Assembly: GCA_017534965.1 (NCBI GenBank)
Contig: JAFXVA010000008.1
Location: 75,409-139,408 of the forward strand
Length of the DNA stretch: 64,000 bases
Source of the DNA: Elusimicrobiaceae bacterium
GTDB lineage: Bacteria > Elusimicrobiota > Elusimicrobia > Elusimicrobiales > Elusimicrobiaceae
Direction: 5' to 3'
Within the stretch, counting starts at the first letter, position 1, and each line of letters begins with the position of its first letter. The notes under the pieces are model-generated. The model ran no database searches. It worked only from the letters and a program-made list of their open reading frames with translations, and was not told the DNA's origin. The translations under genes were made by a program, and so were the position numbers. Shown piece by piece: positions 1 to 64,000 of the stretch.

Positions 1-218
1 TAGAATTTTTAAAAAAGATGACCGATTTGATAAGTTATATGGTGCCTAAATATATAAAAGAAGGTAAATCTTATTTAACAATTGCTATCGGTTGCACTGG
101 GGGCAAACATAGAAGTGTTTTTATGGCCCATAAACTTGCCCAAGATCTTGCAGCAAAAAAATTTAAAGTGTCAGAATTTCATAGAGATATACAAATAGTA
201 AAGAAGGAAGTATGGTAA
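1..218 (+). CDS. rapZ: RapZ / YhbJ-family RNase adapter protein, C-terminal fragment (5' end lies upstream of the window)
   Basis: Reading frame is open to the left edge from nt 3. C-terminal motif [15 protein letters not shown] is typical of RapZ. Confidence 0.8.
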
Positions 219-601
219 AAATAATTTTAATTTCCCATGGTAATATGGCGCAGTCTTTGCTGGAAACGGCCTCTCAAATTGGTTCTTTTGATACTAAAGA
301 AATTGATACTTTTAGTGTCAGCGGAAAAGGGGATTTAGAAAATCTTCCCCAAAAAATACTTAAGGCCTTGGGAGATAACGGCACCTTAATTTTGGTTGAT
401 ACTTTTGGCGGTTCTGCTTGTAATAGTGCTGTTCAAAGCACTCAACATTTACAGAGTGTCAAAGTTATTTGCGGAGTAAACTTAAATATGTTACTTTCCG
501 CAATTAACAATAAAGATAAAATGGATTTAATAAGTTTAGCTCGTAAAGTTTTAGAGGATGGTAAAAAATCACTGATAGATATTAGTGATAAATTAAAGTA
601 G
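212..601 (+). CDS. PTS EIIA component, mannose/fructose/sorbose family
   Basis: N-terminal [12 protein letters not shown] matches the EIIA-Man phospho-His loop. First gene of a IIA-IIB-IIC-IID series. Overlaps rapZ by 7 nt. Confidence 0.8.
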
Positions 602-602
602 T

Positions 603-1061
603 ATGATTTGTTTTACAAGAGTTGATAGTCGGCTTATCCATGGTCAAGTAGTGCAGGCATGGCTTCCGGAAATAAAACCGGAAAAGGTGCTTGTTATAAG
701 TGAACAAGCTACTCAAAGTTCTTTAATGACAAAAATGATGCGTATGGCTTTGCCCCAAGGTTATGAGCTGGAAGTTTCTACAGCAAAAGAGGCCTTACAA
801 TCTTTAAAAAAAGATGAGGCAAAAAAAGTTTTTGTCTTGATTGAAGACTTAAATCAACTTTTAGAACTTGCCGAACAAAATATTTCTTTGAAAAAAGTAA
901 ATATAGGCAATACAAAATATGAAGAAGGTAAAAAGGAATATAGCGCAGGAGTATATTTTGATAAAAAAGATTTAGCTATTATTTCCTCTTTACAAAAAAA
1001 AGATATTACCTTTAGTATAAAAGCTTTACCTTCTTCTTTGGAGGCAAAAATAAATGCTTGA
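603..1061 (+). CDS. PTS EIIB component, mannose/sorbose family
   Basis: RVDSRLIHGQVVQAW matches the EIIB-Man active-site His motif. Confidence 0.85.
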   Translation: MICFTRVDSRLIHGQVVQAWLPEIKPEKVLVISEQATQSSLMTKMMRMALPQGYELEVSTAKEALQSLKKDEAKKVFVLIEDLNQLLELAEQNISLKKVNIGNTKYEEGKKEYSAGVYFDKKDLAIISSLQKKDITFSIKALPSSLEAKINA

Positions 1062-1665
1062 GCTTATAATTGCTTGCGCAGCCCTTGCTTTGCTTGAAAT
1101 GGATACAACTTATTTAGGGCAGTTTTTATTTTCAAGACCGGCCTGCACCGGCGCTATTATGGGTTATATTTGCGGAGATTTCTTTTTGGGCTTGCAACTT
1201 GGTGTGTTTACGGAACTTCTCTTTATTGATTTTGTCCCCGTAGGCGGTTTCGTTCCACCCAGCGGTGCAATTTGCGCAGGGATAGGGGTTATTTTATCAA
1301 CCTATTTTAATATGGATATTTATTTTTCCTTTTTTATAGGATTAATTCTATCTTTATTATTTGCTTTTGTAGAAAAAGCATTAAGAAAATACCGCTCAAA
1401 ACTTTTACCCTCTATTGAAAAACAACTTATAGAAGGTTCTTTAACCCCGAGCAGTTTGATTGCGCAGAGTTTTCTTGTAGAATATATGGCTGTTTTTATT
1501 TTTGTATTAATTATGATAACTTTATTTGGTCCTGCTTTTTGTTATATAGATGGAAATATTCCCAAAAGTTTACATATTGCTTTTAAATTTTCTTATTTTC
1601 TTGTGCCTTGGATTGGGCTTTCAATGTTGTTTATTTCTTTTAGCACAAAACCGAAGGTGGACTAA
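1054..1665 (+). CDS. PTS EIIC component, mannose family (membrane)
   Basis: 203-aa polytopic hydrophobic protein located between IIB and IID. Confidence 0.7.
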   Translation: MLELIIACAALALLEMDTTYLGQFLFSRPACTGAIMGYICGDFFLGLQLGVFTELLFIDFVPVGGFVPPSGAICAGIGVILSTYFNMDIYFSFFIGLILSLLFAFVEKALRKYRSKLLPSIEKQLIEGSLTPSSLIAQSFLVEYMAVFIFVLIMITLFGPAFCYIDGNIPKSLHIAFKFSYFLVPWIGLSMLFISFSTKPKVD

Positions 1666-2480
1666 TGAAAATAAATTTCTTTAAAATCTTTTTAAGAACT
1701 TTCCTTTTACAGATATTTTGGAACTATAGAAAAATGCAAAATATCGGTAGATTATTTGTTGTCTTACCTGTTTTGAAGAATCTTTATAAAGATAATCCGG
1801 ATATGCTAAAAAGAGCCATACAACGCAACTTGGATGCTTTTAACTCTAATCCTGTTATGGCTTCTTACAGCTTAGGTGCTATTATAAAACAAGAAGAAAA
1901 AATAGCAAAAACAGAACCGGTAAGACTTGCCGGCGAAGAAAGAGAATTGCGTGCCATATCTATCAGCACAGCAAATACGGTGGCCTCTATTGGAGATAGA
2001 CTTTTTTGGGCAACTTTAAAACCTTTTTCTTTACTTTTACTTATAATAACTCTTTACACTGTTCAAGTTTACACCTTTAAAAATTTAGAAACCCCAACAG
2101 AACGAGTTTTTGCTGCTATAGGAGCAGTAATATTTTCCTTATTCGTTTACAATGTTCCTGCTTTAATAGTGCGCTATAAAGGTTTAAAAGATAGTTATAA
2201 CGGAACGGAAGATAATTTTTATGGCTTAATTAAAGTAAATTGGAACAGAATTATTTATGCTTTAAAAACTACGGGACAGATTTTAACTTTCGGTATTTTT
2301 GTTTATAGTTTATATATAAACTTTGCCGGCGAAGGCCTTAGCGCTGATTTGCTTACAAGAACCGCTTTGCTTGTTTCCTTTTTAGTGCTAAGTATATGGA
2401 CAAAAAAATTAAATATTCCTAATATTTATCTTTATATTGTGGCAACAATTATTTTCTGTGCGGCTTCGTTTATAAGTTAA
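1665..2480 (+). CDS. PTS EIID component, mannose family (membrane)
   Basis: 271 aa with a soluble N-terminal part and C-terminal TM segments. Start overlaps the IIC stop. Confidence 0.7.
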   Translation: MKINFFKIFLRTFLLQIFWNYRKMQNIGRLFVVLPVLKNLYKDNPDMLKRAIQRNLDAFNSNPVMASYSLGAIIKQEEKIAKTEPVRLAGEERELRAISISTANTVASIGDRLFWATLKPFSLLLLIITLYTVQVYTFKNLETPTERVFAAIGAVIFSLFVYNVPALIVRYKGLKDSYNGTEDNFYGLIKVNWNRIIYALKTTGQILTFGIFVYSLYINFAGEGLSADLLTRTALLVSFLVLSIWTKKLNIPNIYLYIVATIIFCAASFIS

Positions 2481-2493
2481 AAGAGGTTTAAAA

Positions 2494-2760
2494 GTGATAC
2501 AAGAAAAAATAAAAATAAAAAATAAACTTGGCATACATGCCCGCCCGGCAACTTTACTTGCCCAAGAAGCCGGCAAGTTTAAAAGTGAAATTTTTATTGC
2601 CAAAGACGGCATTGAAGTTAATGCCAAGAGTATTATGGGTATTATGATGATTGCGGCAGAACAAGGTTCTGTTTTAATTCTTACCGTCAAAGGCGATGAC
2701 GAAAAGGACGCCGCAAAAGCTATAAAAAATATTTTTAATAAAATTTTTGAGGAAGAATGA
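2494..2760 (+). CDS. ptsH: phosphocarrier protein HPr
   Basis: 88 aa with GIHARPA (His15) and KSIMG (Ser46) motifs. GTG start preceded by AAGAGG. Confidence 0.92.
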   Translation: MIQEKIKIKNKLGIHARPATLLAQEAGKFKSEIFIAKDGIEVNAKSIMGIMMIAAEQGSVLILTVKGDDEKDAAKAIKNIFNKIFEEE

Positions 2761-4484
2761 TTACATTAAAAGGTATTCCTGCAAGTCCGGGTATTGCTAT
2801 AGGTCCTGCTTATATCGTAAGCAGTGAAGGCACCAATTTTGAAAAAAAGAAAATCCCCCAAACTAATATTGAATGGGAAGTTAGACGCTATCAAGAAGCT
2901 TTGCGTTTAACTTATGACGATTTAACAAAAACACAATCTAATGCGCAAGAACTTTTTGGTAAAAATTTTGCCAAATTAATGGCCGCCCACAAACTTATTT
3001 TACAAGATCCTTTGCTTGTTCAAGGCGTTATAGAAAAAATAAGAAAAGAACAAATTAATGCAGAATATGCCCTTTATCAAGTAGTGCAAGAAGTTAATAC
3101 AACTTTTGAAAAAATTAAAGACGAATTTTTTAGAGAAAGAAAATTTGATATCGCTGATGTTTCCAAAAGATTATTTGACCATTTGGCAAATAAACAACAA
3201 AACACTTTCGCTTCTATTAAAGAACCTTCTGTTGTTATTGCGCATAATTTATTTCCTTCTGATACCATCCATTTAAAGAAAAAAAGCGTTCTTGGTTTCG
3301 CAACAGATTTAGGCGGTAAAACAAGCCATACGGCCTTGCTTGCCCAAAGTATGCAAATGCCGGCTGTCGTCGGTTTAAGCCAGGCAACTGCGCAAATTAA
3401 AAATGGTGATTTAATTATTATTGACGGGCAAGAAGGGCTTTTAATTGTAAATCCGACAACAGAACTTATTGCTCTTTATACAAAAAGAAAAAGTCAAATT
3501 GAAAAAGAAGAAAAATCTTTAAAAAATATCAGTGATTTACCTAATGAAACTTTAGACGGCCATAAAGTTAATCTTTATGTAAACTATGACCCAAGAAGAG
3601 ATTTTAAAGAACTTGATACCTTCCGTTCCGACGGACTTGGCCTTTTAAGAACAGAATTTTTATATATGGATAGGGCTTTGCCACCGACACTGGAAGAACA
3701 GGTTAATATCTATAAAAAAGCTGCTCTTCGTTTTGATACAAGACCTTTTACTATCCGCCTTGCTGACCTAGGGGGCGATAAAATTTCGCAATTTAAACTT
3801 GCTTACCATGAACAAGAGGCAAACCCTTTTATGGGTTGCCGCGGAATAAGACTCTTTTTAAAATATCCCGTTTTAATGAAAACCCAAATCAGAGCCATTA
3901 TCAAAACTGCTTCTTTAGTGCCGGCAAAAGTTAAAATTATGGCACCTATGATTTCTAATGCGGAAGAAGTTATTGAAGTTAAAAAGGTTTTTGAACAAAC
4001 TTTACAGGAAATGCAGGCCGAAAATATTTGCCCGCAAAACAAAATTGATTTCGGTATTATGGTGGAAGTGCCAAGCATTGCTTTAACTTTAGACAGCGTT
4101 ATAAATAAAATTGATTTTGCTTCCATCGGCACTAATGATTTAATACAATATCTTATTGCAGTAGATAGAGGCAACCAGGAAGTAGCCGACCTTTATGACC
4201 CTTACCACCCGGCAGTTTTAAGGATGATAAATACCATTATCCAAACCTGCCATAAAAGAAAAGTTGAAGTGAGTGTCTGTGGGGAAATGGCTTCCGATCC
4301 GGATCTTATTGCCTTTTTAATCGGGCTTGGTATTGATAGCTTGTCTATCTCTACCAGGATGTTCCTGAGAATAAAAAATACTTTGAGGAATTTAAACTTT
4401 GAAGATTGTTCTAATTTAGCGCAAGCAGCTATACTTATGGGCAGTTCTGACGAGATACGCAAATTAAATGAAAAACATTCGTAA
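2757..4484 (+). CDS. ptsI: phosphoenolpyruvate-protein phosphotransferase (Enzyme I)
   Basis: 575 aa with the GGKTSHTALLA phospho-His region and a C-terminal PEP-utilizing domain (GTNDLIQY, CGEMA). Confidence 0.93.
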   Translation: MITLKGIPASPGIAIGPAYIVSSEGTNFEKKKIPQTNIEWEVRRYQEALRLTYDDLTKTQSNAQELFGKNFAKLMAAHKLILQDPLLVQGVIEKIRKEQINAEYALYQVVQEVNTTFEKIKDEFFRERKFDIADVSKRLFDHLANKQQNTFASIKEPSVVIAHNLFPSDTIHLKKKSVLGFATDLGGKTSHTALLAQSMQMPAVVGLSQATAQIKNGDLIIIDGQEGLLIVNPTTELIALYTKRKSQIEKEEKSLKNISDLPNETLDGHKVNLYVNYDPRRDFKELDTFRSDGLGLLRTEFLYMDRALPPTLEEQVNIYKKAALRFDTRPFTIRLADLGGDKISQFKLAYHEQEANPFMGCRGIRLFLKYPVLMKTQIRAIIKTASLVPAKVKIMAPMISNAEEVIEVKKVFEQTLQEMQAENICPQNKIDFGIMVEVPSIALTLDSVINKIDFASIGTNDLIQYLIAVDRGNQEVADLYDPYHPAVLRMINTIIQTCHKRKVEVSVCGEMASDPDLIAFLIGLGIDSLSISTRMFLRIKNTLRNLNFEDCSNLAQAAILMGSSDEIRKLNEKHS

Positions 4485-6288
4485 TTTTTCTATCGTGGCG
4501 CATATTGACCACGGCAAAACAACCCTTTCAGATAGAATTTTAGAAGATACCGGCACCGTGCCAAAGCGCAAAATGCACGCGCAACTTTTAGATGGTATGG
4601 ACCTTGAACGCGAGCGCGGTATTACAATTAAAGCAAAAGCGGTCCGCATAAAATATAAAGATTATATTTTAAATTTAATTGACACTCCGGGACATGTAGA
4701 TTTTTCTTATGAAGTGGCAAGAAGTTTGCGCGCTTGCGAAGGCGTTTTACTCTTGGTTGATGCTTCACAAGGAGTTGAAGCCCAAACCGTTGCCCACGCC
4801 CATCTTGCGCAAAGTCTTGGCCTTAAAATAATCCCTGTTATAAACAAAGTTGACCTTAGCCAAAGTGATGCTGATATCGCAGAAGAACAACTTTGGGAAG
4901 TTCTAAAAGAACCTATTACCGCACAAAGAGTAAGCGCAAAAACCGGGCTTGGTATTGAAGATTTACTTGAAAGAATTGTTAAAGATATTCCTGCCCCTGA
5001 AGGCGAGAAAACTGCTCCTACGCGCGCTCTTGTTTTTGATTCTTTTTATGACCCTTTTAGAGGTGTTGTTTTATATGTCCGTATGGTTGACGGCGTTTTG
5101 AAAGCAGGCCAAACCTTAAAATTAATGGCTTCCGGCTTTACATCTAAAATTGAAGAAGTCGGCTTTTTAACGCCTAAAGCACAAAAAAATCAACAAATTG
5201 AAGCCGGCGAAGTAGGTTATGTTGTAGCAGGTATTAAAGATATACACCAAGTGCAAGTTGGAGATACTATTACCACTTTAGATAATCCCGCCACTACCGC
5301 TTTACAAGGCTACACTGAAACAAAGCCGGTAGTGTTTGCCAGTATTTTTCCTGTTGAATCAACTGAATATCCTTTACTTAGAACTGCTCTTGAAAAATTA
5401 AACTTATCAGATTCTTCTTTCAGTTATCAAAGCGAAACATCTAAAGCCCTTGGCTTTGGTTTTAGACTTGGTTTTATGGGTCTTTTACATATTGAAATTG
5501 TTAAAGAAAGACTTGAGCGCGAATTTAATTTGTCTTTAATTGCAACAAGCCCAAATGTTATTTATCAAGTAAAATTTACACCGCGCAAAAGCCACCCGCA
5601 GGAATTAAGCGCGCTAGCTGATGCCGGCAATGGCTATAAATGGATAGATAATCCGGCCAATTTCCCGCCTTACGGTGATATTATTGATATTAAAGAACCG
5701 ACAATAAAAATTAAAATCGTTTGCCCTATTGCTTATATGGATGGCGTAATGACACTTTTAAAAGAAAAGCGCGGCACATTTATCAGTATGGAGCAACTTT
5801 CAAGCCAAAGAGTTGTTATTAACTACTATATGCCTATGGCGGAAATGGTTATAGATTTTTATAATAAACTTAAATCAGTTTCAAAGGGTTATGCTTCTTT
5901 TGATTATGAAATTGACGAGTATAGAAGCTCTGATGTTGTGTTAATGGAAATTTTAATACACGGCAGCCCTGTTGATGCTTTAAGTGTTATTACCCATAAA
6001 GATAAAGCCGTTTCACGCGGACGCCTTTTATGCGAAAAATTAAAAGAGTTAATCGGCCGTCAGCAATTTGAAGTAGCCGTTCAAGCAAGAGTTAACGGCA
6101 AAATTGTTGCACGCGAAACAATACCCGCATATCGCAAAGATGTTATTGCCAAATGCTACGGTGGCGATATTACCCGCAAAAGAAAACTTCTTGAAAAACA
6201 AAAAGAAGGTAAGAAAAGAATGAAGAGTATTGGTAATGTTAATATACCCCAAGAAGCTTTTATTGCAATGCTCAAAATAGAAGAGTAG
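4468..6288 (+). CDS. lepA: elongation factor 4 (LepA)
   Basis: 606 aa with AHIDHGKTT, DTPGH and NKVD GTPase motifs and a LepA-type C-terminal domain. Confidence 0.96.
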   Translation: MKNIRNFSIVAHIDHGKTTLSDRILEDTGTVPKRKMHAQLLDGMDLERERGITIKAKAVRIKYKDYILNLIDTPGHVDFSYEVARSLRACEGVLLLVDASQGVEAQTVAHAHLAQSLGLKIIPVINKVDLSQSDADIAEEQLWEVLKEPITAQRVSAKTGLGIEDLLERIVKDIPAPEGEKTAPTRALVFDSFYDPFRGVVLYVRMVDGVLKAGQTLKLMASGFTSKIEEVGFLTPKAQKNQQIEAGEVGYVVAGIKDIHQVQVGDTITTLDNPATTALQGYTETKPVVFASIFPVESTEYPLLRTALEKLNLSDSSFSYQSETSKALGFGFRLGFMGLLHIEIVKERLEREFNLSLIATSPNVIYQVKFTPRKSHPQELSALADAGNGYKWIDNPANFPPYGDIIDIKEPTIKIKIVCPIAYMDGVMTLLKEKRGTFISMEQLSSQRVVINYYMPMAEMVIDFYNKLKSVSKGYASFDYEIDEYRSSDVVLMEILIHGSPVDALSVITHKDKAVSRGRLLCEKLKELIGRQQFEVAVQARVNGKIVARETIPAYRKDVIAKCYGGDITRKRKLLEKQKEGKKRMKSIGNVNIPQEAFIAMLKIEE

Positions 6289-6367
6289 TTCTTTTATTTT
6301 TTTGTTTTATTTTTTTGTAAAATATTTTTACTCTCTTTTATCCCCAATTTAACTAGGGAGAAATGTT

Positions 6368-6940
6368 ATGAATAATATTTTATTTATCAATGCTTGTGCG
6401 CGTAAAGATTCACGCACAAAAGAAATTGCGGATGTCATTTTATCAAGACTTAACGGCAAAATTACCGAAGTAAATTTATTAAAAGAAAATTTAAAACCCT
6501 TAACGGAAGAAGATATAAATTTGCGTTTTTCTTTACTTTCAAAAAAAGATTTTTCTAACGCTATTTTTGATAAAGCGCGTGAGTTTGCTACTGCCGATAT
6601 TATTGTTATAGCAGCACCTTTTTATGATTATTCCTTCCCAGCGGTATTAAAAACTTATATTGAAAATATTAATGTTTCAGGTATAGTCTTTCGCTACACC
6701 GAAAAAGGCGAAATTGAGGGCCTTTGCAAAGCAAAAAAATTAATTTATACAACAACTGCCGGCGGACCGATTTTAAATGATGATTTTGGCTATGGCTATA
6801 TCAAATATCTTTGCAATAATTTTTACGGCATAAAAGATACAACTTTTATTAAAGCCGAAGGCCTTGATATTTGGGGCGCAGATATTTCTGATATAATGCA
6901 AAAAGCCAAAGCAGAGGCACAAAAAATAAACCTGTTGTAA
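6368..6940 (+). CDS. flavodoxin-like fold NAD(P)H-dependent oxidoreductase (azoreductase/quinone reductase-like)
   Basis: 190 aa. N-terminal ILFINACARKDSRT and the overall pattern fit the FMN-dependent NAD(P)H oxidoreductase fold. Confidence 0.6.
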   Translation: MNNILFINACARKDSRTKEIADVILSRLNGKITEVNLLKENLKPLTEEDINLRFSLLSKKDFSNAIFDKAREFATADIIVIAAPFYDYSFPAVLKTYIENINVSGIVFRYTEKGEIEGLCKAKKLIYTTTAGGPILNDDFGYGYIKYLCNNFYGIKDTTFIKAEGLDIWGADISDIMQKAKAEAQKINLL

Positions 6941-6968
6941 AAGCCATATATTTTTATATAATAGAAGT

Positions 6969-7514
6969 ATGAAGAAACAAAAGAAAAAAAATACCCGTAA
7001 GGCCTTTACCTTAATGGAAGTTCTTATAGTAGTAATAATACTAAGTGTTTTAGCTATTATTGCTATCCCCAATTATCAGAAAACTTTAATAAAATCCAGA
7101 TATGATACTTTAAAAACTTATGCAAAAACTATAGTTCTTGCTGCAGATAGATATCAAATGCAAAGCGGACATTATACTACCAAATTTTCCGAATTAGATA
7201 TAACTTACCCTATAGATTCTACTACTGATCATGATGGTTATTCTGTAACAGAATTAAAAAATGGAATAACTTGCACTATAAATGATAATGAAGGCGGAGA
7301 TAGAGAAATGAGAAATGTTATCTGCCAAAGGCAAGTTACCCCTACAGTAGTTATGGCTTATGCGCATCCTTTTTCTTCTTCCCCTAATGTTAGAGAATGT
7401 TGGGTTTTCTCCTCAGATGAAGAAGATTCCCCAAATAAGATTTGTAAAGAAGAGGCCTCGCGCATTACTCCGAATTTACAAGAAAACGGAGCAAATATTT
7501 ATTTCTATAATTAG
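6969..7514 (+). CDS. pilin-like protein with prepilin-type N-terminal cleavage/methylation signal
   Basis: KAFTLMEVLIVVIILSVLAIIAIPNY is a class III signal plus hydrophobic helix. C-terminal Cys pair present. Confidence 0.8.
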   Translation: MKKQKKKNTRKAFTLMEVLIVVIILSVLAIIAIPNYQKTLIKSRYDTLKTYAKTIVLAADRYQMQSGHYTTKFSELDITYPIDSTTDHDGYSVTELKNGITCTINDNEGGDREMRNVICQRQVTPTVVMAYAHPFSSSPNVRECWVFSSDEEDSPNKICKEEASRITPNLQENGANIYFYN

Positions 7515-7546
7515 TTAGTATAGGAATAACTATATTTTTTTATTTT

Positions 7547-8488
7547 CTAATCAAAATGTAATGCTTTAATTAAGCTTTCCATATACATATATCGGCGCAG
7601 TTTTACCCCCATATTCGCGCCGGCTTTATCTGCTTCTATAGTTGATTTTTCTGCCGCGTCACCACGGCTTATCCGCCTGTAAACACTATACATCTGGGCT
7701 ATTACCCTAGATGGCTCACCCACATATCCTGCAAGCATTGTGGCAAAAAAATGATACCAATCACCAAATTTATTTGGACTTTTCTCGTATAAATTAACAA
7801 GTTTGTGGTTTACCATAGTATCTTCTCTATCCTTTTCAAAAGTGGCATCTGAAAGGACATTTTCAATAGTCAAAATTGTTAAATAAAGATTTCCTTTATT
7901 TAAGATATAACTCTTATGAAAAAGAGCTTCTATATTAACAGAATTATCCGGCTGGGTTCTTAGCCAATTTATTAAAGGTATTTCCTGTCCTACATACAAG
8001 AAACGGGAAGATGACGCCGTTGCTAAAGCCATAATAATTTTAGAAAATAAGTGTTTATGATAATAATTGTTCCAAGCATGAACTCTGCCCCCTGAAAATT
8101 TAATACCTTTCTTTTCTTCTTCCTCTATTATTTTTTTAATTGCTTCTAAAGTTTTTTCTTGATTAAATAACGGCTTTGCCTGAGTATTATCTACAACAGG
8201 TCTTACCTTTGTTTTAATGATAGGGTTTTCTTTTGCAAAACGAGGTGTCCTAAGTTGACTTTCCTGCGGAGGAACATTTGTTTGTGTTATAACTTTCTTT
8301 ACCCCTGTTGTGCAAGTATCGGAAAACAATTTAAGTAAGACTTCATCCCCTTTTTCATCTCGTAACATTAGCTTTTCTTGCTTATAGGTAATAGCATTAT
8401 TACTTTGGGCAAAAATAAAACCGGTGGTATTCAAAAATAATACCGACGCTAAAATTAAAGGAGAAAAATTTGTTAAAAGTGTATTCAT
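7547..8488 (-). CDS. hypothetical secreted protein
   Basis: 313-aa ORF with an N-terminal signal-like segment (LILASVLFLNTTGFIFAQ). No recognisable domain. Confidence 0.55.
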   Translation of the reverse strand: MNTLLTNFSPLILASVLFLNTTGFIFAQSNNAITYKQEKLMLRDEKGDEVLLKLFSDTCTTGVKKVITQTNVPPQESQLRTPRFAKENPIIKTKVRPVVDNTQAKPLFNQEKTLEAIKKIIEEEEKKGIKFSGGRVHAWNNYYHKHLFSKIIMALATASSSRFLYVGQEIPLINWLRTQPDNSVNIEALFHKSYILNKGNLYLTILTIENVLSDATFEKDREDTMVNHKLVNLYEKSPNKFGDWYHFFATMLAGYVGEPSRVIAQMYSVYRRISRGDAAEKSTIEADKAGANMGVKLRRYMYMESLIKALHFD

Positions 8489-8577
8489 AACCTTTCCTGT
8501 ATTTATATATTATATGCTTTTATTAATATTTGTCAATCTTTGTTTATAATAAGGAACGAATAAAAATTACTAATATT

Positions 8578-8586
8578 TGATATAAT
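8578..8586 (+). promoter_or_regulatory. extended -10 promoter element (TGATATAAT) for the 8624 operon
   Basis: TGnTATAAT match about 38 nt upstream of the ATG. Confidence 0.4.
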
Positions 8587-8623
8587 TTTTGTAGCAGTAA
8601 ATATATAAAAAGGAGTTATTTAT

Positions 8624-9649
8624 ATGAAAAAACTAACTATACTTGCAATAAGTATAATTCTTCTTATTGCCTGCGGCGGAAACAAAAATACAAAAACTAA
8701 TACAAGCAAATCAAACGCAGATATGGCTTTAACACAACTAACAACGCTTAAAACAACATTTTCAGATTCCTTCGGCAGAACAGACCCCAATGATGCCGTT
8801 AGTAATGCTATTTTAACAAGTGATTTGGATACTTTTAAACAATATTATAACTCCCTTGAAGCAGAAAAACTTAATGATTACCTTTCTTATGCTGCAGGCA
8901 TTTGCGACCCTTTCAGAAGACGCGGCAGAAAAGAACCTGTTGCCGCCCGCTGCCAAAAAGATAACAACACCGAAATTATCCGTATGTTAATTGCCAAAGG
9001 CGCAAAAGGCGATTATATAAATTTCGTCAAAAAAGAAGGGTATTCTCTATATCTGGCAAAAACCCTTGCCTCTAATTTAAAAGAGTGGAACCCGGGCGCA
9101 GTTAAATATATGCTTGCCGGACTTGATAAATGTTTAGTTGCTTTAACACAAATGCAGGGCGCAGATACAAGTAAATCAAATTACTATGTTTATGCAGATT
9201 TCTGGCGTGATAATAATTGTTCTACCAAAAATTATAAAAAAGCTTACGGCAGATATAATAAAGGAGATAAAGAACTTTTTGCTTTAATAGGTGCAAGTAA
9301 AGAAACAATTTTAAACCAATTTGGCCAGACACCTACAATTCACGAACGCCCAAGCGAACATAGAGAAGTTCTTACCTATAAAACAGCCGAAGAAAGAGAA
9401 TATAAATATTCTGTTAGTGGCAAACAAGGTGTTGCTTCCGATTATTCCGTTGAAGAATATCACTATATCTTTACCATTGACCGCGGCGTTGTTACCCAGG
9501 TAGAAAAAATATTTGCTTCCAAAACAGACGGCAAAGGCCAAACAAAAGAAATTGACCAAGAAAAATTAAAACAAAGCCAAAAGAATTTGGAAGAAAGCCA
9601 TAAAGGCCAAGTTGCCGAAGGCAGATTGATAAGAAGGTTTTCAAGATAA
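8624..9649 (+). CDS. hypothetical lipoprotein
   Basis: Signal peptide with lipobox-like LLIACGG. AAGGAG RBS. Confidence 0.6.
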   Translation: MKKLTILAISIILLIACGGNKNTKTNTSKSNADMALTQLTTLKTTFSDSFGRTDPNDAVSNAILTSDLDTFKQYYNSLEAEKLNDYLSYAAGICDPFRRRGRKEPVAARCQKDNNTEIIRMLIAKGAKGDYINFVKKEGYSLYLAKTLASNLKEWNPGAVKYMLAGLDKCLVALTQMQGADTSKSNYYVYADFWRDNNCSTKNYKKAYGRYNKGDKELFALIGASKETILNQFGQTPTIHERPSEHREVLTYKTAEEREYKYSVSGKQGVASDYSVEEYHYIFTIDRGVVTQVEKIFASKTDGKGQTKEIDQEKLKQSQKNLEESHKGQVAEGRLIRRFSR

Positions 9650-9650
9650 T

Positions 9651-10637
9651 ATGAAAAAAACATATTTATTTTTGATTGTATTTTGTTTTGCTGCAAATGT
9701 TTTTGCGCAAAATAACACGCAACCCTCAGCCACAGCACAAATGCATAACGCTATGACACAATCTTTAGCCAATACCGAGTATTATGACGAAGCACACAAA
9801 AATGTTCCCAACGCGCACGGCGTTGCCACAAGAGAGAATTTAACAGGCGAAGCCGAACTTTTAAGGCAAGGTATCGGTGCGCCCTTTGTGGAAAATAAAG
9901 GCGGTAAATATTCCCAAGGAGCAAGTGCTGCAAATGTAAGAAATTATATAGCGCACTCAACGGCAGATCCAAATAATGAGATTATAATGGCCAGCCCTGT
10001 TAAAGTGCCTCCGGTAAGCGATCCTGTTGTCGTATCAGATGATGACGATATTGACGCAATGATGCTTAGCGCGCTTGGCGGAGATAGTGCAATTAAGGCC
10101 TCGCAAAATTCAAATTATCAGGATAACTATGAAATAGCCGTAGGACAAAAAGAAGAACAAAATTTTGATATGTCTGATAAAATTGCCGCTGCTACTCAAA
10201 AACAAGCCGCCGCAGATAGACAATATGCCGCCTTAAATGCCAATAATAAGGCAAGAACAGATGATGACGACGACGAACCCGGGTTTTGGGGTAAAATCGG
10301 CAAGACTTTTATGCAAGGTTTAGCCAATGTTGCCATAGAAACAACAAATTATAAATACGGCACAAATATTGAAACTATCGGCAATAAGAATACTTCAAGT
10401 TCTTCGGGTGGTAGTGCTAATCAGTCTTGTACTTATGAAGGACAGCGTTTTTACGGGCAAACTTGCCAATATTGTATTAATAACAAGCCAAGAAGCTCTT
10501 CTGCCTGCAGCCAATGCTGCAATTCTTTGGGCCGCTCAATATACAGAGCAACTTACCCGCATAGATGGGGCGGCGACGGCCGCAATTATTGTTTCTGTAT
10601 GTTTAATTCCAGCGGAACAAAAGGCTATCTTTTCTAA
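9651..10637 (+). CDS. hypothetical secreted protein with poly-Asp tracts and a Cys-rich C-terminus
   Basis: Signal peptide (FCFAANVFAQ). ATG lies 1 nt after the upstream stop. DDDDID and DDDDDE tracts. 8 Cys in the last ~70 aa. Confidence 0.6.
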   Translation: MKKTYLFLIVFCFAANVFAQNNTQPSATAQMHNAMTQSLANTEYYDEAHKNVPNAHGVATRENLTGEAELLRQGIGAPFVENKGGKYSQGASAANVRNYIAHSTADPNNEIIMASPVKVPPVSDPVVVSDDDDIDAMMLSALGGDSAIKASQNSNYQDNYEIAVGQKEEQNFDMSDKIAAATQKQAAADRQYAALNANNKARTDDDDDEPGFWGKIGKTFMQGLANVAIETTNYKYGTNIETIGNKNTSSSSGGSANQSCTYEGQRFYGQTCQYCINNKPRSSSACSQCCNSLGRSIYRATYPHRWGGDGRNYCFCMFNSSGTKGYLF

Positions 10638-10660
10638 AAAGTTTAATATTCACATGAAAA

Positions 10661-10698
10661 AGAACCGCGAGTTATTAAATAACTTGCGGCTCTTTTTT
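10661..10698 (+). terminator. rho-independent terminator
   Basis: AGAACCGCGAGTT / AACTTGCGGCTCT hairpin followed by TTTTTT. Confidence 0.7.
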
Positions 10699-10708
10699 AT
10701 AAATAAAA

Positions 10709-10786
<78 letters not shown>

Positions 10787-10804
10787 ATAAATCTTGGTCC
10801 TTAT

Positions 10805-10834
10805 ATTCTAACATTTTATAGATACCTTTGGCAA
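10805..10834 (-). promoter_or_regulatory. sigma70-type promoter for tRNA-His (TTGCCA-18 nt-TAGAAT, with TG)
   Basis: On the minus strand: TTGCCA (10834-10829), 18-nt spacer, TGtTAGAAT (-10 at 10810-10805). This lies ~19 nt upstream of the tRNA 5' end. Confidence 0.5.
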
Positions 10835-10860
10835 ATAAATTTTTACCGCATTTTTTATTT

Positions 10861-10869
10861 TGGTATAAT
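10861..10869 (+). promoter_or_regulatory. extended -10 element (TGGTATAAT) upstream of pfp
   Basis: TGnTATAAT match 33 nt upstream of the ATG at 10902. Confidence 0.45.
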
Positions 10870-10901
10870 TTAAGTAAATAATATTTACGAGGAGAGTTCT
10901 T

Positions 10902-12581
10902 ATGGCTTTTAAAATTGAACAATGTTCTGTTTTACAAAAACATAGACTTAGTTATAAACCTGTTTTACCTAAAGTTTTACAAAAAGGTCCGGCTGGTGTT
11001 GTTGCCGTATATGGCAAAGCAACAAAAAGCGTGGCTGACCAAGCTGCTGTTAAAAAAATGTTCCCTAACACTTATGGGATGCCGCAAATTTCTTTTAAGG
11101 CCGGAACAAATAAAAATATTACCAAAAAAGCAGTGCGTGTAGCCGTTGTTTTATCCGGCGGACAAGCACCCGGCGGGCATAATGTTATTGCCGGTATTTT
11201 AGATGGCCTTAAAAAAGCAAACAGTAAAAATAAACTCTTTGGTTTTATTGGCGGGCCTAGCGGTATTTTGGAAAATAAATTTATTGAAATTACACCAAAA
11301 CTTATGGCTGATTACAGAAACACCGGCGGTTTTGATATGATTCAATCCGGCCGCACAAAAATTGAAACTGCCCAGCAACTTGCTACAGCAAAAGAAAATA
11401 TTTTGAAAAATAAAATTGACGCTTTAGTTATTATCGGTGGTGATGATTCTAACACCAATGCCGGTATTATTGCCGAATATTTTAAACAACAAAAAATTGA
11501 TACGAGCGTTATCGGCGTGCCTAAGACTATTGACGGCGATTTGAAAAATGAACATATTGAAACTTCCTTTGGTTTTGATACCGCAACAAAAATCTATTCC
11601 GAAATGGTGGGCAATATTTGCCGCGATGTAAACTCCGCAAGAAAATATTGGCACTTTATCCGCTTGATGGGTAGAAGCGCTTCCCACATTGCTTTGGAAG
11701 TTGCTTTTAAAACTCACCCCAATATCGTTTTAATCGGTGAAGAAGTTTTAGCAAAGAAAATGACTCTTGCCCAAATTGTTGATAATCTTGCTAAAGTGGT
11801 TGTGGCTAGAGCAAAAGATGAAAAGAACTTCGGGGTTGTTTTAGTGCCGGAAGGTTTAATTGAATTTATACCTGAAATGAAGGCCCTTATTGCTGCTTTA
11901 AATGATTTACTTGCTCAAAATGAAAAACAAATCAATGCTTGCAAATCTTTTGAAGAAAAAAAGAAATTTATTATTTCAAAATTACCGGCAAATTTAGCAA
12001 AACTTATGGCTTCCTTGCCAAGCAATATTGCAGCGCAACTTATGCTTGAAAGGGACCCACACGGAAATGTGCAAGTTTCTTTAATTGAGACGGAAAAATT
12101 GCTTGTTGAAATGTTAAAAACTAAACTTGCCGAACTTAAAAAGCAAGGCAAATATAATGGTAAATTTTCCGCCATTATGCACTTCTTTGGTTATGAGGGG
12201 AGATGCGGCGTTCCATCCGCCTTTGATGCAAATTATACTTATGCCTTGGGATATAATGCAAGCGTGCTTGCTTTAAATAAATGTAGTGGTTATTTATCTT
12301 CCGTTAAAAATCTTGTTAAAAAACCGCAAGATTGGCAATGTGGCGGTATTCCTTTGACTATGATGATGAATATGGAAAGAAGAAACGGAAAAGAAAAACC
12401 CGTTATCAAAAAAGCCCTTGTTGAACTTAAAGGCCAGCCGTTTAAAGTTCTTTGCGCCCACAGAGAAGTTTGGGCCAAGACGGAAAGTTATGTTTTCCCT
12501 GGACCTATCCAATATTACGGACCGGCAGAAATTACGGATATTACAACCTATACCCTTAGGTTTGAACATCTAAAAAAATAG
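10902..12581 (+). CDS. pfp: diphosphate--fructose-6-phosphate 1-phosphotransferase (PPi-dependent phosphofructokinase, long type)
   Basis: 559 aa with GGDDSNT (Asp typical of PPi-PFK rather than GGDGS), PKTIDGD and MGR motifs. Confidence 0.9.
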   Translation: MAFKIEQCSVLQKHRLSYKPVLPKVLQKGPAGVVAVYGKATKSVADQAAVKKMFPNTYGMPQISFKAGTNKNITKKAVRVAVVLSGGQAPGGHNVIAGILDGLKKANSKNKLFGFIGGPSGILENKFIEITPKLMADYRNTGGFDMIQSGRTKIETAQQLATAKENILKNKIDALVIIGGDDSNTNAGIIAEYFKQQKIDTSVIGVPKTIDGDLKNEHIETSFGFDTATKIYSEMVGNICRDVNSARKYWHFIRLMGRSASHIALEVAFKTHPNIVLIGEEVLAKKMTLAQIVDNLAKVVVARAKDEKNFGVVLVPEGLIEFIPEMKALIAALNDLLAQNEKQINACKSFEEKKKFIISKLPANLAKLMASLPSNIAAQLMLERDPHGNVQVSLIETEKLLVEMLKTKLAELKKQGKYNGKFSAIMHFFGYEGRCGVPSAFDANYTYALGYNASVLALNKCSGYLSSVKNLVKKPQDWQCGGIPLTMMMNMERRNGKEKPVIKKALVELKGQPFKVLCAHREVWAKTESYVFPGPIQYYGPAEITDITTYTLRFEHLKK

Positions 12582-12600
12582 TACTTAATTATTTGAAAAA

Positions 12601-12635
12601 GAAAACCCTGAGTAAAAAACACTCGGGGTTTTTTG
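12601..12635 (+). terminator. rho-independent terminator of pfp
   Basis: AACCCTGAGT / ACTCGGGGTT hairpin followed by TTTT. Confidence 0.75.
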
Positions 12636-12642
12636 TTATAAT
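12634..12642 (+). promoter_or_regulatory. extended -10 element (TGTTATAAT), candidate promoter of leader RNA copy A
   Basis: TGnTATAAT directly after the pfp terminator. Confidence 0.4.
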
Positions 12643-12648
12643 AGAAAC

Positions 12649-12875
12649 ATAAGCAAATTTTGCTTATAAAAATTTAATCTGTTTTTGGGCCGTAATACGG
12701 ACTTGGTTTTTATTAAAAACCTCGCGCTAAACCAAAAACAGCCAGTTTAGGCGTATTATTTTTTCAGCCGATCCCTGAAAGATAATATGCCGAATATCTG
12801 TTATCTTTTGATAACAGATTACGGCTGTTATTGGTAGAGAAGTTTAGCGCGACTCGCCATTAGTAGCCGTTTTTT
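12649..12875 (+). promoter_or_regulatory. candidate cis-regulatory leader RNA (riboswitch-like attenuator), copy A
   Basis: No ORF. Nested stems P1 12722-12732/12842-12852 and P2 12737-12743/12823-12829, with internal hairpins. Competing terminator 12821-12834/12857-12870 plus T5. Homologous architecture at 29245-29545. Confidence 0.6.
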
Positions 12876-12911
12876 ATGCTCCCGAAACAGAATAATTAAC
12901 GGAGTATAAAA

Positions 12912-13463
12912 ATGAAAAAGAATAAAGGTTTCACTTTGATTGAAGTTCTTGTAGTTGTTTTAATAATCGGTATTTTAGCAGCAATTGCTGTGCCAAAATA
13001 TCAATATGCCGTTTTAAAAACTAAATATCATACCATAATGGATATGGCAAAAGCAGTAAAAGAATTTCAGGAAGTTTATTATATGGCAAACGGAAAATAT
13101 GCCGAGCATTTCAGCGAACTTGATTTTTCCTTACCCAGCGGAGGAGAGATAGGTCATTTTGTCGGTGCAAATAACGGAACTGCCGCTGTTAATAATTTAG
13201 CCCAATATGAAGCTATGTTTTTTGATGGCGGAAATAAGGTTATTGTCCTTTTTCCTAATCAAGTAATTGGTTTAGTATTAAAAGATGGTAATAGGTTTAT
13301 GGACTATAATTTAAGATTAAACAATATAAATATGTGGAACGGTGCAAGGGCTTTATGTGCCGCTTGGGGAACAAGCCAAGGTGAAAAACTCTGCAGGGAT
13401 TTGTCGCAAAAGCCGGAAACTTGCGGTGTAGGCGGAAGCAGATATACTTGTAGGTTGTTTTAA
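12912..13463 (+). CDS. pilin-like protein with prepilin-type N-terminal cleavage/methylation signal
   Basis: MKKNKGFTLIEVLVVVLIIGILAAIAVPKYQ. C-terminal Cys pairs. Confidence 0.85.
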   Translation: MKKNKGFTLIEVLVVVLIIGILAAIAVPKYQYAVLKTKYHTIMDMAKAVKEFQEVYYMANGKYAEHFSELDFSLPSGGEIGHFVGANNGTAAVNNLAQYEAMFFDGGNKVIVLFPNQVIGLVLKDGNRFMDYNLRLNNINMWNGARALCAAWGTSQGEKLCRDLSQKPETCGVGGSRYTCRLF

Positions 13464-13467
13464 TATT

Positions 13468-13497
13468 AAAAGCCCTCAAACAATTGAGGGCTTTTTT
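13468..13497 (+). terminator. rho-independent terminator
   Basis: AAAAGCCCTCAA / TTGAGGGCTTTT hairpin followed by a T-run. Confidence 0.8.
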
Positions 13498-13646
13498 ATT
13501 TTTTAATTTGACTAAGCAAAGCACATTAAGGCATAGTATTTTTGAGGAAATTTTAACTTTTCTTTTTTGTTTCAAATAAAGTTAAAGCAGAAGAAATTAT
13601 TTTAGCACAGGATTTTGGAGATAGTTTTAATTAGTTTTTTCTTCAG

Positions 13647-13715
13647 AAAAAACGATTTTAGAAATGAGGTATACCTAGAGCGGGTGGCAACCCCGCGTAT
13701 CCGAAATTTCTAAAA
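13647..13715 (-). terminator. candidate terminator of the hrcA-grpE-dnaK-dnaJ operon
   Basis: On the minus strand a 10-bp stem (13706-13715 / 13656-13665) encloses a GC hairpin (13680-13684/13692-13696). It is followed by TTTTTT (13652-13647), 26 nt after the dnaJ stop. Confidence 0.45.
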
Positions 13716-13741
13716 AATTAAAAATAGCCCAAAAGCCGTCG

Positions 13742-14851
13742 CTAAAATATTTTCTCAAAGAAGGAAGGTTCTTCTTCAAGAGTTTTGGCAAACTCTTCCA
13801 AAGCAGCCTTCTGCTTCTTGCTTAATTTCTTTGGAACATTGATATTTAAAATTACTTTTAAATTACCTTTTTTGCCTTCTTTACCGAGGATAGGCATACC
13901 CTGTTTTTCCAAGACAACTTGACTGCCGTGAACGGAACCGGCCGGAATAACTAAGTTAACTTCTTCCTGCTTTAAGTTTTTAACTTTTATTCTATCGCCA
14001 AAAACGGCTTGCGGGAAAGAAATTGTTTTTTCAATAATTAAATCATCGCCGTCTCTTTGAAATTCTTTATTTCTTTTTACGGCAATTTCTACATATAAAT
14101 CGCCATAACCGCCGTCGTTGGTGCCGATATCTCCGCCATTATTTACGCGGAGCAAAACGCCGTCTTTAACACCTTTCGGTATTTTTAAAGTTATTGTGTT
14201 TGTATGTTTTTGACGACCGCTACCATGGCAAGCTTTACAAGGTTTTTCCAAAATAGAACCTTGACCGCCGCAATCAGGGCAAGCTTGGCGCATAGAAAAA
14301 AATCCTTGGCTAAACTGCACTACACCGGAACCTTTACAAGTGGGACAAGTTTTGCGGCCGCTACCTTCCTGTGCGCCACTTCCGTGGCAAGTATCACAAG
14401 TATCAATTCTTTCATAAGAAATATCTTGTTCTACTCCGTCATAGGCCTGCTCTAAAGAAACGGAAACTTGCTCTTTTATATCATTACCCCTTTGTGCGCG
14501 GTGGCGTCTTCTTGCGCCACCGCCGAAACTCCCCCCGAATAAATCGCCGAAAACGGAACTAAAAACATCTTCAAAGCCACCAAAACCGCCTGCGTGGAAA
14601 CCGCCACCGCCCATATTAACACCTTCTGCACCATAAGTATCATACATCTGTCTTTTTTGGGGGTCGCTTAAAACTTCGTAGGCCTCGTTTATTTGTTTAA
14701 ATTTTTCTTCCGCTTCTTGATTACCGGGGTTTCTATCTGGGTGATACTTCATTGCAAGTTTGCGGTAAGCACTTTTAAGTTCGCTTTCTGTTGCTGTTCT
14801 TTGAACGCCAAGGGTATTATAATAATCTTCTTTCTTTGCCATTTTTGCCAC
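13742..14851 (-). CDS. dnaJ: molecular chaperone DnaJ
   Basis: J-domain with HPD (KYHPDRNPG), a G/F-rich linker and four CxxCxGxG zinc-finger repeats. Confidence 0.96.
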
Positions 14852-14864
14852 TCTTTTAAAAACT

Positions 14865-14897
14865 AAGTGCCGCAGTCTTTTAAAAACCGCGGCACTT
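14865..14897 (-). terminator. intercistronic hairpin between dnaK and dnaJ (possible partial terminator or processing site)
   Basis: AAGTGCCGC / GCGGCACTT 9-bp stem. On the minus strand it is followed by AGTTTTT. Confidence 0.35.
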
Positions 14898-14911
14898 TGC
14901 TAAACTATCTT

Positions 14912-16777
14912 TTATTTATTGTCAACGACTTCTGCTTCAACTACATCATCTTTTTTAGGTGCTTCTTGCTGAGCGCCAGCTTGTGCATTTGTTTGTGCAC
15001 CGGCTTGGGCAGCTTGAGCTTTGGCTTGAGATTCTTTATAAATAATCTCACCTAATTTTTGACTTGCCATTAAAGCATTGTCTTTGGCTGTTTTGATTCT
15101 TTGTGTATCCTCAGATTTAATTGCTTCTTTAAGTTCGCTTAAAGCTTGGTCAATTTTAAGTCTTTCATCTTGAGGGACTTTATCGCCATGTTCTCTAAGG
15201 GCTTTTTCTGTTTGATACAAGACGGAATCTGCTTCGTTTTTGGCTTCAATTCTTTCTTTGGTCTTTTTATCTTCTTCGGCGAATTGTTCGGCCTGTTTAA
15301 CGAAGTTATTGACTTCGGCTTCGCTAAGTTTGTTAGGTGCACTGATTGTGATATGTTGTTCTTTTTGTGTACCTAAATCTTTAGCGGAAACTTTTAAAAT
15401 GCCGTTTGCATCAATATCAAAGGTAACTTCAATTTGAGGAACTCCACGCGGTGCAGGCGGAATACCATCAAGGTCAAATTTGCCGAGTGGGACATTGTCT
15501 TTTGCCATAGGTCTTTCGCCCTGTAAAACATTAACGGTAACAGCCGGTTGATTATCTGCTGCGGTGGAGAAAACTTGAGTTTTCTTTGTCGGGATAGTTG
15601 TGTTTCTTTCAATAAGTTTTGTAAACACACCGCCCAAAGTTTCAAGACCGAGTGATAACGGAGTAACGTCAAGTAAAAGAATATCTTTAACATCACCTGT
15701 TAAAACACCTGCCTGAATTGCAGCACCATCTGCCACGCATTCCATCGGGTCAACACCGCGTTCAATTTTCTTGCCGACATGTTTTTCAACATATTCTTGA
15801 ACGATAGGCATACGGGTAGGACCGCCGACCATAATGATTTTATCAATATTATTCATTGATAAACCGCTATCACTAACTGCTCTATCAATAGAGGCACCGC
15901 ATCTTTCAACGGTCGGGCGGACAAGACTTTCAAGTTTTGCTCTTGATAAAGTCATTTGTAAATGTTTAGGGCCGTTTTGGTCTGCTGTGATAAACGGCAA
16001 ATTGATTTCTGTTTCCATAGTTGTGGAAAGTTCAATTTTTGCTTTTTCGGCGCCGTCTTTAAGACGCATCATTGCCTGTTTATCTTTTGATAAATCAATG
16101 CCGTTTTCTTTTCTAAATTCGCTAACGACCCAATCAATAATGGCATTATCCATATCGGTTCCGCCGAGTTTAGTATCACCGGAAGTTGCAAGAACGCTGA
16201 AAGTGCCTTCTGCACCCATTTCCATAATGGTAACATCCAAAGTGCCGCCACCAAGGTCAAAGACCAAAATTTTTTGTTCTTTGCCGAGTTTATCAATACC
16301 GAAAGCAAGGGCGGCTGCAGTAGGTTCGTTAACTAAGCGGACAACTTCAAGACCGGCAATTTTACCTGCGTCTTTTGTTGCTTGGCGTTGGTTATCGTTA
16401 AAGTAAGCAGGAACAGTGATAACTGCTTTTTCTACGGTTGTGCCAAGGAAAGCTTCGGCATCTTTTTTAACTTTCTGTAAAACGAAAGCGGAAAGTTGTT
16501 GAGGTGTAAATTCATTACCGCGTAAGTTAAATTTAAAGTTTTCACCCATTCTGCGTTTAAAAGCAGTGGCTGTGCCTTCCGGATTTAAAACGGCTTGTTT
16601 TCTTGCCGGTTCACCGACGAGTCTTTGGCCGTCTTTTGTAAAAGCGACATAAGACGGGAAGGCTTTACCGCCGATTGAATTACCTTCTGCTGAAGGGATA
16701 ATGGTTGGTTTGCCACCTTCCATAACTGCTGCTGCAGTGTTAGATGTTCCTAAATCAATACCAATAATTTTAGACAT
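14912..16777 (-). CDS. dnaK: molecular chaperone DnaK (Hsp70)
   Basis: 621 aa with [19 protein letters not shown] and other Hsp70 signatures. Confidence 0.98.
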
Positions 16778-16779
16778 AA

Positions 16780-17376
16780 TTATTTCTCCTTGTGTTTATT
16801 TTCTTTTATATCTTGTTTTACTGCTTTTGGGTCTTCTTCCGGTGCTTTACCGACAACGACTTGCGCCGGACGGATAACCCTATCACCCATTTTTACCCCG
16901 CTTGAAATTTCTTCAAGAACAAGGCCATCATCTTTAGGCGCGCAAGGGATGGTTGTTACAACTTCTTGGGTCATAGCGTCATAAGGTTTGCCTTTGGCAC
17001 TAATAATTTGGACCCCTTGGGCTTTAAAGACTTTTGCAAATTCCTCAAATATCATTTTGAGGCCTTGCTTGATATGTTCTATATCCGCGTTTTTATTTTC
17101 CGCCTGTTTTTGTGCTTTTAACAAAACATCATATAAGGAAAGGAAACTAAGTATAACTTCTGTTTTGCCAAAGTTAATAAGTTCGGGTTTTTCTTTTTCA
17201 ACGCGTTTTCTATAATTTTCAAAATCTGCCTGCAGACGCACAAGTTGCCCGAAATATAAAGCGGCTTTATCTTGTTCTTCTGAAGTCTGATTTTGCTCCT
17301 GCTCGCAAGATTCTTCTTGCTCAAGGTCTTGTTCTTCTTGTGTAAATTGCTCCTCTTTTTTATTATGTTTACTCAT
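16780..17376 (-). CDS. grpE: nucleotide exchange factor GrpE
   Basis: 198 aa with an acidic N-terminus, [13 protein letters not shown] and a C-terminal beta domain. Located between hrcA and dnaK. Confidence 0.9.
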
Positions 17377-17378
17377 AG

Positions 17379-18473
17379 TTATTCCTTATGGTCTTCAAGA
17401 GATGCCTGCCAATTTTTTATTGTCATACCGAGCATTTCACCAACGAAATTAACCAGCGACATCATCCTTGTATATTCCATGTGCTTTGGACCTACTATAC
17501 CAAGCAGGCCGATTGTTCTATCCCCCACACTATAAGAAGAGGTTATAATACTAAGGTTTTTAAGTTCGCTCAATTCATTTTCAGAGCCGATACTTACACT
17601 AACCTTTTTGCCTTTATTATTTTTTAGTTCCTGCATTTTTTCGCCAAGCAGGCCGGCAAATTTATCGCGTTCTTCTATAACGCGCATCATTTTGCTTAAC
17701 TCATTATATTCATCTGATGAGACATTATCTAAAAGGGAACTCATGCCCTCTATATATAGTTGTTCGCTGTAATTTTGAGCGTTTATCATATCTTTTAAGA
17801 TTTTGCACGCAAGTTCGCAGAACCCGTCTTCATCAGTATTGCCGTGGCGCAGGTTTTCCCATAAAACACGCTGCGCATTACGCAAGGTTAAGCCAGATAT
17901 TTGTTCATTTATATAGGCGTTTAACATTAAAAGTTTAGTCGGGATTACTATTCTGTTTACCCTAACAGGCCAATGTTTAACAACGCCTTCACTAGTCACA
18001 AGAACTGCTAAGATATTGCAAGGACCAAGTGGCAAGAAATCAAGTCTTTGCACAACACTATCCTGCACATTACTGGTAAAAACAAAGCCCGCGCTATGCG
18101 TCATCGCTGATAGCATGCGGCAAGTGTGCACGAGAACACGATTAATCTCTTCATTATTTTGAGCGTATTCTTGTTCTATTCTTTGACGCTCTTTTAAGGC
18201 AATTTGTTGTATTTTAGATAAATAATCTACATAATACCTATAGGCCTTATCTGTGGGGATTCTGCCCCCTGAAGAGTGAACTTGGTGAAGGTAACCTTCT
18301 TCTTCAAGTTTCTTCATTGTGTTTCTAATCGTTGCACTGGATACGCCAGGCAGCCCCTTTTGGGCCACTAATTCTGAGCCCACCGGCTTACGGGTTTGCA
18401 CATATTCTTGTATAATCATACGAAGAATTTTTTCTTCCCTTTCTTTTGCTATTTCCGGTTTTAATATTCTCAT
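17379..18473 (-). CDS. hrcA: heat-inducible transcription repressor HrcA
   Basis: 364 aa with an N-terminal wHTH (VGSELVAQK...ATIRNTMKKLEEEGYL). First gene of the dnaK operon, with CIRCE upstream. Confidence 0.92.
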   Translation of the reverse strand: MRILKPEIAKEREEKILRMIIQEYVQTRKPVGSELVAQKGLPGVSSATIRNTMKKLEEEGYLHQVHSSGGRIPTDKAYRYYVDYLSKIQQIALKERQRIEQEYAQNNEEINRVLVHTCRMLSAMTHSAGFVFTSNVQDSVVQRLDFLPLGPCNILAVLVTSEGVVKHWPVRVNRIVIPTKLLMLNAYINEQISGLTLRNAQRVLWENLRHGNTDEDGFCELACKILKDMINAQNYSEQLYIEGMSSLLDNVSSDEYNELSKMMRVIEERDKFAGLLGEKMQELKNNKGKKVSVSIGSENELSELKNLSIITSSYSVGDRTIGLLGIVGPKHMEYTRMMSLVNFVGEMLGMTIKNWQASLEDHKE

Positions 18474-18502
18474 ATTTTACCCAGCGTTCCTTTTTTTGTT
18501 TT

Positions 18503-18529
18503 TTAGCAGTCTTTTAAACTGACTGCTAA
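18503..18529. promoter_or_regulatory. CIRCE-type HrcA operator (TTAGCAGTC-N9-GACTGCTAA)
   Basis: Perfect 9-bp inverted repeat with a 9-nt spacer, between the -10 and the hrcA start. It differs from the canonical TTAGCACTC-N9-GAGTGCTAA by a symmetric swap of positions 7/8 in each arm (CT to GT, AG to AC). Confidence 0.8.
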
Positions 18530-18530
18530 T

Positions 18531-18559
18531 ATTGTAGAACATTTTTTCAAAATTGTCAA
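18531..18559 (-). promoter_or_regulatory. sigma70 consensus-like promoter of the hrcA operon (TTGACA-17 nt-TACAAT)
   Basis: Minus strand: TTGACA (18559-18554), 17-nt spacer, TACAAT (18536-18531). Confidence 0.75.
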
Positions 18560-18579
18560 TCCTTAGTTAAGAGTGCTAA
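18553..18579. promoter_or_regulatory. second, degenerate CIRCE-like element overlapping the -35
   Basis: Canonical right arm GAGTGCTAA (18571-18579). The left arm TTGTCAATC matches 6 of 9 positions of TTAGCACTC, with a 9-nt spacer. Confidence 0.4.
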
Positions 18580-18632
18580 AAATAAATTTTAAAAAATTAG
18601 AGGTAAACGCTTTTTTTTGATAGAATAAAATT

Positions 18633-19424
18633 ATGGATATTAATAGTTATAAAAAATCTAATTTTGGTTTGGCTTTTTCTTTTTTATCAAAAGAACAAAG
18701 AGAGGCCTTAAGTATTGTTTATGCTTTTTGCCGCTATGCAGATGACATTGTGGATGACCACATGGAACAAGCCCCCAAATTGCTTGAAGAATTAAGAGCA
18801 GATTTAACTATGCCAAATACAGAATTTGCTATTCAACTTGAAAAAGTTATAGAGAGTTTTTCCATACCTAAAGAATATTTTTTTGATTTAATTGACGGCG
18901 TAGAATATGATTTAAAAACGCCTGTCCGTTTTGAAACTTTTAAAGATTTGGAGTGGTATATCTATAGAGTCGCAGGAGTTGTGGGGCTAATGTGCATCCA
19001 TATTTTTGGTTTTAAAAATCCAAACACAAAAGAATATGCCGTAACTCTTGCTAAAGCGGTGCAGATGACAAATATTTTAAGAGATATCGCCGAAGACAGC
19101 AAAATCGGACGCCTCTATTTGCCCCTTGAAGATTTAAGAAAATTTAATGTAACACAAGAAGATATCTTACAAATAAAAGATACCCCTCAAATATCAAAAC
19201 TGCTTGCTTTTGAGAGAGAAAGGACCGAAGAATTTTACACTCATGCAAACCTTATTTTGCCAAAAGAAGATTTTAAAAATATGCTTGCAGCACGAGTAAT
19301 GGGAAATGTTTACAAAGCAATTTTTAATAAAACAAAACCTTGTAAAATATTTAAACATAAATTAAAATTAAATAAGATACAAAAAATATTTGTCGTTTTA
19401 AAAACCTGGAGTCAACCGAAATGA
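18633..19424 (+). CDS. squalene/phytoene synthase family protein
   Basis: 263 aa with YAFCRYADDIVDD (first Asp-rich motif) and NILRDIAEDSKIGRLYLP (second motif). Confidence 0.8.
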   Translation: MDINSYKKSNFGLAFSFLSKEQREALSIVYAFCRYADDIVDDHMEQAPKLLEELRADLTMPNTEFAIQLEKVIESFSIPKEYFFDLIDGVEYDLKTPVRFETFKDLEWYIYRVAGVVGLMCIHIFGFKNPNTKEYAVTLAKAVQMTNILRDIAEDSKIGRLYLPLEDLRKFNVTQEDILQIKDTPQISKLLAFERERTEEFYTHANLILPKEDFKNMLAARVMGNVYKAIFNKTKPCKIFKHKLKLNKIQKIFVVLKTWSQPK

Positions 19425-20761
19425 AGTTATTTTTTATATTTTCTTTTATCTTTTTCTTCACTAATATTTTTGCCCAAGATACACAAAAATGCCTTAATAA
19501 AAGCAAAGAGTTTTTTGAACAAAAAGAATATTCTTATGCACAAAAAACTTTGGAAAGTTGCCTAAAAAATGATCCTAAGAATGTAGATGTTTTAGTGAGT
19601 CTTGGCGGTGTTTGTATGAAACAAAACAACTACAATGAGGCCATAAAATATTTTAAAGAATCTTTAAAAAATATGGCAAAAACTTCCCCTTATGTTTCTT
19701 ATGTCTATGCAAGAATAGGCGACTCTTATTCTCACTTACAAGATTTTACACGCGCTGCAAATTATTATGAGGCCTCTTTAAATTATGAACCGGCAAATAT
19801 AAATTCTTTAGTGGGAAAAGGTATTTGCGAAGAAAAAAAAGGAAATATACAAAAAGCAGCAGAATATTTTAAAAAAGCACTTGCTGTAGATTTTACTAAT
19901 TTAATAGCAAGAGAAAGATTGATTGCTTTAGAACCACAAGTTCTTTCCTACGAAGAGCTTATAAGCACTATGAAGGAAAGAAATATTCTTGACCCTAATG
20001 CCGTAACTTATCAACCGCAAGATTTAGATTTGTTAACTAAAATGATTAATGCGGAAAAAGATAATGCTATTACTTACCTCAGCAGCAAATATAATAATAG
20101 AATACCGCCAGGATTAATTATTGAGAAATTCCCCGGTAAAATATATTCCCGCAAAATACTTACTTACAGCGGTTATAAAGACTTAATGTTTTTACTTTCA
20201 AAAGAAGCCATTGATTTCTTTATTAAAAATAAAGTTTACAAAAGCGAAATTTTAAAACTACGCGACTTGAACGGAAATAATATTTTTACAGATAAAGGCC
20301 TTTTGACAGAAGAAGGTCTTGTTGCTTATACCCAAAGTTTAAGTGGGAAAAAAGCTTATTTGTTGCCTTCTGAACCTATACCCTCTGCAGCTAAAAAAGC
20401 AGAAATGAAAGTGCAAGAATTATTGAAACAAGGTTATATGGAAATTACAATTCTGGAATATGCTTATATAATGGAAAAATCGCGCTGCAACGAACAAACT
20501 TTAATAAAAACCGGAGTAAAAATTATACAGGGAGCCCCTAACAGAAATAGATTTTTAATAATTGATCAAATAAAAAAACCCTCTAAATTTGATTGTCCTG
20601 CTGACACACAGGTATGTTACTATAATATGGTTATGGAAAAGAGAAAACAAAAAAAAGACAGAGATAATACTCCTGTTTATACTTCCACTTTCGGAACAGG
20701 AGCAAAAGCATCCCCTCATATTTGTAAAGAAAATGGAACCTTGGAAAGCCTTGGAATATAA
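19421..20761 (+). CDS. TPR-repeat protein, secreted
   Basis: Signal peptide followed by several TPR-like repeats (AIKYFKESL, AANYYEASL, AAEYFKKAL). 4-nt overlap with the upstream gene. Confidence 0.7.
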   Translation: MKLFFIFSFIFFFTNIFAQDTQKCLNKSKEFFEQKEYSYAQKTLESCLKNDPKNVDVLVSLGGVCMKQNNYNEAIKYFKESLKNMAKTSPYVSYVYARIGDSYSHLQDFTRAANYYEASLNYEPANINSLVGKGICEEKKGNIQKAAEYFKKALAVDFTNLIARERLIALEPQVLSYEELISTMKERNILDPNAVTYQPQDLDLLTKMINAEKDNAITYLSSKYNNRIPPGLIIEKFPGKIYSRKILTYSGYKDLMFLLSKEAIDFFIKNKVYKSEILKLRDLNGNNIFTDKGLLTEEGLVAYTQSLSGKKAYLLPSEPIPSAAKKAEMKVQELLKQGYMEITILEYAYIMEKSRCNEQTLIKTGVKIIQGAPNRNRFLIIDQIKKPSKFDCPADTQVCYYNMVMEKRKQKKDRDNTPVYTSTFGTGAKASPHICKENGTLESLGI

Positions 20762-20780
20762 AACTAATATTAAAATGTAA

Positions 20781-20814
20781 AAAAATTCCCCGGCTTTTAT
20801 ACCGGGGAATTTTT
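20781..20814. terminator. bidirectional rho-independent terminator
   Basis: AAAAATTCCCCGG / CCGGGGAATTTTT hairpin between convergent genes. Confidence 0.8.
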
Positions 20815-20831
20815 ATATTTATAACCTTATT

Positions 20832-22115
20832 TTATTTTTTGCAAATTCCAGATTTATACATTTTTAAAAACAACTCTTGATCTACCTTGGAAACTTCTTC
20901 TGTTTGACTGCCTCCCATAGAAGAAAAAGAATCTTCGGAAATTTCTATTTTAGGACCATATTGTGTAAGTAAAGAAGAATAAGGTTGTAAATATTGCGCT
21001 AGTTGTTCGGCCGTTAAATTGCAGGATAAAGAATGGTCTTCTGTTTTGCCGTTTCTTGTCATTTTTAAAGTAAAAAGAACTTGGCAGGCATTATTTTTAA
21101 CAGAACTTTCTATTCCGCGAGTAATTTTAACTTTATCACTAAGAGAAAGCTCTTCTTTACCGCTTCCCAAACGCATATTTTGATCTTTGCTTTTGCTTAT
21201 TTGTTCACATTCACTTAAAGCAAATAATGTACCTTGGTATTTATAAGAAGGACTATAAGTCGCTCTTGTTTCGTCAGATAATAACTCGCCAAGCTCGTCA
21301 AAGCCGGATAAAGATAATTCATTATCGTTTAACAGGATATGAAATCCTTGCAAAACCACATGACATTTACCTTTTTCCTTACCTTTTATTTTAACTTTAT
21401 TCATTTCCATACCCATAACTTTTAAAACTTCGGTATCGGGTGTACAATTTTTTAAGGAATTTTTAAATTTATCGGAAAAAGCAAACATTTTATGTTGCAT
21501 TTCTTTTACATCATCTTTTGATAGTTCTTTTTCAATTACTTTACAAGAATTGTTTGCTATTTCTGCAAAAACAGCATCATATTCCCGTGCGGGCATCGTG
21601 ATTGTAACAAAATCACTCTTAGAGGTCCTTTCCTTTTTTTCTGTTGATTTATCGTTCATCGCGGCTACTAATTTTTGAATATCTTCTTCACTAAAAGAAC
21701 AATTAAAATCTTGAGATGCCGGCGAAGAATAATCATAGTTAAGAATTACTTGGCATTTGTCATTTTCTTTGCCCTTTATATCAAAAATCAATTTAAAAGA
21801 AGAAGTGTCTACTTCACCAAAGAACATTCTTAACATTGCGCCGGCTTCTTTCCTCATATCGGGATTTTTTGCATATATATCTTCTTTAAACGCAATGCAA
21901 TTTAACAAAGCATTTTTTAAATCTTCACTGAAATAGTAGGGCTGTGGATTGTCGGTATTATTATTTATAGTTTTGTCTATACTACTGGCAATATTAGAAA
22001 CAGCTTCTGTGGGAGAAGATCTTCCGTCTTCCAATTCTATCTCGGGCTTAGCTTCTTTTTGCGAACAAGCACAAATACTAAAAACGACAAAAAACATTAA
22101 TAATATTTTTTTCAT
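20832..22115 (-). CDS. hypothetical lipoprotein with internally repeated Cys-containing domain
   Basis: Lipobox FSICACSQ. Two to three repeats of a C..KGKExxKC.V.L..C motif module. Confidence 0.6.
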   Translation of the reverse strand: MKKILLMFFVVFSICACSQKEAKPEIELEDGRSSPTEAVSNIASSIDKTINNNTDNPQPYYFSEDLKNALLNCIAFKEDIYAKNPDMRKEAGAMLRMFFGEVDTSSFKLIFDIKGKENDKCQVILNYDYSSPASQDFNCSFSEEDIQKLVAAMNDKSTEKKERTSKSDFVTITMPAREYDAVFAEIANNSCKVIEKELSKDDVKEMQHKMFAFSDKFKNSLKNCTPDTEVLKVMGMEMNKVKIKGKEKGKCHVVLQGFHILLNDNELSLSGFDELGELLSDETRATYSPSYKYQGTLFALSECEQISKSKDQNMRLGSGKEELSLSDKVKITRGIESSVKNNACQVLFTLKMTRNGKTEDHSLSCNLTAEQLAQYLQPYSSLLTQYGPKIEISEDSFSSMGGSQTEEVSKVDQELFLKMYKSGICKK

Positions 22116-22172
22116 AAAAGATCCTCCATAAATGAGAATACTATATTACTAGATTTAAAGCAATAATTTAAT

Positions 22173-24626
22173 TTACGGAGGTGATAAATGGCCGATTTTA
22201 TCTTCAGTAGTAAAAGGGGTTTTGATATAAATAGAAGCGACTTCATCCATACCCCAAGATTCTTTGGCTTTTTTAATATTTTTATAAAGTTCCAAAGCAG
22301 ATTCTCTTTTGCCTAAAACATCATAAACTTGAGCAAGTCTTAAAAGGTTATTCATTTGCCAGCGGCTCATTTCTTGATTTTGGGTAGCTAAAATACTTTC
22401 TTCAAAAGTTTTAGCGGCCTCTTGCCACAAACCTTGCGCCATATAAGAAGTGCCGATTGCGCTATAAGTGCGGGCTATATAAATTTCTTTATAAAAATCT
22501 TCCTTGCCGATTTTAGATAAAAATTTGCGGGCAGAAGAAATAACTTCATCATAATTTTTGTTTTCATAATCGGTAATAATAGAAACAAATTCAAAAAGAG
22601 GATTTTGCGGATATTTTTGGCGGACTTCACTTATCAATTTTGCAGCGAGTTCGGGGTTATAATATTTTTCATTATGGATAGAAATTTCTACAAGTAAAAG
22701 TTTAGCCGTATCGGAAGAAAACTCCCCTTTATCCTTTATAATATTTAGATAGTCTATACCTTTTTGTGCGTTTGCACTGCCAACAAGTTTTGCAAGAACT
22801 TTAACAACAGCAGGGAGAGTGCCGGCATAATATTGATAAATGGCTTCGCCAAGGTAAGCGTCATACATTTCAGGCGAAAGTTTTGCCGCTTTATTCATAT
22901 ATTTTATACCTTTTTTACCGGCAAAATAGGCCTTTATATATTTGCGGTTAGCAAGATCAAAACGCGCTTTTACGCCGTAAATACCGCCAAGGGCAAGATA
23001 ATCTTGTGCGGTTGCGTCGTTTTCTTCAATAAATTCTTTTATACCTTCAATGGAAGAAGAAATTGCTTTTTCAAAAATTTCCGTTTGAGCGGGATTACTT
23101 TTTTCAAATTCATATTCAAAACGGGCCCACTCTATCATGGTTTTACCAAACAAAGCAATAGGATAATTGGGGCTTTTTTCAAGAATATAATTTATATCTT
23201 GCTCGGCTGTTTGAAAATCTAAATTATAAATAGCCGCCACGCCACTGCGTGCTTTTTGCATATAATCAGGTGGCATAGTAAAAGCATTACCTAATACAAA
23301 TGCTAGAGAGAATAAAAAACACAGGGAAAGTTTTCTAAACATTCTTTCTATTTTATCTTTGCCAAAATAAGGGCGCAAAGCTTCAGGGATAAGGATGGTT
23401 CCGTCTTTTTGCTGGTAATTTTCCAAAATAGCGGCAAAAGTTCTGCCTACTGCGATACCGCTTCCGTTTAAAGTATGCACGAATTGTGTGCCTTTGCCAT
23501 TTGCTTCTTTATAGCGAAGGTTCATTCTTCTTGCTTGGAAATCTGTGCAGTTAGAACAGGAAGAAATTTCCCTAAAACAATTTTGGCTTGGGAACCAAAC
23601 TTCCAAATCATAAGTTTTAGCGGAACTAAAACCCATATCACCGCTGGAAAGTAAAACTCTTTGATAAGGCAAACCTAAAGTTTGCAAAACTTTTTCTGCT
23701 TCACAAGTCATTTTTTCAAGAATTTCCATAGATTCTTGCGGTTTGCTTAACCACACCATTTCCACTTTATTAAATTGGTGATTTCTTATTAAACCGCGGG
23801 TATCTTTACCATAAGCACCGGCTTCTTTTCTAAAACAAGGGGTATAAGCGGTAAAAGCTTTAGGTAAATCTTTTTCCTGTAAAATCTGTCCACGATATAA
23901 ATTGGTTAAAGGAATTTCCGCTGTGGAAATAAGATATTGGTCTTCTTCGCCTTCCAAGTGATACATGTCTTCTTTAAATTTAGGAAGTTGCCCTGTGCCA
24001 AGTAACGCTGAAGCATTGATAATGGCAGGCGGCATGTATTCCATATAACCGGCTTGAGTATGCAAATCTATCATAAAGTTAATTAAAGATCTTTCTAAAC
24101 GGGCACCATCACCGCGTAAAAGAGCAAAGCGACTACCTGATAAAACAGACGCCGTTTGAAAATCTAAAATGCCAAGTTCTTCACCTAAAGCGTGGTGGTC
24201 TTTAGGTTCAAAATCAAATTTTGGCAAAGGCAAAGTATTTTCTTTTACAATAACATTTGCGCTTTCGTCCGGACCAACGGGAACAGATACATCAGGCAAG
24301 TTCGGTATCATAAGCATAAGTTTATCTATTTGGGCTTTAAGTTCGTTCATTTTAACATCAGACTCAGCCATTTCGTCTTTTAAAAGATTGGCTTGTTTCA
24401 TAATTTCTGCTGCAGCTTCCGGCCCTTCTTTAGCACGAACAACACCGATTTGTTTTGATAAATTATTGCGTTTTGCTCTTAAATCTTCTACTTTTTGAAG
24501 TTCCTTTTTATATTCTTGATATAAATTAACAACTTTAGCGGACTCTTCTTTTAATTTTGGATTTCTGTTGCCAAGGCGTTCTTGGACTTCTGTAGGGTTT
24601 GATACTAAAAATTTAATGTCTATCAT
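22173..24626 (-). CDS. serS: seryl-tRNA synthetase (aa 1-427) continuing in frame, with no stop, into a signal-peptide/TPR protein (aa 429-817)
   Basis: The N-terminal 427 aa are a complete class II SerRS: coiled-coil arm, TAEIPL, FRKEAG and GSGIAVGRT motifs, ending LIPEALRPYFGKDKIE. An in-frame Met at 23342-23340 starts MFRKLSLCFLFSLAFVLGNAFT plus TPR repeats. Confidence 0.85.
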   Translation of the reverse strand: MIDIKFLVSNPTEVQERLGNRNPKLKEESAKVVNLYQEYKKELQKVEDLRAKRNNLSKQIGVVRAKEGPEAAAEIMKQANLLKDEMAESDVKMNELKAQIDKLMLMIPNLPDVSVPVGPDESANVIVKENTLPLPKFDFEPKDHHALGEELGILDFQTASVLSGSRFALLRGDGARLERSLINFMIDLHTQAGYMEYMPPAIINASALLGTGQLPKFKEDMYHLEGEEDQYLISTAEIPLTNLYRGQILQEKDLPKAFTAYTPCFRKEAGAYGKDTRGLIRNHQFNKVEMVWLSKPQESMEILEKMTCEAEKVLQTLGLPYQRVLLSSGDMGFSSAKTYDLEVWFPSQNCFREISSCSNCTDFQARRMNLRYKEANGKGTQFVHTLNGSGIAVGRTFAAILENYQQKDGTILIPEALRPYFGKDKIERMFRKLSLCFLFSLAFVLGNAFTMPPDYMQKARSGVAAIYNLDFQTAEQDINYILEKSPNYPIALFGKTMIEWARFEYEFEKSNPAQTEIFEKAISSSIEGIKEFIEENDATAQDYLALGGIYGVKARFDLANRKYIKAYFAGKKGIKYMNKAAKLSPEMYDAYLGEAIYQYYAGTLPAVVKVLAKLVGSANAQKGIDYLNIIKDKGEFSSDTAKLLLVEISIHNEKYYNPELAAKLISEVRQKYPQNPLFEFVSIITDYENKNYDEVISSARKFLSKIGKEDFYKEIYIARTYSAIGTSYMAQGLWQEAAKTFEESILATQNQEMSRWQMNNLLRLAQVYDVLGKRESALELYKNIKKAKESWGMDEVASIYIKTPFTTEDKIGHLSPP

Positions 24627-24859
24627 AAATCTCCTTTTTTTAAATCTTCAATAGAATAAGGTTTTGGAAAATATTTTTTTAAAGAATCTGTTTTTTCTTT
24701 GCTTTCATCAACAACAAGAGCGGCAAGAGTATCTGCGCTAACAGGCAAAAAGAACATCTGCCTAACTAAAAAAACAGCTATTAATAGAAAAATTGCTATC
24801 AATACTATCCAAAAAAACGGACCGATTTTAGGTTTTTCTATTAAAGTATTTTCTTCCAT
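24623..24859 (-). CDS. small membrane protein (hypothetical)
   Basis: 78 aa with one TM helix (FFWIVLIAIFLLIAVFLV). ATGA overlap with the serS start. Confidence 0.5.
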   Translation of the reverse strand: MEENTLIEKPKIGPFFWIVLIAIFLLIAVFLVRQMFFLPVSADTLAALVVDESKEKTDSLKKYFPKPYSIEDLKKGDL

Positions 24860-24952
24860 TTTGTAATCTTTATATAAATATCCTTTATAAATTTGGGATA
24901 AAATATCCCTTAAATACTATTATATCACTTTAATATTTAATAAAATATAAGT

Positions 24953-25558
24953 ATGGATAAAAAAACAACAGAAATTTTAAAAAGAGCAAAAAAGATTAAA
25001 ATGCTGATTACAGATGTTGACGGCGTTTTAACGGATGCTACTATGAACTTTTTTGCAACTCCTTCCGGAAAAATTGCAGAAGTAAAAAAGTTTTGTGCTT
25101 ATGACGGCCTTGCCTGCCATATGCTAAGAGACGGCGGTATAAAAAGTGCCATAATAACCGGCGGAAATGCTCCCGCAACAGAAAACAGAGCCGCAAGTTT
25201 AGGTATGGATTTTTTATATTATAATTTCCTTTCAAAAGGAATTGCCTTAAAAGATTTACTTAAAAAATCCGGCTTAAAAGCAGAAGAAGTTGCTTTTATA
25301 GGTGATGATTTTATTGATATGCCCGCTATGCTTGAAGCAGGACTTGCCTGCGCTGTTAAAAGTTCTATACCGGAAGTTAAAAAAATTGCCCACTATATAA
25401 CAAAAAGAGAAGGCGGTAAAGGTGCTTTTAGAGAAGTGGCAGAGTTATTATTAAAAGCACAAGGCAAATGGAAACAAACCCTTGAAAATGCAAAAATCGG
25501 AAATATCGGAAAAACCCCTAAACCAAAACTTCAGGTTGTTGATTATAAACAAAAATAA
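24953..25558 (+). CDS. KdsC-family HAD phosphatase (3-deoxy-D-manno-octulosonate-8-phosphate phosphatase-like)
   Basis: LITDVDGVLTD and GDDFIDMP HAD-IIIA/YrbI motifs. Confidence 0.8.
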   Translation: MDKKTTEILKRAKKIKMLITDVDGVLTDATMNFFATPSGKIAEVKKFCAYDGLACHMLRDGGIKSAIITGGNAPATENRAASLGMDFLYYNFLSKGIALKDLLKKSGLKAEEVAFIGDDFIDMPAMLEAGLACAVKSSIPEVKKIAHYITKREGGKGAFREVAELLLKAQGKWKQTLENAKIGNIGKTPKPKLQVVDYKQK

Positions 25559-25600
25559 TCTTTAGTTTTGTTAAATGATAAAATATATATAGGGGATTAT

Positions 25601-26641
25601 ATGGATATATCGCACCTGAGTTTTGTATTATTAACTATTATTGTTCTTTCGGCTTTGTTTTTGCCTTTTTTGTGGCATAAGGCAGAAGAAGAACTTGAAA
25701 TATTTTTATTTTGTCTTGGTGTGCTTGCCACAACGGCAAGTTCTTGCTGGTCTTGGGACTTAATAAAACATACTCTTGCCCACCCTATAGCAATTTCACT
25801 GGCCGTATTAATCACAGGTTTATTATTTAATTTCTTTAAAGACAAAATAACCTATTGTGTGGAATTTTGTTCCGAAAAATTCGGCCTAAAAAGAACAATC
25901 TTTTGGGCTGTTGTTTTATTATCTTTTCTTTCAAGTATCATAACGGCAATTATTGCTGCTTTAATTTTGTGCGAAATCGTTTTTGCTTTAAGAATTAACC
26001 GCAAAGATTCCTTAAAAGTTATTGTTATGGGCTGTTTTGCTATAGGTGTAGGTGCCGTTTTAACCCGTATAGGAGAACCCCTTTCCGTAATAGTTATTGA
26101 TAAACTTTCCGGTCCGCCACATTATGCCGGTTTCTTCTTTTTACTTAAACTTTTATGGCCTTATATTATACCTGCAATTTTATTTTTTGCTTATATGGCA
26201 AGCCGTATTTCCGGCACTCAAAATAAAACTAAACAACGCATGGAAAAAGAAACTTTTAGTGTTATCTTTTTGCGTGCGGGAAAAATTTACCTTTTTATTA
26301 TGGCTCTTGTTTTGTTTGGGGAAGGTCTTTCCCCTCTTGCAAGGGCTACTATACAGAAACTTCCGCCAAGTTTTCTATATTGGGCTAACTCTTTTTCCGC
26401 AATTTTAGATAATGCAACTTTAGCCGCAGCAGAAATTGTGCCGGAAATGACAACGGCACAAATTGAATTTTTACTTATTGCTTTAATTATCTCAGGAGGG
26501 TTTTTAATACCGGGCAATATACCAAATATTATTTGTGCCTCAAAATTTAAAATTAAAAGCAGCGATTGGGCAAGACTTGCTTTGCCTGTTGGACTTGGTA
26601 TAATGTTTATATACTTTATTATTCTTAATATATTTGCTTAA
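25601..26641 (+). CDS. polytopic membrane protein (putative transporter, unknown specificity)
   Basis: About 10 hydrophobic segments. ATG at 25601 is preceded by AGGGGA and is preferred over the TTG at 25568. Confidence 0.6.
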   Translation: MDISHLSFVLLTIIVLSALFLPFLWHKAEEELEIFLFCLGVLATTASSCWSWDLIKHTLAHPIAISLAVLITGLLFNFFKDKITYCVEFCSEKFGLKRTIFWAVVLLSFLSSIITAIIAALILCEIVFALRINRKDSLKVIVMGCFAIGVGAVLTRIGEPLSVIVIDKLSGPPHYAGFFFLLKLLWPYIIPAILFFAYMASRISGTQNKTKQRMEKETFSVIFLRAGKIYLFIMALVLFGEGLSPLARATIQKLPPSFLYWANSFSAILDNATLAAAEIVPEMTTAQIEFLLIALIISGGFLIPGNIPNIICASKFKIKSSDWARLALPVGLGIMFIYFIILNIFA

Positions 26642-26661
26642 CTATATGTAAGGAGAAAATA

Positions 26662-27303
26662 ATGATAGAAAATTCCGAAATTGTTTTGCGTTTAATAACC
26701 GCTTTAGTTTTTGGCGGAATTATAGGGCTTGAAAGACAATATCACGATAAACCTGCCGGCTTTGCAACCAATACTCTTATTTGCGTAGGTTCAGCCGTAT
26801 TTGCTTTACTATCCATACTTTCTGCTTATTATCTTGGCGGTGATCCGGCAAGAATTGCCGCACAAATTGTGGCCGGTGTCGGCTTTTTGGGTGCCGGTTC
26901 TATTTTAAGAGATGGTAATAAAATTTCCGGCTTAACTACCGCTGCCGGTATTTGGCTTGTAGCAGCTGTCGGCATGGCTGTTGGCTATGGTTATTACTTT
27001 ATCGGTGCGGTGGCAACCGGTTGTGTTTTAGGATTACAACTTTTTGTGCGCAAATTAATGAATACTTTTGATTATGTGCAACTTTATGATTCTTTAACAA
27101 TAAAATGCACGCCAAATTGGAAATTTGTAGAAAAAATAAAATCCGTTTTTAAAAATAATGATGCTGAAATTATTAAGGAGGAAGTCTATAAAGAAAATGG
27201 CTTACTTGTTTTGAAAATGGTTGTAAATATGTCTGCAACTAAATATCAAAATATTGTAAAAGAGTTGGCACCTTTAGAAGATGTCAAATTAATAGACAAA
27301 TAA
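26662..27303 (+). CDS. MgtC/SapB family membrane protein
   Basis: GGIIGLERQYHDKPAGFATNTLICVGSA is the MgtC signature. C-terminal soluble ACT-like domain. Confidence 0.85.
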   Translation: MIENSEIVLRLITALVFGGIIGLERQYHDKPAGFATNTLICVGSAVFALLSILSAYYLGGDPARIAAQIVAGVGFLGAGSILRDGNKISGLTTAAGIWLVAAVGMAVGYGYYFIGAVATGCVLGLQLFVRKLMNTFDYVQLYDSLTIKCTPNWKFVEKIKSVFKNNDAEIIKEEVYKENGLLVLKMVVNMSATKYQNIVKELAPLEDVKLIDK

Positions 27304-27305
27304 TT

Positions 27306-28436
27306 ATGAGTGAAACTATAACTAAAAATGTACCCCTATTTAATTTAAAAGAACAACATGATAGTTTAAAAAAAGAAATTAACCAAGCCGCTTTAGAGGC
27401 CCTAAATTCTATGAAGTGGTTGCTTGGTCCTAAAACCCAAGAGTTTGAACAAAATTTTGCAAAAGCATTAAATGCAAAATATTGTATTACCTGCTCCTCC
27501 GGGGCAAGTGCCATACAAATTGCTTTAATGGCAGCCGGTATCGGCAAAGGCGATGAAGTTATTACAACACCTTTTACTTTTGTGGCAACAACAACCTCAA
27601 TTACTTTAACAGGGGCAACCTTTGTTTTTGCCGATATTGACCCAAAAACTTATGAACTTGACCCCGAAGATGTTAAACGCAAAATTACTTCTAAAACAAA
27701 AGCAATAGTTCCGGTGCATTTATATGGCTACCCAGCCAATATGCCGGCAATTATGAAAATTGCTAAAGAACATAATTTAAAGGTTATTGAAGACTGCGCC
27801 CAAAGCCACCTTGCTATGTGCGAAAATAAATATACCGGCACCTGGGGAAACGCCGGTGCATTTAGTTTTTACCCTAGCAAAAACCTTGGCGGTTGCGGTG
27901 ATGGCGGCGCAATTATTACTAATGATGAAAAAATTGCCCAGGCCTGCCAAAGCATACGCCACAGCGGCAGAAGTGTGGGCAAGGCCTATGAATATGACCG
28001 CGAAGGTTCAACTTTAAGAATGGACGAAATCCAAGCCGCTATTTTAGATGTTAAACTTAAACATCTTGCAAAGTGGACTGAAAACCGCCAAAAAGTTGCC
28101 GCCCTTTACAGAAAACATTTAGCAGGTATTCCTCAAATAACTTTGCCGCCCGAAGCACCAAAAGGGTGGAGCCAATGCTATTATGTTTTTACCATCCGCG
28201 TTAAAGATAGAGATGCTTTAAGCGCTTATTTAAAAGAACACGGTATTGGTAATGCAGTTTACTATCCTGTGCCTTTATATAAACAGCCTTGCTATAAACA
28301 TTTAAACTGCAAGACGGAAGATTACCCCAATACCGAAAGTGCCGCAAAGGAAGTTCTTTCTATCCCGATGTTCCCGGAACTCAAAGAAGAAGATGTTATG
28401 TATGTGGCAAAGACAATAAAAGAGTTCTATAAATAA
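27306..28436 (+). CDS. DegT/DnrJ/EryC1/StrS family aminotransferase (sugar aminotransferase)
   Basis: 376 aa with a PLP-dependent fold and the FYPSKNLG lysine motif. Confidence 0.9.
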   Translation: MSETITKNVPLFNLKEQHDSLKKEINQAALEALNSMKWLLGPKTQEFEQNFAKALNAKYCITCSSGASAIQIALMAAGIGKGDEVITTPFTFVATTTSITLTGATFVFADIDPKTYELDPEDVKRKITSKTKAIVPVHLYGYPANMPAIMKIAKEHNLKVIEDCAQSHLAMCENKYTGTWGNAGAFSFYPSKNLGGCGDGGAIITNDEKIAQACQSIRHSGRSVGKAYEYDREGSTLRMDEIQAAILDVKLKHLAKWTENRQKVAALYRKHLAGIPQITLPPEAPKGWSQCYYVFTIRVKDRDALSAYLKEHGIGNAVYYPVPLYKQPCYKHLNCKTEDYPNTESAAKEVLSIPMFPELKEEDVMYVAKTIKEFYK

Positions 28437-28437
28437 A

Positions 28438-29229
28438 ATGTTTATTGACTCCCACGCCCATATTAACGACGAGGCTTTTGATAAGGACCGCAAGGATGTG
28501 ATTGAAAAAACACTACTTGCCGGTGTTAAAAATATTGTTGAAATTGCCTGCGAAGAACCAGAGTGGCAACAAGCTGTTGATTTGTGTTCCCAATACCCTG
28601 ATGTTTTTTGCGCTGTCTGTGGTATCCACCCGATTTATGCTTCAGCTAGAACAGAAGAACAAATAAAAAAATTAAAAGAGTTTTTAAAAAACCCTATTTT
28701 TAGAGCTGTTGGCGAAATAGGGCTTGATTATGCCTGGCTAAATTCAAGCACGGAAAAACAGCAACAAGATGTCTTTGAAGAAATGTTAGAAATTTCTAAA
28801 GAAGTAAATAAACCCGTTGTTTTGCATTGCCGTAAAACAAATGCTCCCGATGATTTTAAGGCCTATGAAGATTTGTTTAGCATAATGAAAAACCACGACG
28901 CACAAGGCGGAATTTTCCATTGTTTCAGCGCAAGATATGAAGACGCCAAACGAGCTTTGGATAGAGGTTTCTTGCTCGGATTAAACGGCGTGATAAGTTA
29001 TAAAAGAAATAATGATTTAAGAGATGTTATTAAAAAAATCGGTATAGAACATTTTGTTTTGGAAACTGACTGCCCTTACCTTCCGCCGCAAACAAAAAGA
29101 GGGCAAAGAAATTCCCCCCAGAACATCCCCGAAATTGGTGAATTTCTTGCAAATTTATTAAATATTTCTGTTGAAACTTGCGCGCAAATTACAACCCAAA
29201 ACAGCAAGAAGTTTTTTAATTTTAAATAA
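28438..29229 (+). CDS. TatD family metal-dependent hydrolase
   Basis: MFIDSHAHI, EIGLDY, HCR and ETDCPYL motifs. Confidence 0.9.
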   Translation: MFIDSHAHINDEAFDKDRKDVIEKTLLAGVKNIVEIACEEPEWQQAVDLCSQYPDVFCAVCGIHPIYASARTEEQIKKLKEFLKNPIFRAVGEIGLDYAWLNSSTEKQQQDVFEEMLEISKEVNKPVVLHCRKTNAPDDFKAYEDLFSIMKNHDAQGGIFHCFSARYEDAKRALDRGFLLGLNGVISYKRNNDLRDVIKKIGIEHFVLETDCPYLPPQTKRGQRNSPQNIPEIGEFLANLLNISVETCAQITTQNSKKFFNFK

Positions 29230-29244
29230 AATTTTATAAATATT

Positions 29245-29545
29245 TGCTAAAATAATTTTAGCAGAAAAAATTTAGGAGAAAATTTTTAATGTAGGTCTTA
29301 AAAGAGGCCTAAAACAATTTTAAGCATTTTTGGAACCTTGTTTTTTTAGAACAAGGAGAACTTTTGAGAAATCAAAAGAACTAAGCGGTCCAAAAACAGC
29401 TCGTATTTGAGGCACGCAGGAACTTGGCTGATCCCCTTGATTTTGCGTGCCGAGTGTTTGCCGTTCTTATATTACTAAGAGCGGCAAACCACGGCTGTTG
29501 TATTTGGGTGTCCCGCTTAGTGCCCTTATACGACAGCCGTTTTTT
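29245..29545 (+). promoter_or_regulatory. candidate cis-regulatory leader RNA (riboswitch-like attenuator), copy B
   Basis: Same architecture as 12649-12875 with different stem sequences: P1 29380-29388/29513-29521, P2 29395-29401/29493-29499, P3 29411-29418/29444-29451, P4 29456-29463/29482-29489. Terminator 29491-29508/29523-29540 plus T-run. Confidence 0.6.
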
Positions 29546-29585
29546 ATTCGCAGTATTTGTTGCAAGGTTCCATATAGGAGAAATT

Positions 29586-31838
29586 ATGAAAAATGAAACA
29601 ATAAATATTTGTTTTGCAACAGATAATAACTACGCAAAATATATGGGACTTGCGCTAATGTCAATTTTAAAAAGCGCAAATAAAGAAGATAAATTACACT
29701 TTTTTATCTTGGATAATCAAATAAAACAAGAAGAAAAAGACAAAATTGCCACCCTTAAAAAAATAAAAGATTTTGAGATAACTTATATCTCTATAAACGA
29801 TGAGATATTTAAAAATTGCCATGCAAATCAAAAAGGGCTAAGCCTTACTGCTTTTGCCCGCTTTTTAGTGCCTTGGCTTATTGAGGTTGATAAACTGCTT
29901 TATTTAGATTGCGATATTTTTGTTCGCAAATCGCTTGCGCCTTTATTTTCATCCTTGAAAACAGACTTATTTAAGTTAAAAATTAAAATTATCTCTATTT
30001 ATTATTTAGCATTTTTTCTTTTACTTCAATTTTCCAGAATAGCCATTCTTAAAATATCTTCAAATTATTTCCAAGAATTAACAGGAAAAGATATTTTGCT
30101 TTCTTTTTTAAACGGCCTTCGTTTTGATTTTTATATACTTGCTTTGCTGCTGTTTCCTTTATTTATTTTGTTTATGCTACCTTATAAAAAGAAATTTATT
30201 ATAAATATTTTCCATATAGTATTTTCTATATTATTTCTCTGTTGCACCCTGTTTTGCGTTGGCGATATTATCTTTTTTATGTTCTTTAACAATCATATAG
30301 GCATAGAAGTGTTAACAAGTTTTACTCATTTTGGGCTTTTTACGCAGATGGCTTTTCAAAATTATTTTTATATTACTATTCCTTTAATTTTATTTTTCGC
30401 CTTGTATTTATTTTTTGTATTTAAAAAAACAAACTCTTATGAACTAATTGTTAAAAACAATAAAAAATATATTATAAAAAGTTTTGTTTTTATCTTGTGT
30501 CTTATTCTGTTAATGCCTTTAATGTTGCGCGGGAAACTAGAGATTAGAGGTAAAAATCTTGGCACCATGGATGCACAAATTTTGGGTAAAGACAGAACCG
30601 CCGACCTTATTTTAAACGGACCTTTTAATACTTATGAAGCTGTTAGAAAATCTTCCAAAAGAAAATTATATTTTAAAGAAGAAGATTTAAAAATAAAACA
30701 AAATCCCTCTTATAATATACCAGATGAAAATTACCCCTTTGAAAAGAAATTTGTAAATTTTAATTCAAAAAATGATAATTATAATTTTGTTTTACTTGTT
30801 TTGGAAAGTTTTGATCCTCTTTTACTGGAACAATACCCCCAAGATATACCTAATATCATAAAAATAAAGGAAGATGGTTTGTTTTTCTCCAATTTTTATT
30901 CTTCCGGTATGCGTTCTTTGCTGGGAATAACCGGAACAATATTTTCTCTGCCTTATGTATGGGGTATGCCTAATATGACTAATGGGCTTGGGGCAAAAAA
31001 CCTTTCCCGTTTGGCTCATTATTTTAACAATAAAGGGTATGAAACATTTTCTTTTACTACAGATATTGCCAGTGCAGATAAAGCAAATGAAATGGCAAAA
31101 TATCAAGGTTTTAACCAATTTTATGCTAAGGAAGATATCCCCGTAAAAAAGAAATACCCTCTCTTTAATAAAGGTTTTGATTGGGAAGGTTTTGAATTTA
31201 TTTTAGATAAAATAAACAATACAAACAAAAACTTTTTTGTTTACTTTTTTACTTCCAGTATGCACTCGCCTTACAATATTCTTTTAAGTGAAGAACATAA
31301 AAAATATCCGCAAGATACACAAGAACATCAATTTGTAAACAGAGCAATTTATGTTGATAGTTCTATAGGTAATTTCTTTGAAAAAGCAAAAAAAGAACTT
31401 TGGTTTGATAAAACAATTTTCTTTATTTTGCCGGACCATAGAGCCGTTTTAGCAAATAAAAACAACAGCAATATAAATTTAACCGACCAAAAGTTTAAAT
31501 CTTTTTTAATAATTTATGGCAAGCCTATTAAAGCCGGCATTAATGATAAAATAGCCACACAAGAAGATATTTTGCCTACCTTACTTGATTTATTAAACAC
31601 AGAAGAAAGTTTTGCTTCTTCGGGAGAAAGTCTTTTTGATAAAAACAGAAGCGATACTAAATTTATCTACGAGGAAAACAAAAACACTATTCATATTATA
31701 AGCCCGACAATAAAAGAACATTTTAGCGAAGAAACTCTTACCGATTTTGATAAGTTAACCCCTTTGGAAAAAGAGGCCCTAAAATATAATGAGGCAATTT
31801 ATAATGCCTTAAAAAATAATTCTTGGAAAAAGAAATAA
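29586..31838 (+). CDS. chimeric protein: N-terminal half of a family 8 glycosyltransferase fused to an LtaS/sulfatase-family membrane protein
   Basis: ATG at 29586 after AGGAG. Aa 1-113 are GT8-like (ICFATDNNY, DxD in LYLDCDIFV). From ~aa 124 there are 5 TM segments plus an extracellular sulfatase-type domain. The ORF-track start at 29424 is rejected because it lies in the leader RNA. Confidence 0.75.
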   Translation: MKNETINICFATDNNYAKYMGLALMSILKSANKEDKLHFFILDNQIKQEEKDKIATLKKIKDFEITYISINDEIFKNCHANQKGLSLTAFARFLVPWLIEVDKLLYLDCDIFVRKSLAPLFSSLKTDLFKLKIKIISIYYLAFFLLLQFSRIAILKISSNYFQELTGKDILLSFLNGLRFDFYILALLLFPLFILFMLPYKKKFIINIFHIVFSILFLCCTLFCVGDIIFFMFFNNHIGIEVLTSFTHFGLFTQMAFQNYFYITIPLILFFALYLFFVFKKTNSYELIVKNNKKYIIKSFVFILCLILLMPLMLRGKLEIRGKNLGTMDAQILGKDRTADLILNGPFNTYEAVRKSSKRKLYFKEEDLKIKQNPSYNIPDENYPFEKKFVNFNSKNDNYNFVLLVLESFDPLLLEQYPQDIPNIIKIKEDGLFFSNFYSSGMRSLLGITGTIFSLPYVWGMPNMTNGLGAKNLSRLAHYFNNKGYETFSFTTDIASADKANEMAKYQGFNQFYAKEDIPVKKKYPLFNKGFDWEGFEFILDKINNTNKNFFVYFFTSSMHSPYNILLSEEHKKYPQDTQEHQFVNRAIYVDSSIGNFFEKAKKELWFDKTIFFILPDHRAVLANKNNSNINLTDQKFKSFLIIYGKPIKAGINDKIATQEDILPTLLDLLNTEESFASSGESLFDKNRSDTKFIYEENKNTIHIISPTIKEHFSEETLTDFDKLTPLEKEALKYNEAIYNALKNNSWKKK

Positions 31839-31840
31839 TT

Positions 31841-31876
31841 AAAAACCCCGAACTTTTAAAAAGAACGGGGTTTTTT
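31841..31876. terminator. bidirectional rho-independent terminator
   Basis: AAAACCCCG / CGGGGTTTT hairpin flanked by A- and T-runs, between convergent genes. Confidence 0.7.
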
Positions 31877-31903
31877 ATTGCAAATTTTAACTTTCAAGAA
31901 AAC

Positions 31904-32998
31904 TTATAAAAGTCTATCGTGGAAAGTTTCCTGAGGAACTTCGTCCATTTCTAAAACCTGATAAGGTATGGCGGAAAAATCAATTTGTGTTAAATCAATT
32001 CTTCTGATTGCAGAATTATACATTGTGCGGTAATAAAATGTCGGGTGGGTTAAATCACTTGCTGCTGTCCATTGGGTTGCGCTTGGCATATCTGGTATTT
32101 GTTCGCCAGGGGCAAACTCCGCACCGATTGGCAAATCAAAATTATTTAAGATGTGGAAGGCCTGCGTAATTGCGCCGTATTTATCCTTTGGCATTGGCGC
32201 TGTCTGTGTATAGAAAAAGGCGCGCACAAGACGGGCGGGCGGGGTTAAATCGCCAGGTAAACCAAGCAAATTGGTGCCACCACCAAGAGAAAATAAATTA
32301 ACCTCCCCCATAGTTTTGGCAGGGGTTTGCCCGCCGGTTATGTGGATATAATTATTCAAATTTACCTGGTGCCAGGGAAAACTTGGCGAATTGGTAAAAA
32401 CTCTTAAATTGTTTTCGTAAATATGTCTTTTGCCTTTATTCGTTATTTCCAAGACGACACTTCTGCCTGTATTATCACTAATACGCCAATGGCCTGTTGC
32501 ATAATTGCCGTTTTTATCGGGCTTGCCTATTGGTATAATTTCAATTTTTTCAAGTCCTTTTAAGGCCTCCTCTACGCTTGCAAAATTGGTTAAAATATAA
32601 CGCACCAACTCGCCGTCGCTTACTGATTTTTTTGCGTGCTTTACATTATAAGGTGTAAGACTGCCAAAACCGGCAAAATAGAAAATACCGGCGTTTAAGC
32701 CCTTTTCATTTACGCCTTCGGTAACAAACTCCGGCTCCACGGTGCTGGCACCGACTGCGCCATATTTATTTGTCCAAGTGTGTCCGTTTTTACCTTGTGG
32801 CGTTAGCGCGGTATTTTTGTGTCCGCGTGGCATAATAATAAGTTTGCTGTTTAAATTACCGCCCTTCCATTCAATAGTGCGGGCAAGAACTTTGGTGCCG
32901 TCTGCCGCGGTAATTTGAATACCGGTGCAGGCATTTATGGCTTGTGTGTTTGCTAAAAGCATAAAAGTGCTGATAGCAAGTATTATTATTTTTCTCAT
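31904..32998 (-). CDS. choloylglycine hydrolase family protein (linear amide C-N hydrolase, Ntn-hydrolase)
   Basis: Signal peptide ending in AINA, then CTGIQI (N-terminal nucleophile Cys). 364 aa. Confidence 0.8.
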   Translation of the reverse strand: MRKIIILAISTFMLLANTQAINACTGIQITAADGTKVLARTIEWKGGNLNSKLIIMPRGHKNTALTPQGKNGHTWTNKYGAVGASTVEPEFVTEGVNEKGLNAGIFYFAGFGSLTPYNVKHAKKSVSDGELVRYILTNFASVEEALKGLEKIEIIPIGKPDKNGNYATGHWRISDNTGRSVVLEITNKGKRHIYENNLRVFTNSPSFPWHQVNLNNYIHITGGQTPAKTMGEVNLFSLGGGTNLLGLPGDLTPPARLVRAFFYTQTAPMPKDKYGAITQAFHILNNFDLPIGAEFAPGEQIPDMPSATQWTAASDLTHPTFYYRTMYNSAIRRIDLTQIDFSAIPYQVLEMDEVPQETFHDRLL

Positions 32999-33209
32999 TA
33001 TCCCCCCTAACTTCTTTTAATTAGTTATTACAACAAATAAAGCATAGCAAAAAGTTTTAAATTTGTCTAACTTTTATAATATAGGTCTTTAGCCCCAGAA
33101 CAGAGTAGGCCTAAATTATATCTAAAATAGGCCTTTTGTCCCTTGAGGAACGCATAAACTTATATATAAAATTTTATTAGCAGTAAGGCAGTATAAAAAA
33201 GGAGAAATT

Positions 33210-34136
33210 ATGAAAAAAATAAAAATTCTTATCGGAGCCTTTTTATTAGTTGCTCTTTTTGGTGCAAAAACTTTTGCCCAAACGGATATGAGAAGCTCTA
33301 TCCTAGCTCTAGGTGAAGATATAGGTCAAACCTTATCTAAACAATTAAGTCAAATAAAACAAGAACAAAAACCCACCGGCTTTATAACAAAAATGAATTT
33401 AAAACCTATTTATTTAGGCGATTCTTTTGCTTTTAAATCTTCCGCAGAAACCTTTAAACTTGTTTTACCCGAAAGTCTAAAAAGTTCTCTGTTGCCTGAG
33501 CAAGACACTTGGACAAAAGACGGAATTTATTTTATGATAGAAGCGAAATTTCCTTTTTTATATATAACTGTAAAATCTGATGGCAAAGAGGTGCCGATGG
33601 TGGTTTCCGCCGTCATAAGCGAAGCAAATTTTACAAATTATTCTCAAGAAATGTTGGAAGAAATGAGAAAAGAACTTGCCAACCGCACAGATGTTACTCT
33701 TGAAGAATTTAGCACGAATGCTTTACTTTTAACTTATAAAGTAAACGATAAAGAGTTTAAAAGATATTTAGGCATCTATCAACCTACTTCTTATCTAACA
33801 AAGTTAAACAAAAATGTTACAGAGCAACCTTTAGGCAAAACTTTTACTATAACGAATTATGAAAATAGATTTGCTGTTTCTATCCCCGGGCAATATGAAG
33901 CAACAAGAAAATATTGGGACACAAGAGAATATTTATCTTTTAGATTAGTAAATAGTTTTTATAATGCCGCAACTGATACAACTGACTTAATTCTCTCTAT
34001 TTATAACGACAATCCGCTTGTAAAACAAGTCCCTATTCAAATTACCGAAGAAGATTGCAAAGTGTTTTTAAGTTATAAAATTGATAATACTAATCATATT
34101 AAAACAGACAAAAAACTTATTGCTATAGGGAAATAA
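33210..34136 (+). CDS. hypothetical secreted protein
   Basis: 308 aa with a signal peptide (LLVALFGAKTFAQ) and an AGGAG RBS. No recognised domain. Confidence 0.6.
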   Translation: MKKIKILIGAFLLVALFGAKTFAQTDMRSSILALGEDIGQTLSKQLSQIKQEQKPTGFITKMNLKPIYLGDSFAFKSSAETFKLVLPESLKSSLLPEQDTWTKDGIYFMIEAKFPFLYITVKSDGKEVPMVVSAVISEANFTNYSQEMLEEMRKELANRTDVTLEEFSTNALLLTYKVNDKEFKRYLGIYQPTSYLTKLNKNVTEQPLGKTFTITNYENRFAVSIPGQYEATRKYWDTREYLSFRLVNSFYNAATDTTDLILSIYNDNPLVKQVPIQITEEDCKVFLSYKIDNTNHIKTDKKLIAIGK

Positions 34137-34157
34137 TTCATAACTTCTCTCCAGAAG

Positions 34158-34192
34158 AAAAAACCCTGCTCTTTAAAAGAACAGGGTTTTTT
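34158..34192. terminator. bidirectional rho-independent terminator
   Basis: AAAAAACCCTGCTC / GAACAGGGTTTTTT hairpin between convergent genes. Confidence 0.75.
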
Positions 34193-34216
34193 ATTGCTAA
34201 TATTTTTGTGCCAAAT

Positions 34217-35602
34217 TTAGTTTTGTTTTGCAGCGCGGCGGGCTTTGCGTTTATCAAGGCGTTCTTGCTTGGTTGCGCGCCTTTTATAGCCACCGATCCT
34301 ATCGGGCAAGGTGGAAACTTCTTCGTCAAAACTGCCGTTCCACTCAAATTCCTTACCACAGGCAAGTATTGTTGCGCCTTCGGTAATACCTTCTTTTTGC
34401 AGAGCTTTTTCAAGTCCGAATTTTTTGAAAATTCCGCGCAAGCGTTGCACTGCTTCCGGTTGGGAAAAATTTGTCATAGCAATAAATTCTTCTATCTTTT
34501 TGCCTGTGATTTGAAAAGTATTTTCATCCACTTTAGTTAAAACAAACATCGGTTCTACCATGTGGACTTTTGGCAAAACTTTTTCCTTTTTCTTTGCCAC
34601 CACTACGGGCGCTTTGGAAAGTTCTTTAACAATATTATCCAAAACTTTGTTTATACCTTGCGCGCCGGCAGCGGAAATAAAATAAATTGTTTGGTCTTTA
34701 AATTTCTTTTTTAATTTTTCGTAAATTTCTTGCGCGCCGTCAATATCGCTTTTGTTTATCACTAAAATTTGCGGTTTTTTGGCAAGGTTTTTATCAAAAG
34801 TTTTTAACTCTTTTTGGATAACTTTTATTGATTTTTCGGCGGATAAATCTTCATACCCAAAAGGGTCAACCAAGTGAACAAGAACTCTTGTTCTTTCAAT
34901 ATGTTTTAAAAATTGATGGCCTAGACCTTTGCCAAGACTTGCGCCCTCAATAATACCCGGAATATCCGCCACGACAAAACTTTTGCCTTTGTGGCTTGCG
35001 ATACCAAGATTTGGGTTTAAAGTAGTAAAAGGATAGCCCGCAATTTTCGGGCGCGCGGCGGAAACGGCACTTAAAAAAGTGCTTTTGCCCGCATTAGGAA
35101 AACCGACAAGGCCGACATCTGCAAGCACTTTTAATTCTAAGATAAGAGTTTTTTCTTCGCCGGGTTGGCCGTTTTCGGCAATTCTTGGGGCGGTGTTAAA
35201 ACGGCTTTTGAAACTTTGGTTTCCTCTGCCGCCGCGCCCGCCTTTTGCAATAATAACTTCCTCGCCGGGTTTGGTGAGGTCGGCCAAAATATTGTCGTTT
35301 TCTTTAATAATTGTGCCAAGCGGAACGAGAATAATTTTGTCTTTGCCGTTAAGGCCGGTTTTGTTATAAGTGCCGCCTTTTTCGCCGTTTGGGGCTTCAA
35401 TATGGGGGTTGTAGGCAAGGTCTTGAAGTGTGGTTAAGTTTGGCTCGGCTTTAAAAACAATATCGCCACCACGACCACCACTGCCGCCGTTTGGACCGCC
35501 GAACTCAATAAACTTTTCGCGTCTAAACGAAAGGCAACCATCGCCACCTTTACCGGCTTTGACATAAATTTTAACTCTATCTATAAAGCTGTTTGCTTGC
35601 AT
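34217..35602 (-). CDS. obg: GTPase Obg/CgtA with C-terminal extension domain
   Basis: FIDRVKIYVKAGKGGDGCLSFRREKF Obg fold, with GFPNAGKST and DIPG GTPase motifs. Confidence 0.95.
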   Translation of the reverse strand: MQANSFIDRVKIYVKAGKGGDGCLSFRREKFIEFGGPNGGSGGRGGDIVFKAEPNLTTLQDLAYNPHIEAPNGEKGGTYNKTGLNGKDKIILVPLGTIIKENDNILADLTKPGEEVIIAKGGRGGRGNQSFKSRFNTAPRIAENGQPGEEKTLILELKVLADVGLVGFPNAGKSTFLSAVSAARPKIAGYPFTTLNPNLGIASHKGKSFVVADIPGIIEGASLGKGLGHQFLKHIERTRVLVHLVDPFGYEDLSAEKSIKVIQKELKTFDKNLAKKPQILVINKSDIDGAQEIYEKLKKKFKDQTIYFISAAGAQGINKVLDNIVKELSKAPVVVAKKKEKVLPKVHMVEPMFVLTKVDENTFQITGKKIEEFIAMTNFSQPEAVQRLRGIFKKFGLEKALQKEGITEGATILACGKEFEWNGSFDEEVSTLPDRIGGYKRRATKQERLDKRKARRAAKQN

Positions 35603-35871
35603 ATAGAATATTTTAGCAAATATTTTTTGTTAGGTTTGCCGTATTTCCCTTTAACTCTTGTTTCTTGTAAAAAAATTTTTGTAAAGATTAAAATAATCTC
35701 ACAGAAAAAAACTAAAACCTTGCCCGAAAGAACATTTTTTGATAGAGTATATAAGAATCATTTCCAATGTTTATAAACGGGAAGGTTCTAATTCTTTCAA
35801 TAAGTAGATTCTCCCCCCTCTAAACCCTTGGAATGACGAATGTTATTTTAATCAAAATAAAAGGAAAGTTT

Positions 35872-37491
35872 ATGAAGAATAAAGGTTTTACTCTTATAGA
35901 GATATTAGTAGTTGTTTTAATTTTAGGTATTTTAACAGCTATTGCTTTACCTAAATATCAAACAGCAGTAGATAAATCCTCTTTTGCGGAATTAAATCTT
36001 GCTGCCAGAAATGTATCCCACGCCCAAGAAATTTTTCATTTACAAAATGGATATTACACTACAGATTTAGATGATTTAGCTATAAAACTTCCGGGAGGGG
36101 ACTTCCAACACACCTATGCTACTATAGGAAATCAAGAAGACTACAGCTATGTAAAAACAAGCAGACCAGGGTTAAACAATCATTGTGTATATTACTTTAA
36201 AAACAGCCAAAATTTCCCTGGGGAAATACATTGCGAAGCATTAAAAGATAATGATAGAGCTGCCCGTCTTTGCACAACTTTGGGCGGAGAAAGAATCCCC
36301 GGCAGTTTGACAGATAATTACAACACCTATGTCTTAAACGGATCGGGAAACGGCGTTTCAAGTTCCGTTGCTAATGCTATGAATAGTTTACAATGTTCTG
36401 AAGAGGAAACCAGCGGTAATAAATCTTGCCAAGTAACTAAATATGAAAACTCCTCCGTAAAAACAGTTTGCACTAAAAAGAACGATCCTAATACCTGTAA
36501 GCATTATATTTACGACAAAAATGCTTATACTTGGGAGTGCGACGCCTCTAAAAGTAAATTAGTGGATGGTTCTTGTATCCCTACCGCAACAGGAACCTAT
36601 TTAAAGAGATGGGACGAAGATGGCAACAGAATAGAAATGCAATGCGATAGTTTTGATGCAAATAAAAATGCCTGTTCCCAAATAGCAGAAAGAACTTACA
36701 ATGCTAACAGCACAAAAATAGAAGCAGACAGACGCTACTGCGCAGAATATGATGCAAACGGCGGATGCCTTGCTTATCAACAAAATAAAGGGTATGACTC
36801 CTTTGGCAATCTTAATAATTCAGATAGTGCCAGTTTAATGACTTCTAATGCTCAAGCAGGTTCTTTAGATTATTCAAACTCTACTACTAATTGGACCCAG
36901 GTTAATTGTGCAACAGTAGATAGTGACGGCTCTTGTCTTTCTTATAAAGACGGCTGGTTTACAACAAGTAATTGGGATGAGAATAAAAGAGAAACTTATA
37001 AAGAAATAAAATTCTGTAGCGCTGTAACAGCCGATAGAGAATGTGCTGAAGTTAAAAGCTATACAACTATGGAAGGTTCTTATAACGCTAACGGAAAACT
37101 TAATAATATAAGTGTTCAGGAGTGTAACGCAAAAGATGCTGCCGGCAACTGCACCAGCATTAAATCTTTAAAGAATACGGAATATACTTGGAACGGCCCT
37201 TCTAATAAAGCATCTGCAGAAGTGATTACTCACTGCTCTTCATACGATTCAAGCAATAATTGCACCCAGTATAAACCCGCAACAAGTACCTATAGAACTT
37301 TTACTGACGATTATAAAACGCAAACATCCTTTACACAAGTAACCTGTAATAAATATACAGGAACAAATTGCACCGGCGGTTGGAAAGTTGTTTATACTCC
37401 TATGGTTAACGGCAAAGATGATGTTGCTAATAGGGTAACAATAGATAATTGCAGCAACGTAAACACCACTACCGGCCAATGCGAAGATTAA
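35872..37491 (+). CDS. large pilin-like protein: prepilin-type N-terminus plus a Cys-pair repeat C-terminal region
   Basis: MKNKGFTLIEILVVVLILGILTAIALPKYQ, with ATG at 35872 after AAAGGAAAG. About 11 C-x(7-11)-C units from 36394 onward. Confidence 0.8.
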   Translation: MKNKGFTLIEILVVVLILGILTAIALPKYQTAVDKSSFAELNLAARNVSHAQEIFHLQNGYYTTDLDDLAIKLPGGDFQHTYATIGNQEDYSYVKTSRPGLNNHCVYYFKNSQNFPGEIHCEALKDNDRAARLCTTLGGERIPGSLTDNYNTYVLNGSGNGVSSSVANAMNSLQCSEEETSGNKSCQVTKYENSSVKTVCTKKNDPNTCKHYIYDKNAYTWECDASKSKLVDGSCIPTATGTYLKRWDEDGNRIEMQCDSFDANKNACSQIAERTYNANSTKIEADRRYCAEYDANGGCLAYQQNKGYDSFGNLNNSDSASLMTSNAQAGSLDYSNSTTNWTQVNCATVDSDGSCLSYKDGWFTTSNWDENKRETYKEIKFCSAVTADRECAEVKSYTTMEGSYNANGKLNNISVQECNAKDAAGNCTSIKSLKNTEYTWNGPSNKASAEVITHCSSYDSSNNCTQYKPATSTYRTFTDDYKTQTSFTQVTCNKYTGTNCTGGWKVVYTPMVNGKDDVANRVTIDNCSNVNTTTGQCED

Positions 37492-37511
37492 TTTAAGATA
37501 TTCAGTCAGTA

Positions 37512-37546
37512 AAAATATCCCTTGGTTTTAGCCGAGGGATATTTTA
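37512..37546. terminator. bidirectional rho-independent terminator
   Basis: AAATATCCCT / AGGGATATTT hairpin between convergent genes. Confidence 0.7.
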
Positions 37547-37565
37547 TTTATTATTTCTAGCTTAA

Positions 37566-38117
37566 TTATTCGTACTTAGTTAATTTTATTTTAAAAGTTT
37601 CGCAATAATATTCTATAAAAGGAATTATTTCTTCAAATTGTTTTTTAGAACCGAGTAAATCTATTTGTTTATATCCTGTAATAAAACCGAGAAATGTAAT
37701 TATAAAAAGTATTATTACCAATGGTGGAAAGATACCGATACCGGTATACATAAAGTTGATTATTGCAAGTTCTCTATCTGACATAATATGGTTAGAAACT
37801 ATTATTTTCTTTGAAGATTTATATATCAAAATTTCTTTTATTTTAGTCCACTTTATTTTTGAACGACCAATTTTTATATGAGTCGGATAAACACCCAAAG
37901 AAACGCGGTCCGTCTTGAAAGTTAAAAAACAAAATAAAATAATAAAGAAATCTAATATATACCAAGGCAACATTTCTGTAAAGGAGGTTTTGCCTTTATC
38001 AATCCACACTATTTGCGCAAGAAGAAAAATCCCACCAAAGAAAATTATAAGGGCCCAGATAAACGCTAACATACAGCCATTGCCTTTTATTTCATATACT
38101 TTATTTTCTGTTTCCAT
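37566..38117 (-). CDS. hypothetical membrane protein
   Basis: 183 aa with 4 hydrophobic segments. Very AT-rich. No recognised domain. Confidence 0.5.
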   Translation of the reverse strand: METENKVYEIKGNGCMLAFIWALIIFFGGIFLLAQIVWIDKGKTSFTEMLPWYILDFFIILFCFLTFKTDRVSLGVYPTHIKIGRSKIKWTKIKEILIYKSSKKIIVSNHIMSDRELAIINFMYTGIGIFPPLVIILFIITFLGFITGYKQIDLLGSKKQFEEIIPFIEYYCETFKIKLTKYE

Positions 38118-38154
38118 ATATACTATCCTTTTATAAATATATTTATTTTACCAT

Positions 38155-38198
38155 AAAAAAAGAGCGGCTTTTGAAAATTTAAAAGCCGCCCTTTTATT
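38155..38198 (-). terminator. rho-independent terminator of rplU-rpmA
   Basis: Minus strand: GGGCGGCTTTT / AAAAGCCGCTC hairpin followed by TTTTTTT. Confidence 0.8.
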
Positions 38199-38213
38199 GT
38201 TTGCTACCAAATT

Positions 38214-38600
38214 TTATTTGGCTTTTGTTGAAGTCTTTTTTGTAGCAGCTGCTTTTGTTGCTGTTTTAGCAGCAGGTTTTGCAGTGGTTGTTTTGACTGC
38301 TTTGGCAGTTTTAACTTCCTTTTTGGCTACGGGTTTAACTTCGCTTGTTTGAGCATAGACAGATACTTGCTGTTTGCCTTTTTTGGCCCACTCAAAGGTA
38401 ACAATACCTGAGATTCTAGCAAATAAACTATCGTCAGAAGCTCTTGAAACATTATTGCCCGGCAATATTTTGGTGCCGCGTTGTTTAAGAATAATCTCGC
38501 CGGCATTAACGTATTGTGAGCCATATCTTTTAACCCCAAGTCTTTGACCGTGGGAGTCCCTTCCGTTTGATGAGGAACCTTGTGCTTTTGTATGTGCCAT
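38214..38600 (-). CDS. rpmA: 50S ribosomal protein L27 with a Lys/Ala/Thr-rich C-terminal extension
   Basis: [27 protein letters not shown]...GNNV core, plus a ~44-aa tail ([34 protein letters not shown]). Confidence 0.93.
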
Positions 38601-38614
38601 ATATAGTCTCTACC

Positions 38615-38923
38615 TTATAAGATTATTTCTTTAATCTTGATTTCTGTAAGATTTTGTCTGTGACCTTGGGTTTTTTCATAACCTTTTTTAGGTCTCTTTT
38701 TGAATACAATTATCTTGCGACCGCGTAAATGTCTTACGACTTCAGCGGTGACCTTGGCAGTTTTACCTGCTTTGGTATCTGATGAGGTGCCTTCTTCAGA
38801 ACCGGCCCAAAGTGATTTAAGTTCAACTGTTGCACCGACTTCTGCTTCAAGTCTTTCAACCTTCAGATTTTGGCCTGGGGTTACCCAGTATTGTTTTCCA
38901 CCTGTTTCTATGATTGAATACAT
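38615..38923 (-). CDS. rplU: 50S ribosomal protein L21
   Basis: MYSIIETGGKQYWV start. 102 aa, immediately upstream of rpmA. Confidence 0.93.
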   Translation of the reverse strand: MYSIIETGGKQYWVTPGQNLKVERLEAEVGATVELKSLWAGSEEGTSSDTKAGKTAKVTAEVVRHLRGRKIIVFKKRPKKGYEKTQGHRQNLTEIKIKEIIL

Positions 38924-38986
38924 ACTTATTTCGCCTTTAACGATAAAAGTAGCCGCTTGCGCGGCCTGCGTTTTTTGGCTATATAT

Positions 38987-38995
38987 ATTATACCA
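38987..38995 (-). promoter_or_regulatory. extended -10 element (TGGTATAAT) for rplU-rpmA
   Basis: Minus strand TGGTATAAT, ~64 nt upstream of the rplU ATG. Confidence 0.45.
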
Positions 38996-39017
38996 TAATT
39001 TTGTAAAATATACATAT

Positions 39018-40085
39018 ATGGAAAAAGTTTTGGTTGGTCTTTCCGGCGGGGTTGATTCCGCCTTGAGCGCATATTTACTTAAAAAACAGGGTTATGAGGT
39101 TATCGGTGCGATAATGTCTATCTGGGATGATAGCTTGCCCACGCCTAAGGAGCAAAATAATGCCTGCCTTGGCCCTGAAGAAGAAGATATTAAAACTGCA
39201 AAAAAAGTGGCAGATTTTTTAAATATCCCTTTAAAAATTATTGACTGCCGCGAAATTTACAAAAAAATTGTTATAGAAAATTTTAAAAAAGAATATGGTT
39301 GCGGACACACGCCAAACCCTTGTATTTGGTGTAATAGTTATGTTAAGTTTGGCGCACTACCAGAAATGGCAAAAAAGCAGGGTATTGTGTTTGATAAATT
39401 TGCAACAGGACATTATGCCAAAATCGGCTTTGATGAAAAAGTAGGCCGTTGGTTTTTGGAAAAAGCACCGCAAGACGAAAAAGACCAAACTTACTTTTTA
39501 TACCGCTTAAATCAAATACAACTTTCAAAAATTTTATTTCCGCTTGGCTCTTATTCAAAACCGCAAGTTAGGGAAATGGCAAAAAAAATCAATTTGCCGG
39601 TAGCCGAGAAGCAAGATTCCCAAGATTTTTATTGCGGCGATTATAATGATATTTTAAATTTCTCGCCAAAGCCGGGCAATATTGTTGATATGGCAGGCAA
39701 AGTTTTAGGCAAGCATAACGGCATTTGGAACTATACTATCGGCAAACGCAAAGGGCTAACCCAAGGCGGAACAAAAGAGCCTTTATATGTAATTAAAATT
39801 GACGGTAAAAATAATCAAATTATCGCCGGCCCTAAGAGTGCTTTGTTTAATAAAGAAATGTTTGTAAATCAAATAAATTGGCTTTCTATTGCCTGCCCGA
39901 GCGAACCGATTAAAGCGCTTGTTAAAATACGCCGTCAGCATAAAGAAGCACCCGCCACAATTACCGCACTTGAAAACGGGCGCGCAAAAGTTGTTTTTGA
40001 CGAAGGGCAAATGTCTATTACGGCAGGGCAAAGTGCTGTGTTTTATTTAAACAACAGAGTTTTAGGTGGCGGAATTATAGAGTAA
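39018..40085 (+). CDS. mnmA: tRNA 2-thiouridine(34) synthase MnmA
   Basis: MEKVLVGLSGGVDSA PP-loop, catalytic Cys region (NPCIWCN) and DQTYFL. The ORF-track start at 38700 is antisense to rplU and is rejected. Confidence 0.93.
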   Translation: MEKVLVGLSGGVDSALSAYLLKKQGYEVIGAIMSIWDDSLPTPKEQNNACLGPEEEDIKTAKKVADFLNIPLKIIDCREIYKKIVIENFKKEYGCGHTPNPCIWCNSYVKFGALPEMAKKQGIVFDKFATGHYAKIGFDEKVGRWFLEKAPQDEKDQTYFLYRLNQIQLSKILFPLGSYSKPQVREMAKKINLPVAEKQDSQDFYCGDYNDILNFSPKPGNIVDMAGKVLGKHNGIWNYTIGKRKGLTQGGTKEPLYVIKIDGKNNQIIAGPKSALFNKEMFVNQINWLSIACPSEPIKALVKIRRQHKEAPATITALENGRAKVVFDEGQMSITAGQSAVFYLNNRVLGGGIIE

Positions 40086-40097
40086 ATTGGGGGAAAA

Positions 40098-40604
40098 ATG
40101 ACTTCTGCTTTTGAAAATATGCGTAATTTTTGGCTTGATATTGATAATTTTAAAAATAAAGATAATCAGGAAATGCCCGCAATTTGCGTTTGCGGTATAG
40201 AGTTTTGTATGTTAGACCACTACCAAAAACCTAAAAAAGTTTTTATTGCCGCTTCTTATCTTGGAAACGCAAGTATGTATTTTGAAAATAACAGCAAAAG
40301 CGGTATTGGCGGATTTATAGGCAATAATAGTAAAGAAATTAAAGAGGCCTCTTTTAACTTTTTAAAAGAAGCCCAAGAGTGCCAAAAAAATATGGCAAAA
40401 ACTGAAACTTTACCTTTGCCAACTGAAACGGGCAAAATAACACTTTTTACTATTGGTAAAGAAGGCGTTTTTACTTTTACCGAAAATGAAGATTCTTTAA
40501 GAAATCAAAATAATCTTTTTTATAAATTTTATATGGCAAGCCAGCATTTAATTGGCGTATTTAGACTTCAACAAGACGCCCAGCAAAAACCCGCCCAGGC
40601 ATAA
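40098..40604 (+). CDS. hypothetical protein
   Basis: 168-aa ORF with GGGGGA upstream. No recognised domain. Confidence 0.5.
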   Translation: MTSAFENMRNFWLDIDNFKNKDNQEMPAICVCGIEFCMLDHYQKPKKVFIAASYLGNASMYFENNSKSGIGGFIGNNSKEIKEASFNFLKEAQECQKNMAKTETLPLPTETGKITLFTIGKEGVFTFTENEDSLRNQNNLFYKFYMASQHLIGVFRLQQDAQQKPAQA

Positions 40605-40627
40605 TATCTTACGCACAACAACTTTAC

Positions 40628-40660
40628 AAGTCCTATTTCTTATGGGAATAGGACTTTTTT
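40628..40660 (+). terminator. rho-independent terminator
   Basis: AGTCCTATT / AATAGGACT hairpin followed by TTTTTT. Confidence 0.7.
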
Positions 40661-40755
40661 AAAATAGGCCTAAAAATAGGACCAAAAGGCCCTTGATTTT
40701 TTACAAAAAGAGCGTATACTATGGGTCTGGAGAATTGTTTTTACAAGGAGTTCTT

Positions 40756-42009
40756 ATGAAAAAATTGTTGTTGGCGGTTGCTGTTTTATTTGTTGGCGTT
40801 CAATGTTTTACGCAAAATCAATCCAGTAAATTTGATTTTAGCCCGGATGATTTAGAATCTGTTGCGGACTTTTCAGGAATGTGCCCGCAGGATTTATTTA
40901 AAGACCCAAATATACACGAAGAAGATTTAAGAAGTTGTGATTTATCTAAATATGATTTAAGCAATTTACCAAGATCTTTTTTAGAAAAATTAACCTTTGA
41001 CGATAAAACCATCTGGCCTAAAAAAATGCCGGAGTGGTTAGATATTCACAAAATTTATCAAATAAGCAAAACGCCGGGCCTACATATAAAAGATTTACAT
41101 AAACAAGGAATTACGGGTAGAGGCGTAAATATTGCTATTATTGATAAAAATTTAGGACCACATCAAGAATATAATCAAAACATTATTTTTTACAAAAATT
41201 TTGAAAAGGCCAATTCCGAGGCGGATATGCACGGCGCGGCGGTTGCTTCTATTGCCGTGGGAAAAAGTGTCGGTGTGGCACCGGGGGCAAAAGTTTATTA
41301 TGTAGGGGCAAACTTTTCGCAATATTATAAAGAAAAGGGGCCTTTTAATGCAAGAATCTATACAGAGCCAATAGAATATCTTTTAGAATTAAATAAAACT
41401 TTACCCGAGAAAGATAAAATTTTTGTTATTGCTATGTCACGCGGTTTTAACAAAACAGATTATGGCAGAGAAAACTTTTTAAAAGCCCTTGATAAAGCAA
41501 AAAAACAAGGTATTTTGGTATTATCAACTAATAATGTTGCCGGTATCAACAGACGAGATTATTATGTTAACCCACAAAACAGGGATTCTTTTGTTTACGC
41601 TCCTGTTTGGGATAATACTTTATTTGCAACAACATTTAAAAACACTCTTGCCGTGCCTAATGATTATAGGGTTGTTGCTTCGCCGACAGGCGAAAAAGAT
41701 TATGTTGCCTATGCTGATGGCGGTTTAAGTTGGGCTGTGCCTTATCTGGCAGGTATTGCCGCCCTTGCAAAACAAGTTAAACCCGATTTAACCCCCGATG
41801 AGTTTTTGGAAGTTGCCTTTAAAACAGCGCAAAGGGTGCTTGTTAAAACAAAAGACGGCAAAAAAACTGCTATGATAGATACTTTTGTTAATCCGCAAGA
41901 CTTAATAAAAGAATTGAAAAATCGCAAAGTTGTGCCAAACGAACAAAAAGAAAATATTGAATCTTTGGAAAAAGGTTTAAAAAATATACAGGAAAAACAG
42001 AAAAGATAA
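40756..42009 (+). CDS. secreted subtilisin-like (S8 family) serine peptidase
   Basis: ATG at 40756 after AAGGAG, with signal peptide MKKLLLAVAVLFVGVQCF. Asp (GVNIAIIDKN), His (MHGAAVAS) and Ser (GGLSWAVPYLAG) triad motifs in S8 order. Confidence 0.7.
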   Translation: MKKLLLAVAVLFVGVQCFTQNQSSKFDFSPDDLESVADFSGMCPQDLFKDPNIHEEDLRSCDLSKYDLSNLPRSFLEKLTFDDKTIWPKKMPEWLDIHKIYQISKTPGLHIKDLHKQGITGRGVNIAIIDKNLGPHQEYNQNIIFYKNFEKANSEADMHGAAVASIAVGKSVGVAPGAKVYYVGANFSQYYKEKGPFNARIYTEPIEYLLELNKTLPEKDKIFVIAMSRGFNKTDYGRENFLKALDKAKKQGILVLSTNNVAGINRRDYYVNPQNRDSFVYAPVWDNTLFATTFKNTLAVPNDYRVVASPTGEKDYVAYADGGLSWAVPYLAGIAALAKQVKPDLTPDEFLEVAFKTAQRVLVKTKDGKKTAMIDTFVNPQDLIKELKNRKVVPNEQKENIESLEKGLKNIQEKQKR

Positions 42010-42420
42010 ATAAAAACTAATTTTCCTGTAAAGTTTCTTTAGCAATTTGCTCTTCTTTAGAAGGAGTTTGCCCTTTTGTTGTTTTTGTTTGTTGTTCTAC
42101 AATAACGGGTTTTGGCTTTTGCGGCCATTTGTCATAGAGGAAATTTTATTAGCTTTTTGTCTTTTCTATCTCCGTTTGTTTATTTTTTGCTTTATGGAGC
42201 GTTTACAAAATTGGAATATTTTTATGTTCCAACAAGCCAACCATGTCCGAGTAAAAAAACAAAGCCTTTTCCTATTAAACTTGTTTTTTTACGAGTTGGT
42301 GGCTTGGATATAAAAATTCAATTTTGTGCGAGTTTTAGCAAAAAATAAGCAAACAAAAAAATTGACAAGCCATAAAATTAAATAGAAAAAATAATACAAT
42401 AAAAGAATATAAGGTAATAC

Positions 42421-42458
42421 AAAACTCCCACTCACAAGAGAGCGGGAGTTTTGTATTT
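42421..42458 (-). terminator. rho-independent terminator of glmU-prs-ctc
   Basis: AAAACTCCC / GGGAGTTTT hairpin. On the minus strand it is followed by TTTTGTATT. Confidence 0.65.
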
Positions 42459-42485
42459 TCGCTAAAATAGCTTTGGCAAAAAAGA

Positions 42486-43169
42486 TTACTTTTTTGCGGG
42501 AGCAGCAGCTGCAACAGCACCTTCTTCTTCCTTTTTACCTTTGGTAGCAGAAAGTTCGGGTTGGGCAGCAGTTGCATCAGCAGTTGTGGCTGCAGCAGGT
42601 GCGGCAACAACTTCATCTTTAGGAATAATAACGTGGACGAGCATGATTGAAGGATCGTCAACAAATTCCACGCCTTTGGGGGCTTTAAGATCGCTAATGC
42701 AGATATGCTTTTCCAAAGAAAGTTCGGTGATATCGGCTTCAATATGATGCGGAATATCGCCAGGTAAACATTTAACGCGGACTTCACGGACTGCGTGGTC
42801 AACGATACCGCCGTTTGCTTTAACTGCGGCGCTTTCGCCAACGAGAACAACAGGAACCATAGTTTCAATAGCTTTATTCATTGAAACTCTTTGAAAGTCA
42901 ACGTGAATAGGTGTATCGGTTACAACGTGATATTGCACTTCTTTAATAATTGCAGGTTCTTTCTTTTTGCCGAGGTCAATTTCAACCAAGGTATTGCTAC
43001 CTGCTTTTTGAATTGTAGCTAAATCTTTTTGAGAAAAAGAGATTGAAACAGGTTCTTCCCCTGCGCCGTAAATAACGGCAGGAATCATCTTTTGGGCTCT
43101 GATTTTGCTAAGTTCGCCGCGGACACCAGCTTTTTCTCTGGCTTGGGCGGTAATTTTAATTTTTTCCAT
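42486..43169 (-). CDS. ctc: 50S ribosomal protein L25 / general stress protein Ctc
   Basis: 227 aa. REKAGVRGELSKIRAQKMIPAVIYG N-terminal domain, Ctc-type C-terminal domain and an Ala-rich tail. Confidence 0.9.
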   Translation of the reverse strand: MEKIKITAQAREKAGVRGELSKIRAQKMIPAVIYGAGEEPVSISFSQKDLATIQKAGSNTLVEIDLGKKKEPAIIKEVQYHVVTDTPIHVDFQRVSMNKAIETMVPVVLVGESAAVKANGGIVDHAVREVRVKCLPGDIPHHIEADITELSLEKHICISDLKAPKGVEFVDDPSIMLVHVIIPKDEVVAAPAAATTADATAAQPELSATKGKKEEEGAVAAAAPAKK

Positions 43170-43299
43170 TTTTACATCCTCTCATCTTTATTTCTGTTTT
43201 ATTTTTTTGAAATTTTACCTTTCTGCTTTTTTTGCAAAATAAAATTTCTTCTTTTTTGTTTAAGCAAAAAGGTTGGGTCTTTTTGCAAAAATCTGTTTT

Positions 43300-44253
43300 T
43301 TATTTAAACATTTCGCTGATTGAACGTCCGTCGTGATTTCTTAAAATTGCATCAGCCAAAATATGCGAAATGGTTAAAACTTGTATCTTATCACTATGTT
43401 TGCGTTTATCTTCGGGCAAAGTATCTGTGATAAGAAGTTTTTCTATCGGGCTGTTTTCCACTTTATCAACGCCGTCGCGTGATAAAACACCATGAGTGCA
43501 AACAGCATAAATCTTTTTTGCGCCCGCTTCTTTAATTTTGCTTGCCACAACAGTTAAAGTGCCTGCCGTATCAACAATATCATCAACAATGATAACGGTT
43601 TTATCTTTAACATCACCGATAACATTATAGACAACTGCTTCGTTTGCTTTAGGGCGGCGTTTATCAATAATGACAAGGCCTGCATCCATACGGGCGGCAA
43701 ATTTGCGTGCTCTTTCTACCCCGCCGACATCGGGGGAAACTACTACCAAATTTTCGGGTTTATTCTTTAAGAAATATTCCAAAAACACGCTTCTTGCGCG
43801 TAAGTGATCCACAGGGATATCAAAAAAACCTTGTATTTGACCGGCGTGTAAATCCATTGCCATAACTCTATCTGCACCGGCCTGGGTAATTAAACTGGAA
43901 ACAAGTTTTGCCGTTATAGGAACACGAGGGTTGCTCTTTCTGTCGGCTCTTGCATAGCCATAATAGGGAACAACCGCTGTAATACGCCCCGCACTTGCGC
44001 GGCGCATAGCATCAATAGCTATTAAAAGTTCCATTAAGTTTTCGTTTACAGGGGTGCAAGTGGGCTGAATAATATAACAATCAGCACCGCGCACACTTTC
44101 CAAAACTTGGACATCAACTTCGCCATCAGCAAAGTGTTCAACTTTAATATCACCCAATTTAATTTTTAAGTGCTTTGCGATTTTTTCTGCCAAAGGGCGG
44201 TTGGCATTACAAGTAAAAACTTTTAAATCGCGGGAACACTGGCAACGAATCAT
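43300..44253 (-). CDS. prs: ribose-phosphate pyrophosphokinase
   Basis: 317 aa with DLHAGQIQGFF and the PRPP-binding loop VIIVDDIVDTAGT. Confidence 0.95.
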   Translation of the reverse strand: MIRCQCSRDLKVFTCNANRPLAEKIAKHLKIKLGDIKVEHFADGEVDVQVLESVRGADCYIIQPTCTPVNENLMELLIAIDAMRRASAGRITAVVPYYGYARADRKSNPRVPITAKLVSSLITQAGADRVMAMDLHAGQIQGFFDIPVDHLRARSVFLEYFLKNKPENLVVVSPDVGGVERARKFAARMDAGLVIIDKRRPKANEAVVYNVIGDVKDKTVIIVDDIVDTAGTLTVVASKIKEAGAKKIYAVCTHGVLSRDGVDKVENSPIEKLLITDTLPEDKRKHSDKIQVLTISHILADAILRNHDGRSISEMFK

Positions 44254-45636
44254 TTATTTTTTTCCTTTTCTGTCTAAATTTACCTGTCTATTGCGCGCTA
44301 TTGCTAAAACGCCTTCAGGTATATCTTGCGTTATGGTGGAGCCGGCTGCAATTTTTGCATTATCGGCCACCTTAACGGGTGCTACAAAATTGGTATTTGA
44401 ACCGACAAAAACATTATCCCCTATAATAGTTTGATGTTTGTTTTTGCCGTCATAATTGCAAGTGATTGACCCCGCACCGACATTAACATTTTTACCCATT
44501 TGGCAATCGCCGATATAAGTTAAATGTGGCACTTTAGAGCCTTCCCCTATAACAGAATTTTTAATTTCAATAAAATTGCCTGTTTTTACTTTTTCCTTTA
44601 AAACGCTTTTCGGTCTTAAATGGGCGTATGGCCCAATTTGACAATTTGCGGCAAGTTCACTTTCTTCCACATAAGAACCGCTTTTAATGTGGCAATTATC
44701 TAAAATTGTGCTGTTTGTTATCCAGCAAGAAGGCTCTACTATACAATTTTGACCGATAGTTGTTTTGCCTTCAATAAAAGTATTGGGGTAAATTATTGTA
44801 TCTTGCCCGATTTTTGCTTGTGCGCTGATATAAGTTGCGCTTGGGTTAATAATAATTACGCCATTATCTAAATGTTTTTTGTTTATGCGCTCTTGCATAA
44901 GGGCTTGGGCCTGGGCAAGTTGTGCTTTTGAATTGATACCCATAGCACAAATATAGTCTTGCTCGCTTAAAACTTCGGTTTTATCAAACATAGCAAGGGT
45001 ATCGGTTAAATAATATTCCTGTTTAGGTCCTTGCGGTGTTAATTTATCAAGAGCTTTGGTTAAAGGTGCAACTTCAAAAATGTATATGCCGGAGTTAACT
45101 TCTTTAATTGCGGCGGTTTTTGCGTCTGTATGGGCCTCTTCTACAATTTCTTTAAAAAGACCTTTTTCGTTTTTAACAATACGGCCATAGCCAAAAGGAT
45201 TTGGCTGAATAACACTTAAAACGGTGCAAGCAGGTTGTTTTGTATTGTGATTATCAATTAATTTTTGTAAAACATCTGCTGTAATTAAAGGGGCATCGCC
45301 CGCTAAAATTAAAACTTGGTCGTATTTTTTAATAAAAGGTAAGCTATCTTTAACCGCTGTTCCGCTACCTGTTAAGTTTTTTTGCACCATAAATTCAACA
45401 GGTGCAGTAATACCCCAGGCAGAAAGATTTTCTTTTATAGTTTCTTTAACAAAATCAGATTTATGACCGGTTAAAATACCGATACCGGCAGGATTAAGTA
45501 AAGAAACTTCTCTTAAAATATGGGAAATAAGCGGTGCGCCGCAAATTTTATGCAGCACCTTTGGAAGAGCGGATTTCATTCTGGTTCCTTGCCCGCCTGC
45601 AAGTATTAGAACACAGAGATTTTTTTTGGCTACCAT
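44254..45636 (-). CDS. glmU: bifunctional UDP-N-acetylglucosamine pyrophosphorylase / glucosamine-1-phosphate N-acetyltransferase
   Basis: LILAGGQGTRMKS N-terminal nucleotidyltransferase and C-terminal left-handed beta-helix hexapeptide repeats. 460 aa. Confidence 0.95.
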   Translation of the reverse strand: MVAKKNLCVLILAGGQGTRMKSALPKVLHKICGAPLISHILREVSLLNPAGIGILTGHKSDFVKETIKENLSAWGITAPVEFMVQKNLTGSGTAVKDSLPFIKKYDQVLILAGDAPLITADVLQKLIDNHNTKQPACTVLSVIQPNPFGYGRIVKNEKGLFKEIVEEAHTDAKTAAIKEVNSGIYIFEVAPLTKALDKLTPQGPKQEYYLTDTLAMFDKTEVLSEQDYICAMGINSKAQLAQAQALMQERINKKHLDNGVIIINPSATYISAQAKIGQDTIIYPNTFIEGKTTIGQNCIVEPSCWITNSTILDNCHIKSGSYVEESELAANCQIGPYAHLRPKSVLKEKVKTGNFIEIKNSVIGEGSKVPHLTYIGDCQMGKNVNVGAGSITCNYDGKNKHQTIIGDNVFVGSNTNFVAPVKVADNAKIAAGSTITQDIPEGVLAIARNRQVNLDRKGKK

Positions 45637-45678
45637 TTTTTTATTAACTCTTGCCGTAGAATCTTACTACTAAATATA

Positions 45679-46584
45679 TTATAACAAATTTTTCCCCTTT
45701 TTAATATAGTTTGGGTCTTGCTGAAATTTAAGTTTTAACATACGAATATTAAATTCCGAGGCCATTTCTTTAATTGGTTTATCGTAAATATAGTTTAAAT
45801 TTTCCAATTTTTCATATTTTTTGAAATCTTTACTAAAAGAATTTTTTAGAAATTTTAAGGGTTTTCTTTCACCATTTTCAAAAAGTCTTGTCCCGCAGAA
45901 AGAATAAAAAGTTTTAGGTTTTTCCATAGCCATATACAAAATGGCAACTATGCTATCGGCATCATCACAGGTAAAACCTTCGTGAGCATACATTATCGTG
46001 TTTAAATTGTGATATCCGTAATGGTAATCGTTTCTTTCTTTAGCGTATAAAACATCCCCTATAGATAATGTATGCCCTAGTTCATGCGCTAAAGAAACAA
46101 TTATATTTTTTGCATCAAGAGCGGCTATTATGTTTTTTTCGGGTTTATTTTCCACCTCACAAAAACCGCCGACATTTGGCGCAAGGCATTCCTCTTTATA
46201 ACAAAGAGAAATTCTTAAAAGCGGTTTTTGATTTGCAAATTTATAACCGGGCCTTTGCGAAATAAACCCTTGTAAAACTTCCCCTTGGTTATTTTGTAAA
46301 TCAAAAGGTGTTGCGCATTGTTGTAAAATCATTTTGTTTTTGCGTTCTAAAATAGGCAAAATTTCTTTAAAAGTTTCGTCAAAATCAGGGTAAATATTGC
46401 GGTAAGATAAAACATTATCAAACCACATTTGAAAAATTTTGTTTATATCCGGTATAATTTGTGTTTGCGTGCCGTCTATACAATAGCTTACGCGCCCCTG
46501 CGGTTGAATAAGGGTTTTTAAAATTTGGTTAGATGAAATATTATTTTTTAAAATGGCCCAATCTTCCGCACAAAAACCAGGCAA
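45679..46584 (-). CDS. hypothetical zincin-like metallopeptidase (HExxH); N-terminus probably disrupted by a frameshift
   Basis: HELGH motif. The only canonical start is TTG at 46584. A signal-peptide-like mini-ORF (ATG 46625) is out of frame across an A6 tract (46589-46594). Confidence 0.55.
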   Translation of the reverse strand: MPGFCAEDWAILKNNISSNQILKTLIQPQGRVSYCIDGTQTQIIPDINKIFQMWFDNVLSYRNIYPDFDETFKEILPILERKNKMILQQCATPFDLQNNQGEVLQGFISQRPGYKFANQKPLLRISLCYKEECLAPNVGGFCEVENKPEKNIIAALDAKNIIVSLAHELGHTLSIGDVLYAKERNDYHYGYHNLNTIMYAHEGFTCDDADSIVAILYMAMEKPKTFYSFCGTRLFENGERKPLKFLKNSFSKDFKKYEKLENLNYIYDKPIKEMASEFNIRMLKLKFQQDPNYIKKGKNLL

Positions 46585-46673
46585 AGTTAAAAAATAAGAA
46601 TAGATAAAACTAAAAATTTCCTCATAATTATATTTTAAAATTTTAGAGATTTAAGATACAAGAGACTTTGGGC

Positions 46674-47900
46674 CTACTCAGCAATAGGACCAAAGACCTC
46701 TTCGCCTTTAACTTCTTCCACGAGAACATTAAAAAGCCCTTGCGGTTTTTTATCGGTTTTTATTAAAACGCGTTGAAAGTTTGAAGCCGTTGCACGAAGG
46801 TAAGAATCTTGAAAATCTTCGCCTATTACTTGTAAAATTTGGCCTTTTAATGAGGCGGCGGCATTTGCGCGCAATTCTTTATCCAGTTTATGCAAAATTA
46901 AACTTCTTTCCTTGATTGTTTGCGGTGCAAGTTGTGGCATTTTAGCGGCAGGAGTTCCCTCTCGCGCGCTATAACTAAAAACATGAAGGCCGGCAAATTT
47001 TGCTTTTTTTAAAAACTCGGCACTTTCTTTAAAATCTTGTTCTGTTTCCGTCGGGAAACCGGCAATAATATCGGTATAAACAAATAAATTTTTTATTTTT
47101 GTTCTGATATAATTTAACCTTTCAAAAAATTCTTCTGCTGTATAGTGACGGCGCATATCTTTTAAAACTTTTGAAGAACCGCTTTGAAGTGGCAAATGCA
47201 AATAAGAGCAAAACTTTTGGCCCGCCTTGCTTAAAACATCAATTAAATCATCAGAAATTGTATTAATTTCTATTGAGGAAAAACGGACTCTAAAAGAACC
47301 TTCTAAAGCAAAAATTTCAGAACATAAATCTGCCAAATTTGCCTTTGTTTTGGGGCAGGAATAATTGCCAATATTGATGCCTGTTAAAACAATTTCGCTA
47401 TAATTATTTGCAATTAATTTTTTTATTTCACTAAGCACAATATCTTTTGGTTTTGAAGTTTTTATCGGTCTTGTATAAGGAACTATACAATAGGAACAAA
47501 AGCAGTCGCAACCATCTTGTATTTTGATAAAAGCGCGGCTGTGACCGCTGTGTTCTTTGACGGACCAATCAATTTCTTTATTAAAAAGTGCCTTAGATAA
47601 ATCTTCTTTAAAATAAATTTTTAAAGTCGGGTATTTTTGCAAAAGATAATCTTTTTTAACTCTTGCAAAACAACCGCTAACAACAATTTGCGCGGAAGGG
47701 TTTTGCTTTAAAAGCGTGCGAATAAATTTTTCGGCCTCTTTATCGGCATTAGCAGTAACAGAGCAAGTATTTATAAAACATAAATTTGCATTTTTAAAAT
47801 CTTGGGTTATTTCGTGCCCTTGGGCTAAAAATTCTTCTAAAACGGCCTCGCTTTCCACCTGATTTACGCGACATCCGTAAGTTTTAATAAAAATTTTCAT
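46674..47900 (-). CDS. radical SAM methylthiotransferase, MiaB/MtaB family (MtaB-like, no clear TRAM-length C-terminus)
   Basis: UPF0004 N-domain (TYGCRVNQVESE), radical SAM CxxxCxxC (CDCFCSYC). 408 aa. Confidence 0.85.
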   Translation of the reverse strand: MKIFIKTYGCRVNQVESEAVLEEFLAQGHEITQDFKNANLCFINTCSVTANADKEAEKFIRTLLKQNPSAQIVVSGCFARVKKDYLLQKYPTLKIYFKEDLSKALFNKEIDWSVKEHSGHSRAFIKIQDGCDCFCSYCIVPYTRPIKTSKPKDIVLSEIKKLIANNYSEIVLTGINIGNYSCPKTKANLADLCSEIFALEGSFRVRFSSIEINTISDDLIDVLSKAGQKFCSYLHLPLQSGSSKVLKDMRRHYTAEEFFERLNYIRTKIKNLFVYTDIIAGFPTETEQDFKESAEFLKKAKFAGLHVFSYSAREGTPAAKMPQLAPQTIKERSLILHKLDKELRANAAASLKGQILQVIGEDFQDSYLRATASNFQRVLIKTDKKPQGLFNVLVEEVKGEEVFGPIAE

Positions 47901-48589
47901 TGCATGGCACCCCAGACGGCAGCAAAAGCGGCACTTTGCGCGCGCAAAATAAAATCGCCAAGACTAACCGAAATAATTTTGTTTTGTTTGGCAAGAGCAA
48001 TTTCTTCGGGTTCATATCCCCCCTCAGGGCCAATAAAAATTGTTAGGTTTTTGGGGTTTAATTTTTGTATCTCTTGTAAAAAAGGTAAAGTGTGCTCGTC
48101 TTCATAGCAAATTATTGCGGGTGCTTTTGTTTCTTTAATAGCATCAGCAAAGTTTTGCGGCTCTAAAAGAGTGGGTAAATAAGGCGTGCCGCATTGTTTT
48201 GCGGCCGATAAAATAATTTGCTCCCAGCGTTCTTGCTTGGTTTGCCATTTTTTAATTAAATCTTTTTCGCACCTTTTGGAAATTATTGGTTTTATAGCAT
48301 AAACACCTGCCTGCGTGCAAAGGTTTAAAAGTTCCTCTGTTGCAGGGCGCGAAATTACGGAAAAACATAAAATTATTTTGCGTTTCGGGGTGAAAGGTTG
48401 TAAGGTTTTTAAAATTGTTCCACTTGCTGATTTATCCGTAAGAGTTTCAATTTTGCCAAGCCAAAGCCCGCCTTTGCCGTCAAATAAATTGATAGTATCG
48501 CCTACTTTAAAGCGGACAACTTTTAAATGGCGTGCTTCTTCTTGGTCCAAAACCCAAGTATTATTATTAACTTTTGCTATAAACTGCAT
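47897..48589 (-). CDS. rsmE: 16S rRNA (uracil1498-N3)-methyltransferase RsmE
   Basis: 230 aa with a PUA-like N-domain (HLKVVRFKVGD) and a C-terminal SPOUT knot (IFIGPEGGYEPEE). Confidence 0.88.
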   Translation of the reverse strand: MQFIAKVNNNTWVLDQEEARHLKVVRFKVGDTINLFDGKGGLWLGKIETLTDKSASGTILKTLQPFTPKRKIILCFSVISRPATEELLNLCTQAGVYAIKPIISKRCEKDLIKKWQTKQERWEQIILSAAKQCGTPYLPTLLEPQNFADAIKETKAPAIICYEDEHTLPFLQEIQKLNPKNLTIFIGPEGGYEPEEIALAKQNKIISVSLGDFILRAQSAAFAAVWGAMQ

Positions 48590-48726
48590 TTTGCTTTTTT
48601 GCCTTTTTTAGTCTTTCTTATATTTTACTTTTTTATGAGAGAGTTTATATCAAAGAAAAAACAAGTTTAGAGCTTTTTCGTCTGAAAAGTTGCTGGTCTT
48701 AAAAATCAAAAAAATTGAAATATTAT

Positions 48727-49476
48727 TTAATTTAAATTATCTAAATCAAACAAAGTGCTTTCTCGTAAAATAAACGGATATTCTTGAATTTTTTGCCCAT
48801 CTAAAAGATTTCCTCCTTTATTTTTATCTCTGCCACCCCATTGCTTAAAGAAAAACGGCACTTTTTGCTCTTGGCATTGTTTTTTTATATCTAAAACCCA
48901 TTCTTTTTGCATAGGGCGGGCATTTTCGCCAGATTCACCACCGAGAATAACCCAATCTATTCCTTTTAAATCAAGATTCTTTAAATTACTCAAAAGCGGT
49001 TCTAAAGATAAAAATTTTGTTTTAGCACTACATTTTTTAAGCAAATCAAGGCGATAAAGATACTCCGCACTTTCTATTGTTGTGCCCATTAAAACATTAT
49101 CATACCAAGACAATTTATCGTTTAATTCTAACATTCTTTCAGGCCTTTTTGTAAGTATTTGATATTTATGATGAGGAGTATTTTTAATTGTTTCAAAAAT
49201 TTTTAATAAAAAAGATAAAGGCACTTTTTCGTGAAATAAATCACTCATTGAATTGGCAAAAATCAATTTTGGGCTTTTCCATTTAAGAGGGATGCTTAAA
49301 GCATCTTCGTGCAGAGCCACTTTAAAACCTTTTTGATAATGTGCTGCTCCTATAGATTGCAAATACAAAGCCATTTTATAAGCATAGCAATTTTGGCAAC
49401 CTAAAGAAATTTTACTGCAACCCGTAACGGGATTCCAAGTTGCACTGGTCCAGGAAATACGGCTATTTTGTGCCAT
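48727..49476 (-). CDS. DUF5131 / phage Gp37-Gp68 family protein (three-Cys motif)
   Basis: N-terminal ISWTSATWNPVTGCSKISLGCQNCYA (C20-x6-C27-x2-C30) and GGESG further on. AAGGAG RBS 15 nt after the upstream stop. Confidence 0.8.
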   Translation of the reverse strand: MAQNSRISWTSATWNPVTGCSKISLGCQNCYAYKMALYLQSIGAAHYQKGFKVALHEDALSIPLKWKSPKLIFANSMSDLFHEKVPLSFLLKIFETIKNTPHHKYQILTKRPERMLELNDKLSWYDNVLMGTTIESAEYLYRLDLLKKCSAKTKFLSLEPLLSNLKNLDLKGIDWVILGGESGENARPMQKEWVLDIKKQCQEQKVPFFFKQWGGRDKNKGGNLLDGQKIQEYPFILRESTLFDLDNLN

Positions 49477-49491
49477 TTTTACTCCTTAAGT

Positions 49492-50529
49492 TTATAAATA
49501 TTTATAAATATTATACCAAGATTTTGTAATTCTACTAATAATAGTTTTAAATTTTGGGAACTGGCTTAATTTAAAAAATATTATTTGAGCTTGTTTTTCA
49601 GATATTCCTTTCAACAATAAGTTGTTAACAATTTCTCTATTCAAATTCCTTTTTGTAGAAGACAATTTCTTTTTTATATAAAAAATTAGAGAAAAAATCT
49701 TCTTTGTAATATTAAAATTATTTATTTTCATACTAGAAGATATATTTTTCCCATTAAAACTATATTGCCAAAAAATATTATTAGCAATTAACATAGACTT
49801 TTTATCTTTTGTAATCAGAAATAAAGCATTAATTTGACTTTTATCTTTCAAAATAAATTCTCTAATGTATTTTGTTCCTAATAATTTAGAAATTTTTGAA
49901 ATTATTGATTTAGAAAAAGTATACACGTTTTTATAAGGAAAAATTCCTTTTGTTGTATATGTTTTTAAAAAATCTTTCACTTTACCGTTTGCTTCCTGAT
50001 AATTAGCAAATCTATACGCATAAAAAATTGGAATAAAAAACAAAATTTCTGTATTCGGTAAGGAAAACATTCTTTGTAAATCTTCTATTGTAATATCTGT
50101 ATAGCCAAAAGGATCTAATAGAAAAAATTTATAACTATTTTTTCCCATTTTTGACAACAAGTGAGGATAAATTTTATGAAAATCATCATTAAAAATCTGA
50201 ATATTAACTTTTTTATTTATTGTTAGTGTGGATAGATTTTTATGCAAATATTTGATATTTTCTTCATCAATATCATTAAAAAATAAATTTATTTTAAAAT
50301 TATCACAAATATACTTAAATTGAAAAATCTTTTTAATAATATTTATAATAATTAAAGGGCTGCCAAGGTTTTTTCCATTTTTCCCTGAACCACAAAATAA
50401 GTCTGCTATATTGCATTCTTGAAAAGATGTCGCTTTCCTAATCAAATATGCAGTAATATATTCTTCAAATATATTGGTTTTGATTGCTGTAAGTTTGCTC
50501 TGTTTCTTAAAAAACAAAAGAGCTGACAT
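49492..50529 (-). CDS. TcmP-like (three-Cys-motif partner) protein, methyltransferase-fold
   Basis: ATG at 50529 after GGAG. ADLFCGSGKNG (SAM motif I-like) and FLLDPFGY (motif IV-like). Lies directly upstream of the DUF5131 gene. Extremely AT-rich. Confidence 0.65.
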   Translation of the reverse strand: MSALLFFKKQSKLTAIKTNIFEEYITAYLIRKATSFQECNIADLFCGSGKNGKNLGSPLIIINIIKKIFQFKYICDNFKINLFFNDIDEENIKYLHKNLSTLTINKKVNIQIFNDDFHKIYPHLLSKMGKNSYKFFLLDPFGYTDITIEDLQRMFSLPNTEILFFIPIFYAYRFANYQEANGKVKDFLKTYTTKGIFPYKNVYTFSKSIISKISKLLGTKYIREFILKDKSQINALFLITKDKKSMLIANNIFWQYSFNGKNISSSMKINNFNITKKIFSLIFYIKKKLSSTKRNLNREIVNNLLLKGISEKQAQIIFFKLSQFPKFKTIISRITKSWYNIYKYL

Positions 50530-50569
50530 AAATACTCCATACAGTATTAAGACAGCCCTCTTGTTTGTT

Positions 50570-50598
50570 ATAGTAATAATTTTTATTCTTTTTGTCAA
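50570..50598 (-). promoter_or_regulatory. sigma70 promoter of the TcmP-like/DUF5131 cassette (TTGACA-17 nt-TACTAT)
   Basis: Minus strand: TTGACA (50598-50593), 17-nt spacer, TACTAT (50575-50570). Confidence 0.6.
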
Positions 50599-50630
50599 AT
50601 ATATGTAGTATATTTATATAATTTGTATAT

Positions 50631-50666
50631 TAAAACCCCTGCACTTTTATTTCAAAATGCAGGGGT
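50631..50666 (-). terminator. terminator hairpin downstream of gyrA
   Basis: CCCCTGCA / TGCAGGGG stem. On the minus strand it is followed by TTTTAATAT. Confidence 0.55.
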
Positions 50667-50703
50667 TTCTTTTTTACTTAAACAACTAGGTTGCGATAAA
50701 AAC

Positions 50704-53193
50704 CTATTTGGTTAATTCTTCTTCGGTGCGTTCTTCCTCTTTGACGACAGGAGCAACACGGGCGATTTTGTCTTTTTCTTCAAGTTTGACTAATCTCACG
50801 CCTTGTGCGTTTCTGCCGACGGAGCGGATTTCTTCGCACCTGATTCTGATAGCCATACCTTTTTCGGTAATGACCATTAAATCTTTAGATTCATCAACAA
50901 GTTTAATACCTACCACTTGGCCGTTGCGTTCGGTCGTTTTAATGGTAATAACGCCGCTGCCGCCGCGGTTTTGGGTGCGGTATTCGCTAAACTCGGTGCG
51001 TTTGCCGTATCCGTTTTCGCAGACGGATAAGACATCGGGCTGTGCGCCTTCTCTTGGGGCTTGTTCCATACCAACTACGGAATCGCCTGAAGCAAGGCGG
51101 ATACCTCGGACACCTTTAGCTGTTCTACCCATAGCGCGAACTTGGGTTTCGTCAAATCTAATTGATTTACCTTGTTTGGTAGCAATTAAGATATCGCTGT
51201 TGCCGTGAGTTTCTTGAACGGAGATTAAGATATCTCCTTCCTCAAGACCGATAGCAATAATACCTGTTCTGCGGATGTGGGCAAATTCACTTAATTCAAC
51301 TCTCTTAATTGTGCCCATGCGGGTGCACATTGTAAGGTAAGTTTCGCCGCTGTTTTGCGGGTCAAAGTTCCTAAATGCAACGGCTGAGGTTACCTTTTCT
51401 TCGCCTGAAATCTGCAAGAGATTGACTATTGCTTTACCTTTGCTTTGGCGGTTGCCTTCCGGTATTTCAAAGGCCTTTAAGGCAAACACTCTGCCACGGG
51501 TTGTAAACATTAAGATTGTAGAGTGGCTGGAAGTTACAAATAAGTGTTCAATAAAGTCTTCTTCTTTTGTTCTTCCGCCGATAATGCCTTTGCCGCCGCG
51601 GTTTTGTGATTTATAAGTATCAAGAGGGATGCGTTTTGCATATCCGTCATTTGATAAAGTTATAACCACATCTTCTTCTTCAATTAAATCTTCAATAGAG
51701 AAGTCGGTAATTTCGTTTGCAATTTCGGTTTTTCTTTCGTCGCCGTATTTATTGATAATTTCGGTTAATTCTTCAACAATGATATCTAAAATTCTTTGCG
51801 GGTTAGCCAAAATATCTTGTAAATTCTTAATTGTTTGGGCAAGTTCTTTTTGTTCTTGCTCAATAGCAATGGCGGAAAGTTGTGTTAATTGATGTAAGCG
51901 CATATCCAAAATTGCTTGAGTTTGGGCTTCGCTTAATTTAAAGCGATTCATTAAAGCAATTTTTGCAGCAGGAGCATCTTTAGAACCGCGGATAATTGCC
52001 ACAACTTCATCCATATTAGCAATAGCAACAAGTAAGCCATCTAAAATATGGGCGCGTTTAAGGGCTTTATTTAAGTCAAAACGTGTTCTGTTGGTAATAA
52101 CTTCCTGGCGGTGATGGACATATTGGCGCATAACTTCTTTTAAGCTTAAAATGCGCGGCTTGCCGTCAACGATAGCAAGCATATTAACACCGAAAGAAGT
52201 TTGAAGTTGCGTATGCTTAAATAATTGGTTTAAAACTACTTGGCCGGTTGCGTCTCTCTTTAATTCAATAACAAGGCGCATACCGCGTCTGTCGGATTCG
52301 TCGCGGATGTCGGAAATTTCGGTAATTTTTTTATCTTTAACAAGACCGGCAATAGTTTCAATTAAGGATGTTTTATTGACTTGGTAAGGGATTTCGGTAA
52401 TAATAATTGCTTCTCTGCCGCCTTTCATTTCCTCAATTTCGGCTTTGGCTTGGATACGCACAGAGCCACGGCCTGTTTCAAAGTAATCATAAATACCTTT
52501 TGTTCCGCGGATAATACCACCTGTCGGGAAGTCCGGGCCTTTAACAATTTGCATCATTTCTTTTGTGGTAATTGCCGGGTTTTTAATTAAGGCAATAATA
52601 CCTTGGCAAACTTCCGCTAAATTGTGGGTTGGAATATTTGTTGCCATACCTACTGCGATACCGCTTGAGCCATTAACTAAAAGTTGTGGTATTTTTGCGG
52701 GCAAAACTGCCGGTTCCATTAAAGATCCGTCGTAGTTAGGAACAAATTTAACGGTGTCTTTATCTAAATCGTTTAATAACTCATCTGCTATAGCTTGAAG
52801 ACGGACTTCGGTATAACGCATAGCTGCAGGGCTATCGCCGTCAATAGAACCGAAGTTTCCCTGTCCGTTGACAAGAGTGTTTCTCATAGAGAAGGTTTGT
52901 GCCATACGGACCAAAGCATCGTAAACAGAATTATCGCCGTGCGGGTGATATTTACCAAGCACATCACCGACCACACGGGCGGATTTCTTGAAGGGTTTAT
53001 TATATTTTAAACCCATTTCCTGCATAGCGTATAAGATTCTTCTATGAACCGGTTTTAAGCCGTCACGGACATCGGGCAAAGCACGGCCGATAATAACACT
53101 CATAGCATAATCTATGTAGGAGTTTTTCATCTCCGTTCCGATATCTCTTTCTTTAATATTGCCAAATAAATCAGTTGTTTTTTGTTCTTCCAT
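50704..53193 (-). CDS. gyrA: DNA gyrase subunit A
   Basis: 829 aa. DGLKPVHRR, the AAMRYTE active-site Tyr region and a C-terminal beta-pinwheel. Confidence 0.98.
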
Positions 53194-53209
53194 AAATTCC
53201 TCTTATAAA

Positions 53210-55678
<2,469 letters not shown>

Positions 55679-55681
55679 TTA

Positions 55682-55984
55682 TTACTCCTTAAAAATAGAA
55701 ATCTCTTTTATCCAAGCTCTTTGGAAATTTTTATTTAATTCTTTTATTATACTTTCCTTGTTTAGTAAAAGTTCCTGACGGGCAGAAACTACTTTTACTT
55801 TTACAAAAATTGTATTTTTTTGCACGGCATATAACTGCCAAAATTTTGCTTTTGAACCAAGGGTTTTTTTCCAAATATTTTCAAGTAAAACAAGTTTATT
55901 TATTTGTGAATTAAAACGATTAAAACTATTTTTCAGTTCACTTGGTTCATGCCAAATTGTTGGCGGTTTTTGCCCTAACTTCAT
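55682..55984 (-). CDS. DUF721 (DciA-like) domain protein
   Basis: 100 aa between dnaN and gyrB, with a DUF721-like pattern (IWKKTLG...TIFVKVKVVSARQELLL). 4-nt overlap with dnaN. Confidence 0.65.
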   Translation of the reverse strand: MKLGQKPPTIWHEPSELKNSFNRFNSQINKLVLLENIWKKTLGSKAKFWQLYAVQKNTIFVKVKVVSARQELLLNKESIIKELNKNFQRAWIKEISIFKE

Positions 55985-57084
55985 GCACGCACCGGCATTA
56001 TTACATATTTATATTGATTTTTACCCTCTTCTTCCACCAAGACAGGTTGGGAAGCATTATTAAATGAAAAAACTACTTTACCGGAAATTAACTTTAAAAC
56101 ATCAATTAAATATTCCGGATTAAAGGAAGTTGAAAAATCATCTTTATCATAATCAATTTTTAATTCTTCGGAAAAATCCATTTTAACAGAAGTTGAAGTT
56201 ATCTTAATTTTATTTTCACTAAAGGAATATTTTACCGTTCCGCCTAAATCACCGGCGCAAAGGGCTGCACGTTTTGTGGAAGATAAAAGTTCCCCAACTT
56301 CTAAAGATAAAGAAAATTCTTTTTTTGTAGGTATAACCTGCTCATAACTTGGAAAGTTACCTTCAATTAATCTTGAAATAAAAATTGTTTCTTTAAAACT
56401 AAAACTAACTTGGTTTTTAGAAACATTTACATCAATAAAATCATCATCTGTCGGTTTATTTATACCAAGTAATTTAACAAGTTCATTTAAAATTTTACTT
56501 GGAATAATTACTTTAAAATCTTTAACCCCTTGTAAGGGAGTATTTGTTGCTAAAGCAAGGCGTCTTCCGTCGGTAGCAACAACTTCAAATTTATCTGCTG
56601 TGGAAACCCAAAAAAGACCATTTAAAACATATCTTGTTTCTTGAGTAGAAGCAGAAAAAATTGTATGTTCAATAATATCTTTTAAATCTTTACATTTAAG
56701 GGTAAAAGATTCTTCTTTTTCAATAGATGGAATAATAGGATATTCTTCTTTAGGTGTTCCGATAACCCAAAATTTACTTCTTCCGCTTTTTATATGAAGT
56801 TTATTTTCTTCATCTGTTTCTAAGGTTATTTCTTTACCGGAAGGAAGTGTTTTTAAAATATCTGCAAATTCTTTTAAAGGAACTGTTATAGAACCTTCTT
56901 CAATAACTTCCGCATTAATAGTATGTATAGTGGCCATTTCCATATCTGTTTTGGTAAGTTTAACTTTACCTTTTGAGGCCTCCATAAGAAAGTTATAAAG
57001 TATAGGGGCTGTTGTTCTACCTGATACTCCTGAGATAATTTGGATACCTTCCAAAAAATTCTCTTTAGTAATATTTATTTTCAT
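55981..57084 (-). CDS. dnaN: DNA polymerase III subunit beta (sliding clamp)
   Basis: 367 aa with a three-domain clamp pattern. Located between dnaA and gyrB. Confidence 0.93.
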   Translation of the reverse strand: MKINITKENFLEGIQIISGVSGRTTAPILYNFLMEASKGKVKLTKTDMEMATIHTINAEVIEEGSITVPLKEFADILKTLPSGKEITLETDEENKLHIKSGRSKFWVIGTPKEEYPIIPSIEKEESFTLKCKDLKDIIEHTIFSASTQETRYVLNGLFWVSTADKFEVVATDGRRLALATNTPLQGVKDFKVIIPSKILNELVKLLGINKPTDDDFIDVNVSKNQVSFSFKETIFISRLIEGNFPSYEQVIPTKKEFSLSLEVGELLSSTKRAALCAGDLGGTVKYSFSENKIKITSTSVKMDFSEELKIDYDKDDFSTSFNPEYLIDVLKLISGKVVFSFNNASQPVLVEEEGKNQYKYVIMPVRA

Positions 57085-57237
57085 ACTTATTATCCTTATT
57101 ATTATGTTATGTTAATTGTGTTAATTCTGTTGATACACCTATACAACTTTTATTTTTTTATGTTTATAAGTTTACACATTTTATTAACATTATTAACATT
57201 AAAATCCTTTTTTTCTTTTTGTTAATTATTATCCACA
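57085..57237. other. candidate oriC segment (dnaA-dnaN spacer) with a DnaA-box cluster
   Basis: Perfect TTATCCACA at 57229-57237. Two-mismatch boxes TTATCCTTA (57090-57098) and tandem TTATTAACA (57181-57189, 57190-57198). AT-rich tract in between. Confidence 0.5.
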
Positions 57238-58583
57238 GATTTAACATCACTTATCAACTGGTTAATAACAGGAACAAAAAACGGGTTATTTTCTATTTCT
57301 TCTTTTACTTTTTGTTTAGCATGTAAAATAGTAGTATGATCTCTGTTAAATTCTCTGCCTATTTCTGTTACAGGTAGGGTAGTAAGTTCACTTGCTATAT
57401 ACATAGCTACTTGGCGCGGCCAAGCAATATTATTGCTTTTCTTTTTAGAATTAATATCTTCCACGCTGATCTTAAAATATTTAGAAACTACTTTTTTAAT
57501 TTGACTTATACTTATACTATATTTTTCCTGTTCGGAAGTTATAATATCTGCCAAAACTTCTTTTGCAATAGAAACAGAGGCCGTAACCCCATGGATACTG
57601 CAATAAGCCGTAAGTCTAAATAAACAACCTTCAATTTCTCTGATACTTGCTTGAACACCACTTGCAATAAAAGCTAAGACATCATCACTGATATCAAAAT
57701 TATTAATATCTCTTTTTTGTCTTAGAATAGCAAGGCGAGTTTCAAAATCCGGTCTTTTAATTTCTGTAACAAGACAGCTAAGTAATCTTGAAGAAAGACG
57801 TTCGCTTAAACCTAGTTGGGATGGGGTTCTATCGGAAGTAAAAACAATTTGTTTTCTATTATCAAATAGACTATTAAATGTATAGAAAAATTCTTGTTCT
57901 GAGCTTTCTCTTCCTACAATAAATTGAATATCATCCAGTAAAAGGCAATCAAGATGGCGGTATTTTTTTCTAAAGGAATCTGTTTTTTTATTTTGTATAG
58001 ATTCTACAAATTCAGAAACGAACCCTTCGCCGGACATGTATAAAACTTTTGCATAAGGATTATCTTTTAAAACCTGATTTCCTATAGCATGTAAAAGGTG
58101 GGTTTTACCAAGACCAGGCGCACTGAAAATAATAAAAGGATTATTTGCTCTGTCGCCTAATTTTTTTGCAACAGCTTGTGCCGCATTATAAGCAAATCTA
58201 TTTGAAGGGCCTTCAATAAAGCCGTCAAAAGTAAAATAAGAGTTTAAATGACTTTCAAAAGGATTAACAACTTTTGGTTTTTCTTCGTAAACTTCCGGTT
58301 CAATAAATTTAGGAGTAGATGATTTAACTAAAACAGGGACAATATATTCTAAAGTTAAAGGTTCATTAATTAATTGATTTAAACCTTGTAAAATTTGTGT
58401 TTCATATCTTTCTTTTATTTTACGATGCCAAACTTCGTTAGGTAATTCTATTTTAAAAATACCATTGTCAAAGGAAAGTGGCTTCATTGGTTTTATCCAC
58501 ATATCACAAATATCTTTACTAAGTTTATTTTCAAGAAAAATTAGGAGATTTGCCCAAATTTCGTTTATATTAAAGTTTTCCAT
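57222..58583 (-). CDS. dnaA: chromosomal replication initiator protein DnaA
   Basis: 453 aa. AAA+ Walker A GLGKTHLL and a C-terminal DnaA-box binding domain (RDHTTILHA). Confidence 0.97.
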   Translation of the reverse strand: MENFNINEIWANLLIFLENKLSKDICDMWIKPMKPLSFDNGIFKIELPNEVWHRKIKERYETQILQGLNQLINEPLTLEYIVPVLVKSSTPKFIEPEVYEEKPKVVNPFESHLNSYFTFDGFIEGPSNRFAYNAAQAVAKKLGDRANNPFIIFSAPGLGKTHLLHAIGNQVLKDNPYAKVLYMSGEGFVSEFVESIQNKKTDSFRKKYRHLDCLLLDDIQFIVGRESSEQEFFYTFNSLFDNRKQIVFTSDRTPSQLGLSERLSSRLLSCLVTEIKRPDFETRLAILRQKRDINNFDISDDVLAFIASGVQASIREIEGCLFRLTAYCSIHGVTASVSIAKEVLADIITSEQEKYSISISQIKKVVSKYFKISVEDINSKKKSNNIAWPRQVAMYIASELTTLPVTEIGREFNRDHTTILHAKQKVKEEIENNPFFVPVINQLISDVKSVDNN

Positions 58584-58823
58584 CCAACCACCTTACATAT
58601 GCTAAAACATAAAAAGATGTTTTATAAGTAAATTTTAGCAGTTTTGCGTTAAAATAGCAAGAAAATCAAATTCTTGTTTATTTATTTTAAAAAAAGATAA
58701 ATTTAAAAACAATAACCCAAAATGTTTATTTTTGCTTTTTATATGGAAAAACCTATATTTTTTGACATTTTTTGTAAAAAATAATATCTTTTTTATATAC
58801 TATATAATGTATGGAGGATTTTT
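58584..58823. other. AT-rich region upstream of dnaA at the strand-orientation switch (possible second oriC part / DUE)
   Basis: 240 nt, very AT-rich, no ORF. Genes are on the minus strand to the left and the plus strand to the right. No convincing DnaA box seen. Confidence 0.35.
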
Positions 58824-59399
58824 ATGAAATCATTAAAAGGAACTAAAACAGAAAAAAATATTTTAACAGCTTTTGCGGGGGAATCCCAAGCAAGAAACAG
58901 ATATACTTTCTTTGCCAGCGTTGCAAAAAAAGAAGGTTATGTTCAAATTTCTAAGGTTTTTGAAGAAACAGCAAACCAAGAAAAAGAACATGCAAAAAGA
59001 CTTTTTAAATTTTTAGAAGGCGGTGAGGTTGAAGTTACGGCTGCTTTCCCGGCCGGTGTTATTGGCACAACAGAACAGAATCTTCTTGCCTCTGCCGGTG
59101 GCGAAGATCATGAATGGCAGGAAATGTACCCCGAATTTGCCCAAGTTGCAAATGAAGAAGGTTTTAAAGAAATTGCTGCCGTAATGTTAAATATTGCCGT
59201 TGCGGAAAAACAACATTCCAAAAGATTTAAAGGTTTAAGAGATAATATCTTAAACAAAAAAGTTTTCAAAAAAGACCAAAAAGTAAGATGGGTTTGTGCA
59301 AACTGCGGTTTTGTTCACGAAGGAGACAGCGCACCTGAAAAATGCCCTGCTTGCGCACACGCACAAGCTTACTTTGAAGTTTTGGCAGAAAATTGGTAA
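58824..59399 (+). CDS. rbr: rubrerythrin
   Basis: 191 aa. Ferritin-like diiron ExxH motifs and a C-terminal rubredoxin-like CxxC...CxxC (CANCG, CPAC). Confidence 0.92.
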   Translation: MKSLKGTKTEKNILTAFAGESQARNRYTFFASVAKKEGYVQISKVFEETANQEKEHAKRLFKFLEGGEVEVTAAFPAGVIGTTEQNLLASAGGEDHEWQEMYPEFAQVANEEGFKEIAAVMLNIAVAEKQHSKRFKGLRDNILNKKVFKKDQKVRWVCANCGFVHEGDSAPEKCPACAHAQAYFEVLAENW

Positions 59400-59431
59400 A
59401 AAGCAGTCAAACTATAACTTGGGGGGTAGTT

Positions 59432-59953
59432 ATGTTAGACCATGTCAAAATAAAAGGGAAAGATTTTTCCCTTTTAGCTGGAACGCTTAAAACAGGCCAA
59501 AGCGCACCTGATTTTAAGTTAGTCAATACACATATGAACGATGTGTCCCTTAGTCATTATAAGGGGCACATTGTTATTTTAGCGACGGTGCCTTCTTTAG
59601 ATACGGAAACATGTTCGTTGGAAGCAAAACATTTTAATACAAGGGCCTCTTTACTTAGTAAGGAAATAAAAGTTATTATTGTTAGTAAAGATTTACCTTT
59701 TACACAGGAAAAATGGTGCCTTGCAAAAAGTGCAGATAATTTGGTAATGCTTTCTGCCTATAAAAACAATGATTTTGCTAAAACTTATGGCGTTTTTATA
59801 ACCCAACTTGAACTTTTGACAAGAGCCGTATTTATAATAGATAAAGAAGGCATTTTAAGATATATGCAATATGTGAAGAATATTGAAGAAGAGCCGGATT
59901 ATGAATCTGTTTTAGAAACAGCAAAAGATTTATTAAAGGAGAAAATACTATGA
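59432..59953 (+). CDS. tpx: thiol peroxidase (atypical 2-Cys peroxiredoxin Tpx)
   Basis: ATG at 59432 after [22 protein letters not shown] motif. 173 aa. Confidence 0.88.
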
Positions 59954-60330
59954 AAATAAATGATATATATAAATGTTCCGTATGCGGAAATGTCGTTGAA
60001 GTTGCTCATATAGGTGGCGGAGAACTTACCTGCTGCTCTAAACCCATGCAACAGCTTACAGCCAATACAGAAGAAGCTTCTACCGAAAAACATATCCCTG
60101 TTATTGAAAAAACAGCAAACGGATATTTGGTTAAGGTGGGCTCCGTTCCTCACCCGATGGAAGAAAAACATTATATTGAATTTATTGAAGTTTTCTCCCA
60201 AGACGGCAAAATTGGCCGTAAATATTTAAAACCCGGCGATAAACCCCAAGCGGAATTTTTATCTACCGGTGTAGAAATTGTTAAAGCAAGAATTTACTGC
60301 AATATTCACGGCTTGTGGGAGAGCAAATAA
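59950..60330 (+). CDS. dfx: desulfoferrodoxin (2Fe superoxide reductase)
   Basis: N-terminal desulforedoxin CxxC...CC ([11 protein letters not shown]...LTCCSKPM) and a C-terminal SOR domain ([12 protein letters not shown]). Confidence 0.9.
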
Positions 60331-60333
60331 ACT

Positions 60334-61524
60334 ATGCAAGCCCTAAAAATAACAGATAAAGTCTATTGGGTAGGCGCTATTGATTGGAATATCAGAGATT
60401 TCCACGGCTATACTACAGACGAAGGGACAACCTATAATGCTTTTCTTATTGTTGATGAAAAAATAGTTTTGGTTGATACCGTTAAACATGGCTTTTTTGA
60501 CCAAATGGCTGCGCGTATTAAAAGTGTTATAGGTGATAAAAAAATTGATATTCTTATTTCAAACCATTCTGAAATGGACCACACCGGCGTTATAAGAGAA
60601 ACTATTGCCGAGTTTAAACCTTCTAAAATCTATGCTTCTATGATGGGTGTTAAAACTTTACAGGAACATTTCGGCCTTATTGAAAACTTAGAGGGCGTTG
60701 CCGACGGCGCAGAAGTAAATATCGGCAAAGAAACTTTAGTTTTTATGGATTCAAAAATGCTGCACTGGCCGGAAAGCATGATTTGTTTAATGAAGAACGA
60801 AAACTTGCTTTTTTCTAATGACATTTTTGGTATGCACTATGCTTCAAACAAACATTTTGACGACGAAGTTCCGCAAGAAATTTGGTATAAAGAAGCAAAA
60901 AAATATTATGCCAATATCATTTTGCCTTATAGCAATATTGTTAAAGCGTTCTTGGCTAAAGTTAAAGCAAAAGGTCTTGCGCCGAAAATTATCTGCCCGG
61001 ACCACGGCATAATTTGGCGCAAAAACCCGCAACTTATTGTTGATTTATACGCCACCTTTGCCGAGCAAAAAGCCACCAAAAAAGCCCTTGTCATTTATGA
61101 TACTATGTGGGGCAGCACAGCCAAAATGGCAGCAAGTATTACCGACGGACTTTCAAGCAAAGGAATTGAAGTTAAAGAATTTTCTTTACGCGCTACAAAC
61201 AGAAGCGAAGTCGCTTCTGAAATTTTAGACAGCGCGGCTTTAATCGTTGGCACGCCGGTTTTAAATCAGGAAATGTATCCCTCACTCGGGGATACTTTAA
61301 CTTATTTAAAAGGACTTAAAAAAACAAATCTTTTAGGTATGGTTTTTGGCTCTTATGGTTGGAGTCCTATGGCAATTACAAATTTACAAAAATTTGTTGA
61401 AACTATGGGTGTTAAAATTGTCAAAGAACCTACAACAAGTAAATTTGTTCCGACGGAAGAAAAATTAAAAGAATGTTTTGAAGCCGGCGTTTTTATGGCA
61501 GAGGAAATTGGTAAAAATTTATGA
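60334..61524 (+). CDS. flavodiiron protein (FprA-type O2/NO reductase)
   Basis: Metallo-beta-lactamase-like N-domain with HSEMDH and a C-terminal flavodoxin domain (VIYDTMWGST). Confidence 0.9.
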   Translation: MQALKITDKVYWVGAIDWNIRDFHGYTTDEGTTYNAFLIVDEKIVLVDTVKHGFFDQMAARIKSVIGDKKIDILISNHSEMDHTGVIRETIAEFKPSKIYASMMGVKTLQEHFGLIENLEGVADGAEVNIGKETLVFMDSKMLHWPESMICLMKNENLLFSNDIFGMHYASNKHFDDEVPQEIWYKEAKKYYANIILPYSNIVKAFLAKVKAKGLAPKIICPDHGIIWRKNPQLIVDLYATFAEQKATKKALVIYDTMWGSTAKMAASITDGLSSKGIEVKEFSLRATNRSEVASEILDSAALIVGTPVLNQEMYPSLGDTLTYLKGLKKTNLLGMVFGSYGWSPMAITNLQKFVETMGVKIVKEPTTSKFVPTEEKLKECFEAGVFMAEEIGKNL

Positions 61525-62039
61525 TAGATACCCGCGCTTTAACAGATATGACATACGGCTTATTTATCGTCGGCGCACGAGAAGGCGAAAAGTTTAATGC
61601 TATGATAGCAAACTCCGTCTTTCAAGTTACCGCCGAGCCGCCAAAAATTGCTATTGCTTTAAATAAAAACTCTTTAACTCACGATTATATTAAGGCAACA
61701 GGTCTTTTTTGTGTTCAGGCAATAGCGCAAGAGGCAGATATGCTCTTTATTGGTAATTTTGGCTTTAGAACAGGCAAAAACTATGATAAATTTGCTAAAG
61801 TATCTTATAAGTTAAGTGCGCAAGGTTTGCCGGTAGTTTTGGATAATACTTTATCTTGGATGTCGGTAAAAGTGGGCCAAACAATAGATTTAGGCACACA
61901 TACTTTGTTTATCGGTCTTGTGGAAGATACCGAAATTATCAAAGAAGGCAAACCTTTAACTTATGATTATTATCAATGCGTTTTACGCGGCAAAACACCG
62001 CGCGGCGCCACAACATTTAAAGAAAATAAGGAGAAATAA
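61521..62039 (+). CDS. flavin reductase-like FMN-binding protein
   Basis: 172 aa. Flavin_Reduct pattern (YGLFIVGAREGEKFNAMIANSVFQVTAEPP). 4-nt overlap with the fprA-like gene. Confidence 0.8.
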   Translation: MIDTRALTDMTYGLFIVGAREGEKFNAMIANSVFQVTAEPPKIAIALNKNSLTHDYIKATGLFCVQAIAQEADMLFIGNFGFRTGKNYDKFAKVSYKLSAQGLPVVLDNTLSWMSVKVGQTIDLGTHTLFIGLVEDTEIIKEGKPLTYDYYQCVLRGKTPRGATTFKENKEK

Positions 62040-62042
62040 ATT

Positions 62043-62201
62043 ATGAAATATGTATGCGAAGTTTGCGGTTATGTCTATGACGAAAATATAGGCGATCCGG
62101 ATAACGGAATCCCTGCCGGCACAAAATGGGCCGATGTTAAAGCAGATTGGCATTGCCCCGTTTGCGGCGTAGATAAAACCCAATTTAAACCGGAAAATTA
62201 G
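62043..62201 (+). CDS. rubredoxin (52 aa; not in the supplied ORF track)
   Basis: My translation: [52 protein letters not shown]. Two CxxCG knuckles. ATG lies 3 nt after the upstream stop and GGAG precedes it. Confidence 0.9.
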
Positions 62202-62215
62202 TTTTTTCTGTTTTC

Positions 62216-62248
62216 AAAAAATTCCCTCGGTTAAACCGGGGGATTTTT
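62216..62248 (+). terminator. rho-independent terminator of the oxidative-stress operon
   Basis: CCCTCGG / CCGGGGG hairpin followed by ATTTTT. Confidence 0.65.
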
Positions 62249-62313
62249 ATATATAAACTTTCGGTAAAAATGTTAAAATATAAATATCTTTTATATCCAA
62301 AAGGAGATTTTAT

Positions 62314-63063
62314 ATGAAGAAAGTTATAACAATCGTAATTTCGCTCTTAATAATAGGAATTATTAATGGAATAAGTTTATTTACAAATAAAGATACTCTA
62401 ATACTTGAAGCATCTAAAAGAGATGATTATAAAAAAGTCGTAAGTTTGCTAAATAAAGGAGCAGACGTTAATGCTTTTTCAATAGATGGACAAACTCCTT
62501 TATTATTTGCTAGCCAAAACGGAAATTTAGAAATGGTTAAATATTTAGTAGAAAAAGGCGCCAATGTTAATGCTAAAAATAAAGGGGGAATAACGCCTTT
62601 AATGTGTGCTAGTGGTTATGGACATTTAGAAGAGGTAAAATATTTAGTGGAAAACAAGGCAAATGTTAACGATAAAGATAATGGCGGTTGGACTCCTTTA
62701 TTAGTTGCCAGCCAAAATGGTTATTCTGAAATAGCAAAATATTTAATAGAAAAAGGTGCAGATCTTAAAGCAGAAAGTAATGAGGGGATAACCCCGCTAG
62801 TAGGTTTTATTCTTAAAGGAGATTTAGACTCGTTAAAATATTTATTGGAACATGGTATTGATATTAACTATAAAGATAAAAATGGGGCTACACCATTGAT
62901 GATGGCTAGTGCTTTTGGAAAAATAGAAATAGTTAAATATTTAGTAGAAAAAGGAGCGGAAGTGAATATATTTGATTTATACGGACAAACCCCATTATTT
63001 ATTGCTAGCCAAGCAGGGCAATTAGAAGTTGTAAATTATTTAAAAGATCACGGGGCAAGATAA
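62314..63063 (+). CDS. ankyrin-repeat protein with N-terminal membrane anchor or signal
   Basis: Six consecutive ~33-aa ANK repeats (G.TPL..A...G..E.VKYL.EKGA.VN) after a hydrophobic N-terminus. Confidence 0.85.
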   Translation: MKKVITIVISLLIIGIINGISLFTNKDTLILEASKRDDYKKVVSLLNKGADVNAFSIDGQTPLLFASQNGNLEMVKYLVEKGANVNAKNKGGITPLMCASGYGHLEEVKYLVENKANVNDKDNGGWTPLLVASQNGYSEIAKYLIEKGADLKAESNEGITPLVGFILKGDLDSLKYLLEHGIDINYKDKNGATPLMMASAFGKIEIVKYLVEKGAEVNIFDLYGQTPLFIASQAGQLEVVNYLKDHGAR

Positions 63064-63083
63064 TTTTTCTTGTTTTGAGAATA

Positions 63084-63118
63084 AAAAAGCGCAGGGTATT
63101 TATTAACCTTGCGCTTTT
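63084..63118. terminator. bidirectional rho-independent terminator
   Basis: AAAAGCGCAGGGT / ACCTTGCGCTTTT hairpin between convergent genes. Confidence 0.7.
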
Positions 63119-63136
63119 GTCGTCGTAAAAAAAGAA

Positions 63137-64000
63137 TTATTTTTTCTTTGTTGCCAAATAACCCATTAAGCGATATAAGAGTTTTGAAACATTAAACTCT
63201 GTTATATGTTGCCCTTTAATGGGTGCTGTTTCCACGATATCAACGGCAACGATGTTTTTCTTTTGGCAAACGGCTTTAAATAATTTAAGTCCGTCATACC
63301 AAGTAAAACCGCCCGGTTGCGGGGTGCCTGTGCCCGGCACGACGCTTGGGTCAAAGCCGTCAACATCTATCGTCATATAAACGGTATCGGTTAAATTCTT
63401 TAACACTTGCGGTATTAATTTATTAATATCCAAGTTTTCGTGCATAAAGAAGGTTTTAACATTACCGGCGTTTACATATTGTTTTTCTTCAAGGCCGACG
63501 CTTCTGATACCAACTTGCACAACTTTAACTTTGCGTGAAGCAGGGTATAAAGCGCAAGCGTGCGAACGCTTATCGCCAAAATATTCTTCCCTTAAATCAG
63601 CGTGAGCGTCAAAATGTAAAACAGATAATTTTTTGCCGTATTTCTTGATATAAGGGTTAATTAACGCTTGCGAAATAGAATGTTCCCCCCCCAAATAAAA
63701 AGGTAGGGCTTTATATTTGTCCATAAAGTTTTGGACATATTTTTCTATTCTCTTAAAAACGGCTTCTTCAGAACCTTTACAATCAATACCTTTTAAAGTA
63801 TGGATGCCTTCTTTATAAGTTTCTGTTTTGGTTTCTTCGTCCCAAAGTTCAATTTGCGGGGAAGCATCAATAATTGCTTTAGGGCCGTCTTTTGTGCCTC
63901 CGCCGTAAGAAACGGTTCTTTCATAAGGCACGGGTATTACAGCAAAACGGGAAGACTCTAAAGGAGTCTGTCCCGTTTCAACTTCTAAAAAAAACTTCGC
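63137..64000 (-). CDS. speB: agmatinase / ureohydrolase family protein (5' end beyond the right edge of the window)
   Basis: GGEHSIS, HFDAHADL and DVDGFDPS Mn-binding motifs. The frame stays open upstream of the GTG at 63931 to nt 64000 (AKFFLEVETGQTPLESSRFAVIPVPYE). Confidence 0.85.
   Translation of the reverse strand, partial: AKFFLEVETGQTPLESSRFAVIPVPYERTVSYGGGTKDGPKAIIDASPQIELWDEETKTETYKEGIHTLKGIDCKGSEEAVFKRIEKYVQNFMDKYKALPFYLGGEHSISQALINPYIKKYGKKLSVLHFDAHADLREEYFGDKRSHACALYPASRKVKVVQVGIRSVGLEEKQYVNAGNVKTFFMHENLDINKLIPQVLKNLTDTVYMTIDVDGFDPSVVPGTGTPQPGGFTWYDGLKLFKAVCQKKNIVAVDIVETAPIKGQHITEFNVSKLLYRLMGYLATKKK

Follow-up and report, generated by a model that had tools for sequence, protein, structure and literature searches.

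The window analyzed here, a 64,000-nt stretch of an Elusimicrobiaceae contig, includes a prepilin-type gene whose 183-aa product matches the Pfam family N_methyl (E = 2.6e-10). Its upstream neighbor is a pfp-like gene (PFK domain); this gene extends to 12581 and has a terminator hairpin of its own at 12597–12637. An earlier note, made from the letters alone, had described the interval between the two genes as a structured, transcription-attenuating leader RNA free of ORFs, and between the end of pfp and the pilin ATG at 12912 there is indeed no ORF reaching 50 aa. The 232-nt leader RNA (copy A) folds with a predicted energy of −75.8 kcal/mol, compared with −46.6 ± 4.5 kcal/mol for 200 dinucleotide shuffles, none of which was as stable (z = −6.5).

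The elements of copy A are collected in Table 1. The hairpin hp3, the copy-specific helix P1, the hairpin P4, and the terminator with its run of five T residues all lie where the earlier note had placed them. Helix P2, described as 12737–12743 paired with 12823–12829, is present and extends to 12731–12743 with 12823–12835, with pairing at 12 of 13 positions; P3 is likewise present, yet its extent had been understated, as it comprises 14 + 3 bp with two G·U pairs. The terminator hairpin (12821–12870) and T-run (12871–12875) end 36 nt 5′ of the ATG. Thus, a G+C-rich hairpin and U-tract lie between a promoter-like box and an ORF, and a conserved alternative helix, involving P2 via seg3 as well as the P1 3′ arm, overlaps the terminator.

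Several elements had been overlooked in the earlier note: the promoter-like box, hairpins hp1 and hp2, the GATC palindrome in the P3 loop, and two further helices. The first of these helices, P0, pairs 12679–12688 (CTGTTTTTGG) with 12732–12741 (CCAAAAACAG) at 10 of 10 positions and is a rival of P2. The second, an anti-Shine-Dalgarno (anti-SD) helix past the terminator, encloses the Shine-Dalgarno GGAG (12901–12904) and abuts the ATG; about 15 of 35 leader copies have a similar helix. Transcription of copy A probably starts at ~12648, with the box at 12629–12642 as its putative promoter, and seg0, a conserved stretch left single-stranded by both predicted folds, could serve as a binding site.

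Table 1. Coordinates of the leader copies and associated features in the window.
Feature	Position	Strand	Remarks
Copy A
Promoter-like T-run and extended −10, TTTTTTGTTATAAT	12629–12642	+	Putative; read from sequence
hp1, optional 5′ hairpin	12649–12667	+	Inverted repeat
seg0, AAAAATTTAAT	12668–12678	+	Consensus A(c/a)AATTTnAT
seg1, CTGTTTTTGG; P0 5′ arm, anti-antiterminator	12679–12688	+	10/10 bp with 12732–12741
hp2 hairpin	12690–12700	+	CCGT AAT ACGG
hp3 hairpin	12705–12721	+	Inverted repeat, GGTTTTT ATT AAAAACC
P1 5′ arm, TCGCGCTAAAC	12722–12732	+	11/11 bp with 12842–12852; sequence differs in every copy
seg2, CCAAAAACAGCC	12732–12743	+	Partner of seg1 (P0) or seg3 (P2); >90% conserved
P3 hairpin	12750–12791	+	7-nt apical loop CC-GATC-C; palindrome GATC at 12770–12773
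P4 hairpin	12796–12819	+	ATCTGTTATC TTTT GATAACAGAT; inverted repeat, 10/10 bp
seg3, ACGGCTGTTATTGG	12821–12834	+	P2 3′ arm or terminator 5′ arm; ACGGCTGTT nearly invariant
P1 3′ arm, GTTTAGCGCGA	12842–12852	+	Inside apical loop of terminator hairpin
seg4, CCATTAGTAGCCGT; terminator 3′ arm, then U-tract	12857–12875	+	Pairs with 12821–12834; U-tract 12871–12875
Anti-SD helix	12871–12914	+	12871–12882 with 12901–12912; 12 nt, 92% complementary
Prepilin-type gene, putatively regulated by leader	12912–13463	+	Pfam N_methyl; own terminator 13468–13495 (terminator scan)
Copy B
Whole leader	29292–29545	+	Covariance-model matches of 49.5–58.4 bits
hp1	29292–29311	+
seg1	29325–29333	+
hp2	29336–29356	+
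hp3	29361–29378	+
P1	29380–29388	+	With 29513–29521
seg2	29390–29400	+
P3	29411–29451	+	GATC at 29430–29433
P4	29456–29489	+
seg3	29491–29508	+
seg4	29523–29540	+	U-tract to 29545

A BLASTN search of the window with the copy A leader detected no second copy. A covariance model, the first version of which was built from the window copy and a close relative (L001, below), matched 29332–29552 with 49.5 bits, confirming that the copy B referred to in the earlier note is real. Copy B precedes a gene (ATG 29586) encoding GT8 and sulfatase domains and has a fold z of −7.6. The two copies have in common the blocks CCAAAAACAGC, ACGGCTGTT, and AGCCGTTTTTTAT and the GATC of the P3 loop; the sequences of P1, P3, and P4 differ between them, with pairing kept. 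The region 35603–35871, upstream of the other pilin-like gene in the window, was considered as copy B and rejected, having no similarity to the leader and a fold z of −0.15; the leader is hence absent from one of the two pilin-like genes. A weaker covariance-model match at 61196–61355 (21.9 bits) lies within a flavoprotein ORF, lacks the anchor motifs, and was discarded. No complement of seg0 and seg1 that could act in trans was found elsewhere in the 64-kb window.

A series of orthologs of the pilin was found in metagenomes. At locus L001, the pilin is 82% identical, the pfp–pilin synteny is the same, and the leader carries 12 differences, all of which fall in loops or unpaired regions or are changes between G·U and A–U. 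One G·U pair of the anti-SD helix is A–U in L001. At loci L010–L012, identity is 100% in the leader but 90% in the pilin, and the adjoining upstream pfp terminator has been replaced, indicating that the leader is under stronger constraint than its gene. Orthologs with 62–79% identity were examined as a source of divergent leaders and set aside, as they reside elsewhere in the genomes and what lies upstream of them is unrelated to the leader; the leader is therefore not tied to this pilin lineage and is not obligatory for it.

A leader family in Elusimicrobiota

A pattern scan with AAACAGC-N65-95-CGGCTGT-N30-45-GCCGTTTT, using one genome per species, yielded at least 119 stretches, the great majority of which belong to Elusimicrobiota. 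Among the pattern matches listed, the covariance model fits 65 of 80 loci, which are labeled Elusimicrobiaceae, Elusimicrobium, Parelusimicrobium, Elusimicrobiales, or Elusimicrobiota, together with three probably mis-binned contigs; the remaining 15 loci belong to other phyla, do not match the model, and are attributed to chance. Overall, at least 85 copies of the leader were recovered, of which at least 83 lie outside the window in 32 Elusimicrobiota assemblies. Two metagenome-assembled genomes (MAGs) carry at least 12 copies each. Family members are about 210–260 nt in length, and the terminator motif GCCGTTTTT is nearly invariant across 84 copies.

The genes downstream of these leaders are predominantly related to the cell surface. 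A prepilin N-terminal motif is encoded on the same strand in 56 of 78 evaluable copies (72%), and the other downstream genes are mostly membrane or glycosyltransferase (envelope) genes, encoding zinc-ribbon membrane proteins, DUF805, DMT-family, GT9, GT8, and TPR proteins, and, in one case, an EcoRI-type methylase. A same-strand ORF begins tens of nucleotides past the U-tract, with orientation and distance fixed. At the 5′ end, a TTTTTT(A/G)TTATA(A/C)T box occurs at a fixed short upstream distance in many of the 81 anchored copies and in many is followed after ~7 nt by the conserved A(c/a)AATTTnAT-CTGTTTTTGGAA; in a subset, including copies A and B, hp1 is inserted between the box and A(c/a)AATTTnAT. 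In copies lacking hp1, transcription would start ~10 nt before seg1. The presence of the box upstream suggests that each copy is its own transcription unit.

A ribosome-mediated attenuator was considered and rejected, as no conserved leader peptide is encoded: ORFs beginning with ATG, of at least eight codons and preceded by an SD-like motif, are found in only 10 of 81 leaders, at scattered positions and with unrelated peptides.

Two covarying folds and a predicted relay

The copies were aligned according to the antiterminator fold (model R2) and the terminator fold (model R1). In R2, 92.4% of 5060 pair cells hold standard pairs, compared with 65.8% when partners are shuffled and ~40% when columns are slid by 1–3 positions, and both-sided changes occur at 61 of 66 pairs. 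For neither R2 nor R1 did any of 500 shuffles equal the observed value on any of five measures. Among the 5′ hairpins, hp1 covaries and is 83.5% paired with many gaps, but is often absent; hp2 is 97.8% paired, with compensatory change at 4/4 pairs and a recurrent GNRGA/RGAA motif in its loop; and hp3 is 94.7% paired, with compensatory change at 7/7 pairs. Covariation is seen at 17/17 pairs of P3 and at 9/9 pairs of P4, which is 96.2% paired.

Helix P1 forms between the ~11 nt that precede seg2 and the terminator apical loop. It spans 9–13 bp, and its sequences are unrelated among copies; nevertheless, it is 91% paired, with Watson–Crick types dominant and three or four types per column. In an alignment-independent comparison of 78 copies, the best contiguous helix between the P1 arms averages 9.8 bp, versus 5.8 bp for shuffled arms. 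The P2a part of P2 is 99.1% paired, and P2 is invariant in sequence and therefore lacks compensatory support; the evidence for it consists of complementarity, a few one-sided changes, and the folding results below. Such invariance would be expected if seg2 and seg3 must each satisfy two partners. On the terminator side, P0 is 97.7% paired with both-sided changes at 7 of 10 pairs, and pairing in the terminator helices reaches 87–95%, their upper stem showing compensatory change. As P0 and the terminator upper stem covary alongside the antiterminator, both of the mutually exclusive folds have evolutionary support.

Across paired columns, 401 cells hold G·U and 113 hold A·C, an asymmetry that assigns the structure to the sense RNA. 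This strand-specific tolerance bears on whether the leaders are simply dispersed genomic repeats, akin to MITEs or REPs, that have no role as RNA. Such repeats would be expected to be multi-copy with conserved blocks and hairpins, as the leaders are; however, the fixed orientation and distance to the downstream ORF, the asymmetry itself, the maintenance of helices by compensatory change while sequences diverge completely, and the lack of associated terminal inverted repeats or transposase make this explanation very improbable.

For 76 copies, transcripts were folded with ViennaRNA at full length and cut before the terminator 3′ arm. The antiterminator P1/P2 is the minimum-energy fold in 73 of the 76 truncated transcripts. 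At full length, the terminator is the minimum-energy fold in 61 (59 with P0) and the antiterminator in 15. Copy B forms P1 and P2 when truncated and P0 and the terminator when full-length, and copy A likewise passes from antiterminator to terminator. The foldings point to a design that operates as a kinetic relay, and, together with covariation in both folds, they bear out the earlier note's claim that P2 and the terminator exclude one another.

We propose that four conserved segments could pair in overlapping steps: seg1 with seg2 (P0), seg2 with seg3 (P2, lengthened by the copy-specific P1), and seg3 with seg4 (the terminator). During synthesis, the P1/P2 rod, capped by a three-way junction bearing P3 and P4, would be stable and would block the terminator; once seg4 has been made, the terminator and P0 would become the stable fold. 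Termination would then require seg1 to retake seg2 while seg4 takes seg3, within the dwell of the polymerase on the U-tract, and read-through would depend on whether the antiterminator is held or released before the polymerase leaves the tract. A trans-acting signal common to all copies could set this balance, thereby co-regulating dozens of genes for pilin-like and other surface proteins. Judged on geometry, P1 may persist as a pseudoknot that coexists with the terminator.

A different assignment, as a stand-alone small RNA gene with a constitutive terminator and a pilin expressed by leakage or from elsewhere, would fit a complete promoter-to-terminator unit of ~225 nt whose terminator is the full-length minimum-energy fold in most copies. 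We regard this assignment as improbable: in essentially every evaluable copy, an SD and ATG follow on the same strand ~25–60 nt past the U-tract, a gap that leaves no room for a further promoter; the antiterminator, which has nucleotides in common with the terminator, shows both conservation and covariation; and the anti-SD helix ties the tail of the terminator to the ribosome-binding site. We instead assign 12645–12882 as the 5′ leader of the pilin mRNA and as a member of a multi-copy, Elusimicrobiota-wide family in which intrinsic termination would be conditional and set by a shared trans-acting signal, a reading to which we give a probability of roughly 0.7. The attenuating-leader interpretation of the earlier note is supported, as 84 homologs keep the helices despite heavy compensatory change. 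Our confidence in the architecture is high, whereas in vivo termination, the direction in which expression is controlled, and the nature of the signal are inferred.

Candidate signals and the P3 loop palindrome

We see three candidates for the signal acting on the leader and give them roughly equal weight: a small molecule, a protein, and another molecule of the leader RNA that docks via the P3 loop. A metabolite or second messenger might bind at the P2/P3/P4 junction and lock P1/P2, resulting in read-through as in ON-type riboswitches. We entertain this proposal tentatively. The architecture is like that of junction aptamers in which the terminator and the closing helix have one strand in common, and the junction includes conserved unpaired or non-canonical positions (tttA-GG ... 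CC-GA-nt-GTTT). Many copies per genome stand before surface genes, for which c-di-GMP-II control of pilA1 provides a precedent (PMC6366702). However, the strands of the three-way junction are mostly paired, leaving no obvious ligand pocket, and the highest conservation is found in the expression-platform segments, outside the candidate pocket. In addition, no known aptamer in Rfam 15 was matched, and the gene content points to no ligand.

Alternatively, and just as tentatively, the leader could be controlled by an RNA-binding antiterminator or terminator protein, or by a NusG-type factor, that reads seg0/seg1, the hp2 loop, or the base of P3 and biases P0 against P2. Consistent with this, seg0 is conserved despite having no pairing partner in either fold and regardless of whether hp1 intervenes between it and the promoter, RGAA/GGAA motifs recur past seg1 and in the hp2 loop, and the distribution of the leaders, regulon-like at 12 or more loci per genome, would suit a single regulator. 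Yet no candidate protein was found, there is no strictly conserved repeat motif of the TRAP, PyrR, or CsrA type, and the JUMPstart and PyrR models of Rfam were unmatched.

Turning to the third candidate, the apex of P3 contains a Watson–Crick palindrome of at least 6 nt in 66% of copies, compared with 9% of shuffles, and one of at least 4 nt in 91%, compared with 46%; no such enrichment is seen at the apices of P4, hp2, or hp3. Eleven hexamers occur: TAATTA (23 copies), TTATAA, TCATGA, TTCGAA, TTGCAA, TGTACA, CTATAG, TAGCTA, CGTACG, TCGCGA, and CGGCCG. That they are eleven different sequences indicates that palindromy is kept through compensatory change. The commonest loop consists of 2 nt, the hexamer, and 1 nt; in other classes, the 5′ flank is longer or the 3′ flank is missing. 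In copies A and B and in L001, the palindrome is the shorter GATC, which is spared by the three loop substitutions in L001. The two central nucleotides of a palindrome are adjacent and so cannot pair intramolecularly, and no second copy of the palindrome is present at a consistent position within the transcript. Inspection by eye revealed no covariation of the P3 loop class with seg0 or hp2.

These observations suggest, as the simplest reading, that the P3 loop engages in intermolecular RNA–RNA kissing, in the manner of a retroviral dimerization initiation site (DIS), with a self-complementary apical loop whose palindromy is kept despite sequence change. The 2 + 6 + 1 nt layout resembles the apical loop of the HIV-1 dimerization site, for which a hexamer palindrome is documented (PMC7357161). 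Possibly, leaders could pair via their P3 loops, perhaps with P1 swapped, such that the amount of leader already produced by a locus feeds back on termination of new transcripts and RNA alone senses dose. We entertain this, too, tentatively, in that many of the palindromes consist of A and U only and would kiss weakly, copies A and B in the window carry only a 4-nt GATC, and the P3 hairpin is found in both folds, making the coupling of dimerization to termination a conjecture. TAATTA is, moreover, common to several loci of one genome, so that specificity would be incomplete. A more specific proposal, that the leader acts as an RNA homodimer in which docking of the P3 loop of a nascent leader onto an earlier transcript of the same locus, or of a locus in the same palindrome class, decides between termination and read-through, seems to us rather unlikely; exchange of P1 arms between two leader molecules may add to the docking contact. 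If RNA-based sensing were true, pilin paralogs would gauge their own transcript level with neither protein nor metabolite, and homodimerization would allow the many surface-protein genes to be expressed in a bistable or self-limiting way, locus by locus.

Relation to known regulatory RNAs

Pilin-like genes are unusually numerous in Elusimicrobia, and the leader family would represent a common control of much of this repertoire, together with some envelope glycosyltransferases and membrane proteins. As cultured hosts are available in Elusimicrobium posterum and Parelusimicrobium proximum, the proposal is directly testable. In line with the earlier note, which reported no match to a riboswitch consensus, no family of Rfam 15 matched the leader. 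At the gathering threshold, tRNAs were the sole hits in the window and in 18 further loci (~25 copies); in E-value mode (copies A, B, and L060), the matches were unrelated and at noise level, and all lay outside or across the element. The unmatched families include c-di-GMP-I and -II, T-box, PyrR, JUMPstart, EAR, and Termite-flg and -leu. No description of the family was found in the literature searched, nor by word look-ups in two large surveys of bacterial RNA motifs (PMC5737381 and PMC8040213). The leader family thus appears to be real, of the attenuator type, and undescribed. It would constitute an orphan riboswitch-like class with strong covariation and a well-defined expression platform, and a rare case in which covariation reveals both alternative folds of a switch. 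It would also provide a regulatory RNA, natural to bacteria, whose palindromic loop is like that of retroviruses and is predicted to kiss; functional RNA homodimers have rarely been documented in nature (PMC7357161).

With regard to function, the c-di-GMP-II riboswitch Cdi-2-4 of Clostridioides difficile switches on pilA1 by preventing termination (PMC6366702). Both Cdi-2-4 and the Elusimicrobia leader are 5′ leaders of surface-appendage genes that terminate by default, in the latter case by prediction, and have an alternative fold that permits transcription of a pilin gene. In contrast to Cdi-2-4, the Elusimicrobia leader matches neither the c-di-GMP-I nor the c-di-GMP-II model, reaches at least 12 copies per genome, and belongs to another phylum. 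The GEMM-I/cGAMP riboswitch regulons of Geobacter (PMC8835794) similarly place many copies of one RNA class per genome before genes of extracellular or surface function, although the fold of the Elusimicrobia leader is unrelated and the GEMM model gave no match.

The palindromic loop invites comparison with RNAs that dimerize through kissing loops, as described for the HIV-1 DIS, the oskar 3′ UTR, and the hatchet ribozyme (PMC7357161). The likeness extends to a self-complementary apical loop of 4–6 nt flanked by unpaired nucleotides and to the retention of palindromy as sequence changes, a signature of intermolecular pairing. The Elusimicrobia leader differs in being bacterial and cis-regulatory and in its often A/U-rich palindromes, and its dimerization is a prediction from the letters of the loops. 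We know of no precedent for kissing-loop dimerization in the control of termination.

In terms of architecture, attenuators of the E. coli trp type rely on 1:2, 2:3, and 3:4 pairings, and the B. subtilis pyr leader is bound by PyrR. The Elusimicrobia leader resembles these in its four segments with overlapping pairings, an intrinsic terminator directly before the regulated ORF, and an antiterminator sequestered by a 5′ segment. It differs in having no leader peptide and in matching PyrR and the His and Trp leaders only at noise level, and it adds the copy-specific P1, with its 3′ arm in the terminator loop, and an antiterminator capped by a junction. The pbuE adenine riboswitch is an ON-type switch built on a three-way junction. 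As in pbuE, the 3′ strand of the junction closing helix is shared with the 5′ arm of the terminator, and the decision would be made kinetically during transcription; unlike pbuE, the Elusimicrobia leader has a nearly fully paired junction, no match to the purine riboswitch, an extra competitor in P0, and a palindromic loop. The leader is a member of none of these families; its nearest functional analog is Cdi-2-4, and its nearest architectural analogs are the 1:2/2:3/3:4 attenuators and the ON-type junction riboswitches.

Base pairing around the translation start of the pilin gene

Downstream of the terminator in copy A, the leader preceding the pilin gene, the U-tract and the 7 nt 3' of it form one strand of a predicted helix whose partner is the stretch from the Shine-Dalgarno sequence to the start codon (see the table). 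The sole G.U pair of this helix is replaced by A-U in L001, the locus sharing the pfp–pilin synteny, and analogous helices of different sequence, such as CAUACGUUCUCC ... GGAGAACGUAUG, occur in about 15 of the 35 pilin-linked leader copies. Together, the pairing of the U-tract with the Shine-Dalgarno region, the A-U pair in L001 and the analogues in other copies suggest a second layer of control, which would be translational.

Coordinates of helices, leaders and genes
Feature	Sequence	Position	Detail
Anti-Shine-Dalgarno helix	Window	12871-12882 with 12901-12912	UUUUUAUGCUCC pairs with GGAGUAUAAAAA
Corresponding helix	L001	2957-3003	
Gene 3' of copy B	Window	29586-31838	750 aa, fusion
Leader before zinc-ribbon membrane protein gene	L060	5621-5882	
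Same	L054	2657-2904	
Same	L018	7466-7716	
Second prepilin-type gene	Window	35603-37491 (region)	ATG 35872, 539 aa; weak Pilin_GH match
Inverted-repeat-rich upstream region	L008	1-185	
Same	L009	287-686	
Same	L013	1-317	

Upstream regions and the pfp neighbourhood

The second prepilin-type gene of the window has no leader copy; the DNA 5' of it shows no greater folding stability than shuffled sequence (z = -0.15). In L008, L009 and L013, pilin orthologues 74–79% identical to that of the window are preceded by different sequences in which inverted repeats are abundant (in L009, the long repeat TCCGTCCTAC...GTAGGACGAAGA); these are unrelated to the leader family and may represent different leaders. 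Compared with L010–L012, the pilin loci most closely related to the window, the pfp terminator region of the window (12582-12640) is completely different, reflecting replacement or an indel, and the leader just 3' of it is 100% identical. In the window, pfp is closely preceded by a tRNA gene (10712-10785, minus strand). On the matching flank of pfp, L001 (1-760) has a large serine recombinase gene (Resolvase/Recombinase/Zn_ribbon_recom), and this relative may harbor an integrated element at the tRNA.

Genes following the leader and recurrent purine motifs

The product of the gene following copy B combines an N-terminal GT8 glycosyltransferase portion, a middle portion that by eye appears hydrophobic and likely membrane-spanning, and a sulfatase-type (LTA-synthase-like) domain. 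The leader precedes the gene for one and the same small zinc-ribbon membrane protein (MALIKCKECGK...) in three distant genomes, one of them that of cultured Elusimicrobium posterum; this gene is a conserved putative non-pilin target. L017 and L060, labelled uncultured Spirochaetes UMGS352 and Muribaculaceae, respectively, contain high-scoring leader copies followed by Elusimicrobia-type genes; both contigs probably come from Elusimicrobia and were mis-binned or mislabelled.

In the family alignment, GGAA follows the conserved segment seg1, and common forms of the next hairpin, hp2 (12690-12700 in the window), are CCGUAU-GNRGA-AUACGG or CCGUUU-AAG-AAACGG. Purine RGAA motifs therefore recur at a spacing of about 10 nt; these could be a site for a protein or could act as a docking element resembling a tetraloop.

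Follow-up and report, generated by a model that had tools for sequence, protein, structure and literature searches.

Copy B, one of two related elements in the 64-kb window (the whole stretch of DNA that was analysed), is probably the 5' leader of a GT8-sulfatase mRNA and a cis-acting transcription-attenuation RNA with a terminator/antiterminator/anti-antiterminator switch, a reading to which a probability of about 0.75 is given. It belongs to a family of folded leader RNAs of ~250 nt from gut and rumen Elusimicrobiaceae, which is undescribed and represents an orphan switch absent from Rfam 15. Helices P1, P3 and P4 of this family covary heavily, a mutually exclusive terminator and antiterminator are both conserved, and the P3 loop looks built for pairing with another leader copy. 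Elusimicrobiaceae are common and barely studied in human, rodent, bird and ruminant guts; their pilin-like genes are many, and we know of no account of how these are regulated. With more than 100 examples, the family offers a testable regulatory unit ahead of gene classes that other host-associated bacteria switch stochastically.

Membership and anatomy of the leader family

Against covariance model R1, which was built from relatives and comprises the P2-P3-P4 core with the beta and gamma blocks, copy B scored 95.2 bits (E ~3e-23) and copy A 108.9 bits; the next-best score in the window was 18 bits, and chance pattern matches from other phyla reached at most 24.7 bits. That copy B is a diverged copy of the copy A leader, as the original prediction had it, is thus confirmed with one and the same model. 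Copies A and B are the sole family members in the window, where no third copy was found by regex or covariance model. Overall, the family model gave 112 hits with 106 distinct cores, nearly all of them in MAGs of Elusimicrobiaceae or in metagenomes of gut or rumen, with several copies per genome, while none of six pattern matches in IMG/VR viral contigs fits the model. Searching the window with Rfam 15 at gathering thresholds returned only a tRNA, and permissive searches gave nothing relevant for copy B (E <= 10), copy A (E <= 5) or seven other members (E <= 1); the gathering threshold was not reached for the families c-di-GMP-I/II, T-box, ykkC and raiA. The element is also not described in the searchable literature on Elusimicrobia or Elusimicrobium.

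The copy B core spans 29378-29524 and the whole leader ~29314-29581, with the following parts from 5' to 3':

29292..29311, + strand: variable 5' hairpin UAGGUCUU-AAAA-GAGGCCUA, read from the sequence, just 5' of the conserved leader
29314..29340, + strand: ACAAUUUU and alpha, together the 5' side of a long-range helix that closes the leader
29324-29333, + strand: alpha core GCAUUUUUGG
29336..29356, + strand: Pa hairpin CCUUGUU...AACAAGG with a covarying 5-bp stem
29361..29378, + strand: Pb hairpin CUUUUGA-GAAA-UCAAAAG with a GNRA tetraloop
29380..29388, + strand: P1 5' arm ACUAAGCGG, partner 29513-29521
29390..29400, + strand: beta CCAAAAACAGC, the 5' arm of P2, able to pair with alpha instead
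29411..29451, + strand: P3 hairpin, arms 29411-29418/29444-29451
29456..29489, + strand: P4 hairpin GUUUGCCGUUCUU...AAGAGCGGCAAAC, arms 29456-29463/29482-29489
29491..29508, + strand: gamma, holding the P2 3' arm CGGCUGUU and the terminator 5' arm ACGGCUGUUGUAUUUGGG
29513..29521, + strand: P1 3' arm CCGCUUAGU, inside the terminator loop
29523..29545, + strand: delta, the terminator 3' arm CCCUUAUACGACAGCCG plus U-run 29540-29545, from the minimum-energy fold
29562..29572, + strand: epsilon GCAAGGUUCCA, lying past the terminator and predicted to pair with the 5' end
29586..31838, + strand: copy B gene (750 aa), with a GT8 N-terminal part of 122 aa, transmembrane segments and a sulfatase/LtaS-type domain

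Copy B thus combines all the traits of the family, namely the model match, complementary P1 arms, an upstream alpha, a terminator with U-run and a downstream epsilon, and its alpha, terminator and epsilon share the strand of the ORF that follows. The helices and blocks listed in the original prediction were found where it had placed them, including ACGGCTGTT at 29491-29499 and AGCCGTTTTTT at 29535-29545, except that GCTGATCCC occupies 29427-29435 and not 29427-29436. Its architecture of P1 to P4 and a terminator holds, but its extent was too narrow since the leader begins ~65 nt 5' of P1, where ACAAUUU and alpha are found, and runs past the T-run to epsilon; similarly, the hairpin described 5' of P1 is real (Pb) but is not single, two 5' hairpins with GNRA-type loops (Pa and Pb) being present. 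Conservation among copy B orthologues begins abruptly at AACAATTTT, and the orthologous leaders L021, L031 and L034 carry a different hairpin at the 29292..29311 position, preceded by GTTATAAT. The copy B promoter lies somewhere upstream of this variable hairpin. At the other end, epsilon is directly 5' of the Shine-Dalgarno sequence AGGAG (29576-29580) and the ATG at 29586.

The corresponding parts of copy A, which was located at 12700-12878, are:

12634-12642, + strand: extended -10 TGTTATAAT, then a 5' hairpin
12649..12911, + strand: whole leader (core 12720-12854), 5' of the prepilin-type gene 12912-13463
12679-12688, + strand: alpha
12690-12700 and 12705-12721, + strand: Pa and Pb
12722-12732/12843-12853, + strand: P1
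12732-12742 and 12821-12834, + strand: beta and gamma
+ strand: T-run ending at 12875, and epsilon CCCGAAACAGAAUAAUU

Every callable member lies 20-395 nt (median ~60 nt) 5' of a same-strand ORF, and the same leader stands ahead of more than 10 unrelated protein families. Most of the downstream genes are prepilin-like (at least 56 of prepilin type), besides GT8, GT2 and OMP genes and, after three leaders, EcoRI-methylase-family genes. A search for further copies before other pilin-like or envelope genes had been proposed, and a genome scan able to detect either orientation returned 31 members. The copy B gene product was originally called GT8/LtaS-like, which is correct in the sense of a fusion: PF01501 matches residues 7-122 and PF00884 residues 400-671, and the protein is 94% identical to a 320-aa GT8 enzyme over residues 4-122 only, so that 122 residues of a GT8 enzyme are joined to a sulfatase-type domain.

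Covariation and strand of the RNA

On the P1-P4 fold, 93.1% of cells were paired among 31 sequences, compared with 70.5% in shuffles and 36-44% when the partners were slid, and the covariation score was 0.654 against 0.226 after shuffling; for each of five measures none of 500 shuffles reached the observed value, which is the comparison with shuffled controls that had been called for. With 105 sequences 94.8% of cells were paired as against 76.7%. Covarying pairs numbered 9/9 in P1, 14/16 in P3 and 9/10 in P4 for the 31 sequences and 17/17 in P3 and 10/10 in P4 for the 105, pair counts being somewhat inflated in alignment A6, which was fitted to the model. P1 was lost from model R1, where MAFFT had misaligned variable hairpins, and was assessed separately: its arms are hypervariable (80 distinct in 103 members), and an arm with its own partner gave -15.1 kcal/mol versus -5.4 kcal/mol with partners from other members (p = 1e-61). 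The compensatory changes proposed for the stems of copy B consequently extend to P1, P3 and P4 across more than 100 members.

Between copies A and B, identity is 22/80 (27%) in stems outside P2, 13/14 in P2 and 27/49 in unpaired columns, and both sides changed with pairing kept in 8 pairs of P3 and 6 pairs of P4. Both copies fold much better than their shuffles (z = -7.3 and -7.6). The low stem identity with retained pairing bears out the view of a functional RNA as opposed to a recent duplication.

The overlap of the terminator with the P2 3' arm, also noted beforehand, was upheld: gamma is common to two mutually exclusive helices, and both covary. For P2, compensatory changes were seen in diverged copies, with AAUAGCC/GGCUAUU in L036b, ACAACU/GGUUGU in L004b and wobble pairs in L027b, the changes in L036b and L004b being linked across beta, gamma and delta. 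The terminator consensus comprises 12 pairs, with covariation in the inner part and numerous G.U pairs; its variable stem gave -7.7 kcal/mol with its own partner and -4.6 kcal/mol with a non-own one (p = 2e-25), and the delta core with T-run is present in 99/106 members. A simple terminator scanner did not call the copy B terminator because its loop of ~14 nt exceeds the 8-nt limit of the program, and the terminator was seen by RNAfold and covariation instead. Across the family 126 G.U pairs stand against 17 A.C pairs, and therefore the selected RNA is on the + strand.

Alternative pairings, the P3 loop and competing explanations

Although it was no requirement of the first search pattern, alpha (CUGUUUUUGG) occurs in almost every member. 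In copy B its segment UUUUUGG (29327-29333) is the complement of beta, and that of epsilon is UGGAACCUUG (29331-29340), the predicted duplex being UGGAACCUUG:CAAGGUUCCA with a G.U variant in L031; elsewhere in the family epsilon reads CCAAAAACAG(A)AAUUG. RNAalifold did not call alpha:beta or Pb in the 5' part because MAFFT aligned variable hairpins poorly, and alpha:beta, alpha:epsilon and the 5' hairpins were assessed by per-sequence folding and duplex tests. Alpha was paired with beta in the minimum-energy folds of both the nascent and the full leader. Since beta was fixed by both search patterns, alpha:beta lies beyond the reach of covariation. For alpha:epsilon, the duplex between the 5' end and the post-terminator segment averaged -14.8 kcal/mol against -10.0 kcal/mol for shuffles (p = 2e-16), and base swaps such as GGAACC:GGUUCC versus GGAGCC:GGCUCC, as well as GCG:CGC variants, were observed. 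The GCG/GCA variation of alpha in the copy-B group is matched in epsilon but not in beta, and the role of alpha could thus be limited to forming the 5' side of the closing helix. One member (L161) has lost sequence between beta and epsilon, which are direct repeats.

In the proposed mechanism, five related segments would engage in alternative pairings. The OFF state would combine alpha:beta with gamma:delta, the latter forming an intrinsic terminator followed by the U-run, while in the ON state beta and gamma would form P2, with the gene-specific helix P1 as its extension, and P2 would close a three-way junction with P3 and P4, thereby removing the terminator 5' arm. Alpha, being transcribed first, is predicted to capture beta as it emerges, and termination would therefore be the default; the P1-P2-P3-P4 domain would have to be stabilised before RNA polymerase could pass. 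When it does pass, alpha and the 5' ACAAUUU of the longer transcript would pair with epsilon beside the Shine-Dalgarno sequence, closing the whole leader. Folding energies are consistent with this scheme: once alpha, which was absent from the original prediction, is included, OFF is the minimum-energy fold for copy B (-91.4 versus -83.3 kcal/mol for ON) and copy A (-70.2 versus -68.7 kcal/mol), and the terminated state becomes the predicted default. That termination occurs and is regulated, with OFF as the default in vivo, may be expected on these grounds.

One contribution to the switching decision may come from the P3 hairpin. Its apical loop in copy B, CUGAUCC (29428-29434), holds the self-complementary GAUC (29430-29433) in the frame CU-GAUC-C. 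The motif GCYGATCCC had been taken for a conserved element of this loop, but it is only one of at least nine self-complementary loop types, nearly all presenting a self-complementary 4-6-mer (among them UAAUUA, UUAUAA, UCAUGA, UUCGAA, UUGCAA, GAUC, AGCU and GUAC) in a fixed 2-nt/1-nt frame. Core changes are symmetric, at positions 2 and 5 among UAAUUA/UUAUAA/UCAUGA and at positions 3 and 4 between UUCGAA and UUGCAA. A palindrome of >=4 nt is present in 96/104 P3 loops and in only 6/104 P4 loops; four to eight members have short or non-palindromic P3 loops (GACG, UUGC, UUUGU). When distinct P3 loops are counted, 24/29 have a palindrome of >=4 nt (null 9.7) and 14/29 one of >=6 nt (null 1.5), both with p < 0.0005. 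Two other partners for the loop were considered and rejected. An intramolecular one is present in just 23/99 leaders, as a second occurrence of the palindrome at scattered positions, and pairing with 16S rRNA would apply to the GAUC loop, complementary to GGAUCA near the 16S 3' end, while other loop types lack a match.

The favoured reading, at somewhat short of even odds, is that leaders of one loop type may kiss (a nascent leader with a terminated or full-length one) and help to decide the outcome, perhaps with a small ligand or protein. P3 is present in both the ON and OFF folds, and for this reason kissing alone does not explain a shift between them; moreover, AU-only 6-bp or 4-bp kissing helices would have little stability unless Mg2+ or a helper is present. 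A more speculative and unlikely extension would have orthogonal kissing classes in which the level of same-class RNA sets termination, giving bistable, heritable ON/OFF states by RNA-RNA feedback; if true, this would amount to phase variation without DNA change for pilin-like, glycosyltransferase, outer-membrane and DNA-methylase genes.

Among the alternatives, a monomeric riboswitch is rather unlikely. Here a small molecule or second messenger at the P2/P3/P4 junction would stabilise the antiterminator, and the P3 palindrome would be structural or incidental. A covarying, multi-helix, aptamer-like domain overlapping a terminator is typical riboswitch anatomy, several copies per genome precede functionally coherent surface genes, as c-di-GMP riboswitches precede pilin and adhesin genes in Clostridioides, and junction bases are near-invariant while unpaired: an A before P3 (95%), G-A(96%)-R-U(90%) between P3 and P4, and Y-A-C(99%) before gamma. 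Nevertheless, few unpaired positions are conserved for a pocket, no Rfam 15 match was obtained even at E <= 10, and the self-complementarity of at least nine loop sequences in the same frame would be left unexplained. For c-di-GMP, a GG[DE]EF motif scan of 657 kb of member loci, a crude test, gave one non-GGDEF protein and no genuine domain.

Protein-dependent antitermination, in which an RNA-binding protein or Nus-type complex at the 5' module (alpha and the Pa pentaloop, akin to a boxA/boxB nut site) or at the junction would override the terminator, is more doubtful. Many members have a GNAGA pentaloop in Pa (GCAGA 18, GAAGA 13 and GUAGA 9, 40 of 104 members), GAAGA being the loop sequence of lambda nutR boxB, and Pb carries GNRA tetraloops (GAAA 26, GCAA 9, GUAA 3 across the family). 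Alpha and the ACAAUUU block are conserved in sequence beyond the needs of pairing, and a heterogeneous regulon would fit a dedicated regulator. On the other hand, the boxB likeness is only putative, the Pa loop is disrupted in copy B and its orthologues (a 4-nt insertion relative to L021 in copy B), and GNRA-type loops are just as much to be expected for tertiary contacts within one molecule; the P1-P4 domain and palindromic loop would also remain unexplained.

A trans-acting sRNA appears improbable. The terminated leader of ~230 nt would then be the functional product, pairing for example by the P3 loop or P1 arms, and cis control would be secondary. Predicted default termination should lead short transcripts to accumulate, the RNA is highly structured with stable GNRA or UUCG loops (most P4 loops are GNRA, UUCG or U-rich), contacts between RNAs are implied by the self-complementary loops, and the P1 arms are hypervariable. 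However, the leaders keep a strictly conserved position and orientation towards the ORF that follows, epsilon adjoins the Shine-Dalgarno sequence, and strong selection on the antiterminator fold makes sense only if read-through matters.

A DNA-level element, be it an invertible segment (alpha/epsilon or alpha/beta repeats), methylation-sensitive palindromes that would confer epigenetic phase variation or a MITE-like repeat, is very improbable. Inverted repeats of 10-20 bp, the L161 deletion between direct repeats, downstream pilins, glycosyltransferases, OMPs and DNA methylases that form the classical phase-variable repertoire, and loop cores that are palindromes of the type II methylase kind, with three leaders before EcoRI-methylase-family genes, would all agree with it. 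Yet no inverted copy was found, 29/31 members of the orientation-agnostic scan having a same-strand ORF with Shine-Dalgarno sequence and every checkable member being oriented as its gene, and none was found in viral contigs. The excess of G.U pairs reflects strand-specific RNA selection, the compensated divergence of the A and B stems is unlike that of MITEs, and the P3 palindrome axis is half a nucleotide off the stem axis owing to the 2-nt/1-nt flanks, so that the palindrome is not an extension of a DNA palindrome.

Translation of the region, as an N-terminal extension from TTG 29424 or a regulatory leader peptide, is refuted for the family, in line with the original view that the ORF read-through is not real coding: between 29424 and 29586 the frame stays open only in the window and three orthologues, but these four sequences are near-identical and thus uninformative, a stop codon within the leader closes the downstream gene's frame in 89/98 members, unrelated protein families follow the leader, the GT8 profile begins at the seventh residue of the protein that starts at ATG 29586 behind a good Shine-Dalgarno sequence, the stems covary as RNA, no leader-peptide ORF was found upstream of alpha, and the sole recurrent AUG, in the Pa loop, is directly followed by UAG in several members.

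Comparison with known systems

The attenuation switch proposed for copy B shares with T-box, PyrR and trp-type attenuators and with riboswitch platforms a location in the 5' UTR and a terminator 5' arm common to a competing helix. As in attenuator leaders with 1:2 / 2:3 / 3:4 logic, an upstream segment can sequester the antiterminator, and both folds are conserved here. The Elusimicrobiaceae leader differs from them in having no leader peptide and no T-box or Rfam match, in a fifth segment, epsilon, predicted to re-pair the 5' end after read-through, and in its new P1-P2-P3-P4 sensor fold. Finding the input would accordingly yield either a new class of riboswitch or a novel kind of control. 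The c-di-GMP-I/II riboswitches of Clostridia are likewise present in multiple copies per genome before pilin-type and surface genes and act through terminators, but there is no match in sequence or structure, c-di-GMP-I reaching, on the wrong strand, 15 bits where the gathering score is 35. The 5' module may resemble the lambda nut site in its 5'-proximal hairpin with GNRA-like pentaloop after a conserved U-rich block and before a terminator; it differs by the disrupted Pa loop of copy B, a large extra structured domain and the fact that no N-like protein is known.

The P3 loop resembles the kissing sites of the HIV-1 DIS (AAGCGCGCA) and oskar 3'UTR (reviewed in PMC7357161), with a 7-10 nt apical loop, a self-complementary 4-6-mer and unpaired flanks (2 nt 5', 1 nt 3'), and with a core whose sequence varies between members while self-complementarity is kept. 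In contrast to these, which belong to a viral genome and a localised mRNA, the leader is a bacterial cis-regulator, its flanks are mostly pyrimidines and not purines, its cores are AU-rich and its dimerisation is putative. Self-complementarity of one loop maintained over at least nine orthogonal sequences is unusual. If the kissing classes proposed above are real, we know of no earlier natural bacterial cis-regulator sensing its own kind via a palindromic kissing loop. Functional natural RNA homodimers are rare, and the function of the guanidine-II (mini-ykkC) riboswitch rests on loop-loop pairing via a self-complementary core (PMC7357161). That riboswitch has two tandem hairpins per RNA whose invariant ACGR loops bind the ligand, whereas the Elusimicrobiaceae leader has one hairpin with variable loops. 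If the P3 loop does mediate leader-leader contact, RNA dimerisation would be linked to transcription attenuation. The hypervariable P1 arms and orthogonal loops could also be used as synthetic biology parts.

Finally, the genes behind these leaders (pilins, glycosyltransferases, OMPs, DNA methylases and restriction-related genes, in gut hosts) are those of phase-variable regulons such as the ones governed by invertible promoters in Bacteroides; no DNA inversion or repeat-tract slippage was seen here, and the element that the Elusimicrobiaceae genes share is instead a structured RNA.

Leaders in the window and their relatives

Copy B, the leader RNA 5' of the ATG at 29586, was analysed together with copy A, the second family member in the window, with respect to two structures. 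In the antiterminator (ON) fold, helices P1 to P4 form and P2 joins a 5' arm (beta) to a 3' arm (gamma), while in the OFF fold gamma pairs with delta as a terminator. Two hairpins (Pa, Pb) and a segment alpha lie on the 5' side, and a segment epsilon follows the terminator.

Features of the two leaders (forward strand)
12602-12635: clean intrinsic terminator, AAAACCCUGAGU...ACUCGGGGUUUUUU, closing the phosphofructokinase gene
12690-12700 and 12705-12721: hairpins Pa and Pb of copy A
~12700-12878: copy A, 5' of a prepilin-type gene with an N_methyl motif
25568-27303: DUF1646 and MgtC genes, upstream of the copy B neighbourhood
29378-29524: core of copy B
29586-31838: ORF downstream of copy B

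The helices and sequence blocks that the original prediction had placed 5' of the ATG were all recovered, the sole coordinate error being the end of GCTGATCCC, which falls at 29435 and not 29436. Both leaders are far more stable than their dinucleotide shuffles (z of -7.3 for copy B and -7.6 for copy A). The two copies share 22/80 stem columns outside P2 (27%), 13/14 columns in P2 and 27/49 unpaired columns, and the proposed compensatory stem changes were borne out, eight P3 pairs and six P4 pairs differing in both bases and remaining complementary. The P1 arms of A and B are unrelated in sequence, yet perfectly complementary inside each copy. The terminator at 12602-12635 ends the phosphofructokinase gene just before the extended -10 of copy A, indicating that this copy has its own promoter. 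Neither copy matched an Rfam 15 family, permissive thresholds included, and an Rfam scan of the window returned no motif of the DUF1646 (Na+) or M-box type. The window itself belongs to an ENA metagenome contig of 240 kb.

Under a covariance model for the family core (R1; P2-P3-P4 with the beta and gamma blocks), copy B reaches 95.2 bits and copy A 108.9 bits, and no third copy was found in the window. A gapped pattern built from three blocks common to A and B was run against GTDB, with a single genome for each species, and yielded 42 loci, of which 31 belong to Elusimicrobiaceae, Avelusimicrobium or Elusimicrobium MAGs. This count includes L005 (CAVKWQ010000003.1), labelled Muribaculaceae, which has a leader typical of Elusimicrobiaceae (119.6 bits) and shares its zinc-ribbon gene with L022 and L144; its contig is probably mis-binned. 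The remaining 11 loci, from other phyla, reach R1 scores of at most 25 bits and are chance matches. Applied to the fetched loci, R1 revealed four diverged copies that the pattern had not caught. A metagenome scan whose pattern fixes alpha and beta only gave at least 120 loci, with about 75 R1 matches among the 120 listed. The family, at least 112 matches with 106 distinct cores, thus extends well beyond the A/B pair and stands mostly before prepilin-type genes; no member was found in IMG/VR contigs.

Covariation and mutually exclusive folds

In an alignment of 31 sequences, RNAalifold recovered the predicted P1-P2-P3-P4 fold with one additional 5' hairpin. Pairing held against the shuffled controls, 93.1% of cells being paired compared with 70.5% in column shuffles and 36-44% with slid partners, and the covariation score was 0.654 against 0.226 shuffled; for five pairing measures, none of 500 shuffles attained the observed value. 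Pairs changed on both sides numbered 9/9 in P1, 14/16 in P3 and 9/10 in P4. The excess of G.U and U.G pairs (126) over A.C and C.A (17) shows that selection acts on the + strand RNA. In a 105-member alignment, which is model-fitted and biased towards the R1 structure, 94.8% of cells were paired compared with 76.7% shuffled, and all 27 P3 and P4 pairs showed double changes. In the diverged copies P2 covaries, with the terminator 3' arm altered in step: L036b has beta AAUAGCC, gamma GGCUAUU and delta UUAGCC, L004b has ACAACU, GGUUGUU and GAACC, and L027b retains P2 via wobble pairs.

Alignment-free tests were carried out on the stems of both folds. P1 arms, whose 5' strand has 80 distinct sequences among 103 members, form far stronger duplexes with their own partner (-15.1 +/- 2.3 kcal/mol) than with those of other members (-5.4 +/- 2.3 kcal/mol; p = 1e-61), and the variable part of the terminator stem behaves likewise (-7.7 own vs -4.6 non-own, p = 2e-25); the delta core and T-run occur in 99/106 members. 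Together with the covariation, these partner tests show that both mutually exclusive folds are under selection, which is the signature of a switch. Some unpaired junction bases are also near-invariant: A before P3 (95%), G-A(96%)-R-U(90%) between P3 and P4, and Y-A-C(99%) before gamma.

Segment alpha (CUGUUUUUGG), about 40-65 nt 5' of beta, is the exact complement of beta and, though absent from the first search pattern, occurs in nearly all members found with it and in all four diverged copies. A conserved ACAAUUU precedes it, and -10-like boxes stand farther 5' (e.g. TGTTATAAT in copy A). The hairpin predicted 5' of P1 is real (Pb), not single however, for two hairpins lie between alpha and P1. 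The Pa loop is usually a GNAGA pentaloop (GCAGA 18, GAAGA 13, GUAGA 9), with a 4-nt insertion in copy B relative to its orthologue L021, and the Pb loop usually a GNRA tetraloop (GAAA 26, GCAA 9). GAAGA is the loop sequence of lambda nutR boxB. The Pa and Pb loops could be a protein-binding site or make tertiary contacts.

In many members epsilon, CCAAAAACAG(A)AAUUG, directly follows the U-run and is complementary to alpha and the ACAAUUU block. The duplex of the 5' and post-terminator segments is predicted at a mean of -14.8 kcal/mol compared with -10.0 for shuffles (p = 2e-16); own partners barely exceed non-own ones (-14.8 vs -14.0, p = 0.08) because both strands are conserved. Register-specific compensation between alpha and epsilon was seen (GGAACC:GGUUCC vs GGAGCC:GGCUCC; GCGUUUUUGG with CCCAAAACGC in L022), and in the copy B group UGGAACCUUG (29331-29340) is complementary to CAAGGUUCCA (29563-29572), L031 having a G.U variant. 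Among four orthologous copy B leaders, conservation begins abruptly at AACAAUUUU and extends to the start codon.

With alpha included, the minimum free energy fold of both window leaders consists of alpha:beta, Pa, Pb, P3, P4 and the terminator (copy B, -91.4 kcal/mol compared with -83.3 with P1 and P2 forced; copy A, -70.2 compared with -68.7), and alpha:beta is already predicted in the nascent RNA up to gamma. These folds imply the layout of a 1:2 / 2:3 / 3:4 attenuator, in which alpha would act as anti-antiterminator with termination as the predicted default, and a fifth segment, epsilon, could withdraw alpha after read-through. Covariation is no test of alpha:beta since beta was fixed in both search patterns, and alpha, whose changes are compensated in epsilon, could serve solely in a closing helix.

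No conserved leader peptide was found, the only recurrent AUG sitting in the Pa loop, where several members have UAG as the next codon. In-frame stops in 89/98 members rule out that the family's leaders are translated; the reading frame open from 29424, which the original prediction put down to a chance lack of stop codons, is common only to near-identical orthologues. A cis-acting attenuation leader is thus well supported by structure, strand, gene context and the conservation of both folds.

Self-complementary P3 loops

GCYGATCCC, put forward as a conserved single-stranded element, did not survive the unbiased metagenome set, where it is merely one of many P3 loops.

P3 loop cores in 106 members
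GAUC: 39, including 33 among the 37 copies at genome-scan loci, where the pattern demanded GATCCC
UAAUUA: 36
UUAUAA: 7
UCAUGA: 5
AGCU: 5
GUAC: 2
UUCGAA: 2, one as UUUCGAAA
GCUAGC: 1
UUGCAA: 1
ACGCGU: 1
No palindromic core: 7, e.g. short P3 stems with a GACG loop

Strictly within the predicted loop, a palindrome of at least 4 nt is present in 96/104 members and one of at least 6 nt in 49/104, compared with 6/104 for a palindrome in the P4 loops of the same RNAs. Among 29 distinct P3 loops, 24 have at least 4 nt and 14 at least 6 nt (9.7 and 1.5 expected from shuffled loops), values attained by none of 2000 shuffles. The frame is fixed, predominantly with 2 nt 5' and 1 nt 3', and since this sets the axis of the palindrome off from the stem axis, it is more than the midpoint of a palindrome in the DNA. 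UAAUUA, UUAUAA and UCAUGA differ symmetrically at positions 2 and 5, and UUCGAA and UUGCAA at positions 3 and 4, which, judging from the sequences, is the product expected of selection for self-pairing. A second copy of the palindrome within the leader is rare (23/99) and inconsistently placed, so an intramolecular partner is unlikely. Loop types are mixed on single contigs: GAUC with UAAUUA (L004), AGCU (L027) or UUCGAA (L099), and UUAUAA with UAAUUA (L064). In geometry the loop matches palindromic kissing-loop dimerisation sites, of which the HIV-1 DIS is an example, and by this analogy we infer that leaders may dimerise through P3; functional natural RNA homodimers are regarded as rare (PMC7357161).

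Downstream genes and possible inputs of the proposed switch

Prepilin-type proteins (GFTLIELLVV) account for at least 56 of the 98 callable downstream ORFs. Others encode GT8 (copy B group, L007, L123) and GT2 glycosyltransferases, OMP beta-barrel proteins, an MmeI-methylase-like fragment, an HSDR_N protein, zinc-ribbon membrane proteins, a DUF805 protein, a GTPase, lipoproteins and, at L002, L081 and L117, three EcoRI-family adenine methylases. Relatives of the EcoRI-methylase family recognise AATT-containing sites, and AATT stands at three conserved leader sites family-wide (5' ACAATTT, 3' AAATTG and P3 loop TAATTA), which may be coincidence in AT-rich DNA. Such a gene repertoire comprises phase-variation targets in other host-associated bacteria; there was no sign of DNA inversion, all checkable members being co-oriented with their gene.

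The GT8 gene of L123 is near-identical to that of copy B, whereas the leader before it (L123 4000-4132) differs from copy B in having a UCAUGA instead of a GAUC loop and stems P1, P3 and P4 of unrelated sequence; evolution or exchange is therefore faster for leaders than for genes. Conversely, P3 and P4 are near-identical among copy B, L022, L038 and L041, which have unrelated P1 arms and different genes. The leaders appear modular, and either exchanged or rapidly diversified. L161 (1440-1588) has alpha, Pa, Pb, the P1 5' arm and beta directly followed by a Shine-Dalgarno sequence and ATG, without P3, P4, gamma and terminator; the direct repeats beta and epsilon seem to have lost what lay between them by deletion, which would leave a terminator-less version. 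The ORF at 29586-31838 is chimeric, residues 4-122 sharing 94% identity with a GT8 enzyme of 320 aa from related MAGs; beyond them this similarity stops, and the protein continues with transmembrane segments and then a sulfatase/LtaS-type domain. Its 750-aa product is on record on 3 contigs and is therefore not a single assembly error.

Three inputs are compatible with the data. Kissing between leaders is the only one accounting for the P3 loop pattern; by itself, however, it cannot explain the ON/OFF shift, since P3 is present in both folds. A protein could flip the switch, the Pa pentaloop possibly resembling lambda boxB; a small ligand at the junction could do so as well. In 657 kb of sequence from member loci, a crude GG[DE]EF scan found no diguanylate cyclase, and a conserved, function-unassigned, non-GGDEF protein containing KIRFRFPGGEEFEAEGS is encoded at three leader-carrying loci (L047, L054, L111).

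Membership failed for every Rfam 15 family tested, and no published description of the element was found in the searchable literature. In mode of action the leaders resemble terminator-based riboswitches and attenuators, a known kind within which the element is a new family, unusual in its five-segment pairing scheme, its hypervariable P1 arms and its class-coded self-complementary loop.
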